From positions 1-48,412 of the forward strand of contig JBKPQP010000141.1 of NCBI GenBank assembly GCA_046734155.1: 48,412 bases of DNA. The letters are read 5' to 3'. Positions 1 through 48,412 of the stretch are shown here, piece by piece. This DNA comes from Actinomycetota bacterium. GTDB taxonomy: Bacteria > Actinomycetota > Thermoleophilia > Gaiellales > Gaiellaceae. The translations under genes were made by a program, and so were the position numbers. How positions within the stretch are numbered: the stretch's first letter is position 1; each line of letters starts with the position of its first letter. A model generated the notes under the pieces. That model was given only the letters and a program-made list of their open reading frames with translations. It had not been told where the DNA came from and searched no databases.

Positions 1-103
1 GTGGTGGTGGGGGCGGCGGTGGCGGTGGTGGTGGGGGCGGTGGCGGTGGTGGAGGCGGCGGTGGCGGTGGTGGAGGCGGCGGTGGCGGTGGTGGAGGCGG
101 CGG
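1..103. repeat. GGN-triplet tandem repeat: three perfect 21-bp copies plus degenerate copies, encoding poly-proline on the minus strand
   Basis: The unit GGTGGCGGTGGTGGAGGCGGC occurs perfectly at 39-59, 60-80 and 81-101. Positions 1-38 are degenerate copies of it. In the kinase frame every codon from 2 to 103 reads CCN (Pro). Confidence 0.9.
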
Positions 104-1090
104 CGCCGTCGTCGTCGTCCCGGGTGTCGAGGATGGCGTGGGAGTGTTCGAACCGTTGTCGCTTGCGATCAGCGCAAGCGCTATTCCCGCCACGATGAGC
201 AGGGGCACGCCGATAAGCGCCGCGAGCAACCACGGCCGCCGCCTCGGACGGGGCTGCGGGATCACCTGAGTGGCCGCTTCGCCCGCGATGGGAACGTGCA
301 TCCCTGAGAGCAGCCCGACGAGCGTCCGTCCGTCCGGCGGGCGATCCACCGGCGATTTGGCCATCGACTCCTCGGCCACTGCTGCGAGCCTCGTCGGAGC
401 ATCGGGCCGAAGCGAGTGAATCGCAGGCGGAGCCTCGTACTGCTGGCGGCGTAGCAGGTCGACCGGGTTTGCCGCCTCGAACGGGAGCCGTCCGGTGAGC
501 ATTCGGTACAGGATCACGCCGAACGCGTAGACGTCGCTCGCAGGCGTGGCGCCCTCGCCGGCAGCCTGCTCCGGAGACATGTAGGCGGCCGTGCCGATCA
601 GCGTCCCCGCCTCGGTCAGCGTGTCCACTCCGGCCATGCGCGCAATGCCGAAGTCCGAGACCTTGGCGCGGCCCTCCTCGTCGAAGAGGACGTTGGCCGG
701 CTTGAGGTCGCGATGGACGAGGTCGTGCTCGTGTGCGTACGCGAGCCCGGCAGCTACGTCAGTGGCAATCGTTCCCGTCTCTGCATCGGGGAGCGGGCCG
801 CCGCTGTCGCCGAAACGCTCCTCGAGCGTGCCGCCGGGGAGGTGCTCGAAGACCATGAACGGCCGGCCGCCTTCGCTCCCGTAGTCGTAGAGACGGCAGA
901 TGTTCGGATGCGACAGCGAGGCGACAGCGCGTGCCTCCCGCTCGAAGCGCTGCGGGTCGGCGTTGGCGCGCAGGAGTTTGAGCGCAACCTCACGACCGAG
1001 CTGCGTGTCGGTCGCGAGCCAGACCTCGGCCATCGACCCCGCTCCCAGCTGCTGCTCCAGCCGATAGCGGCCGGCGAACGTCTCGCTCAT
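1..1090 (-). CDS. Hanks-type Ser/Thr protein kinase, single-pass membrane protein; the C-terminus runs off the window
   Basis: Absent from the ORF track because the frame is open to position 1. Minus-strand translation from ATG 1090 gives MSETFAGRYRLEQQLGAGSMAEVWLATDTQLGREVALKLL (Gly-loop and VAxK). HRDLKPANVLF is the complement of 683-715, followed by DFGIA and MSPEQ. Then come RRRPWLLAALIGVPLLIVAGIALALIA (TM, about 165-245) and a Ser/Thr/Pro tail. Confidence 0.9.
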   Translation of the reverse strand, partial: MSETFAGRYRLEQQLGAGSMAEVWLATDTQLGREVALKLLRANADPQRFEREARAVASLSHPNICRLYDYGSEGGRPFMVFEHLPGGTLEERFGDSGGPLPDAETGTIATDVAAGLAYAHEHDLVHRDLKPANVLFDEEGRAKVSDFGIARMAGVDTLTEAGTLIGTAAYMSPEQAAGEGATPASDVYAFGVILYRMLTGRLPFEAANPVDLLRRQQYEAPPAIHSLRPDAPTRLAAVAEESMAKSPVDRPPDGRTLVGLLSGMHVPIAGEAATQVIPQPRPRRRPWLLAALIGVPLLIVAGIALALIASDNGSNTPTPSSTPGTTTTAPPPPPPPPPPPPPPPPPPPPPPPPPPPPPPPPPP

Positions 1091-1103
1091 CCGGCAGTAG
1101 CTT

Positions 1104-2312
1104 ATGGGCGGCTTGGCCGGGACCGGAAATCTCATTTCGATCGACGAGGCGCGCCGCCTGGTCCTGGAGCGCGTCGAGCGCCTACCGGCGGAGAGCATCC
1201 GCCTCGAAGCCGCGCAAGGCCGGGTGCTCGTCGACGATGCACCTGCGACCGTCGATCTGCCGCCGTTCGACAGCTCCGCGATGGATGGCTTCGCCCTGCG
1301 CTCGGCCGACACGCCTGGGCGGCTCCCAGTCGTCCACCGCGTCGCCGCAGGAGCTCCGGCGCCCCGTGCACTCGAAGCCAACGAGGCGATGGGCATTGCG
1401 ACGGGCGGCCTGGTTCCGGCGGGTGCAGATGCCGTCACCCCCTTGGAGGATGTTGTCGAGTCTGCCAACACAATTGAAATCGAGCAGACCGTCGAGCGGG
1501 GTGCGAACGTTCGTCCCGCAGGTGGAGACAGCGCAGCAGGCGAGACGGTCGTGGAGGCAGGGACGCGCCTCGAGGCCCGCCACCTTGCCGCGCTCGCCGC
1601 GGCGGGCGTTCCGGAGTTGCGGGTCGCCAGGAGGCCGTGGGCCGCCGTCGTCGTGACGGGCAGCGAGCTTCGACCGCCGGGCGAACCGCTCGATGCGGGA
1701 CAGATCTACGAAGCGAACGGGATCTTGCTCGAGGCGCAGCTCCTTTCGGCCGGCGCCGAGGTCGAGCGGGCGAGGGCGGTCGTGGACGAGGAGGCGGCCC
1801 AGCGCGAAGCCCTCGCACATGGGCTCGAGGCCGACGTGCTCGTGACCTCGGGTGGGGTCTCGGTCGGCCCGCACGACCTGGTTCGGGCAATCCTGGGCGA
1901 GCTCGGCGTCGAAGAGGTCTTCTGGGGCGTCGCGGTCAAGCCCGGCAAGCCGATCTCGTTCGGCGTCGCTGGGCGCCGGCTCGTGTTCGGCCTGCCAGGA
2001 AATCCGGTCTCGGTGCTCGTCGGCTTCGAGCTCTTCGTTCGTCCCGCTCTGCTGGCACTGCAGGGCTGCGCCGATCCCGGGCCGCAGTTCGAGCGAGGCG
2101 TGCTCGGTTCGAGGCTCACGCGAAACCCGGCTCGAGACGAGCTCGTGCGCGCGCGGGTTCGCCGGCCCTCGGACGGCCCGGTGCTCGAGCCGCTCGCGGG
2201 ACGCGAGTCACACATGATCGCGCGCGCGGCCGCGGCGGACGCGCTCGTCCTCATTCCACGTGGAAACGGTGACCTGAGCGCCGGCGAGGCCGTCGAGTTC
2301 CTGCGGATCTAG
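1104..2312 (+). CDS. moeA: Molybdopterin molybdenumtransferase MoeA
   Basis: 402-aa ORF. N-terminal ISIDEARRLV and PPFDSSAMDGFALR. MoCF-binding core VVVTGSELRPPGEPLDAGQIYEANG ... LVTSGGVSVGPHDLV. C-terminal beta-barrel domain. Confidence 0.9.
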   Translation: MGGLAGTGNLISIDEARRLVLERVERLPAESIRLEAAQGRVLVDDAPATVDLPPFDSSAMDGFALRSADTPGRLPVVHRVAAGAPAPRALEANEAMGIATGGLVPAGADAVTPLEDVVESANTIEIEQTVERGANVRPAGGDSAAGETVVEAGTRLEARHLAALAAAGVPELRVARRPWAAVVVTGSELRPPGEPLDAGQIYEANGILLEAQLLSAGAEVERARAVVDEEAAQREALAHGLEADVLVTSGGVSVGPHDLVRAILGELGVEEVFWGVAVKPGKPISFGVAGRRLVFGLPGNPVSVLVGFELFVRPALLALQGCADPGPQFERGVLGSRLTRNPARDELVRARVRRPSDGPVLEPLAGRESHMIARAAAADALVLIPRGNGDLSAGEAVEFLRI

Positions 2313-4219
2313 GGCCCGGCGGCCCGGTGTTGCTGCTCTGCCGGGCGCTTCCGGGTCCTGGAGGCGAGCACTGCTCTGCGCAGCAAGCGCCGCGCAGGCC
2401 CGAGCCGGGGCCGTTCGGCGGCACTTGGATACGGCCCATAGCGCCGCGCGGTGATCGCGGTCAGCTGGGCGGCGACGGCCAGCCACGCGCCGCCGACGAG
2501 CAGCGTCGGTAGCTTCACGTAGCCCACGGCTGCGAGCTGTGCGAGGTACCAGGGAGCGTCGAGGCCGAGCCCGAGCCGCGTCGCGATGGAGCCGACGAGA
2601 AGCAGCGGTCCGAAAAAGCCGCCGACCAGCGCAGCCAGCTGAATCGGCGCTGGGCTGTTCCGTGTTTGGGGAAGCCAGATCCACGCGTGCAGGGACGGCA
2701 GGACGAAGATGACTGCGTACGGGTTCATCGCCACGATCAGGAGCGAGAGCACGGCCAGGGCGAGCAGCGCGGCAACTTGGCCGGAAAGCTCCTCACCGTC
2801 CCCCAGGGGACGTCTGGGAACGAGGCGATCGCGGCCGAAGAGCCAGCCGAGCCCAAGGAGGGATCCGTACGCGACGAGCGCTAGCGCCGGCCACTCCGTT
2901 CCGGGCGACAGCTCAGGCGCGAGCGGTCGCGCAGCTCCGGTCGCCCACGCTCCGAGAAGCGCGAAGAACTCGAAGAGGAGCACCGCGAAGAGCCAGAAGA
3001 GCAGCCGTGTCCGGTAGCTCCGAAGCGCCGGAGCGAGCGGAATGTGCCGGCGGCGCAGGCGCGCGAAGAGGTCGACGATCACCGCCAGGGCCGGCAGCAT
3101 GGCGACGAATAGGATCAAGACGATCGCCCAGCCGCGGACTGCACGAGCGCCGAGGTAGACATAGCTCGACGTCCCCTCCGCGAGCTCGACGTCGTCGTCC
3201 AGCGATTCGAGCAGCGCCTGGCCGGAGCGGCCGATGCGCGTCAACCGTGCGCCGTTGAGCCGGTCGGGCGTGTCGCCGAAAGCGGGCGGCGGGCGGTCAC
3301 CGCCGGAGGTGAGCGCTACTGCCGCGACTCCGTGCGCCACGAACGGCGCCTGCTCGTAGAGGCTCAGCGGGAAGGCCAGGTCGAGCAGTTGGGAGAAGGC
3401 GCGCGGCCAGGTCGGCTCGGCGCCGGTCTGCTCGGTGAGCCGTGCGGCGGCGGTGCGCAGGAGCACCGGTGAGGCGAATCTCGGCGTATCACCGGAGAAG
3501 ACGAGGTGCGGTCGGCCGCTTCCGGCGATCGCGTCCAGGTCGACGACGGCAACGACACGATCGCGATAGCGGTAGTGCGTGATGAAGTGCTCGGCGCCGA
3601 GGCCTCCGTATGCGCCCGCGTCGCTGGACAGAAAGAGAATCGAGTGGTTCGGCTGCGGAGGCTTCGGGGGCGCCTGCGGCGTCGCGTAGGAACGCGCGAG
3701 CTCGAGCAACGCGGCGGTTCCGGAGCCGTTGTTGTTCGCACCTGGGCTGGCGCCGGTGTTGTCGCGGTGCGCGACGACGACGATCAACTGGTTCGACCGG
3801 CCCTGGCGCGTCGCGATCAGGTTCTCGAGCGCGACCTCCCCGCGGCCGGGGATTTTCGCGTGAAAACGCTCGCGGCCGAGCTCCAGACCGTACTGCGTGA
3901 GCCGCTGGCCGACCCAGTTCGCCGCTCTGCGCGCGCCGGGAGTGCCGGGAACGCGGTCCGGGTTGTTGTTCGCGAACTGTTCCGCGGTCAGTCGGGCGGT
4001 CGCGCCGTCGAAGTCGGGCTGCAGCGTGGGCGCGGGAAGCGGCTGCGGATGGAAGACCGTGAATGCGGCGATCAGCAGTGGTATGCCGACGAGCAGCCAC
4101 GTGCCCCGGTACATCCGGCTGTTGACGGGGCGATCGACCGAGCCGGGTCGGGGCCGGCGCCGCTCGCTGGAAGGCGGATGGGCGGCCATGCGTGGCAATA
4201 GTAGGGACGGCCCCGGCAC
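2309..4219 (-). CDS. Membrane-bound M28-family Zn aminopeptidase with a polytopic C-terminal domain
   Basis: N-terminal TM (WLLVGIPLLIAAF). M28 core (VVVAHRDNTGASPGANNNGSGTAALLELARS; LFLSSDAGAYGGLGAEHF). Several hydrophobic helices follow in the C-terminal half. The start is uncertain (GTG 4219, ATG 4189 or ATG 4114) and none has a clear SD. Confidence 0.8.
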   Translation of the reverse strand: MPGPSLLLPRMAAHPPSSERRRPRPGSVDRPVNSRMYRGTWLLVGIPLLIAAFTVFHPQPLPAPTLQPDFDGATARLTAEQFANNNPDRVPGTPGARRAANWVGQRLTQYGLELGRERFHAKIPGRGEVALENLIATRQGRSNQLIVVVAHRDNTGASPGANNNGSGTAALLELARSYATPQAPPKPPQPNHSILFLSSDAGAYGGLGAEHFITHYRYRDRVVAVVDLDAIAGSGRPHLVFSGDTPRFASPVLLRTAAARLTEQTGAEPTWPRAFSQLLDLAFPLSLYEQAPFVAHGVAAVALTSGGDRPPPAFGDTPDRLNGARLTRIGRSGQALLESLDDDVELAEGTSSYVYLGARAVRGWAIVLILFVAMLPALAVIVDLFARLRRRHIPLAPALRSYRTRLLFWLFAVLLFEFFALLGAWATGAARPLAPELSPGTEWPALALVAYGSLLGLGWLFGRDRLVPRRPLGDGEELSGQVAALLALAVLSLLIVAMNPYAVIFVLPSLHAWIWLPQTRNSPAPIQLAALVGGFFGPLLLVGSIATRLGLGLDAPWYLAQLAAVGYVKLPTLLVGGAWLAVAAQLTAITARRYGPYPSAAERPRLGPARRLLRRAVLASRTRKRPAEQQHRAAGP

Positions 4220-4230
4220 AATTAGCCCGG

Positions 4231-4929
4231 ATGCCGGACTCTTCGACCATCCTCCTCGTCGACGACGAAGACTCTGTCCAGAAGCTTCTGACCTATCCGC
4301 TCGAACGCGACGGGTTCCGCGTCGTGTCCGCGCGGGACGGCGAGGAGGCGCTCACGCGCTTTGCCGAGCAGACGGTCGACCTCGTCGTGCTCGACATCAT
4401 GCTCCCGAAGCTCGACGGGCTCGAGGTCTGCAAGCGGCTCCGCGCGGAGAGCTCGGTGCCGATCATCATGCTTACGGCCCGCGACGACGAGTTCGACACG
4501 GTGCTCGGGCTCGAGCTGGGCGCCGACGACTACATCACCAAGCCGTTCTCGATCCGCGAGTTCCGGAGCCGGGTGCGCGCGCTGCTGCGGAGAGCGGGCG
4601 CGTCCCGCCGCGACGTTTCCGAAGCCGAGCCGCTCGAATCGGGCGCGCTTCATCTCGATCTCGACCGGCGCGAAGCGAGGGTCGACGGGCGCGCGCTCGA
4701 GCTGACGTACGTCGAGTTCGAGCTGCTCCGGACGCTTGTCGCCCAGCCTGGGAAGGTCTTCAGCCGTCGGGCGCTCCTGCAGGCGATCTGGGGCGATTCG
4801 TCCTATCGAGAGCCGCGGACGATCGACGTCCACGTCCGCCACCTGCGCGAGAAGGTGGAAGAGGACCCGAGCGAGCCCGAGCTGATTCTCACGGTCCGGG
4901 GCGCCGGTTACCGGCTGCGCGAAGCGTGA
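4231..4929 (+). CDS. OmpR/PhoB-family response regulator (MprA/MtrA-like)
   Basis: Receiver domain: ILLVDDEDSV, DLVVLDIMLPKLDG, MLTARD. Winged-helix domain: LTYVEFELLRTL, RTIDVHVRHLREKVE, VRGAGYRL. I placed the start at ATG 4231 (MPDSSTILLVDDE); the track ORF begins at 4192. Confidence 0.9.
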   Translation: MPDSSTILLVDDEDSVQKLLTYPLERDGFRVVSARDGEEALTRFAEQTVDLVVLDIMLPKLDGLEVCKRLRAESSVPIIMLTARDDEFDTVLGLELGADDYITKPFSIREFRSRVRALLRRAGASRRDVSEAEPLESGALHLDLDRREARVDGRALELTYVEFELLRTLVAQPGKVFSRRALLQAIWGDSSYREPRTIDVHVRHLREKVEEDPSEPELILTVRGAGYRLREA

Positions 4930-6335
4930 GGCACTTCCGGACAGTCGGCGCCCGCCTGGCGATTGCCCTCCTCGTCGTGGTTGCAGCGGTCCTGCTGGCC
5001 GTCTACCTGATCGTGATTCCGTCGCTCGAGGACCGGCTCGTCAACTCGCGCAAGGACCAGGTCGCGACGGTCGCCGAGGCCGTGGTTGCGAGCATCAACG
5101 CCAACCGGGCGCCCACCGACGACCTCGCGGCCGGCTACGCCTCGGCGTCGAACGCGCGCGTGACCATCTTCGATGTTTCGAGCCGCTCACCGCTGACGTT
5201 GTCCGATATCGCGGACGCTGGATGCGGCGCATGCGCCGGCATCAACGACGACCCAGTGGCCATGCGGGCGGCCCAGTCGCTTACGTCGACGCGCGGGGTG
5301 GTGACACGCGGCGGCCGGAAATACGCCGAGGCCGCGCAGCCGACTCGGAACCGACAGAACATCGTCCTCGTCTCCAATTCGATCGAGGACTCGCTCGACA
5401 GCGTCGCTCTCGTCGAGCACCGCCTCGTGATCTCGGCCCTGCTGGCGCTACTCGCCGCGTTCCTTCTCGGCTACGGGGGCGCGCGGCTGTTCGCACGGCG
5501 GATCCGGCGCCTCGAACGAGCGGCCGAGCGGATCGCGAACGGCAGGTTCGACGAGCCGATAGTCGACACGAGCCCCGACGAGCTTGGCCAGCTCGCCCGG
5601 GCATTCGAACGCATGCGCCAGCGACTCGTCGGCCTCGAGCACGCGCGCCGCGAGTTCATCGCCAACGCGTCGCACGAGCTCCGGACGCCGCTCTTTTCGC
5701 TCGGCGGTCACCTCGAGCTGCTGGTCGAGGAGGACCTTGACGAGGCGACCAGGCGTGAGTTCCTGGGGCGGATGCGCGAGCAAGTCGACCGGCTGACCAA
5801 GCTTGCCGGCGAGCTTCTCGACCTCTCCCGTCTTGACGCCGGCCGACTCCGAGTCGACCGGGACCCGGTCAACCTTGCGCAGGTCACGGAGCTCCTGCTC
5901 GAGGAGTTCGATTCGCGCGCTCAGGGCACCGGGCACGAGCTGTCACGCGACGGGGTTGACGGAAGCGCCACGGGCCTCGGTGACCAGCAGCGCATTCTCC
6001 AAGTCGGCCGGGCGCTCGTCGAGAACGCCCTGCGCCATACGCCTGAAGGCACGCGCGTCCTCCTAAGCGCTAGCCGGGACGGCGACCGTGTCGCGATCAG
6101 CGTGACGGACGACGGTCCCGGCATCTCCGATGCCGCCTCCGTCCATGTGTTCGAGCGCTTCTACCGCGGAGACACGGGTGGACGAGCGTCGGGCAGCGGG
6201 CTCGGTCTCGCGATCGCGCGTGAGCTCGCCGTTGCCATGCAGGGCGAGATCGAGCTCTCATCCGAGCCCGGTCGCACCGTGTTCACGTTCTGGCTTCCCG
6301 CAGCATCCAGCACCTCCTCTCCGGCGATCGAATAG
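4926..6335 (+). CDS. Sensor histidine kinase (HAMP-HisKA-HATPase, MprB-like)
   Basis: GTG 4926 overlaps the regulator stop (GTGA). The track ORF from 3897 is an upstream extension of the same frame. TM LAIALLVVVAAVLLAVYLIVI, extracytoplasmic segment, second TM. H-box FIANASHELRTPL. ATPase boxes LVENALRHTP, DDGPGI, GSGLGLAIA. Confidence 0.9.
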   Translation: MRHFRTVGARLAIALLVVVAAVLLAVYLIVIPSLEDRLVNSRKDQVATVAEAVVASINANRAPTDDLAAGYASASNARVTIFDVSSRSPLTLSDIADAGCGACAGINDDPVAMRAAQSLTSTRGVVTRGGRKYAEAAQPTRNRQNIVLVSNSIEDSLDSVALVEHRLVISALLALLAAFLLGYGGARLFARRIRRLERAAERIANGRFDEPIVDTSPDELGQLARAFERMRQRLVGLEHARREFIANASHELRTPLFSLGGHLELLVEEDLDEATRREFLGRMREQVDRLTKLAGELLDLSRLDAGRLRVDRDPVNLAQVTELLLEEFDSRAQGTGHELSRDGVDGSATGLGDQQRILQVGRALVENALRHTPEGTRVLLSASRDGDRVAISVTDDGPGISDAASVHVFERFYRGDTGGRASGSGLGLAIARELAVAMQGEIELSSEPGRTVFTFWLPAASSTSSPAIE

Positions 6336-6371
6336 GTTGTCAAGATTGACAACGAAGCGGACAGAGCCGAG

Positions 6372-7589
6372 GTGGCTACAGTTCCGCCCGTGCGCCGAGA
6401 CCCGGGTATCGCGGTCGTAGCGCTCGCAGCAGCGGTGCTGGGGGGAGTTGTCGCGATGCTCGTCGCCTCGGCCGCGGGGCTCACCAACCGGAAGACGAGC
6501 ACCGTGTACGTGCCGACAACCGCGAACGAGATCGGTTCAGGCAGCGAGCCGATCGCGCGCTCAGCGCCGCTCGGCGGGAGGGGCTTCAACCCCTCGCGCA
6601 TCTACAGGGTCCGGTCGCCGGGCGTCGTGACCGTGTTCGCGGTCTTCGACTCCTCCGGAGAGCAGGAGGCGCAGGGCTCCGGCTTCGTCGTCACGCCCAG
6701 CGGCTACGTCCTGACCAGTGCGCACGTGGTGACCGACGTGGTCGAGTCGGCTCATCCAAGCGAGGCCCACGAGGTCTTCATCGCCTTCAAGGACGGAGAC
6801 CGAGTCAAGGCGAAGATCATCGGCTGGGACGGATACGACGACGTGGCGCTGCTGAAGGTCGACCCTGCGGCACACCGGCTCGTGACGGTGCCGCTCGGTG
6901 ACTCGGCACTCGTCCGCCCCGGTGACCCGGTCGCGGCGATGGGGAGCCCGTTCGGCAACGAGGACTCGATCGCGGTCGGGGTCGTCTCGGCGATCCACCG
7001 TTCGATCGCCTCACTGACCTCGTCGTACAAAGTCGTCGACGCCATCCAGACAGACGCGCCGATCACGCACGGAAACTCCGGCGGTCCCCTGTTCGACGCG
7101 CGTGGGCGCGTGGTCGGCATCAACGCGCAGATCCGCAGTGACTCGGGCGGCGCCGAGGGCGTCGGCTTCGCGGTGCCGATCAATGCAGCGAAGCGTTCGA
7201 TGGGGCAGCTGATCGCGACGGGGCAGGTGGTGTACGCATTCCTGGGAGTGACGACCGAGGACCTCACCCCGACGCTCGCACGGCACCTTGGCTACTCGGT
7301 GAGCCGCGGCGCCATGGTCGGCGAGGTGCGGGACGGCAGCCCCGCAGATCACGCCGGCGTGCACGCAGGCGACGATCAAGAGATCTTCAACGGGCTCGAC
7401 GTGACGACCGGCGGCGACGTGATCGTCGCGGTCGACGGACAGCCCGTGCGAAGCGCCGACCAGGTTGTGCGTGACGTCAGCTCGAGGCTCCCGGGCGAGA
7501 CGATCCGGCTGACGGTCGTGCGCGGCCACACGCGAAAGACGCTGATCGCGAAGCTCGGCGCCAGGCCGGATACGGACACGAACCCCTGA
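6372..7589 (+). CDS. HtrA/DegP-family serine protease with C-terminal PDZ domain (PepD-like)
   Basis: N-terminal membrane anchor. Catalytic-triad contexts LTSAHVV, DVALLKV, THGNSGGPLF. PDZ segment GAMVGEVRDGSPADHAGV...GDVIVAVDG. It lies directly downstream of the two-component pair. Confidence 0.9.
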   Translation: MATVPPVRRDPGIAVVALAAAVLGGVVAMLVASAAGLTNRKTSTVYVPTTANEIGSGSEPIARSAPLGGRGFNPSRIYRVRSPGVVTVFAVFDSSGEQEAQGSGFVVTPSGYVLTSAHVVTDVVESAHPSEAHEVFIAFKDGDRVKAKIIGWDGYDDVALLKVDPAAHRLVTVPLGDSALVRPGDPVAAMGSPFGNEDSIAVGVVSAIHRSIASLTSSYKVVDAIQTDAPITHGNSGGPLFDARGRVVGINAQIRSDSGGAEGVGFAVPINAAKRSMGQLIATGQVVYAFLGVTTEDLTPTLARHLGYSVSRGAMVGEVRDGSPADHAGVHAGDDQEIFNGLDVTTGGDVIVAVDGQPVRSADQVVRDVSSRLPGETIRLTVVRGHTRKTLIAKLGARPDTDTNP

Positions 7590-7637
7590 GTCGATGACGT
7601 TACGAAGCTTCTCCCACGGGTATCAGGAGGACACGAG

Positions 7638-8081
7638 GTGATGTCCGTGCAAGATCATCCTTCGGCCGAGGTGGGCAGTCCGACCGTTCGACTGACGATT
7701 CCCGCGAAGGCCGAATACATCACGCTCGTGCGACTGGCATTGAGCGGGCTGTCCGGCCTGCGCCCGCTCAGCGACGAGACACTCGGCGATCTGAAGCTCG
7801 CTGTCACCGAGGCGTGCACGAACTCGGTGCGCCACGGCTACAACGAGGGCGAGGGGACGGTCGAGGTCATCTACGAGCTCCTTCCGGACCGGCTCGTGGT
7901 CGAGGTCGTGGACGACGGCCCCGGGTTCGACCCATCAGGAGATCGGCCGCTCGGCGAGGGTCTCGCCGAGGGCGGGCTCGGCATCGCGATCATCCAGGCG
8001 GTGTCCGACGAGTTCGAGGCCGGCAAGCAGAACGACGGCACCGGGTCCCGCCTTCGCTTCGTGAAATTCCTGGAGCAGTAG
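7638..8081 (+). CDS. RsbW/SpoIIAB-type anti-sigma factor serine kinase (GHKL ATPase)
   Basis: 147 aa. N-box LAVTEACTNSVRHGY, G1 VVDDGPGFD, G2 GGLGIAII. AGGAGG at 7625-7630 precedes GTG 7638 and ATG 7641. Confidence 0.8.
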   Translation: MMSVQDHPSAEVGSPTVRLTIPAKAEYITLVRLALSGLSGLRPLSDETLGDLKLAVTEACTNSVRHGYNEGEGTVEVIYELLPDRLVVEVVDDGPGFDPSGDRPLGEGLAEGGLGIAIIQAVSDEFEAGKQNDGTGSRLRFVKFLEQ

Positions 8082-8144
8082 TCCCGAAGGCGCTCCACGT
8101 GCAGGAGGCGAGGGGTATCGTGCTGAACCCGTCGGGAACCGCCG

Positions 8145-9422
8145 ATGCTCCATCTCGTCAACGTCGGACATAAGTCTCTGGCGGACTACGCGTCGCTGGC
8201 GTCGCGTGGTCTGATGACGGAGATCCGCCGGCTCGCCGAGCCGCTCCAAGGCAAGCGCATCGTCCATCTGTCTGCGACCGCCTTCGGCGGGGGCGTTGCG
8301 GAGATCAACTACGCGCTCGTGCCGCTGATGGCGGACGTTGGACTGGACGTCGAATGGCGGATCATCCAAGGCGACGACGAGTTCTTCGGGGTCACGAAGG
8401 CGATTCACAACGCGCTCCAGGGCGACCCCCACGGCCTCACGAAGCAGCAGGAGGCGACGTTCCGGCGCTACAACGCGCTGAACGCGGATCTGTTCGAGGA
8501 CGAGTACGACTACGTGATCGTCCACGACCCGCAGCCGGCGGCGATGATCGACCACTTTCCGGACTCGGACGCACACTGGATCTGGCGTTGCCACATCGAT
8601 CTCTCCACGCCGAACCGGAACGTGCTGGGTTTCCTCGCACCGTCGCTCGAGCGCTACGAGGCGGCGATCTTCCACATGCCCGAGTACGTATCCCGGCAGG
8701 TCGCGCTGAGGCAGGCTGTCATCTGGCCGCCCGCGATCGACCCGCTGACGCCGAAGAACATGGCGCTCTCGGCCGAGGACGCCTCCTACGTCGTCGACCA
8801 GTTCGGGATCCACCTCGAACGGCCGTTACTGACGCAGATCTCGCGCTTCGACCCCTGGAAGGACCCGCTCGGCGTGATCGATGCGTACCGCTCGGTTCGG
8901 CAGACCCATCCGGACGTGCAGCTCGCGCTCGTTGGCTCGATGGCACACGACGACCCCGAGGGCTGGGACTACTACAACAAGACGGTTGCGCACGCCGCCG
9001 GCGATCCGGACATCTTCATCCTGTCCAACCTGAACAACATCGGCTCGGTCGAGGTGAACGCGTTCCAGGTGCACTCCGCAGCGCTGATCCAGAAGTCGAT
9101 TCGTGAGGGCTTCGGGCTGACGGTGACCGAGGCGCTCTGGAAGGCGAAGCCGACGATCGGCGGGCGGGCAGGCGGGATCGTCGCCCAGATCAAGGACGGG
9201 GAAACCGGTTGGCTCGTAGACTCGGCCGAGAAGTGCGCCGACGCCTGCCGCGAGATCCTCGACGACCCGGTGGGCGCGGCCGCTCGCGGCCGCCGGGGGA
9301 AGGAAGACGTCCGCGTGCGTTTCCTCATGCCGCGTCTCCTGCGCGACTGGCTCGCGCTCTTCAACCAGCTGGCCGGGAACGATCTCGGCGAGACCGCGCT
9401 CGAAACCGTGGCGGCTGCTTGA
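8145..9422 (+). CDS. treT: Trehalose synthase TreT (GT4, NDP-glucose + glucose)
   Basis: Colinear with archaeal/bacterial TreT as I remember it: KSLADY..., HLSATAFGGGVAEI, FFGVTKAIHNALQG, VHDPQPAA, WIWRCHIDLSTPN, FHMPEYV, SRFDPWKDP, MAHDDPEGW, EVNAFQ, SIREGFGLTVTEALWK, DGETGWLV. Confidence 0.85.
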   Translation: MLHLVNVGHKSLADYASLASRGLMTEIRRLAEPLQGKRIVHLSATAFGGGVAEINYALVPLMADVGLDVEWRIIQGDDEFFGVTKAIHNALQGDPHGLTKQQEATFRRYNALNADLFEDEYDYVIVHDPQPAAMIDHFPDSDAHWIWRCHIDLSTPNRNVLGFLAPSLERYEAAIFHMPEYVSRQVALRQAVIWPPAIDPLTPKNMALSAEDASYVVDQFGIHLERPLLTQISRFDPWKDPLGVIDAYRSVRQTHPDVQLALVGSMAHDDPEGWDYYNKTVAHAAGDPDIFILSNLNNIGSVEVNAFQVHSAALIQKSIREGFGLTVTEALWKAKPTIGGRAGGIVAQIKDGETGWLVDSAEKCADACREILDDPVGAAARGRRGKEDVRVRFLMPRLLRDWLALFNQLAGNDLGETALETVAAA

Positions 9423-9438
9423 CGTAGGCTCCCCGCCG

Positions 9439-10911
9439 ATGGCGGCCCGCAGGAAGCTGATCGTCGTCTCCAACCGCGGCCCGGTGTCGTTCGCGCGCGA
9501 CGAGGACGGCAACCGGGTGACGCGCCGCGGAGGCGGGGGGCTGGTGACGGCCCTGCGCAGCCTCGTCGCGCACCACGACGTGACGTGGATCGCGAGCGCG
9601 ATGACCGACGAGGACCGGGCCGCCGCCGAGGAGGCGGGCGGCGAGGCGATCGACGAGGTCGCGCGCGACGGCTCTCCGTACCGGCTGCGGCTCGTCCCGC
9701 ACGACCTGGCGGCGTACGACTGGTTCTACAACGTCGTCGCGAACCCGACGCTCTGGTTCCTCCAGCACTACCTCTGGGCGCTGGCCTACGCGCCAGACAT
9801 CGATCCGGGCCTTCACCACGCGTGGGACGACGGTTACGTCCCGGTGAATCGATCGTTCGCCGATGCGGTGCTGGCGGAGCTCGAGACGCAGCCGGGCGCT
9901 TCCGTGTTCTTCCACGACTACCACCTGTACCTCGCACCACGGCTCGTCCGCGAGGCGCGGCCCGACGCGGCGCTCGCCCACTTCGTGCATATTCCGTGGC
10001 CGGAGCCGAACCTCTGGCGCGTCCTTCCGGAGCGGATCCGAAACGCGATCTACGACGGGCTCCTCGCCAATGACGTCGTCGGCTTCCATGCCCACCGCTG
10101 GCGCCGGAGCTTCCTGCGGTCGTCGCGGGACCTGCTCGAGGCCGACTGTGACTTCGAAGCAAGCGTCTGCTCGTGGCGTGACGGCAGGACGTTCGTGGCC
10201 GCCCGTCCCATCTCGGTCGACCCGTCCGAGTTCGAATGGGTTGCGGCGAGCGAGCCGGTTCTGGGCTTGGAGGCGGAGCTTGAAACGCGCCGGCCCGAGT
10301 TCCTGATCCTGCGTGTCGACCGGACCGATCCGTCGAAGAACGTCGTCCGTGGCTTCCGCGCGTTCGAGTTCTATCTCGACGCGCATCCCGAGATGCACGG
10401 CCGAGTGGGCATGCTCGCGCTTCTCGACCCGTCCCGGCAGGACATTCCCGAGTACGCCGAGTACCTGGGCGCGATTCAGCGCGCGGCGCGGGTGGTGAAC
10501 GATCGCTTCCAGCAGGAGGGGTGGGCTCCCGTCGACCTGCGGATCGAGGACAACTTCCCGCTCTCAGTGGCGGCGTACAAGCAGTACGACGTGCTGCTCG
10601 TGAACGCGATCTACGACGGGCTGAACCTCGTCGCAAAGGAGGCGCCGCTCGTCAACGAGCGCGACGGGGTGCTGATCCTGTCCGAGAACGCGGGCGCGCA
10701 CGAGGAGCTCGGGCCGTGGGCGCTATCGGTGAACCCGTTCGACCTGGAGGAGCAGGCGCAGGCGATCCACGCGGCGATCGAGATGGGCCGTGACGAGCGG
10801 CGGGCGCGGCTCGAGGCGATTCGGGAGTACGTGCGCACACACGACGTAGGCGCCTGGCTCGAGACGCAGCTCGAGGATCTCGATCGCTGGTCGGCGAAGG
10901 CAACCCGGTGA
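9439..10911 (+). CDS. otsA: Alpha,alpha-trehalose-phosphate synthase OtsA (GT20)
   Basis: KLIVVSNRGPVSF, GGLVTAL, FFHDYHLYLAPRLVR, ILRVDRTDPSKN, LVNAIYDGLNLVAKE. 490 aa. Confidence 0.9.
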   Translation: MAARRKLIVVSNRGPVSFARDEDGNRVTRRGGGGLVTALRSLVAHHDVTWIASAMTDEDRAAAEEAGGEAIDEVARDGSPYRLRLVPHDLAAYDWFYNVVANPTLWFLQHYLWALAYAPDIDPGLHHAWDDGYVPVNRSFADAVLAELETQPGASVFFHDYHLYLAPRLVREARPDAALAHFVHIPWPEPNLWRVLPERIRNAIYDGLLANDVVGFHAHRWRRSFLRSSRDLLEADCDFEASVCSWRDGRTFVAARPISVDPSEFEWVAASEPVLGLEAELETRRPEFLILRVDRTDPSKNVVRGFRAFEFYLDAHPEMHGRVGMLALLDPSRQDIPEYAEYLGAIQRAARVVNDRFQQEGWAPVDLRIEDNFPLSVAAYKQYDVLLVNAIYDGLNLVAKEAPLVNERDGVLILSENAGAHEELGPWALSVNPFDLEEQAQAIHAAIEMGRDERRARLEAIREYVRTHDVGAWLETQLEDLDRWSAKATR

Positions 10912-11354
10912 GCGACCTCTCGCACGTCGACGAGTCGGGGCGGGTGCACATGGTCGACGTCAGCGGGAAGGAGATTTCGCGTCGCCGGGCCGTTGCGCGG
11001 GCGAGTCTGCGGATGGCGCGGGAGACGGCCTCGCGCCTGCGGGAGCTGCCGAAGGGGGATGCGCTCACCGCCGCGCAGCTGGCCGGGATCATGGCGGCCA
11101 AGCGGACGAGTGAACTGATCCCGCTCTGCCATCCGCTGCCATTGACGCACGTGGACGTCGAGCTGTCGGTCGCGGAGACGGCCGTCGAGATCACCGCGTC
11201 GGCGGAGACGACCGCGCAGACCGGGGTGGAGATGGAGGCGCTCGTTGCGGCGACGGTCGCGGCGCTGACGGTCTACGACATGGCGAAGGCGGTCGACGAC
11301 GGAATGGAGCTCTCGGAGGTGCGGCTCGTTGAAAAGACAAAGGAGGCCGTGTGA
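10908..11354 (+). CDS. moaC: Cyclic pyranopterin monophosphate synthase MoaC
   Basis: SHVDESGRVHMVDVSGKEISRRRAVA, ELIPLCHPLPLTHVDV, GVEMEALVAATVAALTVYDMAK. The GTG start overlaps the otsA stop (GTGA). Confidence 0.9.
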   Translation: MSDLSHVDESGRVHMVDVSGKEISRRRAVARASLRMARETASRLRELPKGDALTAAQLAGIMAAKRTSELIPLCHPLPLTHVDVELSVAETAVEITASAETTAQTGVEMEALVAATVAALTVYDMAKAVDDGMELSEVRLVEKTKEAV

Positions 11355-11830
11355 AGGCCGCCGTGCTGACGGTCTCAGACGGCGTCGACATGGGGACGCG
11401 CGACGACGCGAGCGGCGACCTGCTCGAGGAGCTGCTCGCCGGCGAGGGGTTTGAGGTCGTGCGGCGCGTCGTCCCGGACGAGCGGAGCGCGATCGCGGCG
11501 GCGATCGAGGAGCTGGCGGACGAGGCGCGGCTCGTGCTGACGACCGGCGGCACCGGCGTCGGTCCCCGCGACGTGACGCCGGAGGCGACGGCGAGCGTCC
11601 TCGAGCGCATGGTTCCCGGGATCGCAGAGGCTATGCGCGCCGACGCGATCGACAAGACTCCGCATGCATTGCTTTCGCGGGGAATCGCAGGAGTGCGCGG
11701 AACGACGCTCGTCGTCAACCTGCCGGGCTCGAGCGGCGGGTGCCGGGACGGGTTCGCGGTCCTGCAACCGGCGCTTCGCCACGCGCTCGAGTTGCTCGCG
11801 GGCGAGGAGACCGCGCACCGCCAGACGTGA
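11351..11830 (+). CDS. moaB: MoaB/Mog-family molybdenum cofactor biosynthesis protein
   Basis: 159 aa. MoCF_biosynth fold: AAVLTVSDG, LVLTTGGTGVGPRDVTPEA, NLPGSSGG. GTGA overlap with the moaC stop. I cannot distinguish MoaB from Mog by eye. Confidence 0.8.
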   Translation: MKAAVLTVSDGVDMGTRDDASGDLLEELLAGEGFEVVRRVVPDERSAIAAAIEELADEARLVLTTGGTGVGPRDVTPEATASVLERMVPGIAEAMRADAIDKTPHALLSRGIAGVRGTTLVVNLPGSSGGCRDGFAVLQPALRHALELLAGEETAHRQT

Positions 11831-12675
11831 AGCCGGCCCGGTTCATCTCGCTCGTCAAGTTCGAGCACACGATCTTCGCGCTCCCGTTCGCGTACGTCGG
11901 CGCGTTCCTGGCCGTCGACGGCGTCCCGTCGGCGCACGACCTGCTCTGGATCACGGTCGCGATGATCGGCGCCCGTTCGCTGGCGATGGGGCTCAACCGG
12001 CTGATCGACGCGGGCATCGACGCTCGGAATCCACGGACGGCGAGCCGCGAGCTTCCGTCTGGCCAGCTGACCGAACCGCAGGTCGCGCTCTTCTGCCTCG
12101 TCTCGCTCGGCGTGTTCCTGCTCGCCGTCTGGCAGCTCGACCCGATCGTCCGCTGGCTCTGGCCGATTCCCGTGGCCGGGTTCGTGATCTACCCGTACCT
12201 GAAGCGGTTCACCTGGCTCTCTCACCTGTGGCTCGGCGCCGTCGACGGGCTCGCGCCGATGGGCGCCTGGATTGCGATCACGGGCCATCTGCCACTCGCG
12301 GCCTGGCTGCTCGGGGCCGCCGTCGCCTGCTGGGTGGCCGGGTTCGACTGCTTCTACGCGCTGCTCGACGTCGACTTCGACCGGCGCGAGGGGCTGAAGT
12401 CAGTCGCGACTGCGTTCGGCGAACGAGGAGCGTTCTGGGCGGCGCGCGTGCTGCACGTGGCGACCGTCGGGCTGCTCATCTGGGTCGGCGTGCTACTCGA
12501 CGTCGGCGTCTTCTACTGGCTCGGCGTCTTCGCGGTGGCGGTGTTGCTGATCTACGAGCACGCGCTCGTGCGGCCGGGCGACCTGCGGCGGCTCGACACC
12601 GCCTTCTTCTTGATGAACGGGATCATCAGTGTCACGTTCTTCGCGTTCGTGCTGCTCGACGTGGTCGTCTCGTAG
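11827..12675 (+). CDS. UbiA-family aromatic prenyltransferase (4-hydroxybenzoate polyprenyltransferase-like)
   Basis: Start taken at GTG 11827 (GTGA overlap with the moaB stop); the track start is 11740. FISLVKFEHTIFALPFAY. Asp-rich motifs NRLIDAGIDARNPRTASRELPSG and YALLDVDFDRREGLKS. Multiple TM helices. Confidence 0.8.
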   Translation: MKPARFISLVKFEHTIFALPFAYVGAFLAVDGVPSAHDLLWITVAMIGARSLAMGLNRLIDAGIDARNPRTASRELPSGQLTEPQVALFCLVSLGVFLLAVWQLDPIVRWLWPIPVAGFVIYPYLKRFTWLSHLWLGAVDGLAPMGAWIAITGHLPLAAWLLGAAVACWVAGFDCFYALLDVDFDRREGLKSVATAFGERGAFWAARVLHVATVGLLIWVGVLLDVGVFYWLGVFAVAVLLIYEHALVRPGDLRRLDTAFFLMNGIISVTFFAFVLLDVVVS

Positions 12676-13650
12676 CTAGCGCCAGTCCGGCTCGAGATCC
12701 CAGACGCCGTTCTTCGTGATCGGTTTCGGCGCGCCGCCGGCGGCGTCGACCACGTAGATGTCGTTCGAGTCGCCGCGCTTCGCGAGGTCCGAAACGAACG
12801 CGATCTGCGTTCCGTCGGGCGACCAGCTCGGCGAGCTGTCCTGCGCCTTCTCGTTCGTCAGCCGGCGCGGGTTGGCGCCGTCAGCATCGGCAATGTAGAT
12901 CTCGTCGCTCGGCTGGCACTCCTCGAAGCAGGTCTGGCCGTTCTTGTCCCGCCCGCTCGAGAACGCGATGTGCTTGCCATCCGGCGCCCAGTCGGGCTCG
13001 GCAGCGCCCGGGATAACCTCCTTGGCGGCCTTGCCGTCGCTGTTCATCACGTACACGGAGGCCTTTGCGATGCCATTCGGGAACGAGACACGCGTGAATG
13101 CGATCTGGGTGCCGTCGGGGGACCAATCCGGCGTCACGAGGAGCACGCCCTTGGCTCGGAAGAGCTCGCGCTGGTCCGAGCCGTCCGCGTCCATGACGTA
13201 GAGCGCGGCGCTGGGGACCTCCGCCGACAGGTCGACGCCGCGGCTGAAGACGATGTGCTTTCTGTCTGGCGACCACGCGGGTGAGAAGTCCGGAACGGCG
13301 TTCTCGGTCAACCGTTCGACCTGGCCGCCGTCCGCGTCCATGACGTAGATGTCTTCGAGTGTCGGATCCTGGATGACTGCGTCCCCTGTGCCCGTGTACG
13401 CGATCTGCGTGGCGTCGGGTGACCAGGCGGGGGCCGTGCTGCCGGCGGCCTCGGACCCCTCCGGGCGCGAAGGGGTCAGCTGCTTCTGCGACTGTCCCGC
13501 CTCGTCCATCAACCAGATTTCACCCCAGCCGTTGTCGTTGACCGTGAACACGATCGGCTGGCTCGGGGCGCTGCTCGACTCGCCGCCGCACCCGGCCGCG
13601 ACGGCCGCGATGAGAACGAGAGCGAGGAATGGGGTCCGACGAAGGGTCAT
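12676..13650 (-). CDS. TolB-like beta-propeller lipoprotein (PD40 repeats)
   Basis: Lipoprotein signal MTLRRTPFLALVLIAAVAAGCGG (lipobox AAGC). Five W-S-P-D-G type blades: PAWSPDATQIAY, PAWSPDRKHIVF, PDWSPDGTQIAF, PDWAPDGKHIAF, PSWSPDGTQIAF. Confidence 0.85.
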   Translation of the reverse strand: MTLRRTPFLALVLIAAVAAGCGGESSSAPSQPIVFTVNDNGWGEIWLMDEAGQSQKQLTPSRPEGSEAAGSTAPAWSPDATQIAYTGTGDAVIQDPTLEDIYVMDADGGQVERLTENAVPDFSPAWSPDRKHIVFSRGVDLSAEVPSAALYVMDADGSDQRELFRAKGVLLVTPDWSPDGTQIAFTRVSFPNGIAKASVYVMNSDGKAAKEVIPGAAEPDWAPDGKHIAFSSGRDKNGQTCFEECQPSDEIYIADADGANPRRLTNEKAQDSSPSWSPDGTQIAFVSDLAKRGDSNDIYVVDAAGGAPKPITKNGVWDLEPDWR

Positions 13651-13652
13651 GG

Positions 13653-14258
13653 ATGGAGGAATCTAGACTCACGGACGTGATTCGCGCTCGAAAGTTGTCC
13701 AAGCGGTTCGGCGACAAGCGCGTCCTCGAGGGCCTCGATCTCGAGGTGCCGCGTGGCGGGTTCGTGCTCGTCACCGGGCCGAACGGGTCCGGGAAGACGA
13801 CCTTGTTGCGGCTGTGCGCAGGTCTATTCGCTCCGACCGGGGGCGAGCTCGAGGTCGACGTTCCGCGCGGCGCGATCGGGTTCCTGGCGCACGAGCCGCT
13901 CGTCTACCGTGAGCTGACGCCGCTCGAGAACCTGGACCTCTACGGGCGGCTCTACCGGCTTTCCCAGCGGCGTGAGCGGGCCGGCGCGATGCTCGAGCGG
14001 TTCGGGCTCTGGCGGGTGCGAAACGAACGCGTGGGGACGTTCTCGCGCGGGATGCTCCAGCGCCTCGCGCTCTGCCGGACGTTCCTGCACGACCCGGATT
14101 TGCTGCTCCTCGACGAGCCGTTCGACGGGCTCGACGTAGAAGGTGCCGATCTGCTCCAGGCGGAGCTCACGGAGCGGACAGGGGTCACGGCCCTCGTCGC
14201 GACCCACGACCCGGAGGCGCTCGCCGGCCGCGCGAGCGCCCGCCTGGCATTGGCATGA
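13653..14258 (+). CDS. ccmA: Heme exporter ATP-binding protein CcmA
   Basis: Walker A GPNGSGKTTLLRL, signature FSRGMLQRLAL, Walker B LLLLDEPFDGLD. Lies upstream of ccmB/ccmC. Start uncertain (13629, ATG 13653 or GTG 13677). Confidence 0.8.
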   Translation: MEESRLTDVIRARKLSKRFGDKRVLEGLDLEVPRGGFVLVTGPNGSGKTTLLRLCAGLFAPTGGELEVDVPRGAIGFLAHEPLVYRELTPLENLDLYGRLYRLSQRRERAGAMLERFGLWRVRNERVGTFSRGMLQRLALCRTFLHDPDLLLLDEPFDGLDVEGADLLQAELTERTGVTALVATHDPEALAGRASARLALA

Positions 14259-14896
14259 GCGCGTACGCCGGAGACGTCGCAGCGCTCGCGCGCAAGGACC
14301 TGCTGCTCGAGCTGCGCTCGCGGGACACGCTGCCGGCGATGCTGCTCTTCGTCGTCTCGGCGCTGACGATCTTCCACTTCGCGCTTCCGAGCGGCTCGTC
14401 GGAGCGCGCCGAGACGGGCCTGCTGTGGATCGCGATCGTCTTCACGGCGCTTCTCGGGCTTACGCGCGCGTTCGCGGCCGAGCGGGAGCAGGGGCTCCTC
14501 GACGGGCTCGTCCTCGCGCCGTGCGACCGGAGCGCGATCTGGCTCGGCAAGACGATCGGCGTGACGGTGTTCCTCGTGCTGGCGGAGATCGTCGCGCTGC
14601 CTGCGTTCGCGCTCTTCTTCCACCCACTTTCCTGGGAGCTCGTCGCGGCAGTGGCCCTGGCCGACGTCGGCATCGCCGCGATCGGCACGCTGCTCGCCGC
14701 CATTGCGGCAGCGAGCCGTGCCCGAGAGCTCCTGCTCCCGCTCCTCTTCCTCCCGCTCGCGATTCCGGTCGTGATCGGCGGCGTCGGCGCGAGCATCGCC
14801 GCGAATCCAGGGACTTTCCTCGCCTTTCTCGTCCTGTACGACGCCGTTTTTGCGATTCTCTCGTGGGCGAGCTTTGAGTACGTGGTTACAGAGTGA
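14255..14896 (+). CDS. ccmB: Heme exporter membrane protein CcmB
   Basis: 213 aa, about 6 TM helices. FAAEREQGLLDGL resembles the CcmB motif. ATGA overlap with the ccmA stop. Lies between ccmA and ccmC. Confidence 0.8.
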   Translation: MSAYAGDVAALARKDLLLELRSRDTLPAMLLFVVSALTIFHFALPSGSSERAETGLLWIAIVFTALLGLTRAFAAEREQGLLDGLVLAPCDRSAIWLGKTIGVTVFLVLAEIVALPAFALFFHPLSWELVAAVALADVGIAAIGTLLAAIAAASRARELLLPLLFLPLAIPVVIGGVGASIAANPGTFLAFLVLYDAVFAILSWASFEYVVTE

Positions 14897-15590
14897 ACAC
14901 AGAAGGGGGCCCTCGCTGCGCTTCGGGCCCCCACTTCTTGCTGCGGCGGCCGCGGCGCTGTTGATCGGCGGCTACGCGCTCGCGTTCTACTGGGCGCCCG
15001 AGGATGCGGACCAGGGCTTCAGCCAGAAGATCTTCTACCTGCACGTGCCGATCGCGCTCACTGCGTACGCATGCTTCGGGTGGGGAGCCTGGAAGGCGCT
15101 GCGGCTGCTCTGGACCGGCGATCGCCGTTACGACCTCGAGAGCTACACCGCGGTGCACATGGGCGTCATCTTCGGGCTGCTCACGCTGGTCACCGGCTCG
15201 ATCTGGGCCAAGATCTCGTGGGGCGAATGGTGGACCTGGGGCGAGCGCCAGCTCGTGCTCTTCCTGATCCTGTTCCTCTTCTACTCGTCGTACTTCATGC
15301 TCCGCTACTCGACCGAGCCGGGGCCGCGCCGGGAGCGCAACTCGGCGGTGTACGCGCTGTTCGGGGTCGTTCTGATCCCCGTCAGCTTCCTCGCGGTGCG
15401 GATCGCCGGGACGATCCTGCACCCGACGGTCTTCACGCACGAGGGGGCGAACCTGCCCTGGCAGATGCTCGTCTGCTTTCTGATCTGCCTCGCCGGGATG
15501 CTCGCCCTGGCGGCGACGCTCTACCGCGTCGAGCTGACCGGGAAGCGAGCGGACGCGAGCCTGCGCGAGCTCAGGGAGCTGCTCGCGTGA
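14850..15590 (+). CDS. ccmC: Heme exporter / heme-handling protein CcmC
   Basis: IFYLHVP (first conserved His), Trp-rich loop SWGEWWTWGERQ (15219-15251), second His in TILHPTVF. Polytopic. The TTG start at 14850 is uncertain and overlaps ccmB by 47 nt. Confidence 0.8.
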   Translation: MRFSRGRALSTWLQSEHRRGPSLRFGPPLLAAAAAALLIGGYALAFYWAPEDADQGFSQKIFYLHVPIALTAYACFGWGAWKALRLLWTGDRRYDLESYTAVHMGVIFGLLTLVTGSIWAKISWGEWWTWGERQLVLFLILFLFYSSYFMLRYSTEPGPRRERNSAVYALFGVVLIPVSFLAVRIAGTILHPTVFTHEGANLPWQMLVCFLICLAGMLALAATLYRVELTGKRADASLRELRELLA

Positions 15591-15739
15591 CGACCGCCGA
15601 GAAATACGTGACCGGCGCGTACCTCGTCCTGCTCGGGGCGTTGCTCGTCTATCTGCTGATCGTCGCGCTCAAGGTCTCGCGGCTCGAGCAAGAGCTCACC
15701 GACCTGACGCGCCTCGCGCGGGAGAAGCAGGGTGGCTGA
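15587..15739 (+). CDS. Small single-TM protein in the ccmD position (CcmD-like)
   Basis: 50 codons from GTG 15587 (GTGA overlap with the ccmC stop): VTTAEKYVTGAYLVLLGALLVYLLIVALKVSRLEQELTDLTRLAREKQGG. It is hidden inside the longer out-of-context track ORF 15071..15739. The call rests on size, topology and position only. Confidence 0.55.
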   Translation: MTTAEKYVTGAYLVLLGALLVYLLIVALKVSRLEQELTDLTRLAREKQGG

Positions 15740-16517
15740 GCTGCTCTTCTGGCCCGCGTTCCTCGCCTACGGCGAGGCGGCGTTCGCCTACGCGGGCGAT
15801 GCGCGGCGGCCCGGGTCGATGGGCAGGCTCGCGACCTGGGGCGTGCGCATCGGCTGGCTCGTGCAGACGGCGCTTCTCGTCGCGCAGGCGGCACGCGCGG
15901 ACGGCTTTCCGTGGGATACCTGGGCCGGCTCACTGAACCTCTTCGTCTGGCTCGTCGTCGGGGCATACCTGATCTGGGGCTGCAAGCCGCGGTTCCGGCT
16001 GCTCGGGCTCGTCGTGATGCCGTTGGCGGCGCTGCTCCTGGCGATCTCGTACGTCGCCGGAGGAGTGGACGGCTCCGGCACGACCGGCTATTCCTCGCTG
16101 TTCCTGGTCGCGCACGTCGGGCTCGTTCTGGCCGGCTTCGCGGGGCTGACACTCGCCGCTGCTCTCGCAGCGCTCTACCTCTGGCAGGAGCGGGAGCTGA
16201 AGCGGCGCAGCTCGACGGTCCTGCGCTTCCGCGCACCGTCGCTCGTCACGCTCGAGTCGCTCTTTGCGCGCACGATCGCCTATTCGCTGCCGGTGCTCAC
16301 GTTGGGGATGGCCGTCGGCTTCGCCCGCCTTCGTCGCGACTCGCACCTCGACCCGCTCATCGTCCTCACCGTGTTGACCTGGGCGGTGTACGGCGCCTTC
16401 CTGGTGCTTCGGTTCGGAGCCGGCTGGCACGGGCGGCGCGCCGCGTACACGACGCTCGCCGGCTTCGCGCTCGTCGTCGCCATGCAGCTCAGCCTGCACA
16501 TGGGGCACTTCGCATGA
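15732..16517 (+). CDS. CcsA/ResC-family membrane protein lacking an obvious WWD motif (HemX-like)
   Basis: 261 aa, about 8 TM helices. LYLWQERELKRRS...FRAPSLVTLESL matches the cytochrome c assembly (PF01578-type) core as in Bacillus HemX. Its stop overlaps the hemA ATG (ATGA). Confidence 0.7.
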   Translation: MAELLFWPAFLAYGEAAFAYAGDARRPGSMGRLATWGVRIGWLVQTALLVAQAARADGFPWDTWAGSLNLFVWLVVGAYLIWGCKPRFRLLGLVVMPLAALLLAISYVAGGVDGSGTTGYSSLFLVAHVGLVLAGFAGLTLAAALAALYLWQERELKRRSSTVLRFRAPSLVTLESLFARTIAYSLPVLTLGMAVGFARLRRDSHLDPLIVLTVLTWAVYGAFLVLRFGAGWHGRRAAYTTLAGFALVVAMQLSLHMGHFA

Positions 16518-17752
16518 GCCTCGTCCTCGTCGGGACGTCGCATCGGCTCTCGCCCGTTGAGGTGCGGGAGCGTGTCGCCTTCGATCTGGAGGGCTCGGCG
16601 GAGCTGGCGCGGCGACTGGCCGGGGGCGGCGAGGCGGTCTGCCTCTCGACCTGCAACCGAACCGAGCTCTACCTCGTGGACACGGATCCCGAGGCGGCCG
16701 AGGCGCGAGCATCGACGGCGCTGCTCGAGGACGAGGTCGAGCTATATCGCATGACCGACGAGGCGGCGGCCCTGCATCTGTTCCGGGTCGCGGCGGGGCT
16801 CGACTCACTCGTCCCCGGTGAGGGCGAGATCCTCGGCCAGGTGCGCGACGCGTACGAGGCCGGCGCGCACGGGCCAGTACTCGACCGGTTGTTCCGCGAG
16901 GCGCTTCGCGTCGGGAAGAAGGTGCGGACGGAGACTGCGATCAACGAGAGCCCGTCGTCGGTCTCGTCCGCGGCAGCAGCGCTTGCCCAGCAGGTGTTCG
17001 GCGACCTGGCGGACTGCCGCGTGCTCCTCGTCGGCGCCGGCGAGGTGAGCGAGCTCGCTGCGCGGGCGCTCGCGGCCCGGGGCGCGACGGTCGGGGCGGT
17101 CACGAGCCGCACGCAGGCGAATGCGGAGAGGTTGGCAGGCGCCTTCGATTCGCACGCCGTTCCGTTCGACCGGCTCGGCTCGGAGCTCGAGCACGCCGAC
17201 GTCGTCGTCTCCTCCACGAGCTCGGCGGAACCGATCCTTTCCCGCGACCAGGTGCCCGCTCGGAGCGGCCGCCCGCTGTTCGTAATCGACCTCGCCGTTC
17301 CGCGGGACGTCGACCCGGCTGTCGCCCGGCTCGAGGACTGCTACCTGTACGACATCGACGACCTCCAGGCGGTTGTCCGCGAGAGCCTTTCCGGCCGTCG
17401 ACGCGAAGCCGAGCGCGCCGAAGCGATCGTGGAGCGCGAGGCGGAGCGCTTCCGGGACTGGCAGGCGAGCCTCCAGGTCGTCCCTGCGATCGCTTCCCTG
17501 CGCGAACGCGCCGAGAGCATTCGCTCGGGAGAGCTGGCGAAGGCCGAGAGTCGCCTCGAGGGCCTCTCGGAGAGCGAGCGCCGTACGGTCGAGTCGCTGA
17601 CCACGCAGATCGTGAACAAACTCCTGCACGTACCGATCGTGCGGCTCAAGCAGGCGGCCGCGGCCGAGGGCACGGGCTACGTTGAGGTTGCGCGTGACCT
17701 CTTCGACTTGCCAGAGGACGATGCTGGTCAGAGTCGGAAGCCGCGGAAGTAG
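16514..17752 (+). CDS. hemA: Glutamyl-tRNA reductase HemA
   Basis: Start at ATG 16514 (MSLVLVGTSHRLSPVEVRERV). Catalytic Cys context STCNRTELY. NADPH site LLVGAGEVSELAARAL. C-terminal dimerisation helix. The track ORF from 15911 is an upstream extension. Confidence 0.9.
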   Translation: MSLVLVGTSHRLSPVEVRERVAFDLEGSAELARRLAGGGEAVCLSTCNRTELYLVDTDPEAAEARASTALLEDEVELYRMTDEAAALHLFRVAAGLDSLVPGEGEILGQVRDAYEAGAHGPVLDRLFREALRVGKKVRTETAINESPSSVSSAAAALAQQVFGDLADCRVLLVGAGEVSELAARALAARGATVGAVTSRTQANAERLAGAFDSHAVPFDRLGSELEHADVVVSSTSSAEPILSRDQVPARSGRPLFVIDLAVPRDVDPAVARLEDCYLYDIDDLQAVVRESLSGRRREAERAEAIVEREAERFRDWQASLQVVPAIASLRERAESIRSGELAKAESRLEGLSESERRTVESLTTQIVNKLLHVPIVRLKQAAAAEGTGYVEVARDLFDLPEDDAGQSRKPRK

Positions 17753-18545
17753 GCTCGCGCTCACGCAGGCCGAGCTCGCTGCGAACGCGATCCGCGGGCC
17801 CGGCATCGAGATCGCGCTCGTTCCGATCACGACCGCCGGCGACCGGGACCGGACGAAGCCGTTCGGCCAGATCGGCGAGCGCGGCGTCTTCGTCAAGGAG
17901 CTCGAGGAGGCGCTGCTCGACGGGCGTATCGACGTTGCCGTCCACTCCGCGAAGGACATGACCTCTAGCGACGCGGCCGGCCTCGCTGTAGGCGCCTATC
18001 TGGCGCGCGAGGATCCGCGGGACGCGCTCTGCGGCGCGACCGCGATCGAGCCCGGGATGCGGATCGGCACCGCTTCGATTCGCCGGCGCGCGCAGCTGCT
18101 CGCGCTGGAGTCGTCGCTCTCGATCGAGCCGTTGCGCGGGAACATCGATACGCGCCTTCGCAAGCGCGGTGAGCGCGGTCTCGACGCGGTCGTGCTCGCG
18201 GCCTGCGGGCTCGACCGGCTCGGGCTCGGAAGCGAGATCGGCCACCGCTTCGAGCCGGACGAGATCCTGCCGGAGGCGGGACAAGGGGCGCTCGCGTTGC
18301 AGGTCCGGGTCGGGGAGAAGCACCTTGTCGCAGCCGCGAGTGATGCGGAGACGGCGCGCCGGGTCGAGCTCGAGCGCGCGTGCGTGGCGGCGATCGGCGG
18401 CGGCTGCCTTGCGCCGATCGCGGCCCATCACGACGGAGAGATTCTCACGGCACTCGTGGCAGACCCGGACGGCCGCTGGGTCGAGCGTCGCACCGGCGAC
18501 GACCCGGCCGCGCTCGCCTCGGAGCTGGCCGCACTCGCCGCATGA
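17721..18545 (+). CDS. hemC: Hydroxymethylbilane synthase (porphobilinogen deaminase) HemC
   Basis: MLVRVGSRGSRLALTQA, GNIDTRLRK, cofactor Cys context IGGGCLAPIAA. Start taken at ATG 17721; the track start is 17682. Confidence 0.9.
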   Translation: MLVRVGSRGSRLALTQAELAANAIRGPGIEIALVPITTAGDRDRTKPFGQIGERGVFVKELEEALLDGRIDVAVHSAKDMTSSDAAGLAVGAYLAREDPRDALCGATAIEPGMRIGTASIRRRAQLLALESSLSIEPLRGNIDTRLRKRGERGLDAVVLAACGLDRLGLGSEIGHRFEPDEILPEAGQGALALQVRVGEKHLVAAASDAETARRVELERACVAAIGGGCLAPIAAHHDGEILTALVADPDGRWVERRTGDDPAALASELAALAA

Positions 18546-19180
18546 AGGTCGTCGTGACGCGTCCGCGCGCGCAGTCGGGGCCGCTCGCCGAGCGCCTCGA
18601 GGCGCAGGGGCACGAGGTCGTCGAATGCCCGCTGATCGAGATCGAGCCCACGACCGAGCCAGTCGAGGTCGAGGGTTACGACTGGGTGATCGTGACGAGC
18701 CCGAACGGAGCCGCTGAACTGGTCCGGCGAGCGAGCGGGCAGCTGCCGCGGGTGGCGGCGGTCGGCCCCGGAACCGCTGAAACCTTGCGGGAGCTCGGCG
18801 TCGAGCCTGCGTTCGTCCCGACCGTCTCGTCGCAAGACGGGCTCATCGCCGAGTTTCCACGCCCCACCGGGCGCGTGCTGTTCGCGGCGGCGGCAGGGTC
18901 GCGCCGCGGGCCCGTCGACGAGCTCGGGGCCGAGTTCGTCCCGCTCTACACGACCCGGCCCGTGCGGCCCGCCGAGGCTCCTGACGGTGACCTCGTGGTG
19001 CTCGCCTCCGGGTCGGCAGCGACGTCCCTCGCCGCCCTCGGGGTCGACCTTCCGGTCGTCTCGATCGGGCCTCAGACCACAAAGGCGGCAGAGGCGGCCG
19101 GGCTTCAGGTCGTCGCCGAGGCCGAGACGCACGACTTGGACGGCCTCGTCGCGGCCGTCGGTTCGTTAGCGTCGCGCTGA
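18542..19180 (+). CDS. hemD: Uroporphyrinogen-III synthase HemD
   Basis: ATG 18542 overlaps the hemC stop (ATGA). MKVVVTRPRAQSGPLAERLEAQGHEVVECPLIEI. HEM4-type two-lobe organisation. 212 aa and stand-alone (not fused to cobA). Confidence 0.85.
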   Translation: MKVVVTRPRAQSGPLAERLEAQGHEVVECPLIEIEPTTEPVEVEGYDWVIVTSPNGAAELVRRASGQLPRVAAVGPGTAETLRELGVEPAFVPTVSSQDGLIAEFPRPTGRVLFAAAAGSRRGPVDELGAEFVPLYTTRPVRPAEAPDGDLVVLASGSAATSLAALGVDLPVVSIGPQTTKAAEAAGLQVVAEAETHDLDGLVAAVGSLASR

Positions 19181-19181
19181 C

Positions 19182-19988
19182 GTGCTGGTCACCTTCCTCA
19201 GCGACTTCGGGCTCGAGGACGACTTCGTGGGCACCTGCCACGGCGTGATGAAGGTGATCGCCCCCGACGTCGAGATCCTCGACATCACGCACGGGATCCA
19301 GCGGCACGGCGTGCTCCAGGGCGCGCTCGTGCTCGCGAACACGCTTCCGTATCTGCCGAAAGGCGTGCATCTCGCCGTGGTCGACCCCGGAGTCGGGAGC
19401 GGCCGCCGTGGCCTCGCCTTGCGCTCCGGCGACGATCGGCTCTTCGTCGGCCCCGACAACGGGCTGCTCGTCCCGGCCGCCGAGAAGCTGGGTGGAATCG
19501 AAGCGGCGCACGAGATCACGAACCCGGACTACGTGCTCCACCACGTCTCGGCGACGTTCCACGGGAGGGACGTTTTCTCGCCGGTGACGGCGCACCTCGT
19601 CCGCGGAGTCAAGCTCGAGGACGTCGGCCCGGAGATCGAGCCCGAGTCGCTCGTCAGGCTCGAGGTGCCGAAGGCCGACGTCACGCAGCGGCGGATCCGC
19701 GCCTCGTGCCTCTACGTCGACCGCTTCGGGAACATGGAGCTCAACCTGACGCGGAAAGACCTCGAGACGCTCGACGCCGAGCCGGGCACGCGCGTGGAGC
19801 TGGAGATCGGGTCGGAGCGCTACTACGCCGTGACCGCGCGGACGTTCGGCGATGCCCGCGACGGCGAGATCATCCTCTACGAGGACGCGTACGAGAACAT
19901 CGCGATCGCAATCAGCGGCGGCAGTGCGGCCGGCACGTTCTACTCGGCGGAGCCCGGTGTCCAAGTCGTGATTCGGCTGGCCGACTAA
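19182..19988 (+). CDS. SAM hydroxide adenosyltransferase / SAM hydrolase family protein (DUF62)
   Basis: MLVTFLSDFGLEDDFVGTCHGVM, HLAVVDPGVGS, FHGRDVFSPV, DRFGN are family hallmarks. The GTG start lies one nt after the hemD stop. Confidence 0.85.
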   Translation: MLVTFLSDFGLEDDFVGTCHGVMKVIAPDVEILDITHGIQRHGVLQGALVLANTLPYLPKGVHLAVVDPGVGSGRRGLALRSGDDRLFVGPDNGLLVPAAEKLGGIEAAHEITNPDYVLHHVSATFHGRDVFSPVTAHLVRGVKLEDVGPEIEPESLVRLEVPKADVTQRRIRASCLYVDRFGNMELNLTRKDLETLDAEPGTRVELEIGSERYYAVTARTFGDARDGEIILYEDAYENIAIAISGGSAAGTFYSAEPGVQVVIRLAD

Positions 19989-20012
19989 GTGCCCCCAGCA
20001 ATACATGCCGGC

Positions 20013-20041
20013 CTCTGGCCCGCGATCACGCGGCGCCAGAG
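20013..20041 (+). terminator. GC-rich hairpin after the SAM hydrolase gene (terminator-like, no U-tract)
   Basis: CTCTGGC-CCGCG-ATCA-CGCGG-C-GCCAGAG gives 12 bp of stem with one bulge, 25 nt after the stop at 19988. It is followed by CCACCCTCC rather than a T run. Confidence 0.4.
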
Positions 20042-20212
20042 TCCACCCTCCTCCTCACCAAGGTCTTTGGGCCTTGCCTCGTCGGAGCGCGGCATCTGGA
20101 CTAAGGCGGCCGCGCCGGCAAAGCCGGCACGGCCTCTTGTGGTCGGCGCCCACGAGTCGGCGCCTCGGGCTCGCGACCCAGAAGCTCGACGGCATTACTG
20201 GAAGGGGCACTA

Positions 20213-20839
20213 ATGCTGGAGCAGCTTGGCCGCAAGTTCGCGCGCTTCACCACGAACCAGGTTGTTCGCCGTCCGCGGCTCTGGCCGGCGTTCCGTTGGT
20301 TGACGCGCTCGCAGTTCAACAGGATCGCTCCGCGCTGGGACGAGATGCGCTCGCCCGAGGCGTTCGCTCCGCTCGAGGCGGCTCTCGATGCGCTCGACCT
20401 GAGCCCGGGACGCGCGCTCGATCTCGGGACCGGCACCGGTCGGGCCGCGTTCGTGGTCGCACGCCGCTACCCGGAGGCGGAGGTGGTCGGCGTCGACATC
20501 GCGGAGGACATGCTGGTCGAGGCCAGGCGGCTGACTCCGCCGGAGCTCGCGGGCCGCGTGCGATTCGAGCAGGCCGATGCGGAGCGGCTTTCGTTTTCCG
20601 ACGGCTCCTTCGACCTCGTTTCGCTCGCGAACATGATCCCGTTCTTCGAGGAGTTGGCGCGGGTCACGGCGCCGGGCGGGGCAGTGGTGTTTTCATTCTC
20701 GGCGGGGCCGGAGACGCCGATCTACGTGCCCCCCGACGTACTCCGCGCGAGGCTTGGGGAGCAAGGTTTCACGGAATTTGCGGACTTTGCAGCCGGAAAC
20801 GGCACGGCGCTCGCATCACGCAAACCCCGCGAGGCGTAG
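20213..20839 (+). CDS. Class I SAM-dependent methyltransferase
   Basis: Motif I ALDLGTGTGRAAF. Post-I VVGVDIAEDML. Methyltransf_11-like FDLVSLANMIPF. GGAAGGGG lies 5 nt upstream of the ATG. Confidence 0.8.
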   Translation: MLEQLGRKFARFTTNQVVRRPRLWPAFRWLTRSQFNRIAPRWDEMRSPEAFAPLEAALDALDLSPGRALDLGTGTGRAAFVVARRYPEAEVVGVDIAEDMLVEARRLTPPELAGRVRFEQADAERLSFSDGSFDLVSLANMIPFFEELARVTAPGGAVVFSFSAGPETPIYVPPDVLRARLGEQGFTEFADFAAGNGTALASRKPREA

Positions 20840-20853
20840 GGTTCTTCGCAAGA

Positions 20854-20896
20854 GGACGTCGGCGGCACGGAGACACCGGCCCCGACGTCCTTTTTT
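20854..20896 (+). terminator. Rho-independent terminator of the methyltransferase gene
   Basis: GGACGTCGG (20854-20862) pairs with CCGACGTCC (20882-20890), with 3 further bp inside the loop. TTTTTT follows immediately (20891-20896). Confidence 0.75.
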
Positions 20897-20972
20897 GCGC
20901 GCTCTGCGCAAAAAAGTGAGAACCGCGAAGCGGTTCGAACTACCGGCCTCGAGGGTCGAGCGCGGGGTCATG

Positions 20973-20999
20973 TTGACCGCAAGGCGACCTGGCTACACT
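20973..20999 (+). promoter_or_regulatory. Candidate promoter for tRNA-Phe
   Basis: TTGACC (20973-20978) and TACACT (20994-20999). The -10 ends 9 nt before the mature tRNA 5' end. The spacer is only 15 nt, which is suboptimal. Confidence 0.35.
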
Positions 21000-21008
21000 G
21001 CGGGGCGC

Positions 21009-21081
21009 GGCGAGGTAGCTCAGTTGGTAGAGCACACGGCTGAAAACCGTGGTGTCGCCGGTTCGATTCCGGCCCTCGCCA
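21009..21081 (+). tRNA. tRNA-Phe (anticodon GAA)
   Basis: Hand-folded cloverleaf. Acceptor GGCGAGG/CCTCGCC. D arm GCTC-AGTTGGTA-GAGC. Anticodon arm CACGG-CTGAAAA-CCGTG. Variable loop GTGTC. T arm GCCGG-TTCGATT-CCGGC. Discriminator A. CCA is not fully encoded (ACCT follows). Confidence 0.95.
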
Positions 21082-21102
21082 CCTGAGGTTGCCCCGGCGC
21101 GT

Positions 21103-21495
21103 TCAGACTGGGACTTTGGCGGCTGTCAGGCGGCCCAGGAGGCCGTCGACGAACGCGTTCTTGAGGAGAACGTCGTCCGCGCCTGAATCCTTCGCCGCCG
21201 AGTGCAGCGCAGGCGCATCGTCTCCCGTGAGCGCGATCAGGCACAGATGCGGATGGTCGCGTCGGAGCCGCGCCATGACCGTGACACCGTCCAGGAGAGG
21301 CATGTGCAAGTCGAGCACGACCGCATCTGGCGCGAGCTCGTCGACGAGCTCGATCGCAGACAGCCCGTTCGTCGCCGTCGCGACGACCGACAGCTCGCGC
21401 TGGGCTTCGATCAGCTCACGCAGCGACGCGAGGAAATCCGCATCGTCGTCGGCGAGCAGCACGCGAACTCCACCTTCGGCCGTCACAGTCTTCAA
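21103..21495 (-). CDS. Stand-alone receiver-domain response regulator (CheY-like)
   Basis: VRVLLADDDADF, DAVVLDLHMPLLDG, LIALTGDD, with no output domain. Lies 12 nt downstream of the ETF gene on the same strand. Start uncertain: TTG 21495, or GTG 21462 preceded by GAAGGTGGAG. Confidence 0.8.
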   Translation of the reverse strand: MKTVTAEGGVRVLLADDDADFLASLRELIEAQRELSVVATATNGLSAIELVDELAPDAVVLDLHMPLLDGVTVMARLRRDHPHLCLIALTGDDAPALHSAAKDSGADDVLLKNAFVDGLLGRLTAAKVPV

Positions 21496-21507
21496 GAACT
21501 CGAATAT

Positions 21508-23253
21508 TCAGCCCGCGGGTGCGACCGAGTCAAGCAGCTTCGGAAGAATCTCTCGCGGATCGCCGGAAACGGACACGTCCGCGTCGTCCGGAGCCTCGCC
21601 GCCGATCGTGGCGATCACCCGCGCCTTGACGACTCCGCCCCAGTGCTCGAGGTCGTCGCCGACCCCGACTCCGACGTAGAGTCGCGGCGCGACCGGGCGG
21701 CCTAGGAGGCCGATCTGCCGCGTCGGCTCGACGAGACCCGTCTCACACGCCTCCCGGGTGCCCGCGAGCGCAGCGTCCAGATCGTCGATCTCCGCCAGTA
21801 CCTCTGCTGGAACCGTCGCGCCGACGCCCACGACGACGTCCTTCTCGTCCAGCTCGAACGACTCGCAGTCGCGCTCCCGCTGGACAAGCCTGACCTTGGG
21901 TTCCGGAAGCGCGCCGACGTCGAGACGGCGCACCTCGGTCTCGAACTCCTGCGGCTGTAGCGGCTCGTACATCCGCGGGAGCACAGTCGCCAGCTGCGGG
22001 GTCGTCGCTCCGAGAATGACCGAGACGATGTTCCCGCCGTAGGCCGGCTTCTGCTGGAGCAGGCGGCCCGCCTTCGCGATGTCGACACCAACGCAGTCCG
22101 CGGTCATCCCGAGCTCGAGATCCCCGGCTGCACGCGGGCCGTAGTCGCGGCCGCGACCCGTTGCGGGAATCAGCATGGCGCGCGGCAGATGTTCGGCGAG
22201 CACGCGCCGTAGGACCTCTGCCCAGAGCTCCGGGTGATAGTCGGCGAGCGCGGGGTCCCCGACCGTGTAGACGATCTCGGCTCCGTACGCGGCCGCCTCT
22301 TTCATTGCCGAGTCGAGGTCGTGGCCGATGAGCAGCGCGACGGCCCGGCCGCCGAGCTTGCCCGCCAGATCGCGGCTCCGTGCGATCAGCTCGAGAGACA
22401 CGCGGCGGTGGCGACCGTCGACGAGCTCAGAGACGCTCCAGCAGTCGTACTGCGCTCCGGGCTCTTCGGCAATGGTGTCCGGCTTGTCCCAACTTGGTTC
22501 CTCGGGCGCGCGCTCGGCCAGCAGCTCGCGTACTCGGGCCGCAGCTTCCTCCGGGCTCGCTGCTCGGATCCCTGCCCGCTCGGGCCGCGAATCGCGGACC
22601 GCCATCACACGGGTCGGCGAGCCCGTTTGACCGAAGCGCTTCTCGTACGGCTGGAGGTCGTCGACGAGGTCGGTCGCCTGCCAGATCGTAATCTCGTCGC
22701 CTGCGCTCCCGGTCGGCGCGTCCTCCGGGGGGCGGCCGACAGAAACGACGAGCGGGAGATCGGCCTCGTACACGTCGTGCCCGAAATCCGTCTCGCGGGT
22801 GAGTCGCAGCCCGTCCCCGTCGCGCTCGAGCGCCGAGATGCTGATCGCGTGCGGCCAGCCGAGGAACGCGGCGACCTGAGGCGGCACCTGCCACGTCTCG
22901 GAGTCGAGCGCCTTGCGCCCGCAGAGGACGAGGTCCGCGCCTTCCTTCTCGATCGCGAGCGCGAGCGTGCGCGAGGTGCCGAGCGTGTCCGCGACGGCGA
23001 AGACCCGGTCCGAGAGGTGGATTGCCCGCTGTGCACCGATCGCGAGTGCCTCGCGTAGTGCCTCGTCGGCCTGTGGCGGGCCCATCGTCATGACCACCAC
23101 CTCGTCCGCCAGCCTGGCCGCGTGCTGGATCGCGTATCGATCGAAGGTGTTCAACTCGAGCGGCACCCCCTCGCGCTTGAGGGAGTGCGTCTCCTCGTCG
23201 AACTCGATCGCTCCGAGCGCCGGCACCTGCTTGACGAGGCAGATCGCCTTCAT
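21508..23253 (-). CDS. Fused electron transfer flavoprotein, beta-subunit domain followed by alpha-subunit domain
   Basis: N-terminal part MKAICLVKQVPALGAIEFDEE...VVVMTMGPPQADEALREALAIGAQRAIHLSD is ETF-beta/FixA-like. The remainder (LIPATGRGRDYGPRAAGDLELGMTADCVG, KPAYGGNIVSVI, PQLATVLP, PRLYVGVGVGDDLEHWGG) is colinear with ETF-alpha/FixB. A single 581-aa ORF. Confidence 0.8.
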   Translation of the reverse strand: MKAICLVKQVPALGAIEFDEETHSLKREGVPLELNTFDRYAIQHAARLADEVVVMTMGPPQADEALREALAIGAQRAIHLSDRVFAVADTLGTSRTLALAIEKEGADLVLCGRKALDSETWQVPPQVAAFLGWPHAISISALERDGDGLRLTRETDFGHDVYEADLPLVVSVGRPPEDAPTGSAGDEITIWQATDLVDDLQPYEKRFGQTGSPTRVMAVRDSRPERAGIRAASPEEAAARVRELLAERAPEEPSWDKPDTIAEEPGAQYDCWSVSELVDGRHRRVSLELIARSRDLAGKLGGRAVALLIGHDLDSAMKEAAAYGAEIVYTVGDPALADYHPELWAEVLRRVLAEHLPRAMLIPATGRGRDYGPRAAGDLELGMTADCVGVDIAKAGRLLQQKPAYGGNIVSVILGATTPQLATVLPRMYEPLQPQEFETEVRRLDVGALPEPKVRLVQRERDCESFELDEKDVVVGVGATVPAEVLAEIDDLDAALAGTREACETGLVEPTRQIGLLGRPVAPRLYVGVGVGDDLEHWGGVVKARVIATIGGEAPDDADVSVSGDPREILPKLLDSVAPAG

Positions 23254-23273
23254 AGCTGCGAGCCTATATACCC
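23254..23273. promoter_or_regulatory. 20-bp divergent intergenic region with a palindromic TATATA box
   Basis: AGCTGCGAGCCTATATACCC lies between the ETF ATG (23253, minus) and the phosphoesterase GTG (23274, plus). TATATA occupies 23265-23270. Neither gene has room for an SD. Confidence 0.35.
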
Positions 23274-23942
23274 GTGCTCGGGATCCTGTACGACATCCAC
23301 GGGAACGTACCGGCGCTCGAGCGGATTCTGGCCGACGCGGACGGGCTCGAGATCGACCGGTGGTTGCTCGGCGGCGACTACGGGACGCCGAGCCCCTGGC
23401 CCGAGGAGACGATCGCGCGGCTCAAGGAACTGCCCAACGCGACCTGGATTCGTGGCAATGGTGAGCGCTGGCTCCGCGAGCCGCCGCTCGACCGGCCCGA
23501 GGTAATGGAGGTCTACGACGCCTTCCATGGCTCCTACGACGAGAAGCTCGTCGACTGGCTCTACAACCTGCCGCCCCAGGCCGAGCTGGACGGGATCCTC
23601 TACGTCCACGGTTCGCCGCTCTCGGACGTCGAGAGCTTCCCGCCAAAGCCTTCACACGACGATGAGCGGATGCTCGCGGGCGTCCACGACCGGACCGTCG
23701 TCTTCGGCCACAGCCACCAGCAGTTCCGTCGGCCGGGGCCGAACGGGACCGCGCTCGTCAATCCGGGTAGCGCCGGCATGCCGCTCGACGGCGACGTGCG
23801 CGCGGCGTGGGCGACCTGGGACGACGACTTCGAGTTCCGCCGGACCGAGTACGACGTCGCACGCGCGGCGGCGGGTTACCGGTCGATGGGCGGGGACTTC
23901 GGCGAGTTCGCGGCTAACCGGATTGAGCGTGGCTCGGACTAG
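23274..23942 (+). CDS. Calcineurin-like metallophosphoesterase (YfcE/MJ0936-like)
   Basis: DIHGN, GGDY, GNGE, FGHSH, NPGSAG motifs in the canonical order. 222 aa. Confidence 0.8.
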   Translation: MLGILYDIHGNVPALERILADADGLEIDRWLLGGDYGTPSPWPEETIARLKELPNATWIRGNGERWLREPPLDRPEVMEVYDAFHGSYDEKLVDWLYNLPPQAELDGILYVHGSPLSDVESFPPKPSHDDERMLAGVHDRTVVFGHSHQQFRRPGPNGTALVNPGSAGMPLDGDVRAAWATWDDDFEFRRTEYDVARAAAGYRSMGGDFGEFAANRIERGSD

Positions 23943-24369
23943 ATAGCTTCGCGTCGACGGAGATCTCGACGTTGCCCTCGAGAGCCTTCGAGACCGGGCA
24001 GTTTTCCTTCGCGCCCTCGGCCGCTTCGCGGAACGCAGCCTCGTCGAGCCCGTCGACCTCGCCTTCGATCTGAAGTTGGATCTTCGTCATTCGGAAGCCG
24101 GCGTCGGTCTTGTCGAAGGTCGCGGTCGCGTTGGACTCGAGGCGGGTCGGTTCGTGGCCGCTCTCGGCCAGAACGTGAGAAAGCGCCATCGAGACGCACG
24201 TGGCGTGCGCTGCCGCAATCAGCTCCTCCGGGCTGACGCCCTCGGCGTTTTCGGCCCGCGCGGACCAGCTCACGCTCTCGTCGGAGACCACGCCGCTCCC
24301 GGTCGAGACGCGGCCCGAGCCGCTCATCAGGTCGCCTTCCCAGGTCGCTCGTGCGGTCTTGTCAGTCAT
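23914..24369 (-). CDS. osmC: OsmC-family peroxiredoxin
   Basis: Start taken at ATG 24369 (MTDKTARATWEGDL); the track ORF starts at 24513. Conserved Cys contexts AAAHATCVSMAL and ENCPVSKAL. Confidence 0.85.
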   Translation of the reverse strand: MTDKTARATWEGDLMSGSGRVSTGSGVVSDESVSWSARAENAEGVSPEELIAAAHATCVSMALSHVLAESGHEPTRLESNATATFDKTDAGFRMTKIQLQIEGEVDGLDEAAFREAAEGAKENCPVSKALEGNVEISVDAKLSSPSHAQSG

Positions 24370-25636
24370 TCTCGTCCTCCTTTTCCTCGCCGGAGCCCGA
24401 CGGTCGATAGTACGTCTTGCCTTTGAGCGGCTCCGGGAGGTGGTCGACCTCGAAGCCGTGTGGATCCGAGTGCGGATAGACGTACCCCTTCCCGCGCCCG
24501 AGCTTTTTCGCACCGTAGTAATGGGTGTCGCGCAGCTCGTCCGGCGGGCGCACGTGCCCGTGCTCGCGGACGTCCTTGGCGGCCTCGCCGAGCGCCATGA
24601 TGACTGCGTTCGATTTCGGCGCGCGAGCCAGGTAGATCGCGGCCTCGGCGAGGTTGAGCCTCGCCTCGGGGAGCCCGACGTGCTCGACCGCCTGCGCGGC
24701 GGCGACGGCGACGACGAGCGCCTGCGGGTCGGCGAGCCCGATGTCCTCGGACGCGAGCACGATCATGCGTCTCGCTATGAAGCGCGCATCCTCGCCGCCT
24801 TCGAGCATCGCGGCCAGGTAGTAGACGGATGCGTCCGGGTCGGACCCGCGCATCGACTTGATGAAGGCGGACACGAAGTCGTAGTGGGCGTCGCCGCCCT
24901 TGTCGTAGACGAGCGGGCGCTTGCGGGCGGCATCGTCCACGTGGACCTGGCCGAGGGCCTGTCCCTCGGACCTGGCCGTTTGGGACGCAAGCTCGAGGAT
25001 GTTCAGCGCGTTGCGCGCGTCGCCTCCGGCTCGGCGCGCGATCAGCTCGACCATTTCGTCGGAAGCTTCGGTCCCGAGCTCGTCGGCTCCGCGCCGCACG
25101 ATCAGCGCCAGCTCGGCCTCCGAGAGCGGCTCGAGCTCGTAGATCTGCGACCGCGACAGGAGCGCGGAGTTGACCTCGAAGTACGGGTTCTCGGTCGTCG
25201 CGCCGATCAGCGTCAGGATCCCCTCCTCGACAGCAGGCAGGAGCGCGTCCTGCTGCGCCTTGTTGAACCGGTGGATCTCGTCGAGAAAGAGGATCGTCCG
25301 CTGCCCGTGGGCGCCGAGCCGCTCTCGCGCACCCGCGATCACCTCGCGCACCTGCGACACCGTCGCGGAGACCGCGGACAGCTCCTCGAAGAACGCGCCG
25401 GTCGTGTTCGCGATCACCCGTGCCAGCGTTGTCTTCCCGCTCCCGGGCGGGCCATACAGGATTGACGAGCCGACGCGGTCCTCGCCGATCGCGAGCCGAA
25501 GAGCCGACTGCTCCCCGAGGATCTGCTCCTGGCCGACGAAGTCCTCCAGCCGTTGCGGGCGCATCCGGAGCGCGAGCGGCGCGGTCTCTGGAAGCCGTTC
25601 GTTGGCTGCATCTGAGAACAGGTCGCCCACGGCCAC
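24362..25636 (-). CDS. rarA: Replication-associated recombination protein A (AAA+ ATPase RarA/MgsA)
   Basis: LALRMRPQRLEDFVGQEQILG, Walker A GPPGSGKTTLARVIAN, Walker B ILFLDEIHRFNK, GATTENPYFEVN, C-terminal MgsA domain (HYDFVSAFIKSMRGSDPDA, GYVYPH). Its stop overlaps the osmC start by 8 nt. Confidence 0.9.
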   Translation of the reverse strand: MAVGDLFSDAANERLPETAPLALRMRPQRLEDFVGQEQILGEQSALRLAIGEDRVGSSILYGPPGSGKTTLARVIANTTGAFFEELSAVSATVSQVREVIAGARERLGAHGQRTILFLDEIHRFNKAQQDALLPAVEEGILTLIGATTENPYFEVNSALLSRSQIYELEPLSEAELALIVRRGADELGTEASDEMVELIARRAGGDARNALNILELASQTARSEGQALGQVHVDDAARKRPLVYDKGGDAHYDFVSAFIKSMRGSDPDASVYYLAAMLEGGEDARFIARRMIVLASEDIGLADPQALVVAVAAAQAVEHVGLPEARLNLAEAAIYLARAPKSNAVIMALGEAAKDVREHGHVRPPDELRDTHYYGAKKLGRGKGYVYPHSDPHGFEVDHLPEPLKGKTYYRPSGSGEEKEDEND

Positions 25637-25677
25637 CGAAGTATGCTGGGCGCGGACCCAGCCAAGGAGGGCACGAG

Positions 25678-26475
25678 ATGGCGTTCGAGGAGTTGAAGAC
25701 CAAACAGAGCGTGATGTGGGGAAGCGGCCCCTTCGAGAAGATCGCGGACACGATCTCCGATCTCCACGAGACCGTCGCCGATCGGTTGCAGCCGGCTCCC
25801 GGCGTCAAATGGCTCGATCTCGGCTGTGGCACAGGGGCTGTTGCAGAGCGCGCCGCGGCGCACGGAGCCGAAGTGACAGGGATCGACCTCGCCCCTGTCC
25901 TCATCGAGACGGCGAAGCAACGCGCGGAGCAGCGTGGCCTCGACATCGACTACCGGGTCGGTGACGTCGAGCGCCTCGAGGTCGACGATCACGCGTACGC
26001 CGTCGTCTCGTCCGTCGTCGGGACGATGTTTGCGCCGGACCATCAGGCCGTGGCGAGCGAACTGGCTCGCGTCACGAAGCCGGGCGGCCGTCTCGGCCTC
26101 GCAAACTGGACGGCGGAGGGCGGGGTCGGGAAGATGTTCGGGATGATGAAGCCGTTCGCGCCTCCGCCACCGGAAGGTGCTGGGAACCAGTTCGACTGGG
26201 GTCGTGAGGACTACGTGCGAGAGCGGCTCGGCGATGCGTTCGAGCTCGAATTCGAGCGCCACGTCTCCCATTACCGGGTTCCGTCGGGCGAGGAGTACTG
26301 GGTGTTCTACTCCACCAACTACGGTCCGACGCGGACACTCGCCGAATCTCTGGACGACGGCCGCCGCGAGGAGTTCCACGAGGCGTGGATCGACTTCTTC
26401 GAGTCGACCTACGGATCGAACGGCGAGATCGACCACGACCGAGAATGGCTGCTCGTGCTCGGGACACGCCGCTGA
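25678..26475 (+). CDS. Class I SAM-dependent methyltransferase
   Basis: ATG 25678 preceded by AAGGAGG. WLDLGCGTGAVAERAA, VTGIDLAPVLIE, and the GGRLGLANW region. The track ORF from 25420 is an upstream extension. Confidence 0.8.
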   Translation: MAFEELKTKQSVMWGSGPFEKIADTISDLHETVADRLQPAPGVKWLDLGCGTGAVAERAAAHGAEVTGIDLAPVLIETAKQRAEQRGLDIDYRVGDVERLEVDDHAYAVVSSVVGTMFAPDHQAVASELARVTKPGGRLGLANWTAEGGVGKMFGMMKPFAPPPPEGAGNQFDWGREDYVRERLGDAFELEFERHVSHYRVPSGEEYWVFYSTNYGPTRTLAESLDDGRREEFHEAWIDFFESTYGSNGEIDHDREWLLVLGTRR

Positions 26476-27773
26476 GCGCGACCGTCTCGCTCCGTGACGA
26501 GGTGACGACGCTCCTCTCGGAGCTGATCCGCCTGGACACGGTCAACCCGCCCGGCAACGAGACCCGCGCGGCCGAGCATCTGCGTGCGTATCTCGAGTCG
26601 AACGGAGTCGCCTGCGAGCTGTACGCGAAGGTCCCCGAGCGCGCGAACCTCGTCGCCCGGATCCCGGGCACGGGAGACGGCCCGCGTCTGGCGTTCCTGT
26701 CCCACACAGACACGGTGCTCGCCGATCCGACAGAGTGGGAGGTCGACCCGTGGTCGGGCGAGCTCCGCGACGGCGAGATCTGGGGGCGCGGCGCGCTGGA
26801 CATGAAGGGCCAGGTGGCGGCGACCGCGGTCGCGATGGCGTCGCTCGCCCGCGAGGGGTTCCAGCCGAAGGGCGACGTGATCTTCATCGCGGCCGCCGAC
26901 GAGGAGGTCGGCGTCGACTTCGGCCTCGCCTGGCTCTGCCGAGAGCATCCGGACGCGGTGGGCGCGGAGTACTCGCTGAACGAGGGCGCGGGCGACCGCG
27001 TCGAGCTTGCCGGAAGGCCGTTCTACCTCGCGTCGGCGGCTGAGAAGATGAGCTCGCCGTTCGTGCTGCGTGTGCGGGGCCGGAGCGGGCACGCTTCGAT
27101 GCCGTCGATCGCGGACAACGCGCTCGTCAAGGCTGCCAAGCTGATCGAGCTCCTCGGTGAGTTCAGGCCCGAGCCGCGGCTCGAGCCCGAGGTGTCCGCG
27201 CTCTTCGAGGCTGCCGTCGGCGCGCCTCCGGAGGACGCCAACCAAGTGCTCGAGGCTGCGCGGCTGGTCGATCCGATCGCCGTCGAGCTCGTCGAGCCGC
27301 TGCTCGGGATGACCTTCTCGCCGACGATGGCAACGGCCTCGCAGAAGCGGAACGTGATCCCCGCGCTCTGTGAGGTGACCGTCGACTGCCGGCTGCTTCC
27401 GGGCCAGACGCAGGCCGAGGCGGAGCAGGTCGTCCGCAGCGTGCTCGGCGAAGCCGACTACGAGCTCGCATGGGTCGAGGGGCAGGGCGGTACGCGCTCG
27501 CCGACGGAAGGGCCGCTCTGGGATGCGATCGCGGGTTGGGTGGCGGAGACCGAACCGGAGGCGGCGCTGGCGCCGATCTGTCTCTCGGGCTTCACGGACA
27601 GCCACTGGATGCGCGAGGCCTTCGGGAGCGTCGCGTACGGGTTCTTCCCGCTGCGCTATATGGACCCGCAGCTCGCGACGCGGCTCGTCCACTCGGCGAA
27701 CGAGCGAGCCCGCGTCGACGACCTCGAGCTCGGTGTGGACTTCCTGCGCTACGCGGCGCGGGCAATGACCTAG
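26445..27773 (+). CDS. M20-family metallopeptidase (ArgE/DapE/ACY1 type)
   Basis: LIRLDTVNPPGNE, LSHTDTV, GRGALDMKG, AAADEEVG, HSANERARVDDL. Start uncertain: ATG 26445 overlaps the previous gene by 31 nt; GTG 26502 is an alternative. Confidence 0.8.
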   Translation: MAARARDTPLSATVSLRDEVTTLLSELIRLDTVNPPGNETRAAEHLRAYLESNGVACELYAKVPERANLVARIPGTGDGPRLAFLSHTDTVLADPTEWEVDPWSGELRDGEIWGRGALDMKGQVAATAVAMASLAREGFQPKGDVIFIAAADEEVGVDFGLAWLCREHPDAVGAEYSLNEGAGDRVELAGRPFYLASAAEKMSSPFVLRVRGRSGHASMPSIADNALVKAAKLIELLGEFRPEPRLEPEVSALFEAAVGAPPEDANQVLEAARLVDPIAVELVEPLLGMTFSPTMATASQKRNVIPALCEVTVDCRLLPGQTQAEAEQVVRSVLGEADYELAWVEGQGGTRSPTEGPLWDAIAGWVAETEPEAALAPICLSGFTDSHWMREAFGSVAYGFFPLRYMDPQLATRLVHSANERARVDDLELGVDFLRYAARAMT

Positions 27774-27790
27774 GCGCTACGCTCAGAAAC

Positions 27791-28576
27791 ATGGCCGCCG
27801 AACCGATTCGTCTCGGAGGGATGGCGCTCACGAACGGCGTGCTCGTACACGGGCCTAGCTCGTGGGCGCTTGCGATCCGTCTGCCCGACGGGCGGCTCGA
27901 GGTCGCGGCAGAGCGCAAGCGCTACCGCGCATCCGAGGTGCGGAACCCGCTGCTGCGCGGGCCGGCTCGACTCGCGGAGGCGATTTCGCTGCTCCCGACG
28001 GCCAAGCGCCGGCTTCCCGGCGCCAAGTTGCCGTTCGAGCGGCCTCGCGTCTTGACGGCGATGATCGCCGGCGCGGCCGTCACCCAGATCGCACGCGGCT
28101 CGAAAAGCCTGTCGCCGGCTGCACGCGAGATCGTCGCCGCGATCGCGTCACTGGCTCCAGCCGCAGTCGCGCTCCGCAGCTCCGAGCTCGCCGCCTACCA
28201 CGGCGCCGAGCACATCGCGATCGGCACGTACGAGCACGGCGAGGAGCGCGAGAAGGAGCACGAGCGCTGCGGCTCGCACCTCGTCGGCCCGCTGCTCGGC
28301 TCCCTCGTGATCGGAAACGTCATCGCCTCGCGCGCGCCGAAGCAGTTCCGGCTCGCAGCGCGTGGTCTCGCGTCGCTGGCCGCGGTCGCAGTAGCGACTG
28401 AGGTCTTCTCGTGGATGGTGCGCAACCCGCAGCATCCGCTCTCGAAGGCGTTGGCGAAGCCGGGACACGAGCTCCAGCACCGCCTTGCGACGGCCGAGCC
28501 GACCCCCGAGCAGCTCGAGGTCGCGGAGGCCGCGCTCGCCGCGTGCCTCGCACTCGAGGATGGCGACTCGCACTAG
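27791..28576 (+). CDS. DUF1385-family protein
   Basis: ATG 27791. IRLGGMALTNGVLVHGPSSWALAIRLPDGRLEV and YHGAEHIAIGTYEHGE match the DUF1385 pattern (GGQAV.EGVMMRG / HGAEHK) as I remember it. Hydrophobic C-terminal half. Confidence 0.65.
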   Translation: MAAEPIRLGGMALTNGVLVHGPSSWALAIRLPDGRLEVAAERKRYRASEVRNPLLRGPARLAEAISLLPTAKRRLPGAKLPFERPRVLTAMIAGAAVTQIARGSKSLSPAAREIVAAIASLAPAAVALRSSELAAYHGAEHIAIGTYEHGEEREKEHERCGSHLVGPLLGSLVIGNVIASRAPKQFRLAARGLASLAAVAVATEVFSWMVRNPQHPLSKALAKPGHELQHRLATAEPTPEQLEVAEAALAACLALEDGDSH

Positions 28577-29642
28577 GAACCAGCGGCTCGATCCGGAAGT
28601 CTTCGACCTCCCGGTCGAGAAGATGCGGGCCGGCTACTACACGGACGCCTACTTCAACCACGCGCGCGCCACACTGCTCGAGGATGGCCGTCATCCGCGC
28701 GTTGTTATGCAGGTCTTCCAGAAGAACAGCTCGTACCTGGGAGGCATGGACGAGGCGATCGCGATCCTCAAGCTCTGCTCGCACGACTGGGAGGAGCTGA
28801 CCGTCCACGCGCTGTACGACGGCGACCGTATTGAGCCCTTCGAGCCGGTCATGCACATCGAGGGCGACTACACGCTGTTCGCGCACCTCGAGACGGTGTA
28901 CCTCGGCGTGCTCGCCCGCCGCACGCTGATCACGACCAACGTCGTCCGCGTGCTCGAGGCTGCGCGCGGCAAGCAGATCCTGTTCATGCCCGCGCGCCAC
29001 GACCATCACCGCGTCCAGACCGGCGACGGCTACGCGGCGCATGTGGCCGGCCAGGTCGTCGGCGCGCCGATCAGTGTCACCACGGACGAACAGGCATCCT
29101 GGTGGGGCGGGAAGGGCGTCGGCACCGTGCCGCACTCGTTGATCGCGTCCTTCGGCGGGAACACGGTGCTCGCGGCGACGAAGTTCGCGGACTGGGCGCC
29201 CGAGGACCTGAACGTGACCGTGCTCGTCGACTTCGAGAACCACTCGGTCGAGACGGCGCTCGACGTCGCTCGCGCGCTTGGGCCCCGGCTCTGGGGCGTG
29301 CGTCTCGACACGTCGGAGAAGCTCGTCGACAAGTCGTTGTGGGACGAGATGGGCGAATTCAGGCCGACCGGGGTCAACGAGCGGCTCGTGCGGAAGGTGC
29401 GAGACGCGCTCGACGCGGACGGCTTCGAGCACGTGAAGATCGTGGTCTCCGGCGGCTTCACCGTCGAGAAGATCGAGGCGTTCGAGCGAGCGGGAGTGCC
29501 GGTCGACTCGTACGGCGTCGGCTCGTCGCTCATTCGAGGCGAAAACGACTTCACGGCCGACGTTGTGATGACCGACGGCCGCACGTCGGCGAAGGTTGGG
29601 CGCCACTTCACGTCGAGCGAGAGGCTCGAGCTGGTCAGCTGA
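28560..29642 (+). CDS. pncB: Nicotinate phosphoribosyltransferase (short archaeal-type NAPRTase)
   Basis: Start at ATG 28560 (MATRTRNQRLDPEVFDLP). YYTDAYFNHARATL, GTVPHSLI, VLVDFEN, GVRLDTS, VSGGF. Overlaps the DUF1385 stop by 17 nt. Confidence 0.75.
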   Translation: MATRTRNQRLDPEVFDLPVEKMRAGYYTDAYFNHARATLLEDGRHPRVVMQVFQKNSSYLGGMDEAIAILKLCSHDWEELTVHALYDGDRIEPFEPVMHIEGDYTLFAHLETVYLGVLARRTLITTNVVRVLEAARGKQILFMPARHDHHRVQTGDGYAAHVAGQVVGAPISVTTDEQASWWGGKGVGTVPHSLIASFGGNTVLAATKFADWAPEDLNVTVLVDFENHSVETALDVARALGPRLWGVRLDTSEKLVDKSLWDEMGEFRPTGVNERLVRKVRDALDADGFEHVKIVVSGGFTVEKIEAFERAGVPVDSYGVGSSLIRGENDFTADVVMTDGRTSAKVGRHFTSSERLELVS

Positions 29643-30681
29643 CGGTTTCTGCGATCCGCTCGCCGATGCCCGGCCATTCCGCGAGCGGATCGATCGAGCG
29701 GACGACGTGCATCCCGGCAGCCGCGAAGCGCTCGAACGCAGCGTTCGCTTCGCTCGTGTAGTCGACCGCGCCCGGGACGACGACCGGCGACGTGCAGTCC
29801 TCGAGTAGGAAGACACGCTCAGCGAGCCGGTGAACCTCCGTGTCACCTGCGAGCAGGTCGTCGATCGTCCATGCGACGCAGTGGCTCTTCGCCTGGCCGG
29901 CCACGACGACCGCGTCGTAGCCGAGGAGCTCCTCGATCAGATGCTCGTTCCGCTCGCCGAGTTCCTCGCCGTCGGGCCCGAGTGTGACCTCCGGGCCGAG
30001 GATCGAGTAGTGCTCGGTCAGTGTCTCGTCGCCCTTGACCTGGAAGGACGGCTGCGTCTCGCGCGCCATCCCGTGGAAGACGAACGCTTCCTCGACCGAC
30101 GAGACGAGCGCGTGCCCGATCCCGCCGAGCAACGCGTGGTACGGCCAGATCGTCAGCTCGTACTTCCCACCCTCCGCCAGAGCCCGTGTGTAGTGGGCGA
30201 GCTGCCGCTCCGCGTAGTCGCGGTCGAGCCCGAGGCTCGCGCACACGGCGGGGTTCACGCGCCAACGGCCGGACCCGACGTCGTCGGCCGAGACGAGCGT
30301 GTACGGGTCTGGGTGGTTGCCCTCCGCGTCCACGAGCCAGACCGCGTGGAAGATTTGCATCGCCCGGTGCGTGTCGAGGCTCGGCACGATCTGCGTGATC
30401 GCGCCGAGGTTGCGGTACAGGAACTCGCACAGCCGCCGGTTGTCGTCGACTGCGCCCGTCCCGGACCGCCCTCCGACGAAGAGCTCGAAGCCGGGGACGC
30501 AGAACGTGTTCTGGACGTCTACGGCGAGCAGGCAAATCCGAACGGCATCCTCTGTGGCCGGCCCGATCCCGTGCTCCTCGGCCCATAGTCGGGCGTCGCG
30601 AGCGCGCTCCTCGTATGGGACGCGCCAGACCTCGCCGACTCGCTCCGGCCGGTAGAAGTCGGGCACGGGCAGCTCGCGCAT
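29635..30681 (-). CDS. Isochorismatase-family cysteine hydrolase, probable nicotinamidase (long form)
   Basis: LLAVDVQNTFC (Asp) and VVVAGQAKSHCVAWT (nucleophilic Cys). Convergent with the NAPRTase gene, with an 8-nt overlap. Start taken at ATG 30681 (MRELPVPDFY); the track start at 30735 is TTG. Confidence 0.7.
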   Translation of the reverse strand: MRELPVPDFYRPERVGEVWRVPYEERARDARLWAEEHGIGPATEDAVRICLLAVDVQNTFCVPGFELFVGGRSGTGAVDDNRRLCEFLYRNLGAITQIVPSLDTHRAMQIFHAVWLVDAEGNHPDPYTLVSADDVGSGRWRVNPAVCASLGLDRDYAERQLAHYTRALAEGGKYELTIWPYHALLGGIGHALVSSVEEAFVFHGMARETQPSFQVKGDETLTEHYSILGPEVTLGPDGEELGERNEHLIEELLGYDAVVVAGQAKSHCVAWTIDDLLAGDTEVHRLAERVFLLEDCTSPVVVPGAVDYTSEANAAFERFAAAGMHVVRSIDPLAEWPGIGERIAETVS

Positions 30682-30740
30682 CGGACCGAGTCTAGTCCTG
30701 GACTTCAGGTTCACCGCCTCCCTGCCGATGGGCAACGTGC

Positions 30741-32288
30741 ATGCCGGACATCGGTCATCTTCTGACCCAGATCGGCGCTATTGCCCTGATCTGGCTACCG
30801 CTGCTGATGGTCGGGCTGATCTGCTACCTGCTGTGGCGCACGCTGCAGGTGATGCCCCGCGTCCAGACCAAGTCGACCAGCACGAGCTCCGAGTCGTCGG
30901 TCTCGTGGGACGAGGTCGCCGGGCTCGAGGAGGCGCGCCACGAGATGCAGGAGATCGTCGACTTCCTCAAGGACTCGAAGCGCTTCGCGAAGCTCGGCGC
31001 GCGCGTGCCGAAGGGCATCCTGCTCTACGGGCCGCCGGGAACCGGGAAGACGCTCCTCGCCAAGGCCGTCGCCCGCGAGTCGGGCGCGAGCTTCTACTCC
31101 CAGAGCGCCTCGGCGTTCGTCGAGATGTTCGCTGGGCTCGGCGCGGCCCGCATCCGCAAGCTCTTCGAGCAGGCGCGCAAGGACGCGCCGGCGATCGTGT
31201 TCATCGACGAGCTGGACGCGGTCGGCACCGCGCGCAGTGGAAGCGGCTTCAACCGCGAGCAGGACCAGACGCTGAACCAGCTGCTCGTCGAGCTGGACGG
31301 CTTCGCGAATCGCGACCAGGTGGTCGTCATGGGAGCGTCGAACCGGCTTCAGGACCTCGATGCCGCTCTCTTGCGCCCCGGACGTTTCGACCGCCAGATC
31401 CTCGTCTCGCCGCCAGACCTCGCCGGACGCGAGGCGATCCTCCACGTGCACACGCGAGGGAAGCCGCTCGCTTCCGACGTCGACCTCGTGGCGATCGCGC
31501 GCCAGACCTCTGGCCTGACCGGAGCCGACCTCGCCAACATCGCAAACGAGGCCGCCATCTTCGCCGGCCGCGAGAATCAGCAGCACATCCACCACGTGCA
31601 CTTCGAGAACGCGTTGGAGCGCGTCATCGCAGGCCTCCAGCAGCGTCGTGTGATGACCGAGAAGGAGAAGCGGATCCTCGCCTTCCACGAGGGCGGCCAC
31701 GCGCTCATGTCGTACCTGATGGGCGAAACCTTCCCGGTCCAGAAGGCGACGATCGTCCCCCGCGGCCAGGCCCTCGGGTACACGTTCAACCTGCCCTCGG
31801 AGGACCGCTACCTGCACACGCGCGAGGAGTTCATCGACTGGATGAAGATCGCCCTCGCCGGCCGCGCCGCGGAGCAGGTCGTGTTCGGGCGGGTTACGAA
31901 CGGCGCCGCGAACGACCTGGAGAAGGTGACCGAGCTCGCGCGCTCGATGGTGTTCGAGTACGGCATGTCCGAGGGAGTCGTCTCACGGACGATGCGCGCC
32001 GACAACTACGCGCTGTCCGAGGAGACGAAACGCGTGCGCGACCAGGAGCAGGCGCGCCTCACCGACGACGCCTACGCGGAGGCCGTGCGGCTGATCACGA
32101 AGCACCGCACCGCGCTCGACCGGCTCGCTCAGGCGCTGCTCGAGAAGGAGACGCTCGTCCGCGACGAGATGCTCGCGCTCTTGTCCGACGTCGAGCCCGA
32201 GTCGCGCGCGAGCGAGACCGTCGGCCGGGTTGTTCCCCTGCCGCGCGCCGAAGAAGCCCCCGACGGAGCCACCCCCGGCAGCCGATAG
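30741..32288 (+). CDS. FtsH-family ATP-dependent zinc metalloprotease, short form without a periplasmic domain
   Basis: Walker A GPPGTGKTLLAKA, Walker B IVFIDELD, SRH LLRPGRFDRQI, zinc site AFHEGGHAL. Only one N-terminal hydrophobic stretch (IGAIALIWLPLLMVGLICYLLW). The AAA module begins near residue 55. 515 aa. Confidence 0.85.
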   Translation: MPDIGHLLTQIGAIALIWLPLLMVGLICYLLWRTLQVMPRVQTKSTSTSSESSVSWDEVAGLEEARHEMQEIVDFLKDSKRFAKLGARVPKGILLYGPPGTGKTLLAKAVARESGASFYSQSASAFVEMFAGLGAARIRKLFEQARKDAPAIVFIDELDAVGTARSGSGFNREQDQTLNQLLVELDGFANRDQVVVMGASNRLQDLDAALLRPGRFDRQILVSPPDLAGREAILHVHTRGKPLASDVDLVAIARQTSGLTGADLANIANEAAIFAGRENQQHIHHVHFENALERVIAGLQQRRVMTEKEKRILAFHEGGHALMSYLMGETFPVQKATIVPRGQALGYTFNLPSEDRYLHTREEFIDWMKIALAGRAAEQVVFGRVTNGAANDLEKVTELARSMVFEYGMSEGVVSRTMRADNYALSEETKRVRDQEQARLTDDAYAEAVRLITKHRTALDRLAQALLEKETLVRDEMLALLSDVEPESRASETVGRVVPLPRAEEAPDGATPGSR

Positions 32289-32300
32289 CATCCTCTTCGC

Positions 32301-32705
32301 GTGAGGGCGAAGGGGATTCACCATCTCGGCGTGGCCGTCGACGACCTCGACGAGGCGGTCGACACGTATGAGCGAATGTTCGGCGCCGAGGTCGAAGGCC
32401 GAGACACACTCGAATCGCAGGGTGTGGAGGCGGTCGCGGTTCGGCTCGGCCAGAGCCGCGTCGAGCTGCTCGGGTCGCTCGGCGAGGACACGCCCGTCGG
32501 CCGATTCCTGTCCAAGCGCGGCCCCGGGATGCACCACGTGGCGTACGAGGTCGACGACCTGCCGCAGGGGCTCGCAGACCTCGCCGGGCAGGGTGTGCAC
32601 CTGATCGACGACGTCCCGCATCGCGGTCTCTTCGGCCTGCAGGTCGCTTTCGTGCATCCTGAGTCCGTGCATGGTGTGCTGGCAGAGTTGGTGACCCTTG
32701 GCTGA
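32301..32705 (+). CDS. mce: Methylmalonyl-CoA epimerase (VOC/glyoxalase fold)
   Basis: IHHLGVAVDDLDEAVDTYERMFG, VELL, GPGMHHVAYEVDDL, AFVHP. 134 aa. Confidence 0.8.
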   Translation: MRAKGIHHLGVAVDDLDEAVDTYERMFGAEVEGRDTLESQGVEAVAVRLGQSRVELLGSLGEDTPVGRFLSKRGPGMHHVAYEVDDLPQGLADLAGQGVHLIDDVPHRGLFGLQVAFVHPESVHGVLAELVTLG

Positions 32706-32922
32706 GGACCGGATCCGGATCGAGATCGGCTTCGACGGAGGCCAAGTGATGAGCGCGCACGTCCAGACGTCGGTCGCGGACGAGCTCGAGCAGTCGCTGA
32801 ACGGCGGCTCCGGCGCCGCCCAGATCGAGGCCGAGGACGGGCGCTACACGATTTCGCTCGCACGGGTCGTCTATGTCAAGCGGTTTTCGCGCGAAGGCCG
32901 CGTCGGTTTCAGCGGCGGCTAG
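32698..32922 (+). CDS. DUF3107-like small conserved actinobacterial protein
   Basis: 74 aa from TTG 32698. IRIEIGF...ELEQSL...IEAEDGRYTISLARVVYVKRFS...RVGF is colinear with my recollection of DUF3107. Overlaps the mce stop by 8 nt. Confidence 0.55.
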   Translation: MAEDRIRIEIGFDGGQVMSAHVQTSVADELEQSLNGGSGAAQIEAEDGRYTISLARVVYVKRFSREGRVGFSGG

Positions 32923-32967
32923 CTCGCTGGTTACAAGGCGCGCTCCAGCGGGCACCACCCTCAGTGG

Positions 32968-33537
32968 ATGGCGCAAGGAGCGGCGACGAGCATCGGCTAC
33001 AGCGCAGCGGTCGACCTGCGTCTCCTGGTCGCGCGGGCTCAGCAAGGCGACCGCGCCGCGCTCGAGGAGCTCTATCTCCTCCACTTCGATCGCATCTACA
33101 GCTACCTGCACGTCAGCGTCCGCAACCGCGTCGACGCCGAAGACCTCACGACGCAGACCTTCCTCAGGATGCTCGAGTCCATCGGTCGCTTCCGCTGGCA
33201 GTCGGCCCCCTTCTCGGCGTGGCTGTTCCGGATCGCGCACAACCTCGCCATCGACCACTTCCGGGCCCGGAGCCGCGTTCAGGCCGAGGAAGACGTGTTC
33301 GAGCTCGACGAGGAGGCTTCGGCCGAAGAGCACGCGCTCCAGTCGATCGAGCGGGACGGGGTGCTCGAGCTGATCGACCACCTGTCGCCGGAGCAGCGCC
33401 AGGTGCTGGCGCTGAAGTTCCTGTTCGACTTTGGGAACGCCGAGACGGCTGCGATCCTCGACAAGACGGAAGGCGCGGTGAAGTCCCTCCAGCACCGCGC
33501 GCTCGCCTCGCTCGAGAGACAGCTCGTCCGCTCGTAG
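32968..33537 (+). CDS. ECF-type RNA polymerase sigma-70 family factor
   Basis: Region 2: DAEDLTTQTFLRMLESIGRF, FSAWLFRIAHNLAIDHFR. Region 4: LSPEQRQVLALKFLFDFGNAETAAILDKTEGAVKSLQHRALASL. No recognisable anti-sigma gene downstream. Confidence 0.85.
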   Translation: MAQGAATSIGYSAAVDLRLLVARAQQGDRAALEELYLLHFDRIYSYLHVSVRNRVDAEDLTTQTFLRMLESIGRFRWQSAPFSAWLFRIAHNLAIDHFRARSRVQAEEDVFELDEEASAEEHALQSIERDGVLELIDHLSPEQRQVLALKFLFDFGNAETAAILDKTEGAVKSLQHRALASLERQLVRS

Positions 33538-33550
33538 TAGCGTCTCGGCG

Positions 33551-34471
33551 ATGCCGCTCGATGTCGGGATCGTCGGCCTGGCCGGAGCCGGGAAGACGAC
33601 GCTGTTCACGGCCTTGACCGGGGTTTCGCAGACCGCGTACGGCCAGGAACACGTGGGTGTCGCTCCCATTCCGGACGAGCGGCTGGAGCCGATCGCCGAG
33701 GTCGAAGGGTCCGCCAAGACGACGCCGGCCACGGTCAAGCTCGTCGATCCGCCGGGGCTGAGCGCGGCCGTCCTCGGGGAGCTGCGGAAGGCCGACGCGC
33801 TGCTCGCCGTCCTGCGCGGCTTCGGCCCGGACGCGGATCCCGCGCACGATCTCGAGACGATCGGCCTCGAGCTCGTCGTCGCCGATCGCGACCACGTCGA
33901 GAAGAGGCTCGAGCGCGTGCGGACGATGGCGAAGGGCGGTGACCCGCGGATCCGCGACGAGGTGGCCGAGCTGGAGCGCATCCTGGCGCACGTCGAGGCC
34001 GGCGGCCCCCTCAGCGCCTACGAGCGCGAGTTGCCGGCGGAGCTCGAGCCGCTGACGGCGAAGCCGGTCGTGCAGATCGTCAACGGCGACGGCGGCATCG
34101 ACCTGAAACTGGAGGCCGAGATCGCCGAGCTCTCACCCGAGGAGGCGGCAGACTTCCGCGACGGGCCCGGCGGCTTCGAGCAGGTGCTGTCGAACCTGTT
34201 CGAGACGGCGGGCCTGCTCACGTTCTTCACCGGCGGCGAGAAGGAGACCCGCGCTTGGACGCTCGGGCAGGGCCACACCGCGCTCGATGCGGCGGCGACG
34301 ATCCACACCGACATCGCGCGCGGGTTCATCCGCTGCGAGGTGATCGCGTGGCGCGACCTCGTGGAGGCGGGGAGCCGCGCCGAGGCCGCCCGCCGCGGCC
34401 GACAGCGGTTGGAGGGAAAGGACTACGTCGTCGCCGACGGAGACATCCTCAACATCCGCTTCAACGTCTAG
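33551..34471 (+). CDS. YchF/Obg-like P-loop NTPase with C-terminal TGS-like domain (short form)
   Basis: P-loop GIVGLAGAGKTTLF. KLVDPPG (G3-like). DLETIGLELVVADRDHVEKRLERV. C-terminal DIARGFIRCEVIAWRDL...LEGKDYVVADGDILNIRFNV. 306 aa, against about 360 for canonical YchF. Confidence 0.7.
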   Translation: MPLDVGIVGLAGAGKTTLFTALTGVSQTAYGQEHVGVAPIPDERLEPIAEVEGSAKTTPATVKLVDPPGLSAAVLGELRKADALLAVLRGFGPDADPAHDLETIGLELVVADRDHVEKRLERVRTMAKGGDPRIRDEVAELERILAHVEAGGPLSAYERELPAELEPLTAKPVVQIVNGDGGIDLKLEAEIAELSPEEAADFRDGPGGFEQVLSNLFETAGLLTFFTGGEKETRAWTLGQGHTALDAAATIHTDIARGFIRCEVIAWRDLVEAGSRAEAARRGRQRLEGKDYVVADGDILNIRFNV

Positions 34472-34476
34472 ACGGG

Positions 34477-34527
34477 CTAGCCGCAGTCGCAGTCCGGGCC
34501 GCACTCGCAGTCGCAGTTGCAACTCAT
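34477..34527 (-). CDS. Unannotated 16-codon Cys-rich ORF, candidate minimal metallothionein-like peptide
   Basis: On the minus strand: GGAAGGAGG (complement of 34534-34542), a 6-nt spacer, ATG (34527), then codons for MSCNCDCECGPDCDCG and TAG (34479-34477). Six Cys in C-x-C spacing. Divergent from arsR. Too short for the ORF track. Confidence 0.55.
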   Translation of the reverse strand: MSCNCDCECGPDCDCG

Positions 34528-34556
34528 TGCGCGCCTCCTTCCATCGATGATTGTCG

Positions 34557-34578
34557 ATGTAACGTCTAGCTGTTACAT
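34557..34578. promoter_or_regulatory. Candidate ArsR/SmtB operator: inverted repeat ATGTAAC-N8-GTTACAT
   Basis: Perfect 7-bp arms (34557-34563 and 34572-34578) around GTCTAGCT. It sits in the AT-rich 63-bp gap between the mini-ORF ATG (34527) and the arsR ATG (34591). It overlaps a TACATT -10-like hexamer (34574-34579). Confidence 0.5.
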
Positions 34579-34590
34579 TGAAGTTTGTCA

Positions 34591-34962
34591 ATGAAGAAGC
34601 TCGCGACGATCACTTGCTGCGCGCCCGGCGCTCCGCCGCTGAAGCCGAAGGAGTTCGAGAGCCTCTCGGCGAGCTTCAAGGCGCTCGGCGACCCCACACG
34701 GCTCGCGATCGTCAACCGCCTGGCGAACCGGGACGCCGCATGCGTCTGCGAGTTCGATTCGCTGGGCCTCTCCCAGCCAACGATCTCGCACCACCTGAAG
34801 GTGCTGCGCGAGGCCGGCCTGATCGAGGTCGCCTACAAGCGGCGTACGTTTTCGTTCTACCGCTTGGTACCAGAGGCCGTGGAGGCGCTCGCCTTCGCGC
34901 TCGGCGGCGCGCCTCAGCCGGAGCTCGTGCTCGCGACCGCGGAGGGCACGGTTGCCCGCTGA
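34591..34962 (+). CDS. arsR: ArsR/SmtB-family metalloregulatory repressor
   Basis: ALGDPTRLAIVNRL, metal-site helix AACVCEF, recognition helix LSQPTISHHLKVLREAGLI, plus an N-terminal Cys pair (ITCCAPG). Start taken at ATG 34591; the track lists TTG 34585. Confidence 0.85.
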   Translation: MKKLATITCCAPGAPPLKPKEFESLSASFKALGDPTRLAIVNRLANRDAACVCEFDSLGLSQPTISHHLKVLREAGLIEVAYKRRTFSFYRLVPEAVEALAFALGGAPQPELVLATAEGTVAR

Positions 34963-35344
34963 GAAGGTCCTTTTCGTCTGCATCGGGAACGCGGGGCGTT
35001 CGCAGATGGCGCAGGCGTTCGCCGAACGGGCGGGGCTCGAAGCGCGGTCGGCCGGCTCGCATGCGGAGTCGCAGGTCCACCCCGAGGTGGTCGAGGTGAT
35101 GCACGAGCTCGGCATCGACCTCAGCGGACGCGTCCCGCACCAGCTGACGGACGAGGACGCCGAGTGGGCCGACCTCGTCGTGACGATGGGCTGCGGCGAC
35201 GCCTGTCCGGTCCTGCCCGGCAAGCGCTACCTCGACTGGAAGATCCTCGATCCGATGGGACTGCGAGTCGAGATAGTGCGCGAGATACGCGACGAGATCG
35301 CCGGTCTCGTCGACGAGCTCGCTACTCAGGCACCGGCCGCGTAG
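34952..35344 (+). CDS. arsC: Arsenate reductase, low-molecular-weight phosphatase family (thioredoxin-coupled type)
   Basis: P-loop VLFVCIGNAGRSQMAQAF (CX5R-S) and downstream Cys pair TMGCGDACP. The TTG start overlaps the arsR stop by 11 nt. Confidence 0.85.
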   Translation: MPAEKVLFVCIGNAGRSQMAQAFAERAGLEARSAGSHAESQVHPEVVEVMHELGIDLSGRVPHQLTDEDAEWADLVVTMGCGDACPVLPGKRYLDWKILDPMGLRVEIVREIRDEIAGLVDELATQAPAA

Positions 35345-36155
35345 CGGCGACCGCGTCGAGCTGGTTCGCGTGGTAGAGCACTGCGGCCTCGGCGGTGCGA
35401 GCGGCGCGCGCGTCGTGATGCGAGCCGACCGCGTGCAGGAGCTCTGCGCGCACACCGGCCTCGAGCGGCGCCGCGCGTTCCTCGATCATGCGCAGCCCCA
35501 GGTGGACGTGCCCGAGCAGGCGGCCCTCATCGGTCGGTTTGAAGACCGGGCCGCGCGTCAGCTCGCCGGTGCGGCCGACGTCGTGGAGGAGCGCAGCGGC
35601 GAGCAGCAGGTCGGCCCGGAGTCTCGGATGGAGCTGCGCAACCTCACGGCAGATCGTCGCGACCCCGACCGTGTGCTCGAGCAGCCCGCCCGCGTAGCTG
35701 TGGTGGCCGTCGACCGTCGCAGGCAGGGCACGCAGCCGGCCGCGCAGGTCGTCGTCGCCGACGAAGCGCCCGACCGCGGCCTTGAGGCCGGTGTGCGAGA
35801 TCTCGCCGGCGAGGAACTCGAGGAAGCCTTCGAGCTCGTCTCCGTCGCGACGGAGGCTCGGCGCGAGCGACTCCGGATCGAGATCCTCCGCCGGCTCGAG
35901 GGACCGGATCTCGAGCTGGAGCCGGTCGCGGAACCGGTCGACGCGGCCCAGCACCCGCACGGCGTCACCCTCGTCGAAGCGGCCGTCGAGCAGGTCGACG
36001 TCGCTCCAGACGCGCGCCTGGATGCGTCCGCTGGGATCGACGAGCTCGAGAGCGAGGTATGGAGCGCCTGCCCGTGTGCGCAACCGCTCCTTCTTCGCAA
36101 CCGCGTAGACGCCCTCGACGACGCGGTCCTGCTCGAGCTCGGCGATCGCTGACAC
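35322..36155 (-). CDS. OB-fold + HD-domain phosphohydrolase (YhaM-like 3'-5' exoribonuclease family)
   Basis: N-terminal OB fold (VEGVYAVAKKERLRTRAGAPYLALELVDPSGRIQARVW). HD domain (GGLLEHTVGV, AALLHDVGR, HHDARA). Confidence 0.75.
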   Translation of the reverse strand: MSAIAELEQDRVVEGVYAVAKKERLRTRAGAPYLALELVDPSGRIQARVWSDVDLLDGRFDEGDAVRVLGRVDRFRDRLQLEIRSLEPAEDLDPESLAPSLRRDGDELEGFLEFLAGEISHTGLKAAVGRFVGDDDLRGRLRALPATVDGHHSYAGGLLEHTVGVATICREVAQLHPRLRADLLLAAALLHDVGRTGELTRGPVFKPTDEGRLLGHVHLGLRMIEERAAPLEAGVRAELLHAVGSHHDARAARTAEAAVLYHANQLDAVAATRPVPE

Positions 36156-36287
36156 GTCCCGAGTCTAGGTCCGGAAACGGACGTGTTGACCCTGTTCTGA
36201 GAGCGACGTCAGGCTGGCGCGGAGCCCGGCTCCGCCGGGCGGGAGCGGCAGCCGGTCAGGGCGGGGTCGATGGTACGGTGGCGCGCG

Positions 36288-37361
36288 ATGGCGGAGATCA
36301 AGCCGTTTCGGGCGCTTCGCTACGACACGGATCGAGCCGGTCCCCTCGAGGACCTCGTCGCGCCGCCGTACGACGTGATCGGGCCTACGGAGCGTGAGGA
36401 ATACCTCGCCCGCAGTCCGTACAACGTCGTCCACCTGACGCTGCCCGACGACGAAGAGGAGGCGGGCCGCGACCTGCGTTCGTGGCGCGAGAGCGGCGTG
36501 CTCGCGACCGAGGAGCCTGCGTTCTGGGCGCTCTCCCAGGACTACGTCGGCCCGGACGGTGTCGCGCGCACGCGGGCCGGCGCCGTCGTTTCGCTCAAGG
36601 TCGAGCCATACGCGAGTGGGACGGTCATGCCGCACGAGCGGACGCACCGCGGCCCCAAGGAGGGGCGGCTGAGGCTCCTGCGAACGACGCAGACGCAGCT
36701 CGAGCCGATCTTCCTCCTATACGAGGGACAGGCCCCGTTCGAGGTTCCCGAGCGCGAGTCGGAGCTGGAGGTCGAAGGCGCACGGCTCTGGCGGCTCGAG
36801 GACGACGGCATCGCCGACGCGTTCGCCGACCGGCGCCTGCTGATCGCCGACGGCCACCATCGGTACGAGACCGCGCTCGCCTACCACGAGGAGACGGGAA
36901 CTCCGGCGAGCGGGTACATGATGGTTGTCCTCGTCAGCCTCGAGGATCCGGGTCTCACGATCTTTCCCACGCACCGGGTCTTCCGCGAGCCGCCGCCCGA
37001 ACTGCTCGAGGGCGAGCGTCGCGCCGATCCGAAGTCCGCGCTCCAGGAGCTGGAGGAGCTCGAGCGCGGCCGCGCCGCGGTCGTGGTCTACGACGGCCGC
37101 ACGGAGCTGGCGGTCGACGGGGCGGGCGAGCTCGACGTGCAGCTCGTCGACCGCCTCGGACAGGAAGGCCTCAGCTACACCGCGGACTGGCGCGAAGCGG
37201 TCCGTGCTGTCGACGAGGGCGAGGCGGCCGTCGCCGTGCTCATGCGCCCGACCCGCATCGAGGACGTCTTCGAGGTCGCCGCGCGAGGCGAGACGATGCC
37301 GCAGAAGAGCACGTACTTCTATCCAAAGCTCATTTCGGGGCTGCTCTTCCACCCGTTGTGA
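36288..37361 (+). CDS. DUF1015-family protein
   Basis: MAEIKPFRALRYD, LVAPPYDVI, VVHLTLP, MPHERT, IADGHHRYETAL, KSTYFYPKL are family hallmarks. ATG 36288 is preferred over ATG 36270. Confidence 0.8.
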   Translation: MAEIKPFRALRYDTDRAGPLEDLVAPPYDVIGPTEREEYLARSPYNVVHLTLPDDEEEAGRDLRSWRESGVLATEEPAFWALSQDYVGPDGVARTRAGAVVSLKVEPYASGTVMPHERTHRGPKEGRLRLLRTTQTQLEPIFLLYEGQAPFEVPERESELEVEGARLWRLEDDGIADAFADRRLLIADGHHRYETALAYHEETGTPASGYMMVVLVSLEDPGLTIFPTHRVFREPPPELLEGERRADPKSALQELEELERGRAAVVVYDGRTELAVDGAGELDVQLVDRLGQEGLSYTADWREAVRAVDEGEAAVAVLMRPTRIEDVFEVAARGETMPQKSTYFYPKLISGLLFHPL

Positions 37362-38170
37362 GCCCCTGGCTCGAGCTCTGCCGCGCCGCTGTCGGCGACG
37401 TCCGCCAGGTGCTCGACGGCATGCCGAGCCGCAACGAGCGCGAGCCCGTCGTGGGCGCGGGCAAGGGCGGCGACGACACGACTGCCGTCGACGCCGCGGC
37501 CGAGGCAGCGATCCTCACGCGCCTCGAGCGGCTGCACGCCGACGAGGGGATCGACTTCCACCTCGTCTCCGAGGAGCTCGGCGAGCGCACCTACGGCCTG
37601 TCGCCGGCGACCCACGTCGTGGTCGACCCGATCGACGGCTCGCTGAACGCGAAGCGCAACATCCCGTTCTTCTCCGTCTCGATCGCTGTCGCCGAGGGGC
37701 CGACGATGAAGGACGTCGTCTTCGGCTTCGTCCACGACTTCGGGTCCGGCGAGGAGTGGACCGCGACGCGCGGCGAAGGCGCCTGGCTCGACGGCGAGCG
37801 GCTCGGCGCGATTGCGCCGAAGGACAAGATCGAGGTGCTCGCGCTCGAGGCGACGGTCGCGGCGTCGATCGCGGACAAGGCCGTCGCGTTCGCGCCGCTC
37901 GCGCATCGCCTGCGAGTTATGGGCTCGCTTGCGCTCTCGCTCTGCTATCTCGCGGCCGGTCGCGTCGATGCGGTGTGCTCCCTGAAGGAGGCGCGCGCGG
38001 TCGACATCGCGGCTGCGCAGCTCCTGCTGCAGGAGGTCGGACTGCCGATCATCTTCGTCGACGCCGGCCCGTTCGGCGAAGGCCCGCTCGACACCGCGGC
38101 GCGGTCACCCGTTGCGGCCGCGGGGACGCAGGAACTCTGTGAACAGCTGGCCCACATCATCGCCACGTGA
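37358..38170 (+). CDS. Inositol monophosphatase / FBPase-family phosphatase
   Basis: GTG 37358 overlaps the DUF1015 stop (GTGA). DDTTAVDAAAE, VSEELGE, VVDPIDGSLNA (metal-binding DPIDG), VDIAAAQLL. 270 aa, which looks full length. The stop is TGA at 38168-38170. Confidence 0.85.
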   Translation: MSPWLELCRAAVGDVRQVLDGMPSRNEREPVVGAGKGGDDTTAVDAAAEAAILTRLERLHADEGIDFHLVSEELGERTYGLSPATHVVVDPIDGSLNAKRNIPFFSVSIAVAEGPTMKDVVFGFVHDFGSGEEWTATRGEGAWLDGERLGAIAPKDKIEVLALEATVAASIADKAVAFAPLAHRLRVMGSLALSLCYLAAGRVDAVCSLKEARAVDIAAAQLLLQEVGLPIIFVDAGPFGEGPLDTAARSPVAAAGTQELCEQLAHIIAT

Positions 38171-38245
38171 TCTCGGCCCAACGCCCGAACGGTCGGCTCG
38201 CCGCGCAAGGCTTCCACGGGCATCATCCTTTGGCTGCTCTCCTGG

Positions 38246-38449
38246 GTGCCGATTCCGATCATCTTCGGCATCTCCGCGCCGGCGCGCTACGTGGTCTGGG
38301 GCGTGCAGATCCTGATCGGCGTGATCGGGCTCGCCCTCGCCGGGTCTGCGTTCTTCCAGGCCGTGAAGGAGCTCAGGTGGAAGGGAGCACCGGCTGCGCT
38401 GGGCCGGGCCCTGCTCCACGGGGACGAGCAACCGGCGATCCAAGCCTGA
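38246..38449 (+). CDS. Small hydrophobic protein in the same frame as the preceding IMPase; start unresolved
   Basis: Strong GC3 bias in this frame only. YVVWGVQILIGVIGLALAGSAFFQAV is a clear TM segment. The first canonical start (GTG 38246) falls inside an upstream hydrophobic stretch (GIILWLLSWVPIPIIFGI) that lies in the open frame from 38171. Confidence 0.45.
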   Translation: MPIPIIFGISAPARYVVWGVQILIGVIGLALAGSAFFQAVKELRWKGAPAALGRALLHGDEQPAIQA

Positions 38450-38475
38450 AACCGCTTCGTTGCTACGCTCGATGC

Positions 38476-39573
38476 GTGGATCGACCCACGCCGCAGCAGA
38501 TCACCGAGGCCCTCGGCAACGTGATCGACCCCGAGCTGAAGCGGCCCGTCACCGAGCTCGACATGGTCCGAGACGTCCTCGTAGAGGATGGACACGTCGC
38601 GGTGACGATCGCACTCACGGTCGCCGGTTGCCCGCTTCGTGACAGCTTCGAAAACCAGGTGCGCGAGCACGTGCTGCCGTTGCCGGGCGTCGAGTCGGTC
38701 TCGCTGGAGTTCGACGTCATGAGCCCGGACGAGCGCGCCAAGCTGACGCAGCGGCTGCGCGGGGGGGTCACGGGCCGCTCCAAGGGTCTCTCTGTCGATG
38801 CGTCGACGCGTGTGCTCGCGGTCGCGAGCGGCAAAGGCGGGGTCGGGAAGTCGACCCTCTCGGTCAACCTGGCCGCCGCGTTCGAGCGGCTCGGGCAGCG
38901 GACGGGCATCCTCGACGCCGACGTCTACGGGCACTCGATTCCGCTCATGCTCGGCGTCACGCAGCGGCCCGTTGTCGTCGACAAGATGATCGTGCCGCCT
39001 GTGCGGGGCGACCTGAAGTTGATGTCGATCGGCTTCTTCCTCGAGGAGAACGCGCCGGTCATGTGGCGCGGGCCGATGCTGCACCGCGCGCTCGAACAGT
39101 TTCTGTCCGATGTGCACTGGGGCGAACTGGACATGCTGGTGGTCGACATGCCGCCGGGGACGGGCGACGTCTCGATCTCGCTCGGGCAACTGCTTCCGCG
39201 CGCAGAGGTGGTCGTCGTGACCACGCCTCAGCCCGCTGCGCAGCAGGTCGCCGTGCGCGCGGCCCAGATGGCGCAGAAGACCGGCATGCGGCTGATCGGG
39301 GCGCTCGAGAACATGTCGCATCTCGTCGGCACGGGCGAGGAGCTTTTCGGCTCCGGCGGCGGAGAGGCGCTCGCCACGGAGATCGATGCGCCGCTCCTCG
39401 GCCGGATCCCGCTCGACCCGCGGCTCCGGGAGCAAGCCGACCTCGGCGAGCCGCTCGTCTGGGCCGAGCCGGAGAACGAGACCGCGCGTGCGATTTACGA
39501 AGTCGCGGAGGCGATCAGCGAAGCTGCCCGCGAGCCGGGCAGCGTCAAGAAACCGCTGCCGCTCGCGACTTAG
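38476..39573 (+). CDS. mrp: Mrp/ApbC-family Fe-S cluster carrier ATPase with N-terminal DUF59 domain
   Basis: Start at GTG 38476 (VDRPTPQQITEALGNVIDPELKRPVTELDMV is DUF59). Deviant Walker A VASGKGGVGKST. DADVYGHS. MPPGTGD. The upstream 38167-38475 part of the track ORF has poor GC3. Confidence 0.85.
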   Translation: MDRPTPQQITEALGNVIDPELKRPVTELDMVRDVLVEDGHVAVTIALTVAGCPLRDSFENQVREHVLPLPGVESVSLEFDVMSPDERAKLTQRLRGGVTGRSKGLSVDASTRVLAVASGKGGVGKSTLSVNLAAAFERLGQRTGILDADVYGHSIPLMLGVTQRPVVVDKMIVPPVRGDLKLMSIGFFLEENAPVMWRGPMLHRALEQFLSDVHWGELDMLVVDMPPGTGDVSISLGQLLPRAEVVVVTTPQPAAQQVAVRAAQMAQKTGMRLIGALENMSHLVGTGEELFGSGGGEALATEIDAPLLGRIPLDPRLREQADLGEPLVWAEPENETARAIYEVAEAISEAAREPGSVKKPLPLAT

Positions 39574-39575
39574 AA

Positions 39576-39608
39576 ACGCGAAAGGCGCCGGTGCCGGCGC
39601 CTTCGCGT
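39576..39608. terminator. Long GC hairpin between convergent mrp and the secreted-protein gene (possible bidirectional terminator)
   Basis: ACGCGAAAGGCGCCGG-TG-CCGGCGCCTTCGCGT gives about 15 bp with one bulged A. No U-tract on either side. Confidence 0.45.
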
Positions 39609-39625
39609 CGAGAGAGAAGCGGCTT

Positions 39626-40177
39626 CTAGCAGCCGCCGCGGTAGAGCAGAGCGGAGTTGTCGGGCGCGACCGGCGCGTTCGCACCGAGCGCACCGCTCAC
39701 GTTCGTGCCGTTGACCACGGCCGAGAGGTTCCCGAGCAGGCGAGCCCAGTCGGCTCGGACCTGGCCGGTGGCGAGGCCGTCGAGATGGTTGCTGTTGTCG
39801 ATCACGCCGGAGAGCCGTGCCTTCGACCTGGCGCGGCGCCCGTGCCCGGGATGCATCTGAGCCGTCGGCGTTGTCCGCCAGGTCCCCGAGAACCAGCCGT
39901 CGCCGGTGGTCTCGTTCACGACCGTGCGTGTCGTGATGACGAGGTTGCCCGCGAGGCGCGGCTCCGCGCTCGTCGACGTTCCGCGCCAGACCGCGTTCGT
40001 GACCCGGAACGTGTTGCCGCCCTCGGTGCAGGTGCGGCTGTGCGCGCGGGTCTGATCCGCGCTGAAAGCTGCGGAGACGTCCGCCGTCTGCGGATGTGGC
40101 TGAGTGGCCGCCGCGACTCCCACGAGCGCGAACAGGCCGAGCGCAGTGAGCCAGAAGAGGTGTTTCTTACGGCGCAT
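39626..40177 (-). CDS. Secreted hypothetical protein (signal peptide, no recognisable domain)
   Basis: ATG 40177 is preceded by AAAGGGGGA. MRRKKHLFWLTALGLFALVGVAAATQP signal peptide. The mature part is rich in T/N/G/A and ends in ...LLYRGGC. The track ORF from 40390 is an upstream extension. Confidence 0.65.
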   Translation of the reverse strand: MRRKKHLFWLTALGLFALVGVAAATQPHPQTADVSAAFSADQTRAHSRTCTEGGNTFRVTNAVWRGTSTSAEPRLAGNLVITTRTVVNETTGDGWFSGTWRTTPTAQMHPGHGRRARSKARLSGVIDNSNHLDGLATGQVRADWARLLGNLSAVVNGTNVSGALGANAPVAPDNSALLYRGGC

Positions 40178-40185
40178 GCCGATCG

Positions 40186-40212
40186 TTCCCCCTTTCGCTG
40201 CTTGTGGGGGAA
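40186..40212 (-). promoter_or_regulatory. Possible SD-sequestering hairpin in the 5' leader of the secreted-protein gene
   Basis: The minus-strand RNA reads UUCCCCC-N13-GGGGGAA-CGAUCGGC-AUG. The 3' arm (complement of 40186-40192) is the SD itself. Confidence 0.3.
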
Positions 40213-40273
40213 GATCCCGCCTGACCGTGAAGACTTCGAGTGCTCCTCGTAAAGGTTTTGTGAGGAAGAAGGC

Positions 40274-41014
40274 ATGAGCAGCCGCGACGAGGTGCTGGAG
40301 ACCCTGCGCGGGCTCGGCTTCGGAGCGGACGACGCGACCACGCTCGCCGACCACTTCCTCGACGCGGAGGCGAGAGGCAAGCGCGGCCACGGGCTAACCC
40401 GGGTCGAGTGGCTGACGACCTTGACCGATCTCCAGCCCGACGCCCGGCCCGAGCGCGTGCTCGCCGAGCCCGGTTTCGAGCGCTGGGACGGTCGCGGGGC
40501 GCTCGGATACCTGACGCTGGCCGCCATCTGCCACGCGCAGGTCGAGAACCCACCGGCCCACGCGCGCGTGATCGTCGCTCAGCGCTGCTTTCCGACCGGG
40601 ACGCTGGGCTACTGGGTGCGTAAGCTCGCCGACGGCGGCCTCGTCGCCGCGCTGACGGCGACCTCGCCCGCGCGGCTCGGCCATCCGGACGGCGGCCCTC
40701 CGCTGACCGGCACGAACCCGCTTGCGATCGCGATCCCGAGCTCGGACGGGAAGCCGATCGTCGCCGACGTGTCGATGGGCGCCGTCACGTACGGCGACGT
40801 GCTCGCAGGTGCGGCCACGAACGACGAGCTCGTCCCGTTCGGCGGCGAGCAGGCGCACAAGGCGTTCGCGCTCGCGGTCGGTCTGCAGCTGCTCGCCGAT
40901 TCGTTGATCGGAGACGGCTACGGCGCCGTGATGCTCGTCGCGCGGCCCGAGGCCGACCCGGTCCCGGCGCTACGAGCCCGCGCCGGCGGAGTCCGCCTGC
41001 CCGGTGATCGCTAG
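40274..41014 (+). CDS. Ldh_2 (malate/L-lactate/sulfolactate dehydrogenase-like) family protein, unusually short
   Basis: AEARGKRGHGLTRV, LTGTNPLAIAIPS, FGGEQAHKAFALAVGLQLL in the family order. It is 246 aa, against about 340-360 for typical members. GAGGAAGAAGG SD. Confidence 0.6.
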   Translation: MSSRDEVLETLRGLGFGADDATTLADHFLDAEARGKRGHGLTRVEWLTTLTDLQPDARPERVLAEPGFERWDGRGALGYLTLAAICHAQVENPPAHARVIVAQRCFPTGTLGYWVRKLADGGLVAALTATSPARLGHPDGGPPLTGTNPLAIAIPSSDGKPIVADVSMGAVTYGDVLAGAATNDELVPFGGEQAHKAFALAVGLQLLADSLIGDGYGAVMLVARPEADPVPALRARAGGVRLPGDR

Positions 41015-41641
41015 GAACTCGGGGTCGGCGCGGAGCGCGTCGAAGTCGGGGTCGGCGACGGCGTTCTCCTTGAACCGCTCCTCGGCCTCCACGCACTCGC
41101 GCAGATGCTTGAGGGCCGACTCCTTGCGGCCCAAGCGGCTCTCCGCGCAGGCGAGGTTGTAGAGGAAGCCCGCATCGCCGGGCCGTTCGTCCAAGAACTG
41201 CTCGTACGTCTCGGCGGCCTTGTCGTAGTCCTCGTTCGCGAAGTGGACGAGGCCTTCCGCGTTGCGCTCCCAAGGCGAAGGGCCGAACGCCACGCCCGGC
41301 TTGCCGCCTGCGATCACGATCGTCGTTCCAGCTTCCTCTGCGATCGCGGTGCGCTTCGCAGCCGGCTCGCGGACGAAGACGAACGTCCCCGCGGGAGCGT
41401 CGACTTCGTCACCGTTGATTGTGAACGTCGCGCGGCCGTTCGCGACGAAGTAGAGCTCCTCGTGCCCGCCGGCGCGCTCGCCGAGCTCGTCGTGCTCCTC
41501 GATGACCCGGATCCCGGGCTCGTCGGCGATGTACGCGTTGACACCGAACGACTGGATGTCGAAATGCGTCCGGACCATCGCCCACGACGGCCCGTTGCCG
41601 AGCCTGAGCGCGAGGTCGTTGACGTTGGCGGTGCCGCTCAT
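40970..41641 (-). CDS. Cupin-domain protein with C-terminal TPR-like helical domain (paralog 1)
   Basis: Start at ATG 41641 (MSGTANVNDL). Cupin core GGHEELYFVANGRATFTINGDEVDAPAGTFVFV. C-terminal YNLACAESRLGRKESALKHLRECVE...DPDFDALRADPEF. Confidence 0.75.
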   Translation of the reverse strand: MSGTANVNDLALRLGNGPSWAMVRTHFDIQSFGVNAYIADEPGIRVIEEHDELGERAGGHEELYFVANGRATFTINGDEVDAPAGTFVFVREPAAKRTAIAEEAGTTIVIAGGKPGVAFGPSPWERNAEGLVHFANEDYDKAAETYEQFLDERPGDAGFLYNLACAESRLGRKESALKHLRECVEAEERFKENAVADPDFDALRADPEFLAITGQADSAGAGS

Positions 41642-42276
41642 GCCGGGAACTCGGGATCGCTGCGGAGCTCGTCGAAGTCCTCGTCCCTGGCCGCGTACTC
41701 CTTCGCGGCCGGGTCGAGCTCGATCGCGCGCCGGAGCTCTCTGATCGCGGCCTCGCGGTTTCCGGTCAGCGCTTCGAGGCAGGCGAGGTTGTAGTGCCCC
41801 TGCCACGCGTCGTCGTTGGTGGCGACGAACGCGGTGAGGTGTTCGCGCGCCTTGTCCTCGTTGCCCTTCCGGTAGTGGCCGAACGCGACGAAGATCTCTT
41901 CCCACGCCGAGATCTCGTGCGGCACGCCCGGCTTCGCGCCGATCGCGAGGACGGTCGTGTTCGGCTCGGTCGCGACTGCCCCGCGCTTCGTGCCCGGCTC
42001 CGCGTGGACGAACGTGCCGGCGGGAGCATCGATCTCCTCGTCGCCGAGGACGAACGTCGCGCGGCCGCTGGCGACGAAGTAGAGCTCCTCGTGGCCGCCC
42101 TCCTCGCGATGTTCCTCGACGACGCGCTCGGTGCCCTGTTCGGCCGTGTACGCGTTCGTGCCGAAGGCGGTGATCCCGAGCCGGCGGCGCACCGGGCGCC
42201 AGAGGAGGCCCTCGTCGTCGACCGGGAAGCGGTCGAGCTCGTCCAGGTGGACGACTTCGTACGCCTTCTCGGTCAT
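41638..42276 (-). CDS. Cupin-domain protein with C-terminal TPR-like helical domain (paralog 2)
   Basis: Start at ATG 42276 (MTEKAYEVVHLDEL). GGHEELYFVASGRATFVLGDEEIDAPAGTFVHA. YNLACLEALTGNREAAIRELRRAIE...DEDFDELRSDPEF. ATGA overlaps on both sides. Confidence 0.75.
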   Translation of the reverse strand: MTEKAYEVVHLDELDRFPVDDEGLLWRPVRRRLGITAFGTNAYTAEQGTERVVEEHREEGGHEELYFVASGRATFVLGDEEIDAPAGTFVHAEPGTKRGAVATEPNTTVLAIGAKPGVPHEISAWEEIFVAFGHYRKGNEDKAREHLTAFVATNDDAWQGHYNLACLEALTGNREAAIRELRRAIELDPAAKEYAARDEDFDELRSDPEFPA

Positions 42277-43112
42277 GTCCTCCGCAACGCTTGCAGGACG
42301 ACCGGGTCGATCTGCTCGATGCCGTCGACGCGGTCCTCGAGGTTCGCTTTCCCCGTCCAGCGCGTAAACGAATCCTCCAGCTCGCCGTCGTAACCGAGCT
42401 TCGCGAGTCGTTTGCGGAGCTCCGCAGACAGCTCGTCGTCGACCGGGACCCACTCGTCGCGCGGTGTGACCCCGAAGATCTCGTCGTGGAGTGTGTAGAT
42501 GCGTCGCAGCTCCTCGATCGGACGCTCGTGATCCTCGACGCGGAGCTCGACTACGACATCGGACATGCCCGCGTAGCCGCCGTCGCGCTGAACGACGAGC
42601 AGCGCGGAGGATTGCTGGCCGCGGCTGTCACCGCCGGCTTCCTGGGCTGCCGCGAGGCAGTCGATGAGCCGCACCGCAAGCGGGCCAGTAGTCGACTCGA
42701 ACGTCTCGGCCATGGCGTCGACGGTCTCCTTGTTCACGAGGATGTTCCCCTGCGCGGCGTAGTTCGTTCCCGTGCGCCCGCCTGCCCAGTCCATGCACTC
42801 GCTACCCGTGTAGGTCGCGGCGTCGCCCTCGCCGTCGACGACGCCGAGCTGCCGGTGGTCGCGGCCCTCGTCCTCGCCGGTCAGGCGGTCGACGACCTCC
42901 TGGGCGGACATGCCCTCGCGCAAGAGCCGGAGCCCGTTCGGCCCGTAGCGAGGGTTCGCATACGCCTGGGTGGCGATCGCTCCGACGTGTGGCTCCGCCC
43001 ACGGCACGACGGAGCCGACGGACAGGAACTTCGACTGCACCGAGACGCCCCACTGCTGCGCGTCGAGGTCGCAGGCGACGATCGAGTACGTGGCGACGAG
43101 CGGGTCAGCCAT
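42273..43112 (-). CDS. DUF1028-family (Ntn-hydrolase-like) protein with C-terminal peptidoglycan-binding-like domain
   Basis: TYSIVACDLDAQQWGVSVQSKFLSVGSVVPWAEPHVGAIATQAYANP is the DUF1028 N-terminal signature. C-terminal LRKRLAKLGYDG...FTRWTGKANLE. Confidence 0.8.
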   Translation of the reverse strand: MADPLVATYSIVACDLDAQQWGVSVQSKFLSVGSVVPWAEPHVGAIATQAYANPRYGPNGLRLLREGMSAQEVVDRLTGEDEGRDHRQLGVVDGEGDAATYTGSECMDWAGGRTGTNYAAQGNILVNKETVDAMAETFESTTGPLAVRLIDCLAAAQEAGGDSRGQQSSALLVVQRDGGYAGMSDVVVELRVEDHERPIEELRRIYTLHDEIFGVTPRDEWVPVDDELSAELRKRLAKLGYDGELEDSFTRWTGKANLEDRVDGIEQIDPVVLQALRRT

Positions 43113-43338
43113 ACGTCGCCTTGATGAGGTCGATCTCGGTCAACTCCTTCCTAGGCACCAGGACGCAGGCTACTTCGGGCCGGGCCAGGGCCGCCAGCAC
43201 TTTCTCCTCGCTGTCGGCCCGGACCACGACCGGTGTCCCTTCCTCGTGCGCCTGCCGCAGCTGCGCGTCGTCGAGCTCGTCCAGCACGAGCGGCTCGGCC
43301 GGGAACTCGATCTCACCCTCGACGGCGAGCTGCGGCAC
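43105..43338 (-). CDS. Small hypothetical protein (about 77 aa)
   Basis: Only the C-terminal part of track ORF 43105..43494 looks protein-like (LVLDELDDAQLRQAHEEGTPVVVRADSEEKVLAALARPEVACVLVPRKELTEIDLIKATYG). The first plausible start after the MBL stop is GTG 43338, with no clear SD. Overlaps the DUF1028 start by 8 nt. Confidence 0.4.
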   Translation of the reverse strand: MPQLAVEGEIEFPAEPLVLDELDDAQLRQAHEEGTPVVVRADSEEKVLAALARPEVACVLVPRKELTEIDLIKATYG

Positions 43339-43370
43339 CTGCTGACGCGTTGCGCCGAACCAGCGCTGCC

Positions 43371-44081
43371 TCAAACCTCGACCGTCTCCCCCGGCTGCAT
43401 CTCGACGATCTCGACCCCGGACGGCGCCAGCTCGCGCAGCTGATCCGGCGTCCCGGCGAGGAGCGGGAACGTGCCGTAGTGGCACGGGACGCATTTAGAG
43501 GCCCCGAGGAACTCGAGCGCGACCGCAGCCTCCTTCGGGTCCATCGTGTAGTGCCCCCCGATCGGCAGCACCGCGACGTCGGGCGCGTAGAGGCGCTTGA
43601 TCAGCTGCATGTCGCCGAAGACGTTCGTGTCCCCCGCGAAGTAGATCTTCGTGCCGTTCTCGACCTCGAACACGAGGCCCACCGGTTCGCCGAGGTAGAC
43701 CATGTGGTCCTCGTCGATCGTGCCGCTCGAGTGCTGCGCATGCGTGAGCGTGACCTTGACGCCGTCCAGGTCGACCGTCCCGCCCTTGTTCGGGTCTCGG
43801 ATCTTGTCCTCGGGCACGGCCTTCTTCATCCAGACGAGCCAGTCCGCGAGCTCGACGGGCGCCACGACGACGGGGTTGTGCTTCTCGACCAGGTCGAACG
43901 TGTTTCCGACGTGGTCGTCGTGACCGTGCGTGATCGCGATGGCGTCGATGCGCTCAGGCTCCTTCTCGCCCTCGGGGCACTTCGGGTTCGTGAGCCAGGG
44001 GTCGACGTAGATCCGCTTGCCTCCCGGCGAGTCGAACCGGAACGTGCCGTGGCCGAGCCAGGTCAGTTGAACGTCGGGCAT
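43371..44081 (-). CDS. UPF0173-type metal-dependent hydrolase (metallo-beta-lactamase fold)
   Basis: MPDVQLTWLGHGTFRFDSPGGKRIYVDPWL, ITHGHDDHVG (HxHxDH), HYGTFP. GAGGAG SD 4 nt upstream of the ATG. Confidence 0.8.
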   Translation of the reverse strand: MPDVQLTWLGHGTFRFDSPGGKRIYVDPWLTNPKCPEGEKEPERIDAIAITHGHDDHVGNTFDLVEKHNPVVVAPVELADWLVWMKKAVPEDKIRDPNKGGTVDLDGVKVTLTHAQHSSGTIDEDHMVYLGEPVGLVFEVENGTKIYFAGDTNVFGDMQLIKRLYAPDVAVLPIGGHYTMDPKEAAVALEFLGASKCVPCHYGTFPLLAGTPDQLRELAPSGVEIVEMQPGETVEV

Positions 44082-44114
44082 CTCTCTCCTCTTCTCTAGG
44101 CGACGCGCCGGAGA

Positions 44115-45668
44115 CTAACCGAGGCGCACCAGCCGGAAGGCCTGCACGGGCTCGCTCTTGCCCTTCAGCTCGAGGTCGCCGAGGGGCTCGAGGATCGCGC
44201 CGGTCAGCTCCGCGGCGGTGCTCGCGCCGACGACGACGTTGCCGGGCTGGGCCTCGGCCTGAAGGCGTGCCGCGAGGTTCGTCGTGTCGCCGATCGCGGT
44301 GAAGCTGCGCTGCTCGAGGGCGCCGACGTTTCCGATCACGGCGGGGCCGCTGTTCACGCCGACCCGGAAGCGCGGCCACTCCGGCCTGCCGTGGGCAACC
44401 GCCTCCGAGGCCTCGACGAACTCGAGTGCAGCCCGGGCCGCTCGGAGGGCGTGGTCGGGCTGGTCGACGGCCGCGTTGAAGACGACGAGCACCGCGTCGC
44501 CGGCGAAACGCTCGATCATCCCGTCCTCGGCCGCGACCACCGGGACGACCTCGGCCCAGTACGCATTCAGCATCGCGACCACCTCAGGCGGCGTCGAGCG
44601 CTCCGAGAAGGCGGTGAAGCCCTGGAGGTCGGCGAAGAGGACGCTGATCTCGCGCTGCTCGCCTCCGAGCTCGCCCGCGCCGGGCTGCTGGCGGAGCCTG
44701 TTCATCAGCTGCGGCGAGAGATACGGGCTGAAGAGCTCGTCGAGCCGCTGCAGCTCGCTCGCGGCCTGGTCGAGTAGGCGCCGTTCCTCGTCGCTGAAGT
44801 CGCCGCCGACCTCTTCCGAGTCGACGGCGCGGCGGAGCGCCTGCGCGTAACGCCGGTCGACCAACTCGGCAGTGTGCTCGAGGTAGAGATCCTTGAACAG
44901 CGCCGCCGTCGAGCGCCTACGGCGGTATTCCCGGCGCGCGACGAACGCGACGAGGCCGTAGGCGACCGTCATCAGGACGTGCCACTCCCACCACGAGGCG
45001 TGCCAGTTGTGGCCGAAGGCGATCGCGACCATCGCCTCCGCGAGCAGCGTGAACGCGGCGGCCACGGCGGCCGGCATTGACGCTGGCCGGCGGCGGTAGA
45101 GCTGGACGTAGCGCACCGCGGCGAAGGAATAGAGCGGAAGCCCGATCGCGGCCAGTGCGTACAGAGGGCCGTGCGCTTCCTCCTCGGTGAGGGCTCGATC
45201 GAGCGGCGGCAGGCTCGAGAGGGAATAGGCGCACCACGCGCCGAGCAGTCCGAAGACGATCCCACGCAAGAGCCATTGACGCCGCATGACCGCCGCCGAG
45301 GCCGACGGCGAGAGGTCGAGCGCCGATGCCGCTGCGAAGATGCTTGCAATCGCGAGACCGACAGGAGTTGCGACGACGAAGCCCGCGTTCTTCTTCTCGA
45401 GCAGCACTCCAGGTGTGGCGAGCGCATGCAGCGCCAGGAAGCCGGCGCTCGTCACGAACGCGAGGGAGACTAGGAAGAGCCGCGCGTCGTCGAGCCTGCG
45501 CGCTGCCTCTCCCGACAGATACCCGAGCACGACGCTCAGCAGCGCCGTGATCAGGACGAGCCAGAAGTGGGCTGGATGCTGCTCCCAGTGGAAGTCGAGC
45601 CTCGGTTCGCTCAGCAGGAGTGCGAGTCCGGCGAGTGGGATCGCGAGCGGGACCAGCCAGCGGGCCAC
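44115..45668 (-). CDS. Membrane-anchored class III adenylate/guanylate cyclase
   Basis: Polytopic N-terminal half (at least 6 hydrophobic helices). C-terminal CHD: ISVLFADLQGFTAFSE, RFAGDAVLVVFNA, RVGVNSGPAVIGNVG, FTAIGDTTNLAARLQ. GTG start. Confidence 0.85.
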   Translation of the reverse strand: MARWLVPLAIPLAGLALLLSEPRLDFHWEQHPAHFWLVLITALLSVVLGYLSGEAARRLDDARLFLVSLAFVTSAGFLALHALATPGVLLEKKNAGFVVATPVGLAIASIFAAASALDLSPSASAAVMRRQWLLRGIVFGLLGAWCAYSLSSLPPLDRALTEEEAHGPLYALAAIGLPLYSFAAVRYVQLYRRRPASMPAAVAAAFTLLAEAMVAIAFGHNWHASWWEWHVLMTVAYGLVAFVARREYRRRRSTAALFKDLYLEHTAELVDRRYAQALRRAVDSEEVGGDFSDEERRLLDQAASELQRLDELFSPYLSPQLMNRLRQQPGAGELGGEQREISVLFADLQGFTAFSERSTPPEVVAMLNAYWAEVVPVVAAEDGMIERFAGDAVLVVFNAAVDQPDHALRAARAALEFVEASEAVAHGRPEWPRFRVGVNSGPAVIGNVGALEQRSFTAIGDTTNLAARLQAEAQPGNVVVGASTAAELTGAILEPLGDLELKGKSEPVQAFRLVRLG

Positions 45669-45692
45669 AGGCGAGCCTAACCCGGGAGGACC

Positions 45693-46061
45693 ATGAGGGT
45701 CTCCGGCGAACTGCGGGCAATGCGACGCTGGCTTCCGATCGCGATCGTGCTCGGCGCGGCTGTCGCCGAGGCGGTCGGATTGGGCCAGATCGCGTTCTAC
45801 TTGCTGCTCGTCGCGGTGCCGATCGTCGCGGCTTCGGCGCTCACGGTCTTCGGAGAGCTACTCGACAGCCGGTTCGAGCCCGCCGAGTCGCTTCAGGCGC
45901 TCCTCTACGGCGTCGCGTTGCTTCTGCTCGTTGCAGGCGCGGCGGCCGGATCGACCGCGTTCGCGCTCTCGGGCTGTCTCGCGACGTTTGCGTTGCAGGC
46001 CCTGCTCGGAGTCGGTGCCGAGCTCAAGCGCCCCGCGCTCGACCTCGACCTAGAGCGGTAG
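45693..46061 (+). CDS. Small integral membrane protein, hypothetical
   Basis: 122 aa with 3-4 hydrophobic helices (WLPIAIVLGAAVAEAV, IAFYLLLVAVPIVAASALTVF, ALLYGVALLLLVAGAAAG, LSGCLATFALQALLGV). ATG 45720 is an alternative start. Confidence 0.55.
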   Translation: MRVSGELRAMRRWLPIAIVLGAAVAEAVGLGQIAFYLLLVAVPIVAASALTVFGELLDSRFEPAESLQALLYGVALLLLVAGAAAGSTAFALSGCLATFALQALLGVGAELKRPALDLDLER

Positions 46062-47528
46062 CGTCGCCGCGGCGCTGCGCGCGAAGTCGACGAGCGGCTG
46101 CACGGCGAAGAACGAGCCCACGTTCACGACCATAGCGATGAAGGCCGCGCTCGAGAGCATGATCTCGCGCGGCGGCGACCCTCCGATCGGTGCGAACCCG
46201 AGCTCAGCGGCCGGGCGCATATACATCGCCCGGATCACGGCGAGGTAGTAGTAGAGGCTGACGAGCGTCGCTAGCACGCCGACGATCACGAGCCAGTTCC
46301 AACCCGCCTCCGAGGCCGACGAGAAGACGAGGAACTTGCCCATGAACCCACCCGTGAGCGGGAAGCCGGCGAAGCCCAGCATGAACGTGGCCATCGAAAA
46401 GCCGAGCAGCGGCCGCTCCCAGCCGAAGCCGGCGAGGTTGTCGAGCGTGACCGGCTCGCCGAGCTCCCGTTCTCGGGCGACGACGACGGCGAACGCGCCG
46501 ATCGAGATCGCCGAGTACGGGATCAGGTAGTAGAGGAGCGCTCGCACGCCGAGCTCGTTGTCCGCGGAGACCGCGATCAGCATGAAGCCTGCATGCGAGA
46601 TCGACGAGTACGCGAGCAGCCGTTTGACGTTCGACTGGACGAGCGCGGCGATGTTGCCCCACGCGAGCGAGATGACGGCCAGCACCGCGACCGCGATCGT
46701 CCACACGTCGCTTTCCTGCGGGAAGGCGACCGTGAGCACGCGGTACATGAGGGCGAGCGCGACGGTCTTCGTCGCCGCTGACATGAACCCGGTGATGGGT
46801 GTGGGCGCGCCTTCGTAGACGTCCGGCGTCCACATGTGGAATGGCGCCGCGGACGACTTGAACGCGAGCCCCGCCAACAGCATCGCGAGCCCGACGAGCA
46901 GGATCGGGTCGCCGGTCAGATGCTGGGCCCCTGTGGCGTCGGCGATCGCCGAGTAGCCGAGCTCACCGGTCGCCCCGTAGATCAGCGCGGACCCGAAGAG
47001 CAGCACGGCCGACCCCATGCCGCCGATGATCAGGTACTTCAGGCCCGCCTCCAGCGAGCTCTCGAGGTCGATCTCGATCGCGCACAGGATGTAGAGACAG
47101 ACCGAGAACCACTCGAGCCCGAGGAAGAGCGTCATCAGGTTCGCGGACTGGACGAGGAAGGCCATGCCCGCTCCGGCCGTGAGAAGCAGTGCGTAGTACT
47201 CGCCGATGTGGTCCTCGCGCATGCGCGCCGAGTACGACACGAACACGGTTAGGAGGCCCGCGCCCATGACGATGATCTGCGTGAAGGCCGCGTACCGGTC
47301 GCGGAAGACCGCGTCGGCTACCTCGAGGCTTCCGTGCGGCGTCTCGATGTAGACGAGAAGCGCGAGCACTCCGCCGCCGATGAAGCCGAGTGCGCCGAAG
47401 AACGCCGCGAACGGGCGCAGGATCCAGCTCGGGATGAACGCCCCGGCGAGCAGGCAGATCGCGCCGGCGCCGAGCGCCGCCAGCGAGGGCGAGAGCGCGA
47501 ACCAGTCGACGGACGGGGTGTCGATCAC
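46050..47528 (-). CDS. nuoN: NADH-quinone oxidoreductase subunit N
   Basis: Start at GTG 47528 overlapping the nuoM stop (GTGA): VIDTPSVDWFALSPSL... Antiporter-like core FKSSAAPFHMWTPDVYEGAPTPITGFMSAATK and LLAYSSISHAGFML. The track ORF to 47846 is an upstream extension. Confidence 0.9.
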   Translation of the reverse strand: MIDTPSVDWFALSPSLAALGAGAICLLAGAFIPSWILRPFAAFFGALGFIGGGVLALLVYIETPHGSLEVADAVFRDRYAAFTQIIVMGAGLLTVFVSYSARMREDHIGEYYALLLTAGAGMAFLVQSANLMTLFLGLEWFSVCLYILCAIEIDLESSLEAGLKYLIIGGMGSAVLLFGSALIYGATGELGYSAIADATGAQHLTGDPILLVGLAMLLAGLAFKSSAAPFHMWTPDVYEGAPTPITGFMSAATKTVALALMYRVLTVAFPQESDVWTIAVAVLAVISLAWGNIAALVQSNVKRLLAYSSISHAGFMLIAVSADNELGVRALLYYLIPYSAISIGAFAVVVARERELGEPVTLDNLAGFGWERPLLGFSMATFMLGFAGFPLTGGFMGKFLVFSSASEAGWNWLVIVGVLATLVSLYYYLAVIRAMYMRPAAELGFAPIGGSPPREIMLSSAAFIAMVVNVGSFFAVQPLVDFARSAAATLPL

Positions 47529-48412
47529 CGGTCCACTCCGAACGTGACGAAGTCCATCCGCCCCTCGGGTGGCTGGTCGTTTGGACGCGAGGGGTTGAGC
47601 AGCCGCAGAGGCGTCGTGTTCACCGAGGCCGCGATCACGTTGCCGCTGATCGCGGCAGGCCAGGCCGAGAGCGCGAGCAGGCACCCGACCAGCGGAAGGA
47701 TGATCCCGAGTTCGGCTGGGCGCAGGTCGAGCGCCGTGTCGTGAACTGCCGGCCCCGGCTCGCGGTGTAGGACGGCCGAGATCAGGCGCAGCATGTACAT
47801 CGCGGCGAGCACGATGCCCGTCGCGCCCGCTACGGCCCAGCCCCACCCGGTGCCGAAGACGCCGAGCAGGATCAGGAACTCACCGGCGAACGCGGACGAG
47901 CCGGGCACCGCGAGCGCGATGATCCCGGTGATCATCAGCATCGTCGCCAGCATGGGCCGGCCGCGGGCCATGCCGCCGAGCCGCTCGAAGCTGCCGGTCG
48001 ACGTGCGGCGCTCGATCGTCCCTGCGAGCAAAAAGAGCGAGGCCGAGATCAACCCGTGGTTCACGGACTGCAGCACGGCGCCGCTGATCCCGGCGGTGCT
48101 GACCGAAAAGATCCCGATCGTGATCAGCCCCATCTGCGCGAGGCTCGAGTAGGCGATCACACCGCGGACGTCCGGCGCTCGGAACGCGAGCAGCGATCCG
48201 TAGACGAGGCCAATCGCCGCGAGCGCGAGCACCACGTTCCGCCAGTCGTTGAACGGCTCGGGGAACTTGAGCAGGCAGATCCGGATGAAGCCGAAGACGG
48301 CTGCCTTCGAGATCAGCCCCGAGAGCACCGCAGCCACCTCGGGCGACGACTCTCGGTATGCGTCCGGCAGCCAGCCGTGCAGCGGGAAGAGTGGCGCCTT
48401 GACGGCGAAGGC
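47525..48412 (-). CDS. nuoM: NADH-quinone oxidoreductase subunit M (5' end outside the window)
   Basis: The frame is open to the window edge. Translation from 48412 reads AFAVKAPLFPLHGWLPDAYRESSPEVAAVLSGLISKAAVFGF..., then AYSSLAQMGLI. It precedes nuoN in canonical order. Confidence 0.9.
   Translation of the reverse strand, partial: AFAVKAPLFPLHGWLPDAYRESSPEVAAVLSGLISKAAVFGFIRICLLKFPEPFNDWRNVVLALAAIGLVYGSLLAFRAPDVRGVIAYSSLAQMGLITIGIFSVSTAGISGAVLQSVNHGLISASLFLLAGTIERRTSTGSFERLGGMARGRPMLATMLMITGIIALAVPGSSAFAGEFLILLGVFGTGWGWAVAGATGIVLAAMYMLRLISAVLHREPGPAVHDTALDLRPAELGIILPLVGCLLALSAWPAAISGNVIAASVNTTPLRLLNPSRPNDQPPEGRMDFVTFGVDR

Follow-up and report, generated by a model that had tools for sequence, protein, structure and literature searches.

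An ultra-short cysteine-rich gene conserved beside an As(III)-type ArsR repressor in uncultured soil actinobacteria and its probable role as an arsenite trap

The 48,412-nucleotide stretch of DNA analyzed here (the window) contains a short gap between ychF and the gene of an ArsR/SmtB repressor, and this gap raises the question whether a peptide of only 16 amino acids can be encoded there and, if so, what it would bind. The mini-ORF in question lies on the minus strand, starts with ATG at 34527-34525, comprises 16 sense codons and ends with TAG at 34479-34477. Its product MSCNCDCECGPDCDCG consists of 16 residues with 6 Cys, corresponding to about 40% Cys, and 4 acidic residues; aromatic residues and His do not occur. 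Start codon and the divergent ATG of arsR (34591) are separated by 63 nt. With a GC content of 46% compared to 69% for the whole window, this gap (34528-34590) is the sole region of the window that contains such an AT-rich 63-nt stretch. Re-reading of the sequence confirmed the positions that a first-pass annotation had given for the ORF, its Shine-Dalgarno (SD) site, an inverted repeat, the arsR start and the ychF stop, as well as the low GC content of the gap, and profile matches confirmed the identities of the neighboring genes (Table 1).

Table 1. Features of the mini-gene locus (positions refer to the window)
Feature	Position	Strand	Basis
Mini-gene	34477..34527	-	Sequence and translation; orthologues; Cys-codon selection
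Shine-Dalgarno site GGAAGGAGG	34534..34542	-	6-nt spacer to the mini-ORF ATG
arsR, ArsR/SmtB repressor	34591..34962	+	HTH_5 55.8 bits; NF033788 76.5 bits (cutoff 55)
arsC-like gene, LMW-PTP-type arsenate reductase	34952..35344	+	Pfam LMWPc; solved relatives
ychF, convergent neighbor	33551..34471	+	Stop 34469-34471; profile matches
Palindrome A, CATTGA-N6-TCAATG, candidate ArsR operator	34576..34593		Motif match and conservation
Palindrome B, CATCGA-N6-TCGATG, candidate ArsR operator	34542..34559		Motif match and conservation
Inverted repeat ATGTAAC-N8-GTTACAT	34557..34578		Read from the sequence
Putative mini-ORF -35, TTGACA	34586..34591	-	Read from the sequence; putative
Putative arsR promoter	34551..34579	+	Read from the sequence; putative

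Within the window the mini-ORF stands out. The DNA pattern of its Cys spacing has one match in the window and none in 100 shuffles, and among the ORFs of 8-45 codons in the 48 kb it is the only one with at least five Cys. A further ATG upstream, at the end of palindrome B, was considered as the true start; in the window it opens MEGGAQ-stop, and MEGG... extensions can be read from it elsewhere. As only 24 of 61 distinct loci have this ATG in frame, it was dismissed as the start.

For comparison, 73 metagenome loci were retrieved by ArsR alone (scan patterns CC[AS]PGAPPL or GL[SA]QPTISH), so that the sample is unbiased toward intact ORFs; with the window this gives 74 regions. An SD-led ORF of 12-23 codons with 6-10 Cys, divergent from arsR, was found in 71 of them. 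Under a strict filter 70 of the 74 regions score, compared to 0.03 expected per set (200 shuffles) and none on the opposite strand. The mini-ORF is tightly linked to this ArsR clade, and the association of ultra-short Cys-rich peptides with ArsR genes, for which the first-pass annotation had proposed a pattern search, is thereby borne out. The carriers are dozens of uncultured soil actinobacteria (Actinomycetes) sharing this arrangement, and orthologues occur in 4 species-level genomes. Three of the 74 regions are without the ORF, one of which (L153) has an IS1595 transposase upstream of arsR. In 14 loci without arsC and 9 without ychF the mini-ORF is retained. Since it stays with arsR when arsC is absent, the pair of ArsR and peptide appears as the conserved core.

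Alignment of the related sequences agrees with the proposal of a coding gene: frame, start and SD are kept, and substitutions are either at non-Cys positions or silent. In a codon alignment of 19 close variants the Cys columns exhibit silent TGC/TGT changes and only two replacements; the columns between them vary (D/N/E/A/G/S/T), and indels comprise whole codons throughout. Compared to about 88% identity for the flanking genes, that of the mini-ORF is 76-84% with every Cys kept. Of 61 distinct relatives, 59 have an SD of the AAGGAG/GGAGG class at a distance of 4-8 nt to the start (AAGGAGG in 41). Judged by these comparative data, the mini-ORF is a genuine gene that is selected for Cys.

The family comprises 58 different peptides of 12-23 aa with 6-10 Cys, encoded by 62 different DNA sequences. 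Its composition is dominated by Cys (43-45%), Asp (17.5%) and Gly (15%), and the average peptide contains 3.2 CxC and 2.1 CC motifs. Tyr (0.2%), Phe (0.1%) and His (0.5%) are rare, and 8 of the 58 peptides contain one such residue. Low molecular weight, very high Cys content as CxC and CC and few aromatics or His are operational features of metallothioneins. Acidic-Cys repeats, (Asp-Cys) and (Glu-Cys), dominate many members, for example MRCCDCDCDCDCGCC for (Asp-Cys)n; a typical relative of the window peptide is MKSCNCDCDCGPDCDCGCC. The window peptide itself is atypical, being without the C-terminal Cys-Cys found in 54 of 62 members, and in the orthologue L012 a 1-nt indel abolishes the stop codon; both observations count against the functional reading given below. 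The same holds for the Cys counts: 6 Cys were found in 17 peptides, 7 in 10, 8 in 21, 9 in 7 and 10 in 3. The prediction of three Cys per arsenic was rejected, as there is no excess at multiples of three, which a strict three-thiolate-per-As design might entail.

Regarding the neighbors, the mini-ORF transcription unit ends at ychF, which does not belong to the system. It is located at the mini-ORF side of arsR in 45 of 54 loci, with unrelated DNA following the mini-ORF elsewhere, and in most relatives the stop codons of both share one CTAG. The view that the peptide is no leader for another cistron is upheld by the convergence on ychF in most loci and by the unrelated downstream DNA in the others. 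On the opposite side, the arsC-like gene overlaps the arsR stop; of the 73 loci, 59 have it behind arsR. Among solved structures, the closest to its product are all arsenate reductases, with 3T38 (E 2.4e-32) ranking first. ACR3/ArsB pumps are absent from the window and all 80 loci, and no metal-cation transporter was seen in the examined flanks.

The best solved relative of ArsR is 6J0E, ArsR from C. glutamicum (CgArsR), with E 5.9e-14 and modest identity; the second-best is the RexT-type regulator 7TXM (E 4.7e-10). Cys9-Cys10 align with Cys15-Cys16 of 6J0E, known As(III) ligands. In an alignment of 37 orthologues Cys9, Cys10, Cys51 and Cys53 are invariant; conservation of the N-terminal Cys pair within the 80 loci is partly a matter of ascertainment because the scan patterns required these motifs. 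The As(III) site of the CgArsR type is defined by two adjacent N-terminal Cys and one Cys of the α3 C-(V/A)-C region (PMC11672702, section 3.2.2.3), a definition that covers the Cys layout found here. The α5 Zn site (Asp/His/His/Glu) has no counterpart in the 37-sequence alignment, with no His in the C-terminal helix region and no conserved Asp, His or Glu ligands. Arsenic-resistance genes also lie next to ArsRs that have this CC...CVC layout in cultured actinobacteria: a plasmid of Rathayibacter carries an arsR and an arsenic transporter gene in divergent orientation, and in a Gordonia plasmid locus ArsR occurs with ACR3 and ArsC.

The intergenic region of the window measures 63 nt; counted with the start codons, that of the relatives measures 56-75 nt. 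The motif CATYGA-N6-TCRATG has only two matches in the window, both exact and 18 bp long, compared to 0.35 expected at up to one mismatch. The arsR start codon falls within palindrome A, as does TTGACA, the putative -35 of the mini-ORF; allowing up to one mismatch, 60 of 61 distinct relatives have this palindrome. Palindrome B overlaps the putative -35 of arsR and the predicted transcription start of the mini-ORF. Both are kept in 41 of 61 distinct relatives and at least one in 60 of 61, and the motif is likewise present in ars loci of cultured actinobacteria, in front of related ArsRs on plasmids of Rathayibacter and Amnibacterium. The first-pass annotation had proposed ATGTAAC-N8-GTTACAT as the shared operator. 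This repeat is present as described and bridges palindromes A and B with both putative -10 hexamers inside, but it is kept only in close relatives, some with compensatory changes from GTAAC/GTTAC to GCAAC/GTTGC, and is missing in intergenic variants of 56-59 nt. The two flanking palindromes are better conserved and represent the best-conserved candidate operator.

A putative -10-like hexamer of the mini-ORF, TAGACG (34563-34568, minus strand), follows its -35 after a spacer of 17 nt. Among the 61 relatives a hexamer of the TTGAC[AG] class occurs in 60, with TAnnnT 16-18 nt on in 42; the promoter assignments rest on this conservation and are weak for the window's own -10, which is without the final T. 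For arsR, -35 TTGTCG (34551-34556), a 17-nt spacer and -10 TACATT (34574-34579) match 8 of 12 consensus positions, below the scan threshold, and would imply a leader of about 4-6 nt; arsR is without an SD. A consensus scan returned no promoter of the E. coli type and no terminator-like hairpin. The weak -10 and the empty promoter scan are points against the regulatory scheme outlined in the following.

The arrangement is best explained if the mini-ORF is a translated ultra-short gene for a thiolate peptide, divergent from an As(III)-type ArsR, that chelates arsenite, which we hold to be the probable case, albeit by no means a secure one. We infer transcription of the mini-gene, its regulation, the inducer and the metal(loid) binding of the peptide, that is, an As(III)-derepressed, gene-encoded thiolate peptide working like metallothionein or phytochelatin. 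An ArsR dimer would occupy both CATYGA-N6-TCRATG palindromes. Each of them would lie over the -35 of one promoter while also covering the site where transcription from the other begins, and ArsR would thus shut off the mini-gene as well as arsR-arsC. Binding of a soft metalloid, most likely As(III) and perhaps Sb(III), at Cys9, Cys10, Cys51 and Cys53 would release ArsR from the DNA; that As(III) is the likely inducer is suggested by the resemblance of regulator and partner enzyme to known arsenic proteins. ArsC would reduce arsenate to arsenite, and the peptide, produced from its strong SD, would chelate the arsenite by its Cys thiolates as a cytosolic sink or buffer, comparable to metallothionein or phytochelatin. 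Without an ACR3/ArsB pump in the window or the 80 loci such a sink would make sense. Given that dozens of uncultured soil actinobacteria have kept this arrangement, the peptide probably serves as a tiny gene-encoded trap for arsenite or for toxic elements like it. Against a sink speak the cost of sequestering arsenite stoichiometrically and the chance that a pump is simply encoded at some other place in the genome.

Other readings accept the gene and differ in the ligand or the task. A thiophilic cation (Cd, Pb, Zn, Cu(I)) could be inducer and ligand in the same architecture, with the peptide as a very short classical metallothionein under a CadC- or BxmR-like sensor and the arsC-like gene being incidental. 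This we consider unlikely, even though the four invariant Cys of ArsR, two N-terminal and two in the CVC motif, would also fit a CadC-like Cd/Pb/Zn site and thereby weigh against an arsenite sink; the CadC site uses four Cys (PMC11672702). The CxC and CC motifs, the nearly absent aromatics and the acidic, Gly-rich composition are typical of metallothioneins as well, SmtB-SmtA is a documented divergon of an ArsR-family repressor and a metallothionein with a shared region of 100 bp (PMC8790569), and a near-identical Cys motif within a larger protein from Erysipelotrichaceae passes Pfam Metallothio_5. However, the closest solved regulator is the As(III) sensor CgArsR with aligned vicinal Cys, not CadC or SmtB; ligands of the α5 type are missing, arsC follows arsR in most loci and the examined flanks contain no cation transporter. 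The arsenic-resistance genes next to ArsRs of the same layout in the examined Rathayibacter and Gordonia loci point in the same direction. They also argue against a module that senses thiol-oxidative, persulfide or electrophile stress with the peptide as sacrificial thiol buffer, a reading to which we give very little credence. H2O2 and persulfide sensors do exist among ArsR-family members and RexT-type 7TXM ranks second among the solved relatives, but the Cys layout is that of CgArsR and not of the dithiol sites in RexT or SqrR, and the partner enzyme groups with arsenate reductases.

If arsenite is the ligand, the peptide could still be a carrier or modulator instead of a bulk sink, handing As(III) to ArsR or a distant pump in the manner of the chaperone ArsD, acting as dedicated thiol partner of ArsC or titrating the inducer and thereby tuning the switch. 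In favor of this, the mini-gene always travels with arsR, even without arsC, the CC motifs including the near-universal C-terminal one resemble the vicinal-Cys As(III) sites of ArsR proteins, and 16 residues can hold few ions per molecule, which fits buffering and transfer better than storage. The very strong SD in nearly all loci suggests a high output, though, and the free drift of sequence and length across 58 variants argues against a specific protein-protein interface, so the carrier role retains little probability. Finally, the conserved element could be no peptide gene at all but a ychF terminator or 3' UTR, the 5' end of an RNA antisense to ychF, or a leader peptide. The ORF abuts ychF, into which its transcription would run in antisense orientation, and the L012 orthologue has lost its stop. 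Against this stand the Cys codons, which are kept even where the nucleotides diverge past alignability, with SD and start conserved and indels of whole codons; the ORF persists where ychF is not downstream, and no gene on the same strand follows it. There is also no terminator-like hairpin and no Rfam match on 34350-34750, and the RNA transcribed from the mini-ORF region folds no more stably than shuffled sequences (z -0.51). By these comparative data the non-coding and leader readings are close to refuted.

With the arsenite-chelating peptide as the preferred explanation, the locus can be set beside known systems. Neurospora crassa Cu-metallothionein, 25 aa long with 7 Cys, and MymT are likewise very small, rich in Cys, Gly, Ser and Asp, free of aromatics and built from CxC. 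They are longer and linked to copper, whereas the peptide described here has 16 aa (12 in the shortest relative), an arsenic-type regulator and no detectable sequence relationship to them. MymT, from mycobacteria, is an actinobacterial metallothionein that sequesters Cu(I) in the cytoplasm (PMC11672702). In Synechococcus PCC 7942, SmtB-SmtA combines an ArsR/SmtB repressor with a divergent metallothionein gene; the short region between them, used by both, contains one or two inverted repeats that overlap promoter elements (PMC8790569). The combination of such a repressor with a divergent Cys-rich peptide gene and a short shared control region is found here as in SmtB-SmtA, BxmR-BmtA and AzuR/AztR-NmtA. 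The parallel drawn in the first-pass annotation to smtB-smtA and bxmR-bmtA is therefore valid for the architecture; it does not extend to metal and homology, because regulator and partner enzyme point to As(III) and not to Zn or Cd. Metallothioneins of the SmtA/BmtA type are several times longer and have a recognized family model, in contrast to the peptides of 12-23 aa found here, which match no model. Unlike SmtB, this ArsR is without the α5 Zn site and resembles an As(III) sensor, the partner gene encodes an arsenate reductase, and the candidate operators, 6-6-6 palindromes with half-sites CATYGA/TCRATG over putative -35 hexamers, differ from the imperfect 12-2-12 inverted repeat of SmtB-SmtA-type operators.

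Similarity is also found to the ars system of C. glutamicum, which provides the best solved relatives of both proteins (CgArsR, 6J0E; LMW-PTP-type arsenate reductases, 3T38 and 3RH0) and the same arrangement of N-terminal vicinal Cys and Cys in the α3 C-(V/A)-C region. Canonical ars operons with ArsR and an ACR3/ArsB pump, such as that on the Gordonia plasmid, differ in that here no pump is nearby and the mini-gene takes the divergent slot. As short peptides with acidic residues alternating with Cys, the family members also resemble phytochelatins, (γ-Glu-Cys)n-Gly, and EC20, (Glu-Cys)20-Gly. Besides other metals, phytochelatins also bind arsenic; EC20 is produced directly by translation of its mRNA and has been used together with ArsR/ArsC modules (PMC4611968). 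Natural phytochelatins are γ-linked products of phytochelatin synthase, whereas the peptides here are encoded by an ORF with SD, start and stop and are α-linked; EC20 is engineered, whereas these are natural, shorter and rich in CC besides CxC. It is a tentative proposal, for which we see somewhat less than even chances, that uncultured soil Actinomycetes possess a natural ribosomal counterpart of phytochelatins, the shortest known gene-encoded metal(loid) binders (12-23 aa, (Asp/Gly-Cys)n ending in Cys-Cys), serving as As(III)-ArsR-switched arsenite sink of a pumpless minimal arsR-arsC module.

If the peptide binds arsenite, inducible gene-encoded thiol sequestration would be a third bacterial strategy beside efflux and methylation. 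Thiol sequestration of arsenic was previously tied to plant phytochelatins and engineered EC20-type constructs. The lower size limit of gene-encoded metallothionein-like molecules would, if this is true, move from about 25 aa to 12-16 aa. The module of palindromes, mini-gene and arsR, with about 500 bp of a directly testable size, might furthermore serve as a compact part for arsenic biosensors or bioaccumulation.

The peptides are known from no family model, predicted protein or paper and were never annotated before. Searches against Pfam and NCBIfam gave no family for five members of 20-23 aa (E up to 10) or for the window ORF extended upstream (E up to 1); exact look-up of ten variants (20-27 aa) found none among about 15 billion predicted proteins, and a literature search, including the literal peptide motifs, found no description of such peptides. 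Being shorter than the length limits of gene callers, they are invisible to standard annotation, and the mini-gene is a clean example of a conserved micro-gene missed by annotation pipelines. Related ArsRs on annotated plasmids of cultured hosts reach at most 48% identity. The Cys layout is common to them and the palindrome to two, but a Cys-rich mini-ORF is missing from all of these. In contig L001, which is near-identical, the mini-ORF site is covered by a 56-residue JGI gene call on the minus strand, which corresponds to an out-of-frame ORF of 152 aa listed in the window.

The mini-ORF, an unannotated reading frame of 16 codons rich in Cys, lies divergent from arsR. Re-reading of the sequence confirmed the positions that the first-pass annotation had assigned to its Shine-Dalgarno (SD) sequence, start and stop, to an inverted repeat, to the arsR start and to the ychF stop (Table). 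The neighbours are those named there, an ArsR/SmtB regulator (Pfam HTH_5, 55.8 bits; NCBIfam NF033788, 76.5 bits, cutoff 55) and YchF. Domain assignment of the window genes adds an LMW-PTP-family gene, arsC, that overlaps the arsR stop. The gap was rightly described as AT-rich: with 46% GC compared to 69% for the window, it is the sole 63-nt stretch that AT-rich in 48 kb. The window has a single instance of the Cys-spacing pattern, which 100 shuffles did not reproduce, and no other ORF of 8-45 codons with at least five Cys was found in the whole window.

Features of the arsR/mini-ORF control region, related peptides and neighbouring genes
Feature	Position	Strand	Sequence or remark
Shine-Dalgarno	34542-34534	minus	GGAAGGAGG; 6-nt spacer to ATG; from sequence
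Mini-ORF	ATG 34527-34525, 15 more codons, TAG 34479-34477	minus	product MSCNCDCECGPDCDCG; from sequence
arsR start	34591	+	63 nt from mini-ORF ATG
ychF stop	34469-34471	+	from sequence
Palindrome A	34576-34593		CATTGAAGTTTGTCAATG; spans arsR ATG
Palindrome B	34542-34559		CATCGATGATTGTCGATG; abuts SD
Putative mini-ORF promoter	-35 TTGACA 34586-34591 (within palindrome A), 17 nt, TAGACG 34563-34568	minus	sequence reading
Putative arsR promoter	-35 TTGTCG 34551-34556 (within palindrome B), 17 nt, TACATT 34574-34579	+	sequence reading
Mini-ORF peptide, L007			MKRCDCNCDCGPDCDCDCCDCC
Mini-ORF peptide, L019			MKSCACNCDCGPGCDCGCC
Mini-ORF peptide, L038			MKRCDCDCECGPDCDCGCC
Example relatives			MACCEGCDCDCC (12 aa), MRCCDCDCDCDCGCC, MSDLSCCEGGCGCGCC, MSCCGTDCCDDGGGCC, MTARECCEGCDCDCDCSGGCCCC
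Genes around the module			FtsH-like AAA protease, glyoxalase-fold gene, ECF sigma factor, ychF, HD/OB-fold gene, DUF1015, inositol monophosphatase-family gene

Relatives were collected in two ways. One genome per species was scanned for the back-translated pattern CxCxCxCGPxCxC, which gave at least 119 matches, mostly off-frame noise in GC-rich DNA. Syntenic orthologues were found in four uncultured Actinomycetes genomes (L007, L012, L019 and L038), with the ychF end, the SD and the repeat all as in the window. Identity to the window is about 88% in the flanking genes, 76-84% in the mini-ORF and 88-92% in the SD/operator stretch; all Cys codons are kept although the mini-ORF is more diverged than its flanks. 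L012 (CAVUMW010000019.1, approximate locus position 1052-1075) carries an additional base ahead of the stop, …TGCTGCTTAGACG, by which the stop codon is lost and the Cys frame continues for 354 codons, antisense through ychF; this 1-nt indel may reflect faulty assembly or a true frameshift or lesion.

Since the pattern scan is biased to intact ORFs, a second sample was ascertained through ArsR alone, a protein with thousands of soil-metagenome relatives. From an aligned set of 37 orthologues, 80 metagenome loci were retrieved with an ArsR 66-96% identical to that of the window; 73 of them include 130 nt or more of DNA upstream of arsR and, with the window, make 74 regions. The Cys-pattern search near ArsR genes suggested in the first-pass annotation thus had a clear outcome, as an ORF of 12-23 codons rich in Cys runs opposite to arsR in 71 of the 74 regions. 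When an SD, at least six Cys and a complete ORF were all required (strict filter), 70/74 still passed, compared to 0.03 per set of dinucleotide shuffles (maximum 1 in 200) and 0 when the other strand was read instead. In the three exceptions (L153, L157 and L164) other DNA lies directly upstream of arsR. The arsR loci lacking the mini-ORF (these three, L192 and L199) have a common alternative sequence starting inside the control region, ...TTGACAnnTATCGGGATTGTRTAC..., and L153 (379-1302 (+) and 1566-2447 (-)) has an IS1595-family transposase at this spot. L153 and L164 each encode a protein of about 290 aa without a Pfam family. It looks as if an insertion or rearrangement displaced the mini-gene there.

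The family comprises 62 distinct DNA sequences and 58 distinct peptides, composed of Cys (45%), Asp (17.5%), Gly (15%), Ser (6%) and Glu (3.6%), with aromatics almost absent and a net side-chain charge of -1 to -5; 54/62 end in Cys-Cys. Alignment of the ychF-arsR region in relatives, the other check that had been proposed, revealed conservation of frame, start and SD, with changes that are silent or at non-Cys positions save for two. These two, one Ser and one Tyr, are the only replacements in Cys columns otherwise made up of TGC/TGT when the 19 variants most similar to the window are aligned by codon; the columns in between hold a mix of D/N/E/A/G/S/T, and length differences are whole codons without exception. 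An SD of the AAGGAG/GGAGG class lies 4-8 nt from the start in 59/61 distinct loci. An upstream ATG at the palindrome end was considered as start as well; it is in frame in 24/61 loci only and reads MEGGAQ-stop in the window, so that the SD-led start is the conserved one. This comparative signature points to a translated gene under selection for Cys, and we regard the mini-ORF as almost certainly a real gene. A collection of about 15 billion predicted proteins contains none of the ten family members tested.

The window peptide itself is slightly atypical, with TAG at the point where the usual terminal Cys-Cys would begin, followed by 3 extra nt: it ends ...CDCG-stop (34477-34482), whereas most relatives compared (L007, L019, L038 and L124-L149) end ...CDCGCC-stop. 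The mini-ORF and ychF stops form one common CTAG in most relatives and are 5 nt apart in the window. On L001, a near-identical contig, the JGI pipeline calls a 56-residue gene directly upstream of arsR (3-170, minus); this call coincides with an out-of-frame 152-aa ORF of the window (34133-34591, minus, start MTNFNVTARRYIDNHRWKEARNELQLRL...) and not with the 16-codon Cys frame.

ArsC follows arsR in 59/73 loci and ychF lies upstream in 45/54. Where arsC or ychF is missing, the mini-ORF still stands beside arsR: a convergent HD/OB gene directly follows arsR in L171, L173, L187 and L130, and DNA other than ychF follows the mini-ORF in L142, L143, L169-173, L179 and L193-198. The conserved core is therefore the pair of arsR and mini-ORF, and coupling of the two is very likely. 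A leader-peptide role, already dismissed in the first-pass annotation, is excluded because the mini-ORF has no gene downstream of it on the same strand. An RNA-element check gave no Rfam match, an unremarkable fold (z -0.5) and no terminator-like hairpin. At 31983-38170 of the window the module sits among housekeeping-type genes with no obvious mobile island, and the gene order around it is kept in loci with a YchF identity of only about 61-65%.

The intergenic region measures 56-75 nt with both start codons counted (50 distinct regions aligned). Within it, conservation is highest in two related 18-bp palindromes of the form CATYGA-N6-TCRATG; the window has no matches but these two, both exact (0.35 expected at up to one mismatch). 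Palindrome A is kept in 60/61 distinct relatives and both palindromes in 41/61. The repeat initially highlighted, ATGTAAC-N8-GTTACAT at 34557-34578, is perfect in the window. It is retained, with some compensatory substitutions, in close relatives but missing from shorter intergenic variants; it bridges the palindromes, and its outer ATG and CAT are palindrome ends. CATCGA-N6-TCGATG is also found upstream of arsR in plasmid loci of Rathayibacter (L204) and Amnibacterium (L206), whose ArsRs are distantly related, which suggests a candidate clade-wide operator. We infer two promoters from the sequence. The hexamer equivalent to TAGACG is TAnnnT in 42/61 relatives; a consensus scan found no E. 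coli-type promoter, and the mini-ORF -10 of the window is weak. ArsR has no SD, and its putative -10 ends 11 nt before the ATG; the implied leader of about 4-6 nt makes a nearly leaderless arsR-arsC mRNA probable. In some database entries ArsR begins two codons earlier, at TTG 34585 (MSMKK...). Either palindrome would overlie one promoter at its -35 and the other at its start site, so that a single repressor could switch off both.

Cys9, Cys10, Cys51 and Cys53 are invariant in the 37 ArsR orthologues, in which no alpha5-type His/Asp site was found. In the closest solved relative, C. glutamicum ArsR (6J0E, E 5.9e-14), Cys15-Cys16 align exactly with Cys9-Cys10. The best solved relatives of the arsC product are all arsenate reductases (top 3T38, E 2.4e-32), with the TMGCGD-CP motif in common. 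Plasmid ArsRs of cultured Rathayibacter, Amnibacterium, Streptomyces and Gordonia are 42-48% identical and keep the CC...CVC layout; none of these four loci has a Cys-rich mini-ORF. In Gordonia ACR3 and ArsC follow arsR. An arsenic transporter gene lies divergent to arsR in Rathayibacter; in the present clade that slot is taken by the mini-gene. No ACR3/ArsB-type pump was found in the window or the 80 loci. A sensor site of four Cys is also compatible with a CadC-like response, and the regulator may answer to Cd, Pb or Zn. As(III), possibly together with Sb(III), is the favoured inducer, and the assignment to arsenic is probable.

From homology, architecture and composition, ArsR on the palindromes would repress both transcription units until As(III) bound at its Cys site released it; arsenate would be reduced by ArsC, and the abundantly translated thiolate peptide, probably a chelator, would capture arsenite. 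Several points count against this mechanism. Multiples of three are not preferred among the Cys counts of the family, sequestration is stoichiometrically expensive, an efflux pump may lie elsewhere in the genome, and the stop of L012 is lost to the 1-nt indel described above.

The architectural parallel to the smtB-smtA divergon drawn in the first-pass annotation holds: there, too, an ArsR-family repressor and a Cys peptide for sequestration flank a short common region that carries inverted repeats (PMC8790569). In contrast, the alpha5 site is missing from the present sensor, and the candidate operator does not have the 12-2-12 form. Family profiles indicate no membership of the peptides in known metallothionein families. 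The composition resembles that of phytochelatins and EC20, many family members being (Asp-Cys)n; EC20, (Glu-Cys)20-Gly, is engineered, directly translated and has been combined with ArsR/ArsC parts (PMC4611968). The probable metallothionein- or phytochelatin-like function under an ArsR-family switch belongs to a known kind of system; its form is new, being ultra-short, probably arsenic-linked and invisible to annotation. To our knowledge, the smallest gene-encoded metallothionein is the 25-aa Neurospora Cu-metallothionein, compared to 16 aa for the window peptide and 12 aa for its shortest relative. No description of these peptides was found in the literature, searches for the literal motifs included.

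The pattern scan also returned other Cys-rich sequences. A near-identical module, CxCGCGCGPDCDCGCQ(D/E)G.ECTC, sometimes in tandem repeats, lies inside larger acidic proteins (150-685 aa) of Clostridia MAGs (L050, L036, L024, L061, L069, L072, L074, L018 and L120), Planctomycetaceae (L017) and Erysipelotrichaceae (L044). The protein of L044 exceeds the Pfam Metallothio_5 cutoff (31 bits against 25), that of L036 has a LysW-like zinc ribbon, and the others belong to no family. Membrane proteins of about 80 aa with a CxC-rich tail, e.g. CRCCGCGCKCGPKCNCCKKK, occur in Chlamydiota, Verrucomicrobia and unclassified MAGs (L015, L034, L057, L078, L079, L091 and L102; DUF378 confirmed for L079), and the tails may be membrane-anchored thiolate tails. 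Further short Cys-rich ORFs were found in MAGs of Caulobacteraceae (L108, 2854-2988), Euryarchaeota (L116) and Chloroflexia (L022), among them a 44-aa peptide, MPTETCPCETCTCQPCRCACACGPNCQCGEACACSAPAKTEPSE, with an AAGGAGA SD, and a 19-aa archaeal ORF, MSCGCYCRCGPECNCRRGD.
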